From Candidatus Multivoradales bacterium (GTDB lineage: Bacteria; Acidobacteriota; Thermoanaerobaculia; Multivoradales; JAHEKO01), in assembly GCA_965223155.1 (NCBI GenBank), contig CBDCVR010000004.1, positions 1-10,269 of the forward strand: a DNA stretch of 10,269 nucleotides, read 5' to 3'. Below are positions 1-10,269 of the stretch, in pieces. The stretch's first letter is position 1, and each line of letters opens with the position of its first letter. The notes beneath the pieces were generated by a model. That model did not search any database. It was not told where the DNA came from and saw only the letters and a list, made by a program, of their open reading frames with translations. A program made the translations under genes and the position numbers.

Positions 1-1
1 T

Positions 2-388
2 CCGGTGGGTGCCAAGGCCGCCGCTTCGTCTAAGGCGGACACTGCAGACGCAGACGAGCCGGCGTCAGAGGAAGAAGACGTCGCCGAGACCTCCGAAGCC
101 GCAGAAGCCGAGGCTGCCGATGATTCGAACGACGAGGCCAAGGCGGCAGGCGCGCCCGAGCCAGCAAGGCCCGAAGCCAAGGCTGCCGCCAAGCGGCCCG
201 CCCAGGCCAAGACGTCGAGCTCCAAGCCCGCCAAGAAGAAGACTCCCCCCAAAGCCCCGAAGAAGGCTCCGAAGAAGGCTGCGAAGAAGGCCTCGCCCAA
301 GCCCAGCGCCTCTGAAGCCAAGCTCCGCCGGGGCGTGCGCGAAGCGCTCAAAGAAGCCCAGGCGCTCCTGGATTCCCTGTCGGACTAG
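2..388 (+). CDS. 3' part of an Ala/Glu/Lys/Pro-rich low-complexity protein (acidic tract, then histone-like KKAPKKAAKK tract, short helical C-terminus); 5' end lies outside the window
   Basis: The frame is open from the window edge to TAG at 386-388, with GC-rich third positions. It has PAKK/KKAP repeats and ends in SEAKLRRGVREALKEAQALLDSLSD. Confidence 0.75.
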   Translation, partial: PVGAKAAASSKADTADADEPASEEEDVAETSEAAEAEAADDSNDEAKAAGAPEPARPEAKAAAKRPAQAKTSSSKPAKKKTPPKAPKKAPKKAAKKASPKPSASEAKLRRGVREALKEAQALLDSLSD

Positions 389-410
389 CCGGGCCGCTCT
401 GGGCAGGCCC

Positions 411-429
411 ACCCGTCGAGCGGACGGGT
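411..429 (+). terminator. possible stem-loop downstream of the host CDS
   Basis: ACCCGTC-gagcg-GACGGGT forms a 7-bp stem, but only a weak T-tail follows. Confidence 0.25.
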
Positions 430-518
430 TCCCTGTTTCGAAGGCACTTGCTCGGCCGGGCCAGGCGGCCGACTGATTCGAGGGGAAGCAAGCAGCGCTT
501 GAGGGAACGCCTTCCGGC

Positions 519-548
519 TCGACAGGTCCCGGCGCCGTTGGGTAAAGT
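519..548 (+). promoter_or_regulatory. putative sigma70 promoter of the tRNA gene
   Basis: TCGACA (519-524)-N18-TAAAGT (543-548), ending 11 nt before the tRNA 5' end. Confidence 0.45.
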
Positions 549-559
549 AGCCGACCGGT

Positions 560-636
560 CGGGACGTGGCGCAGTCTGGTAGCGTACCTGAATGGGGTTC
601 AGGGGGTCGCGAGTTCAAATCTCGCCGTCCCGACCA
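560..636 (+). tRNA. tRNA-Pro (anticodon GGG)
   Basis: 77-nt cloverleaf: acceptor stem CGGGACG/CGTCCCG, D arm with GG, anticodon arm CCTGA-ATGGGGT-TCAGG, T arm GCGAG-TTCAAAT-CTCGC, and encoded ACCA end. Confidence 0.97.
590..636 (+). repeat. attL core, 47-bp direct repeat (3' half of tRNA-Pro)
   Basis: GAATGGGGTTCAGGGGGTCGCGAGTTCAAATCTCGCCGTCCCGACCA is identical to 9232-9278; the flanking bases differ on both sides. Confidence 0.96.
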
Positions 637-657
637 TTTACAGCCACCCCAAACTCC

Positions 658-676
658 CAAGTACAAATCCGGTACA
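658..676 (+). repeat. putative integrase arm-type binding site, left arm
   Basis: CAAGTACAAATCCGGTACA is 17/19 identical to 9082-9100 and contains two GTACA units 11 bp apart. Confidence 0.7.
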
Positions 677-681
677 ACTTC

Positions 682-921
682 TCACCCCGAGTTTGCCGCC
701 TCCGCGGTGCTCCTGACTCTACGCTTCAACACATAGGCGCGGACGTCGGCCGGATCATAGCGAACGACGCCTCGCTTTCGGCTGCTGAGCTTGAGGAATG
801 GGGGGCCGTGGCCGGTCTGGCGCCACTCCTGGAGGGTTCGGACGCTGACGGAGAGGAGCGCGGCTACCTCGTGCTCTTTGAGGAGGGGTTGAAGGAGGTT
901 GCGGTCGAGCGTCTTCTTCAC
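682..921 (-). CDS. excisionase-like helix-turn-helix protein (HTH_17/AlpA-like recombination directionality factor), 79 aa
   Basis: LLKEHEVAALLSVSVRTLQEWRQTGHGPPFLKL...VRYDPADVRAYV is the typical Xis-like winged-HTH pattern. The gene lies next to attL and has a strong promoter upstream. Confidence 0.88.
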   Translation of the reverse strand: MKKTLDRNLLQPLLKEHEVAALLSVSVRTLQEWRQTGHGPPFLKLSSRKRGVVRYDPADVRAYVLKRRVRSTAEAANSG

Positions 922-960
922 AGCGCCTGTGGGCTCCAGTCCAGCGGGATCTTCTCGGTG

Positions 961-989
961 AGAATACTACAAGCGTAGGATATCGTCAA
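961..989 (-). promoter_or_regulatory. sigma70 promoter of the excisionase-like gene, with an operator-like palindrome CTAC-N4-GTAG (967-978) in the spacer
   Basis: The minus strand reads TTGACG-atatcctacgcttgtag (17 nt)-TATTCT, in the gap between the 768-aa gene and the HTH gene. Confidence 0.75.
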
Positions 990-1004
990 GGAGATCCGTG
1001 ATTC

Positions 1005-3311
1005 CTAGGTGTCCCAGCCAGCCTCGGTCCGTCGAGCGCCACCGAAGTGTAGAGCAGTGGTCCTCTCTGCGAGGCCCCGCGCGTCGTGGACAAACCTACA
1101 GTGGTTGGGCATCTCGTCTTTCCGGTCGTGGTAGTTCAGCACCTCGAGGTCTTCCACAGTCAAGATGATCACTCGCTCCGTGTAGGGAGCTTGCGCCAGC
1201 TTGCATCTCTCAATTTCATCCGGTGAGAACGGCGAAGTCTTGGCGAAGAGAACGAACGGGTCGACGCCGATCTGGCCGAGCCTGTCCGCTACGGTACCGA
1301 GGTTGCTGGCGTCCTGCTCGGTGATCTCCATCCCGGTCTTGCACTCTCCGATGACTACCGCATGTCTGAGGCGCCGCATCTGCCGGAGTACGACCACGAA
1401 ATCGGTTTCACAGAACGTGTCGCGCTGGCCTTGCTCGGCAAGGTTGAGGCTCGTGGAAAAGCAGATCACCTTGTCGTGGAAGTTGAGTTGAAGAGACTGG
1501 AGCACGAGCGTAACCGGGACCGATCCCTTCTGCTCATCCGGATCACTTCGGCCGAAGAGGCCGGATCGCCTGTAGAACCAGTCACGGTCCCGCAGCTGTT
1601 CGGTAACGTCGAAGCGAGTCGCACAAAAGGCGCAGGCTACCTGGCTCGCAACATCGTCCAACGAGACCCAATCCTGGAGTTCGCAGTGCGGACACTTGAG
1701 CCTCAGCCCCGCTCGCAGGACGCCGTTCCTGATCAGGTCGAGAAAGGCGTCTAGCGGCCGTAGCCGAGAACCTCCTTGGTGACGGAGGTACAGACCCTCG
1801 TACTCCGAGAAGCGCATGGATTGTGTGGCCTCATCGAAGTTCCCGATGACCTTTTCGGCTTCCCCCTTTCTGAACGAGTCGTCAGCTGCGTACTGCCGGA
1901 TCAGTTGCCTCACACCACGGATCTTGAACACCCTGCACCCCTGGAGGCCACCCATCTGCTGGATGAGTCGAGTGGCTACGCGACCCGGTTGGCTCGGCCG
2001 CGCAACGAAGCCGCAGGCGTCGAACACTCTGGCGATCACCTTCTCGTGCTCCAGTGCGGTAAGCGACAAGTGATTCGCCGTGACTCGCTCGATGACTCCG
2101 ACGGCTTCCGGTTCCGCGCGCACCCTCCTCCAGTCGAAGAACAGCTCCCTCCCGTAGTACTCGTTCAGATCCGGCACGAATGGCGGCGTCAGGGTCGAGC
2201 CGTCGCTTACGAGAGACGTACCTACTGAACCGACGGAGATCACGACGTTTTGGTGAAAGAACTCGCTATGGTCGAGGAACGGCTTGGCAGGTAGCGCAAT
2301 GGTGGCACGAGGCCCGCGGGAGCCTTCTTCGAGTGAGGCAACAGTGAAGCTGGTGTCGAAGGCCATCAAGCTAGGCTTGACGTTCAAGCCATTCCAGGTC
2401 GCCTCTGAGATGGTGCTGAAGGAGAGCCCTCCACCTAGTGTCTCGGCAATCGCATCGTAGTCGAGCTCGTTGCTTGACCAGACAGGGATTCCTGGCGGTT
2501 CGGCCGGCCTGGTTGGAGTAGCGTGGATTCTCTTGACGTACTCGTCGGTCAGGGGTCGCAGTCGGTCGGGCTGAGAAGGATCAAAGAAGATCAGGGGGTA
2601 ACCGGCCGCTCTCAGATTCCAGAAGTTGACTAGGTCCGAGAAGTCGCCGGCAGCGCCAACGAAGAGCCCCGGTCTTCGATGCCAGTCGAACACCTTCGGC
2701 CGAAGATGCCGTCGCGCAAGTACCGATGGGGTAGCTGTACCCACGAGGTCAGCCGGTACAGGGTCCGAAGGCGAGATTTGCACCCTCTCCGCTGACAACC
2801 GCTCCTCTATGAAAGCTCCATAGTCGCGATCCACTTCCTCAGGCTCCGGAAAGGCGCCGAAAGTGGCCAGGAAGACGTTCGCGAAGGAGTCCGACGGCTC
2901 CCATTCGGCGACGGTTGCACGATAGTCGGCGGGGAGCCAGTTCCGCCGTCGGTATTCGTCGGTCTTGAGGACCGCCTGGGCCATGTCCAAGAGATGCGGT
3001 TCCTTCGTCCCCGCGCTCTCGATGAAGAGGCCATCCGGATAGAAGGGCCACTTCAGAGCCGGGAAGCTATCGGCGAACTTCACCGTCTCTTCGTCGTCGC
3101 TGGCTGAGTAGAGGGCATCGCACGCGTATAGCCAGATCAATCGCGTGCCGGTGCCGTCGTCATCGAACGGGATGATCGGGTTGAAGACGCCTCCCCAAAA
3201 ACAGTGGGTGAGACGCAGCGCCAGCCCGAAATCCTCGAGGTTGCCTGCCCGGACACACAACCCCAGCCTGAGGGGCCGAAAAGTCACCGAGACGTGCAAG
3301 GTACTCATCAT
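1005..3311 (-). CDS. 768-aa uncharacterised protein with a CxxC-x16-CxxC zinc ribbon and a C-terminal PD-(D/E)xK-like nuclease motif
   Basis: Long ORF with CPHC...CAFC (1621-1694) followed by ETDFVVV...VVIGECKT (1338-1409). I do not recognise the N-terminal region. Confidence 0.8.
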   Translation of the reverse strand: MMSTLHVSVTFRPLRLGLCVRAGNLEDFGLALRLTHCFWGGVFNPIIPFDDDGTGTRLIWLYACDALYSASDDEETVKFADSFPALKWPFYPDGLFIESAGTKEPHLLDMAQAVLKTDEYRRRNWLPADYRATVAEWEPSDSFANVFLATFGAFPEPEEVDRDYGAFIEERLSAERVQISPSDPVPADLVGTATPSVLARRHLRPKVFDWHRRPGLFVGAAGDFSDLVNFWNLRAAGYPLIFFDPSQPDRLRPLTDEYVKRIHATPTRPAEPPGIPVWSSNELDYDAIAETLGGGLSFSTISEATWNGLNVKPSLMAFDTSFTVASLEEGSRGPRATIALPAKPFLDHSEFFHQNVVISVGSVGTSLVSDGSTLTPPFVPDLNEYYGRELFFDWRRVRAEPEAVGVIERVTANHLSLTALEHEKVIARVFDACGFVARPSQPGRVATRLIQQMGGLQGCRVFKIRGVRQLIRQYAADDSFRKGEAEKVIGNFDEATQSMRFSEYEGLYLRHQGGSRLRPLDAFLDLIRNGVLRAGLRLKCPHCELQDWVSLDDVASQVACAFCATRFDVTEQLRDRDWFYRRSGLFGRSDPDEQKGSVPVTLVLQSLQLNFHDKVICFSTSLNLAEQGQRDTFCETDFVVVLRQMRRLRHAVVIGECKTGMEITEQDASNLGTVADRLGQIGVDPFVLFAKTSPFSPDEIERCKLAQAPYTERVIILTVEDLEVLNYHDRKDEMPNHCRFVHDARGLAERTTALHFGGARRTEAGWDT

Positions 3312-3363
3312 GAGGTTCGCTCGCGCATCGTCTGACCAACGAGAAGGGCTCCGGCCAGCGTCG

Positions 3364-3684
3364 CTATCTCTTTCTTCGGCTAAGCGCCTGCTGCAACAGC
3401 TCCAGGTGCTCCGGATCCCGCCCTACGACTTCGTCGAGAAACCGCCGGATCTCGCCCCGAACAGCCTTCTTCTGGCTCGCTGCCGGCGTGTAGTAGTTCG
3501 TGTTCCCTTCCTTGTCGACCTTGAGCCAGCCCTTGTTGGCCATCCGGCTCATGAAGGTGAGGATCGTCCGGTAGTCCCTCTTGGGCCTATGGCGGTCCTC
3601 CTTGAGAACCTGGCGCACGGTACAGCGACCGAGGCGCCAGCAGATACGCATGAGGCCCCATTCGGAGTGGGAGAGTCGTTCCAT
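3364..3684 (-). CDS. BlaI/MecI/CopY-family transcriptional repressor, 106 aa
   Basis: LSHSEWGLMRICW...TVRQV...YRTILTFMSRMANKGWL...KEGNTNYYTP matches the penicillinase-repressor winged-helix signature (LS..E..IM..LW; Y.TV.T.L.RL..KG). Confidence 0.88.
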   Translation of the reverse strand: MERLSHSEWGLMRICWRLGRCTVRQVLKEDRHRPKRDYRTILTFMSRMANKGWLKVDKEGNTNYYTPAASQKKAVRGEIRRFLDEVVGRDPEHLELLQQALSRRKR

Positions 3685-3759
3685 CTAGGTCTTCTCGATC
3701 GAGGATTCGAGGCGATCGAAGGTCCTGCAGGTCGCAGGTTTCCGCTCGCGCGGAGATCA

Positions 3760-3779
3760 AATGTACCACCTCTGTAGGA
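3760..3779 (-). promoter_or_regulatory. putative extended -10 promoter with operator-like site upstream of the repressor gene
   Basis: The minus strand reads TCCTAC-agag-GTGG-TACATT, i.e. TGn + TACATT, with the same motif geometry as at 961-980. There is no good -35. Confidence 0.5.
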
Positions 3780-3911
3780 GAGAGGGGGATACTCTTGACG
3801 GTAGGTCGCTTGGGCGGTGCGTGGGGACGAAGCGGGGATCTCAAGCGTCCGCGATGCCACCCTCACCGGCGACCCGGACCGCCCGATCTGCGTCGGACGG
3901 GGAAGGGGCGA

Positions 3912-4146
3912 GCTCAGCCATCGGGAGCGCTCTCGATGATCTGGCTTTGAGCAGCCCGCAGGGCTGCGAAAAGCGCAAGTGGGCATGTCGTGCGCGGCCC
4001 CGCCGCGTATGACATGCCATTGCTTGCTGTGTCGCTGAACGCACATGTAGCGAGTCTCACGGACGTAGGCGACCTTGACCGAACTCTGAAGCGCTGGACT
4101 TCCGAGTGACTTCGGAGTCGTCCGGGCGGCTCGGGTGCCGCCTGGA
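3912..4146 (+). other. cluster of five hairpins in intergenic DNA (possible structured RNA or ssDNA signal)
   Basis: Inverted repeats at 3919-3938, 3951-3967, 3982-4018 (17-bp stem), 4097-4119 and 4121-4146. Confidence 0.45.
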
Positions 4147-4163
4147 AGCCGCGGAGACGACGG

Positions 4164-5003
4164 CTACCCGGCGCTTCTGGTCCGTCGAAGCGAAGCTACG
4201 ATCTCTTCCCGTGTCCGGGGGCGCTGACTGACGAAGCGCTTCATCCATCGGTTGAGGCCTCGGAAGTTGAGACCGAACCTCCGAAACAGGCGCCTCTTGG
4301 TGAAACGACGCAGCCCCGGATCGTCCACGAAGAAGTGCAACCGAGTGAACACGCTCTCGTAGCTCACCCAAGCGGCGAGAAGGTAGAGCAACGGTAAGAA
4401 GAGCATGGTAAGCACGATCGGCAGCAAGAACTCGACGAGGGTCGCCAATTGCGCGAACGACTCGAAGTCCAAGTAGGCTCGACGAAAGGCGGAGGCGAGA
4501 AGACCCAGGCCGAGAATCGCCATGAGTGTGTTCAGGGGCGACCGGAGCGCCTTGAACTCCTCCTTCGACTCGGCGACGACCAACAGGCACGCGAGGAGAG
4601 TCGCGATGGGGATGAGGAGCAGCTCGAGGGGAAGGCTCAGCGGGTAGAAGCTCACGACAAACTCCAGGACGACGCTCACCTTCAAGCCATCGAGGATCGC
4701 CTTCCGGAAGTAGGCATCATCGTTCGGCACTGATACGACGTCGAACAACATGACGAGGGCAGCGGTGAGAAACCAGAGAACCGTGCCCTTCAAGTTGTCG
4801 AGATGCCAGAGGCCCATCCTCCACAGGGCAAGAACGACCAAGGTCACGTAGGTGACCATCATCGCTACTGAGAGGACGATCTTCCAGGCCAGTGCCGCAC
4901 GAACAACGCCGACAGCGGCCTTGCGCACTTCCGCTATCGAGAACGCCCACAGCAGGAAGACCGTGAGCCAGACGAGGACTGCGATTTCGCGGTTGTCGAC
5001 CAT
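4164..5003 (-). CDS. polytopic membrane protein of unknown function, 279 aa (about 7 hydrophobic segments, Arg-rich C-terminal tail)
   Basis: ATG start, repeated long hydrophobic stretches, and co-orientation with neighbouring cargo genes. Confidence 0.85.
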   Translation of the reverse strand: MVDNREIAVLVWLTVFLLWAFSIAEVRKAAVGVVRAALAWKIVLSVAMMVTYVTLVVLALWRMGLWHLDNLKGTVLWFLTAALVMLFDVVSVPNDDAYFRKAILDGLKVSVVLEFVVSFYPLSLPLELLLIPIATLLACLLVVAESKEEFKALRSPLNTLMAILGLGLLASAFRRAYLDFESFAQLATLVEFLLPIVLTMLFLPLLYLLAAWVSYESVFTRLHFFVDDPGLRRFTKRRLFRRFGLNFRGLNRWMKRFVSQRPRTREEIVASLRRTRSAG

Positions 5004-5062
5004 TCAACTGGCTGGCGGCCGCGGCGTCTCTGCGATTCGCCGTCGCCAGGTTCACGCAGCGG

Positions 5063-5725
5063 TCAGACGGCGAGCCTACGGCCAGGGCGCGTGACCGCGA
5101 GAGCCGCATCGTCGAGCAGCTGCAAGTTGAAGTCTCCAAAGAGCTCTTTGGTCTCTCTTTTCCAGGGCTCCCAATCTAGAGACAGCACGAGTTCGCGGGC
5201 ATTCCCGCCTTTGTCGTAGGCATACCGATCGACGTCGCGTCCTGGTAGCAATCGCTGCATCGGATCGTACGCCTCGAAGAGCTCATCCTGGGTTGCATCC
5301 AGTAGAGACCACGCACCGGCGAGGAAGACCTCCAAGTACACGTGCCCGCTGCCACCATCGAATTCGCGTGTCGCTCTGAACCGTCGGATCCAGGGGATGT
5401 CAAGCGACTTGACCCAGACACTCGGAATCCCACATGCGCGGGCCATACAGCCGTAGACGAGGGCATGCTCCGCGCATCCGAAATAGCGCCCGCGGCTAAT
5501 GATCTCTGAGGCTGTACGCCATCGGTAGTCCGATTGCTGGTGCTCACTGGTGAAATCGTCGCGCAACCAACGCCAGATGTTGCCTAGGCTCGTTTCCGCC
5601 CCTGCGCCGCGAAGTCGTGACGCCGTCTCCGCAACCACGTCGCCTCCTACGAAGGACGGGTCTAGCTCCAGATAGCGCTCGGGGTGTGAGTAGTCGATCG
5701 CATCAAAGCGGGGGATGTGGCTCAT
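5063..5725 (-). CDS. transglutaminase-like (Cys-His-Asp triad) protein, about 220 aa
   Basis: Motifs GCAEHALVYGCMARACGIPS, GHVYLEVFL and WSLLDAT. Start moved to ATG 5725 (MSHIPRF) so that it does not overlap the upstream gene. Confidence 0.82.
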   Translation of the reverse strand: MSHIPRFDAIDYSHPERYLELDPSFVGGDVVAETASRLRGAGAETSLGNIWRWLRDDFTSEHQQSDYRWRTASEIISRGRYFGCAEHALVYGCMARACGIPSVWVKSLDIPWIRRFRATREFDGGSGHVYLEVFLAGAWSLLDATQDELFEAYDPMQRLLPGRDVDRYAYDKGGNARELVLSLDWEPWKRETKELFGDFNLQLLDDAALAVTRPGRRLAV

Positions 5726-5780
5726 GCTCGAGACGTTGTCCGTGCGCTCGCTGTCCAACGGACCGGGATGCTCACTGATC

Positions 5781-6317
5781 TCAGTTGACTCTTCGCAGTA
5801 CAACACCGTTTCCGTCGAGCAAATCAAGCGCCCGCCAGTTCCTAATCACGAGTATGCGCAGCAAGAACGTTGACGCCGAGTAGGTGAATCGTACGAAGAA
5901 GATCGACGCTGCAAACGCAAGTAGCCAGAGCTTGGTTGGGAACTGTAGATCGGCAAGAGCACAGATCGCAGCGACCACGCCTGCCACGATCAAGGCAGAC
6001 AGGATACCCGCCGTGCCTTTGCTCGACTCGGCTAGATAAGAAGCCCAAACCACAAGCGTAGCAACGCCCGCCGCGATGCCCCACCAGCCGAAGGCCCAGA
6101 TGCTGAGGCCCGCCGCAGCGAGGATCATGAGGTAGCCGAGAACGAAGCTCGACAGCACGATCGCCTTGTCGAGGTAGAGAGGTTCGCCGAGCTTGGCCTC
6201 CAGGGTCTTCCGAGGTACATCCGTAAAAAACTTTCGCGCGCTTGGCCGATCAACTCCAATAAGTAGCTTCCCAGCCTTCTCATCCTCGACAATCTGCTTG
6301 TGTTCTTCCGGAGTCAT
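5781..6317 (-). CDS. membrane protein of unknown function, 178 aa (about 4 TM segments after a soluble N-terminus)
   Basis: ATG at 6317 overlaps the TGA of the upstream gene (ATGA). Hydrophobic segments begin at AIVLSSFVLGYLMILAAAGLSIWAFGWWG. Confidence 0.8.
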   Translation of the reverse strand: MTPEEHKQIVEDEKAGKLLIGVDRPSARKFFTDVPRKTLEAKLGEPLYLDKAIVLSSFVLGYLMILAAAGLSIWAFGWWGIAAGVATLVVWASYLAESSKGTAGILSALIVAGVVAAICALADLQFPTKLWLLAFAASIFFVRFTYSASTFLLRILVIRNWRALDLLDGNGVVLRRVN

Positions 6318-6907
6318 GAACGGCTCTGTTTGCGGAACTCGTTCCAATAGAACCGACTCCGCTCCTCGTCTCCGAGGGCGATGTCCCACAGGAGTTGAAG
6401 TGTCATGATCCTCCCTGGCACGATCTCGTCCTCATCAACGTCGAGTCCGGCGTAATCCGGGTCAGTGGCGATCTCGACGTTGATGATCCACCAAACCTCG
6501 ATCTTGCGGAGAAGCGCAACCATCTCGTTGAAGCATTGGTCGAAATCGGGTGGCAGACCCTCGGTGCCCAGCGTGGAGAGCAGCTCGTGCGCAAGCGTGT
6601 TCCGGCAGGCCTTCACGCGTTCGAAGGCCTGCATGTCGGCATCGTCGATCGCGCTCATTTCCCTCAGCCAGTCGAGGCTGGCGTAGACGGGGCTCCTATT
6701 GCGGGCAAGGACATCCGATTGATACTTGGGGTCGATCTTGTCGCCGGACTCATCGAAGCCCGTCCAGAAGAAGCCCCGAGTGTGGTCCACGATAGAGTCC
6801 TTGAGCGCCTCGAATCCGGCGATGTAGATGGATGCGGCGATGAGACGCGGCCGCGTTACGTCCGGATTCAGGAACTCCTCCCACGAGTGCTTTGATTCTG
6901 AGTTCAT
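6314..6907 (-). CDS. 197-aa helical protein with a HEPN-like RxxxxH motif (putative RNase)
   Basis: CRNTLAHELL (RNTLAH at 6587-6604) in a predicted helical context. The HEPN assignment rests on the motif only. Confidence 0.7.
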   Translation of the reverse strand: MNSESKHSWEEFLNPDVTRPRLIAASIYIAGFEALKDSIVDHTRGFFWTGFDESGDKIDPKYQSDVLARNRSPVYASLDWLREMSAIDDADMQAFERVKACRNTLAHELLSTLGTEGLPPDFDQCFNEMVALLRKIEVWWIINVEIATDPDYAGLDVDEDEIVPGRIMTLQLLWDIALGDEERSRFYWNEFRKQSRS

Positions 6908-6928
6908 GCTGTACGGGTCGGCGACTAC

Positions 6929-7165
6929 CTAGCCGCTGCGCCTGGCCTTGAGTGGATATCGCTCGGGATGCTCGATCGAGTCGACCGTGAGATCGACATC
7001 CAGGACGGGCCAGTACAGGTGATGGGGCCGCGGGCTCTCGATTTCCAGGATCGCCTCCACCGCGGCGTGCTTGAACCAGGGGAACTCCTCGAAGGACAAG
7101 AGGAGCTCTCGCCCGTCGGCGAGAAGGCGAAACCCATGGCGAGAGATGTTGGTCACTTCAGGCAT
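6929..7165 (-). CDS. DUF2442-family protein, 78 aa
   Basis: EVTNISRHGFRLL...LSFEEFPWFKHA...HLYWPVLDVDLTVDSIEHPERYPL is the characteristic DUF2442 pattern (FPWF, LxWPxLDxDL). Confidence 0.82.
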   Translation of the reverse strand: MPEVTNISRHGFRLLADGRELLLSFEEFPWFKHAAVEAILEIESPRPHHLYWPVLDVDLTVDSIEHPERYPLKARRSG

Positions 7166-7184
7166 CGAATGGCCAGGTTACAAT
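7157..7184 (+). promoter_or_regulatory. putative promoter of the vapBC pair
   Basis: TACAAT -10 (7179-7184) with a weak -35 TTCAGG 16 nt upstream, in the divergent gap. SD AGGAGA at 7217-7222. Confidence 0.4.
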
Positions 7185-7229
7185 AGGCTTTGTACCGGCG
7201 CTGCTCGTCGAGCGCCAGGAGACGCCAAA

Positions 7230-7460
7230 ATGGTACTGCCAGACGTCAAGGACCGGATCATGAGAGACCTGGATCGACTCTCGCCGGAGCAACAGAAGCG
7301 CGCTGCGGAGCTCGTCGGCGGTCTGGTGTCCTCTCTGCCCCAGGGCGCCTCGGTGGATGACCTGTTGAAGGTCGCGGGGACCCTTGATGAGGAGTCCGCC
7401 CGCGAGATGATGCAGGCCATCGAAGAGGGCTGCGAGCGGGTGGACCCGGATGAGTGGTAA
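7230..7460 (+). CDS. vapB: putative antitoxin of the PIN toxin, 76 aa
   Basis: Small protein with an acidic C-terminus (AIEEGCERVDPDEW), an SD before ATG 7230, and an 11-nt overlap with the PIN gene. Confidence 0.78.
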   Translation: MVLPDVKDRIMRDLDRLSPEQQKRAAELVGGLVSSLPQGASVDDLLKVAGTLDEESAREMMQAIEEGCERVDPDEW

Positions 7461-7839
7461 GTACCTGCTAGACACCAACGTCGCGATCCGGATTCTCAAC
7501 AACGAACTCGACCTCGAAGCCCGCCACGGTGGCGGCTCCGAGGTGTTCCTGTGTTTGACGGTCGTCGGCGAACTGTACTTCGGCGCCGAGAAATCGGGCC
7601 GGCCGGAAGCAAATCGCTCCAGCATCGATAGGCTGATCGAGCTGTGTCCGGTCGTGCCGCAGAGCCTCGATACGGCACGCTTCTACGGAATGGTCAAGAA
7701 GCGCCTCCAGGAGAAGGGTCGGCCCATCCCGGAGAACGACATCTGGATCGCCGCCGTTGCGCTCCAGCACGGTTTGACGGTAGCGACCGGAGATCCACAC
7801 TTCGATCACGTCGAGGACCTGCCAATCGAGGCCTGGTAG
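7450..7839 (+). CDS. vapC: PIN-domain toxin (VapC family), 129 aa
   Basis: YLLDTNV, VVGELYFGA, IPENDIWIAAVAL and TGDPHF supply the conserved acidic PIN residues. Confidence 0.95.
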   Translation: MSGKYLLDTNVAIRILNNELDLEARHGGGSEVFLCLTVVGELYFGAEKSGRPEANRSSIDRLIELCPVVPQSLDTARFYGMVKKRLQEKGRPIPENDIWIAAVALQHGLTVATGDPHFDHVEDLPIEAW

Positions 7840-7859
7840 GGACTCCTGCGTTGCGTCAC

Positions 7860-9059
7860 TCAGGGCGCGCCCTTTTCGGCCTGTGAGCTACCGGTCGTCA
7901 GCCCCCGGATGTGCGCGCCCATGGTCTCGGCAGCCGTCCTCTGCGCGTCATCCAGCCGAGACCGATAGACACGATCCGTGATCTGGACATCCTCGTGTCC
8001 GGCCAGATCCGAGAGGAGTTCCAGGGACACGCCGGCTGGCACGCCCTCGCTGACGAAGCTGTGGCGGAGCGAATAGGGCGTGGCGTTCTCGAGCTTCGCG
8101 ATGCGGCAGAGGGTCTTCCAGGTTCTCTTGATGTTCTTGAGTGGCTGCCCGGGCTGGGGTCCCTCCAGCACGTAGGCATCGTCATCCTGCCGCTCAAGTC
8201 GCTCGAGCACCGCTAGGGCCGGCTCGTTGAGCCAGATGACCCGCCCACGCTGACGCTTGCCGTGGCGATCACCTTTGGCTTTCGGCAGGCGAATCTGGCG
8301 GGCCTCGAGATCGACCCATTCCCACTTCATGCCGAAGACCTCGCCCGGACGGCAGCCGGTGTAGAGAAGCAGCTCGACAGCGGTCAGGGAAGCGTCCGGC
8401 AGGATTCGCTCGTATCGCGCCTGAGACAGTGCGGCGCCGAGGCGGCGATACTCGTCGGCGCTGAGATGCCTCTGGCGTGACGGCTCTGGATAGCGCTGAA
8501 TGCCGTGCGTTGGGTTGGTTCCACGATCTCGCCAGCCCCATAGCTCGGCCAGGTTGAAGGCCTTCGACAGCAGAGACAGCACCCGATTGGCGGCGAATGG
8601 CTTCTTGGCCATGCGCACGTGGAGATCGTGCAGGTCCTCCGAGGTCACCTGGTGGACCAGGCGAGTTCCGACAACGGGTAGGACGTGGAGTCTCCACATC
8701 CGCTCGTCCTCCTCGGCGCTCTTCGGTGACTTGTGAGGCACTGCGTGCCGGCGCTGGTAGTGGACTGAGAGGTCTCGGACGGTCTTGCGCGTGGTGCGAG
8801 GTCCGTTGCCTTGCAGCAGCCTTAGCAGGAGCTGCTGGGCCTTGTCCCGCGCTGCCTCGAGCGGGACCAGATCGGCCCTGCCGATGGAGTAGGGCTTGCC
8901 GCGGAAACGGACGACGTACAGCTTCCGAGTCTTGTAAACGCGGAGCCCGAAGCCGCGCAGGCTCTTGGGGCCTCGGCCCTCCATGATGTAGTAGGAGTTC
9001 TTCTTGGCGAATGGGGCCCTCTCGACGATCCTCCGAGTGAGTAGCGGAACGATTGGCAC
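7860..9059 (-). CDS. int: tyrosine recombinase/integrase with an N-terminal arm-binding domain, about 399 aa
   Basis: Catalytic motifs LYTGCRPGE (R), PKAK (K), YSLRH, LAGH and RVY (Y). The N-terminal GFGLRV...LEAARDKA pattern resembles arm-binding domains. GTG 9059 is preceded by GGAGG. Confidence 0.95.
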   Translation of the reverse strand: MPIVPLLTRRIVERAPFAKKNSYYIMEGRGPKSLRGFGLRVYKTRKLYVVRFRGKPYSIGRADLVPLEAARDKAQQLLLRLLQGNGPRTTRKTVRDLSVHYQRRHAVPHKSPKSAEEDERMWRLHVLPVVGTRLVHQVTSEDLHDLHVRMAKKPFAANRVLSLLSKAFNLAELWGWRDRGTNPTHGIQRYPEPSRQRHLSADEYRRLGAALSQARYERILPDASLTAVELLLYTGCRPGEVFGMKWEWVDLEARQIRLPKAKGDRHGKRQRGRVIWLNEPALAVLERLERQDDDAYVLEGPQPGQPLKNIKRTWKTLCRIAKLENATPYSLRHSFVSEGVPAGVSLELLSDLAGHEDVQITDRVYRSRLDDAQRTAAETMGAHIRGLTTGSSQAEKGAP

Positions 9060-9081
9060 GATGCCTCCCTTCGGTCCGGGG

Positions 9082-9100
9082 CAAGTACATTTCCGGTACA
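9082..9100 (+). repeat. putative integrase arm-type binding site, right arm
   Basis: CAAGTACATTTCCGGTACA is 17/19 identical to 658-676 and in the same orientation. Confidence 0.7.
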
Positions 9101-9231
9101 CCGCCCTCGCCGAAAAGAGGGGTAGTTCCCCGTAAACCTACCGGAGGCAACAGCGAGATAACTCGCTCTATTTCAGTAACTTAGGGTGAGTCATCGTAAC
9201 CCTTCGCAAGGCTTGCGGAAGGCCCGGATCC

Positions 9232-9278
9232 GAATGGGGTTCAGGGGGTCGCGAGTTCAAATCTCGCCGTCCCGACCA
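9232..9278 (+). repeat. attR core, 47-bp duplicate of the tRNA-Pro 3' half
   Basis: Exact match to 590-636; it lacks the tRNA 5' half. Confidence 0.96.
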
Positions 9279-9443
9279 AATAAACCCCCTCAACGCAACA
9301 AGTTAGGGAGATAGCCCGAAACTCGCGGGATCTGGATGGTCTCGGGATCATCAGCGGGTCCTCATGGATTCGGTCCGGGCGAGCTGGCGTTGGGTATGGC
9401 GGGGCAAACGTCCGACCTTTGCGTGCCATACCGAGCTCCTTAG

Positions 9444-9718
9444 AGGTGCCACCCTTTGCGCGAAAGCTAGTCAGTAGTTGACGTCTTCGAAAAGGAACCT
9501 ATTGCAGGGTAGGAGACAGACTGCGGGCACACGAGTTCGGCATCCGGGACTGCAACGGCTCCATCTTGGGCTTCGCCGAGGCTCTTGAGTCGAATGGGCA
9601 GCGAGAGCTCGTTGGCAGACCGAAACGCGAACGAGAAGGGTGCGGGAAAGGTGTCCCCCTTGTCGCGAAAGCTAATTGGTGGTTGACATTTTCAAGAGGG
9701 GTGGTACCTATTGCGGGT
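9444..9718 (+). repeat. diverged direct repeats of about 67-70 bp (9444-9510 and 9649-9718)
   Basis: 39/52 identity without gaps (shared AGGTG, CGCGAAAGCTA, GTTGAC), followed by a shared ACCTATTGC. Confidence 0.75.
9513..9590 (+). pseudogene. C-terminal remnant of a VOC (glyoxalase/bleomycin-resistance) family gene
   Basis: ETDCG, then a frame change to AHEFGIRDCNGSILGFAE. This resembles the VOC C-terminal G.REF.I.D..G..L.F motif. No start codon or N-terminal half is present. Confidence 0.55.
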
Positions 9719-9759
9719 GGGTTGACATTTTCAAGAGGGGTGGTACCTATTGCGGGTGG
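9681..9759 (+). repeat. exact 39-bp tandem duplication containing TTGACA
   Basis: GGTTGACATTTTCAAGAGGGGTGGTACCTATTGCGGGTG occurs at 9681-9719 and 9720-9758. A third copy of the 16-bp sub-unit, with one mismatch, lies at 9754-9769. Confidence 0.95.
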
Positions 9760-9779
9760 TACCTAGTGCAAAAACCGAA

Positions 9780-10269
9780 ATGGCGACCACAATTCGCTTT
9801 CGCCGTCTATTGGCCCTCTTGGGCGTCCTGACCGCGTGTGACTACGTCACGAACTACGGACAAGCCGACCTCAAGCAACGTACGGCTGCGAAAACACTTG
9901 CCATAAGGCCAGGTGTTACTTTGTCTCTCCTCGAGGCAGCAGCGAGGTGTGTACCCGAACGATCGCCTCCGACGGAACCGGCGGACCCTGCGCTCTTGAT
10001 GAAGGGCTCGCCAGCGCGAAGGCGGGCGAGCACGTGGTCCTGCTGGACGGCACGTACGAGCAGTCGCTGCGGACCAAGAACCACGGGACTCGCGCACTGC
10101 CCATCATCGTTCGCGCCGCCAATCAGCACGGCGCCGTCATTGCCGATGGTGACAGTAGAAGGCACGGTGTCGAGATCACGCACGACTACATCACCGTCCG
10201 CGGCCTGACCGTCGATGGCGAGTGCTCGAGGCCGAACCGCGTGATCCAGGAAGACGGCCAGAAGAAGTA
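9780..10269 (+). pseudogene. frameshifted lipoprotein with a right-handed beta-helix (DUF1565/pectate-lyase-like) domain; runs off the window
   Basis: The ATG 9780 frame gives a signal peptide with lipobox (MATTIRFRRLLALLGVLTAC). A second frame, open from 9842 to the window end, reads CYFVSPRGS...AKAGEHVVLLDGTY...HGTRALPIIVRAANQHGAVI...YITVRGLTVDG. Confidence 0.65.

Follow-up and report, generated by a model that had tools for sequence, protein, structure and literature searches.

We believe that Rep, the 106-aa repressor of a small integrative island, probably keeps two targets silent, the putative excisionase gene xis and the operon to which its own gene belongs, by way of a site that both share and that evolution has conserved; we draw this reading from comparative sequence data. 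The window, by which we mean the whole stretch of 10,269 nucleotides that was analysed, holds this island: 8.6 kb inserted in a tRNA-Pro gene, with attL at 590-636 and attR at 9232-9278. A first-pass annotation of the same DNA had proposed that a BlaI-type repressor co-controls excision and a large nuclease gene through one operator. That proposal stands in part. The shared dyad, the family of the repressor and the conservation of the site are all borne out below; a conserved pairing of repressor and nuclease is not. The features on which the argument depends are these.

560..636, plus strand: tRNA-Pro, anticodon GGG, the integration target (ARAGORN; Rfam tRNA 60.8 bits)
590..636: attL core, whose 47 bp recur as an exact direct repeat at 9232-9278 (repeat search)
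661..676, plus strand: GTACA-N6-GTACA direct repeat directly inside attL, a candidate arm-type or Xis site
682..921, minus strand: xis, 79-aa HTH_17 (Xis/AlpA-type) putative excisionase, GTG start (Pfam HTH_17 2.3e-09)
961..989, minus strand: Pxis, with -35 TTGACG (989-984), 17-nt spacer and -10 TATTCT (966-961)
965..980: O-xis, candidate operator TACTACAAGCGTAGGA, two mismatches to TCCTACANNTGTAGGA; fills the Pxis spacer and overlaps the -10
1005..3311, minus strand: 768-aa cargo gene (winged helix, Cys4 zinc ribbon, predicted PD-(D/E)xK nuclease domain)
3364..3684, minus strand: rep, encoding Rep, 106-aa BlaI/MecI/CopY-family repressor (Pfam Penicillinase_R 6.8e-20)
3760..3782, minus strand: Prep and O-rep, CTCTCCTACAGAGGTGGTACATT on the minus strand; candidate operator at 3764-3779
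7860..9101, minus strand: int, tyrosine integrase with arm-binding domain (Pfam Phage_integrase 1.8e-19; Arm-DNA-bind_3 6.6e-09)
9085..9100, plus strand: second GTACA-N6-GTACA repeat, closely upstream of the likely int start
9232..9278: attR core, 47-bp repeat of the tRNA 3' end

The island and its repressor

The backbone of the island consists of the tyrosine integrase, the HTH_17 gene of Xis/AlpA type and Rep, a winged-helix protein of the BlaI/MecI/CopY family; the Rfam search matched the tRNA and no other RNA. The xis product scores 37.8 bits against HTH_17 (cut-off 27) and matches PHROG 66, 'excisionase and transcriptional regulator', at 1.9e-10. As a small HTH_17 protein in a tyrosine-integrase element, it can be placed by its sequence in the Xis/AlpA-type class. 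The true start of the integrase is probably the GTG at 9059, after AAGGGAGG; a 73% identical ortholog in genome G056 aligns from residue 13 of the window integrase. In that genome a ~94-kb element occupies the equivalent tRNA-Pro site and is flanked by the same att repeats of 47-48 bp. Its xis (77% identity), rep (84%) and int keep the order and the strand that they have in the window, xis lies at the same element end, and both candidate operator sites are present. DNA homology between the two stops at 3782. The GTACA-N6-GTACA repeats are probably Int or Xis sites; the 4.0-Mb genome of the window contains two, both within the island, and the equivalent positions are kept in the G056 element. 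A search for the attL-attR joint found none in the metagenome contigs of four runs, a result that is uninformative either way because the island has a depth of 2-3 and contigs drop rare forms.

That the 106-aa protein is BlaI-type, as first annotated, is confirmed by Pfam. It matches Penicillinase_R (PF03965, the BlaI/MecI/CopY family) with 72.0 bits against a cut-off of 22.6, over profile positions 1-90 of 115. Its PDB sequence matches are the DNA-binding domains of BlaI (1p6r, E 4.4e-05), CopR and MecI, with 1sd4 and 1okr also among the winged-helix entries, and the recognition-helix stretch RDYRTILTFM(S/T)RM is near-identical throughout the Rep clade. To judge from structure prediction, a dimer is the most likely working form of Rep. 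Its homodimer model obtains 0.48 (best control 0.11) with a pLDDT of 86 and an interface at residues 72-104, in the C-terminal helices, and the runs share at least 90% of contacts. Among solved homo-pairs 20 of 30 attain this mark, and among single chains 1 of 23 does; since the dimers of BlaI and MecI have been solved, the result may be due to likeness to them.

The more specific models fit Rep poorly. It falls below the NCBIfam cut-offs for BlaI_of_BCL (38.5 against 180), BlaI_of_MRSA (19.6 against 250) and MecI (17.3 against 250), and its 54.3 bits to the CopY_TcrY equivalog TIGR02698 are far under the cut-off of 121.95. The C-terminal Cys-x-Cys metal motif is absent: the only cysteines are 15 and 21, and the protein ends in ...LLQQALSRRKR. 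A Pfam scan found no M56 domain in any protein of the window, and no M56 protease gene adjoins rep; the M56 genes of the genome are at C13:730042 and at C14:1050634, the latter next to a BlaI paralog of 41% identity. Pfam, PADLOC and NCBIfam searches identified no sensor or protease partner in the island, no inducer was found, and Rep has no PADLOC match. A phage origin was considered and rejected, as no relative of Rep was found among viral contigs; of 50,697 phage records only 8 contain relatives, all distant (31.5% identity or less), and where annotated these are penicillinase or copper-operon regulators.

The candidate operators and their conservation

A promoter scan of 600-4100 returned Pxis as the sole sigma-70-like site. 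At this promoter positions 961-980 are AGAATACTACAAGCGTAGGA on the plus strand and TCCTACgcttGTAGTATTCT on the minus strand (980-961), which gives the minus-strand reading TCCTACGCTTGTAGTATTCT. Upstream of rep, 3760-3779 are AATGTACCACCTCTGTAGGA on the plus strand and TCCTACagagGTGGTACATT on the minus strand (3779-3760), with the minus-strand reading TCCTACAGAGGTGGTACATT. Both strings are present as the first-pass annotation had described them, each overlapping a -10-like hexamer, and positions 968-977 (TACAAGCGTA) are indeed one mismatch from TACAnnTGTA. The palindrome that they share is a dyad of TACAnnTGTA type, and in front of xis as well as of rep it lies on core elements of the promoter. 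A dyad of this type at Rep's own and proposed target promoters suggests an operator of the BlaI/MecI/CopY family. With rep inside an island bounded by 47-bp repeats and candidate sites on Pxis and Prep, we would class Rep as a mobile-element maintenance repressor.

The case cannot be made from the two window sites by themselves. An 11/16 ungapped match between two regions of ~100 nt is expected by chance (our own estimate, made with no tool), so we relied on motifs from outside the window. The pattern TCCTAC-N4-GTRGTA occurs exactly twice in the 4.0-Mb genome on both strands, each time within the island, and was chosen post hoc. Rep relatives of 56-84% identity supply the clade consensus TCCTACA-NN-TGTAGGA, an extended TACAnnTGTA box. 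At 57 subfamily loci there are 53 sites with no more than two mismatches in the 13.8 kb upstream of rep genes and a single one in the other 170 kb; this lone outside site lies in the promoter of the only xis homolog among those loci, that of L136. Where rep is divergent from a small ORF and a large serine recombinase, 25 of 26 loci carry such a site, most often as a proximal and distal pair, and in the paralogous elements the sites lie between rep and the small-ORF/serine-recombinase operon. Subfamily loci in other contexts have one in 4 of 26 cases (7 of 26 if three mismatches are allowed); loci of the serine-recombinase clade contribute most to the consensus. The motif agrees with the operator published for the family, which PMC7253601 gives as TACANNTGTA and, in refined form, as RNYKACANNYGTMRNY, each promoter having two operators.

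Applied to the 4.0-Mb genome, the 14-position consensus, which was derived from metagenome loci outside the window, finds six sites with no more than two mismatches: four at two paralogous repressor loci, O-xis, and one elsewhere. A weight matrix from 27 metagenome sites gives O-xis 16.1 bits, rank 7 in the genome. The motif TCCTA-N6-TAGGA, taken from paralog promoters and again from outside the window, has 3 exact and 9 one-mismatch occurrences, and 5 of these 12, including 965-980, are at repressor-linked promoters. Other high weight-matrix positions lie within ORFs (C14:1059603, C14:981367) or in a short inter-ORF gap (C14:338669) and are probable chance matches.

O-rep is the poorer match. 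Its left half-site, TCCTACA, is perfect, and its right half, GGTGGTA, is degenerate and doubles as an extended -10 (TGgTACATT). It has three mismatches to the clade consensus, as do 29 genome sites in all, and its 7.8 bits by weight matrix are equalled or exceeded at 104 genome positions. The 21-mer at 3762-3782 is shared without change by the two orthologous loci closest to it (L009, L010), and is thus invariant in three loci, whose flanks are unalignable.

The annotation had staked its reading on the motif being conserved upstream of homologous xis and repressor genes, and both sites are indeed kept in related elements. The O-xis site is kept in L181, L136, L196, L197 and L198, and the architecture of Pxis recurs in five homologous xis promoters. 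Five promoters of xis type have TTGAC(C/G) in common; in the alignment the -35 reads TTGAC(C/G) or TTGATT, and the dyad-bearing spacer of 17 nt and TAnnnT follow. Among 29 xis-homolog loci drawn from 300 genomes of the order, four (L181, L196, L197, L198) have a site with three mismatches or fewer within 150 nt upstream, and all four belong to the bacterial family in which the Rep clade occurs.

The cargo gene and the proposed switch

The 768-aa protein has zinc-ribbon cysteines C540, C543, C560 and C563 and catalytic-type residues E635, D637, E656 and K658, invariant in a 50-sequence alignment. Residues ~380-750 of its AlphaFold2 model (pLDDT 89.9) match Can2, Cdn1, VC1899 and Card1 with Z 8.7-11.1; the best matches are Cdn1 9u49 (Z 11.1, rmsd 4.4, 210 aligned), Can2 7bdv (Z 10.3) and VC1899 1xmx (Z 10.1). 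The model resembles restriction-nuclease domains as well, the Can2, Card1, BspD6I and FokI domains giving Z 6.5-11.1. This fold and a conserved D...(D/E)xK motif point to the PD-(D/E)xK superfamily and make the protein a predicted nuclease. In the full-length model residues 1-380 match cell-wall-binding-type alpha/beta domains only, at a middling Z of 6.2-7.3, and the N-terminal ~380 residues fall in no named Atlas cluster. The protein belongs to no Pfam, PADLOC or NCBIfam family and has no CRISPR or cyclase neighbour; with no PADLOC match, the putative 'defence' role first assigned to it is unproven. The zinc-ribbon nuclease family to which it belongs is widespread and so far uncharacterised.

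The idea that repressor and nuclease form a conserved system has to be given up. A BlaI-type gene lies upstream in 0 of 80 loci of 768-aa homologs; the sole weak match (L088, 32% over 72 aa) is ~4.5 kb downstream. There is no conserved neighbour at these loci, the biggest shared-neighbour cluster covering 6 of 80, and the pairing with rep is unique to the window island. In relatives the position downstream of rep holds differing cargo, on the same strand and 11-98 nt after rep. In paralog L002 rep is followed by an HTH_3-Peptidase_M78 gene of ImmA/IrrE type. The slot directly downstream of rep proves to be a variable cargo position, with toxin-antitoxin and nuclease genes.

As the cargo of this slot, the 768-aa gene probably shares one transcript with rep, because the 52-nt gap between them (3312-3363) has no predicted promoter or terminator; nor did the scan of 600-4100 find a credible terminator between rep, the 768-aa gene and xis. 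An alternative is that Rep controls xis and itself while the 768-aa gene has its own promoter, hence no co-control of nuclease and excision. The lack of conservation just described speaks for this reading, both in the pairing and in the small neighbour cluster, and the gap also has no strong ribosome-binding site. We nevertheless think it unlikely, given a gap with neither a promoter-like nor a credible terminator-like site and relatives whose cargo follows rep so closely on the same strand. If co-transcription holds, we infer, as the annotation had, that one signal might trigger both nuclease and excision.

The dyads could also be real regulatory sites that another protein reads, through HTH_17 Xis/AlpA autoregulation or the arm-binding domain of the integrase. 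Two genomes, G065 (96% complete) and G207 (87% complete), lend this some weight: each has an xis promoter with a two-mismatch site and neither a Rep homolog nor any Penicillinase_R match, so that either the site can persist without Rep or some other factor reads it. In addition, the right half of O-rep overlaps CTACA-N6-GTACA, one base off the island-end repeats that are conserved in G056. Against this, the same consensus stands upstream of rep in 25 of the 26 serine-recombinase loci, which are without this xis or integrase, and the site is confined to the bacterial family that holds the Rep clade. Dyad symmetry suits a dimeric winged-helix protein, as Rep is predicted to be, and the consensus agrees with the family operator given in PMC7253601. 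We regard a different reader as quite improbable. Chance resemblance of the two window sites, with neither an operator, is strongly disfavoured: the expected 11/16 match and the post hoc pattern are in its favour, but independently derived motifs pick out 965-980 in 4.0 Mb and both sites are kept in orthologous elements.

The reading that we prefer, control by Rep, would work as follows. What the sequences show are the features themselves, how they are conserved and how rare they are in the genome; binding and repression by Rep, the operon, the part of xis in excision, the inducer and the activity of the nuclease are inferences. A Rep dimer, the element's maintenance repressor, would bind the extended TACAnnTGTA dyad at O-xis and O-rep. 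At O-xis a good dyad fills the 17-nt spacer of the canonical TTGACG-17-TATTCT promoter, where Rep would occlude RNA polymerase; with xis off, excision would be off. At O-rep (3764-3779) a perfect half-site joined to a degenerate one would make repression of the rep operon by its own product weaker and homeostatic. Co-transcribed with rep, the 768-aa gene would be expressed alongside it while the island is integrated, and derepression would raise its expression further. Were Rep activity lost through some signal, Pxis would fire, and after circularisation its transcription would cross attP into int, which is on the same strand.

The genome of the window contains three elements of this kind; their repressors have near-identical recognition helices and a single operator consensus serves them all, and for that reason any one Rep could hold all three silent. 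We offer, quite tentatively, the wider idea that the sensor-less BlaI/CopY-type clade is a shared 'immunity group' of small tyrosine- and serine-recombinase elements, in which one signal would free the excision of all three and at the same time raise expression of their repressor-linked cargo, namely nuclease, AbiE, AAA_21 ATPase and M78 protease. The elements of G065 and G207 might then lean on a co-resident repressor in satellite-helper fashion.

Comparison with known systems

In textbooks, BlaI/MecI/CopY repressors appear as the regulators that govern beta-lactam resistance and copper export. With BlaI and MecI, Rep shares the winged-helix domain, a predicted dimer through C-terminal helices (72-104) and a TACA/TGTA dyad overlapping promoters; autoregulation is a feature of the bla and mec systems. 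Rep differs from these proteins and their BlaR1/MecR1 partners in that no M56 sensor-protease adjoins it, in being shorter (106 aa) and in falling under the model cut-offs, and no beta-lactamase or PBP gene is present. The copper repressors CopY and CopR are like Rep in Pfam family (54 bits to the CopY_TcrY model). In PMC7253601 the cop box has the same TACAnnTGTA core dyad extended to ~16 bp, and the operon under control typically has a distal and a proximal operator in front of it. Unlike CopY and CopR, Rep is without Cys-x-Cys, and instead of a copper exporter it is proposed to target an excision gene together with its own operon.

The winged-helix and PD-(D/E)xK modules of Can1, Can2, Card1, Cdn1 and VC1899 align with residues ~380-750 of the 768-aa protein. 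Alignments of the full-length model, which cover ~380-750, showed no CARF domain, and residues 1-380 as part of that model gave no CARF match; as a difference from these nucleases, a Cys4 zinc ribbon is inserted.

Our literature search, which covered journals other than subscription ones, found no paper linking a BlaI-family protein to control of excision or of a recombinase; PMC12007190 names such a regulator solely as a host gene adjoining a phage attachment site, and PMC10214605 mentions one nowhere but in its reference list. It appears that integrative elements have recruited a sensor-less BlaI/MecI/CopY clade as their on/off switch, a role in which we did not find the family described. 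This raises the question of what inactivates a BlaI-type repressor having neither a BlaR1 partner nor a metal site. The operator can be read straight from comparative data, which makes Pxis, Prep and the serine-recombinase promoters a regulon open to testing, and its 16 bp could be used for locating such elements in genomes.

Element-encoded repressors with an autoregulatory site and a second site on an excision or recombination promoter are known from lambda CI, SXT SetR and ICEBs1 ImmR/ImmA. Rep belongs to a different fold family from such CI/Xre-type maintenance repressors, being a Penicillinase_R winged helix, and its island has no RecA-dependent autocleavage domain and no linked protease. 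The arrangement nonetheless recalls lambda cI-rexAB, in which cargo is co-transcribed with the repressor, as we propose for the 768-aa gene here.

The tRNA-Pro island and its genes

In this 4.0-Mb genome of roughly 66% G+C, of which the window is one entire contig (C4), two 47-bp repeats delimit an 8.6-kb island with the following features.

560-636, tRNA-Pro(GGG)
590-636 (the last 47 bp of tRNA-Pro) and 9232-9278, att direct repeats
682-921, minus strand, 79-aa HTH_17 gene (xis), also matching PHROG 66 "excisionase and transcriptional regulator"
1005-3311, minus strand, 768-aa ORF without a Pfam, PADLOC or NCBIfam family
3364-3684, minus strand, 106-aa Penicillinase_R protein (Rep, gene rep), E 6.8e-20
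4164-6907, minus strand, four ORFs without a family match except for a transglutaminase-core protein
5063-5827, minus strand, that protein, with its transglutaminase-core (cysteine-protease-like) domain
7450-7839, plus strand, VapC/PIN toxin gene with VapC model matches
7860-9101, minus strand, tyrosine integrase (int) with an arm-binding domain

None of the ORFs of 4164-6907 is common to the related repressor loci compared. A short plus-strand ORF 5' of the VapC/PIN gene (region of about 7230-7839) probably encodes the antitoxin, and the pair would then serve the island as a stabilisation module. A GTG at 9101 is the listed start of the integrase ORF. Homology to the integrase of G056, a genome with an element of about 94 kb in the same tRNA-Pro site, runs from residue 13, and an in-frame GTG at 9059 is preceded by AAGGGAGG, so the true start is probably 9059. 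Direct repeats of the form GTACA-N6-GTACA lie at 661-676, about 25 nt inside attL, and at 9085-9100, just 5' of the likely int start. Nowhere else in the 4.0-Mb genome does this pattern occur; equivalent positions are kept in the 94-kb G056 element, and a function as arm-type Int or Xis sites is probable. Outside the island, a 39-bp segment (9681-9719) is duplicated exactly and in tandem at 9720-9758. The duplication contains TTGACA and GGGTGGTACCTATTGC, has a diverged, older copy at 9444-9495, and might represent a promoter or operator in repeated form 5' of the ORF at 9750. ORF 2-388, running off the contig start, has a lysine/alanine/proline-rich, repeat-containing basic C-terminus of the AKKAPKKAAKK type and no Pfam match.

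Candidate operator sites at the xis and rep promoters

The first-pass annotation proposed that Rep may control both excision and a large nuclease gene through a shared operator, pointing to two similar strings in the window. We find both strings exactly as written. The pattern TCCTAC-N4-GTRGTA has two matches in the whole genome, both within the island, but this count is post hoc since the pattern was derived from the same two sites, and we estimate that an ungapped match at 11 of 16 positions is unremarkable for two regions of about 100 nt. The test must therefore come from outside the window.

Three further Penicillinase_R genes are present in the genome, two of them 65% identical to the island copy and a third, at 41%, that adjoins an M56 BlaR1-type gene as the canonical pair. 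Both 65% paralogs have a perfect dyad upstream, TCCTA-cacgca-TAGGA, with a second TCCTACA site closer to the ATG; the paralog operator sequence is TCCTACACGCATAGGA. A genome-wide count of TCCTA-N6-TAGGA gives 3 perfect matches and 9 with one mismatch; 5 of these 12, the site at 965-980 included, are at repressor-linked promoters.

The upstream regions of the subfamily at 56-84% identity to Rep (14 loci from same-family genomes and 43 from metagenomes) give the consensus TCCTACA-NN-TGTAGGA, and for most loci two sites precede the aligned gene start, the proximal by about 62-65 nt and the distal by about 120-142 nt. Sites with at most two mismatches number 53 in 13.8 kb of rep upstream regions versus 1 in the other 170 kb. 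Pooling sites across loci is reasonable because the recognition-helix stretch is near-invariant throughout the clade. These counts have a limit: such a site is present at 29 of the 52 loci whose upstream sequence extends to 150 nt or more, 25 of 26 in a serine-recombinase context and 4 of 26 in other contexts, where 7 of 26 have one at up to three mismatches. The published family operator is TACANNTGTA, refined to RNYKACANNYGTMRNY, typically with two operators per promoter (PMC7253601). Judged by its sequence, the clade consensus is the published operator of the BlaI/MecI/CopY family.

This outside consensus finds 6 sites with two or fewer mismatches in the window's own genome: four at the paralog loci, one at C14:981369 that falls inside an ORF, and 965-980. 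Scored with a weight matrix derived from 27 metagenome sites, 963-982 takes 7th place genome-wide at 16.1 bits, behind six sites of which four are paralog operators. The candidate operator occupies the spacer of TTGACG-17 nt-TATTCT (989-961, minus strand), the sole sigma-70-like site reported by a promoter scan of 600-4100. The one outside site in 170 kb falls within a xis-type promoter, that of L136 (47% identity), the sole xis homolog of the subfamily set; the promoter reads TTGACC-atctCTTACATATGTAG-TATTGT. Among 29 xis-homolog loci taken from 300 genomes of the order, four (L181, L196, L197 and L198) have a site with at most three mismatches within 150 nt upstream, all with an identical layout of -35, 17-nt spacer and -10. 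In two more, 3-mismatch sites occur a long way upstream (-566 and -225); we regard these as chance. The expectation that the motif would be kept upstream of homologous xis genes is thus borne out in these four loci and L136.

The site at the repressor's own promoter, 3764-3779, has 3 mismatches to the consensus and scores only 7.8 bits by weight matrix. Its left half, TCCTACA, is perfect, and its right half, GGTGGTA, doubles as an extended -10 (TGgTACATT). Conservation upstream of homologous repressor genes, also anticipated by the first-pass annotation, is seen for the two nearest orthologs (84% and 78% identical as proteins): at their loci the 21-mer 3762-3782 is unchanged and the flanks are unalignable. 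DNA homology between the window and G056 ends at 3782.

The cargo slot after rep

Homologs of the 768-aa protein, about 40% identical to it, number at least 298 in many phyla, all unnamed. In an alignment of 50 sequences the invariant residues include a Cys4 ribbon (540, 543, 560, 563) and E635, D637, E656 and K658. In its AlphaFold2 model (pLDDT 89.9), residues ~380-750 align with the winged-helix plus PD-(D/E)xK modules of Cdn1, Can2, VC1899 and Card1 (Z 8.7-11.1), and also with restriction-nuclease domains. Given these structural alignments and the invariant residues, we believe "nuclease" is a fair prediction.

A partnership between repressor and nuclease must be rejected. A BlaI-type gene lies upstream in 0 of 80 homolog loci, so the proposed pairing is not a conserved one, and no conserved neighbour of any kind was found across these 80 loci. 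The relatives carry other cargo downstream of rep: AbiEi/AbiEii, a tyrosine recombinase, a methyltransferase, a phosphatase with an S1/P1 nuclease, an HTH_3-M78 peptidase or an AAA_21 ATPase. This position is a variable cargo slot. In the window, 52 nt separate rep from the 768-aa gene and no predicted signal lies between them, which suggests that the two are co-transcribed.

Rep beside recombination genes

In G056 the same att repeats (47-48 bp) lie about 94 kb apart in tRNA-Pro, and xis (77% identity), rep (84%) and int (73%) have the same order and strand as in the window. That element also carries a TrbI conjugation gene and metal-efflux cargo. From this comparison the window island is a miniature relative of an integrative conjugative element, and the two have in common the int-xis-rep backbone and both sites. 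In both, xis (682-989 region here) and int (7860-9278 region) lie at opposite ends on one strand. After excision and circularisation, transcription from the xis promoter would pass attP into int.

At least 26 loci have rep divergent from a 63-aa ORF and a large serine recombinase, with two operators in the intervening gap of about 170 nt. Rep is thus linked to recombination genes in two unrelated recombinase systems, which is the strongest support for a role as an island switch. The two closest orthologs of Rep stand opposite an operon of an ECF sigma factor and a Ser/Thr kinase instead. The window's own genome has two further elements (L005, C15:1284000-1303999; L006, C13:146000-165999) in which a 65%-identical repressor faces the 63-aa ORF and a 504-507-aa serine recombinase across two operators; their cargo includes an HTH_3-M78 peptidase, a SAVED-domain protein and AAA_21 ATPases. 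Other metagenome contigs also match the conserved part of rep (3482-3586), with about 10 differing positions at a depth of 16-31; the island's depth is 2-3, and the deeper, divergent contigs point to more abundant Rep relatives in the same samples.

The main caveat concerns G065 and G207: both genomes retain the xis promoter with its operator site, but neither has a Penicillinase_R gene anywhere. The promoter there heads an operon of xis and a DnaB-like helicase adjoining a RepA_C gene, and such elements may be repressor-less and regulated in trans. L210 (G065:C35, 6925-9829) and L212 (G169:C351) are the loci showing this arrangement, the helicase being of DnaB/AAA_25 type.

Rep is predicted to act as a dimer (homodimer model score 0.48 versus 0.11 for the best control), a result that may be explained by likeness to the solved BlaI and MecI dimers. 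The island has neither an M56 protease nor a metal-binding Cys motif, and the inducer is not evident. In the literature searched, no BlaI-family protein is described as a controller of excision or of a recombinase. The repressor family and the regulatory role are each known, and it is the connection between them that had not been made before.
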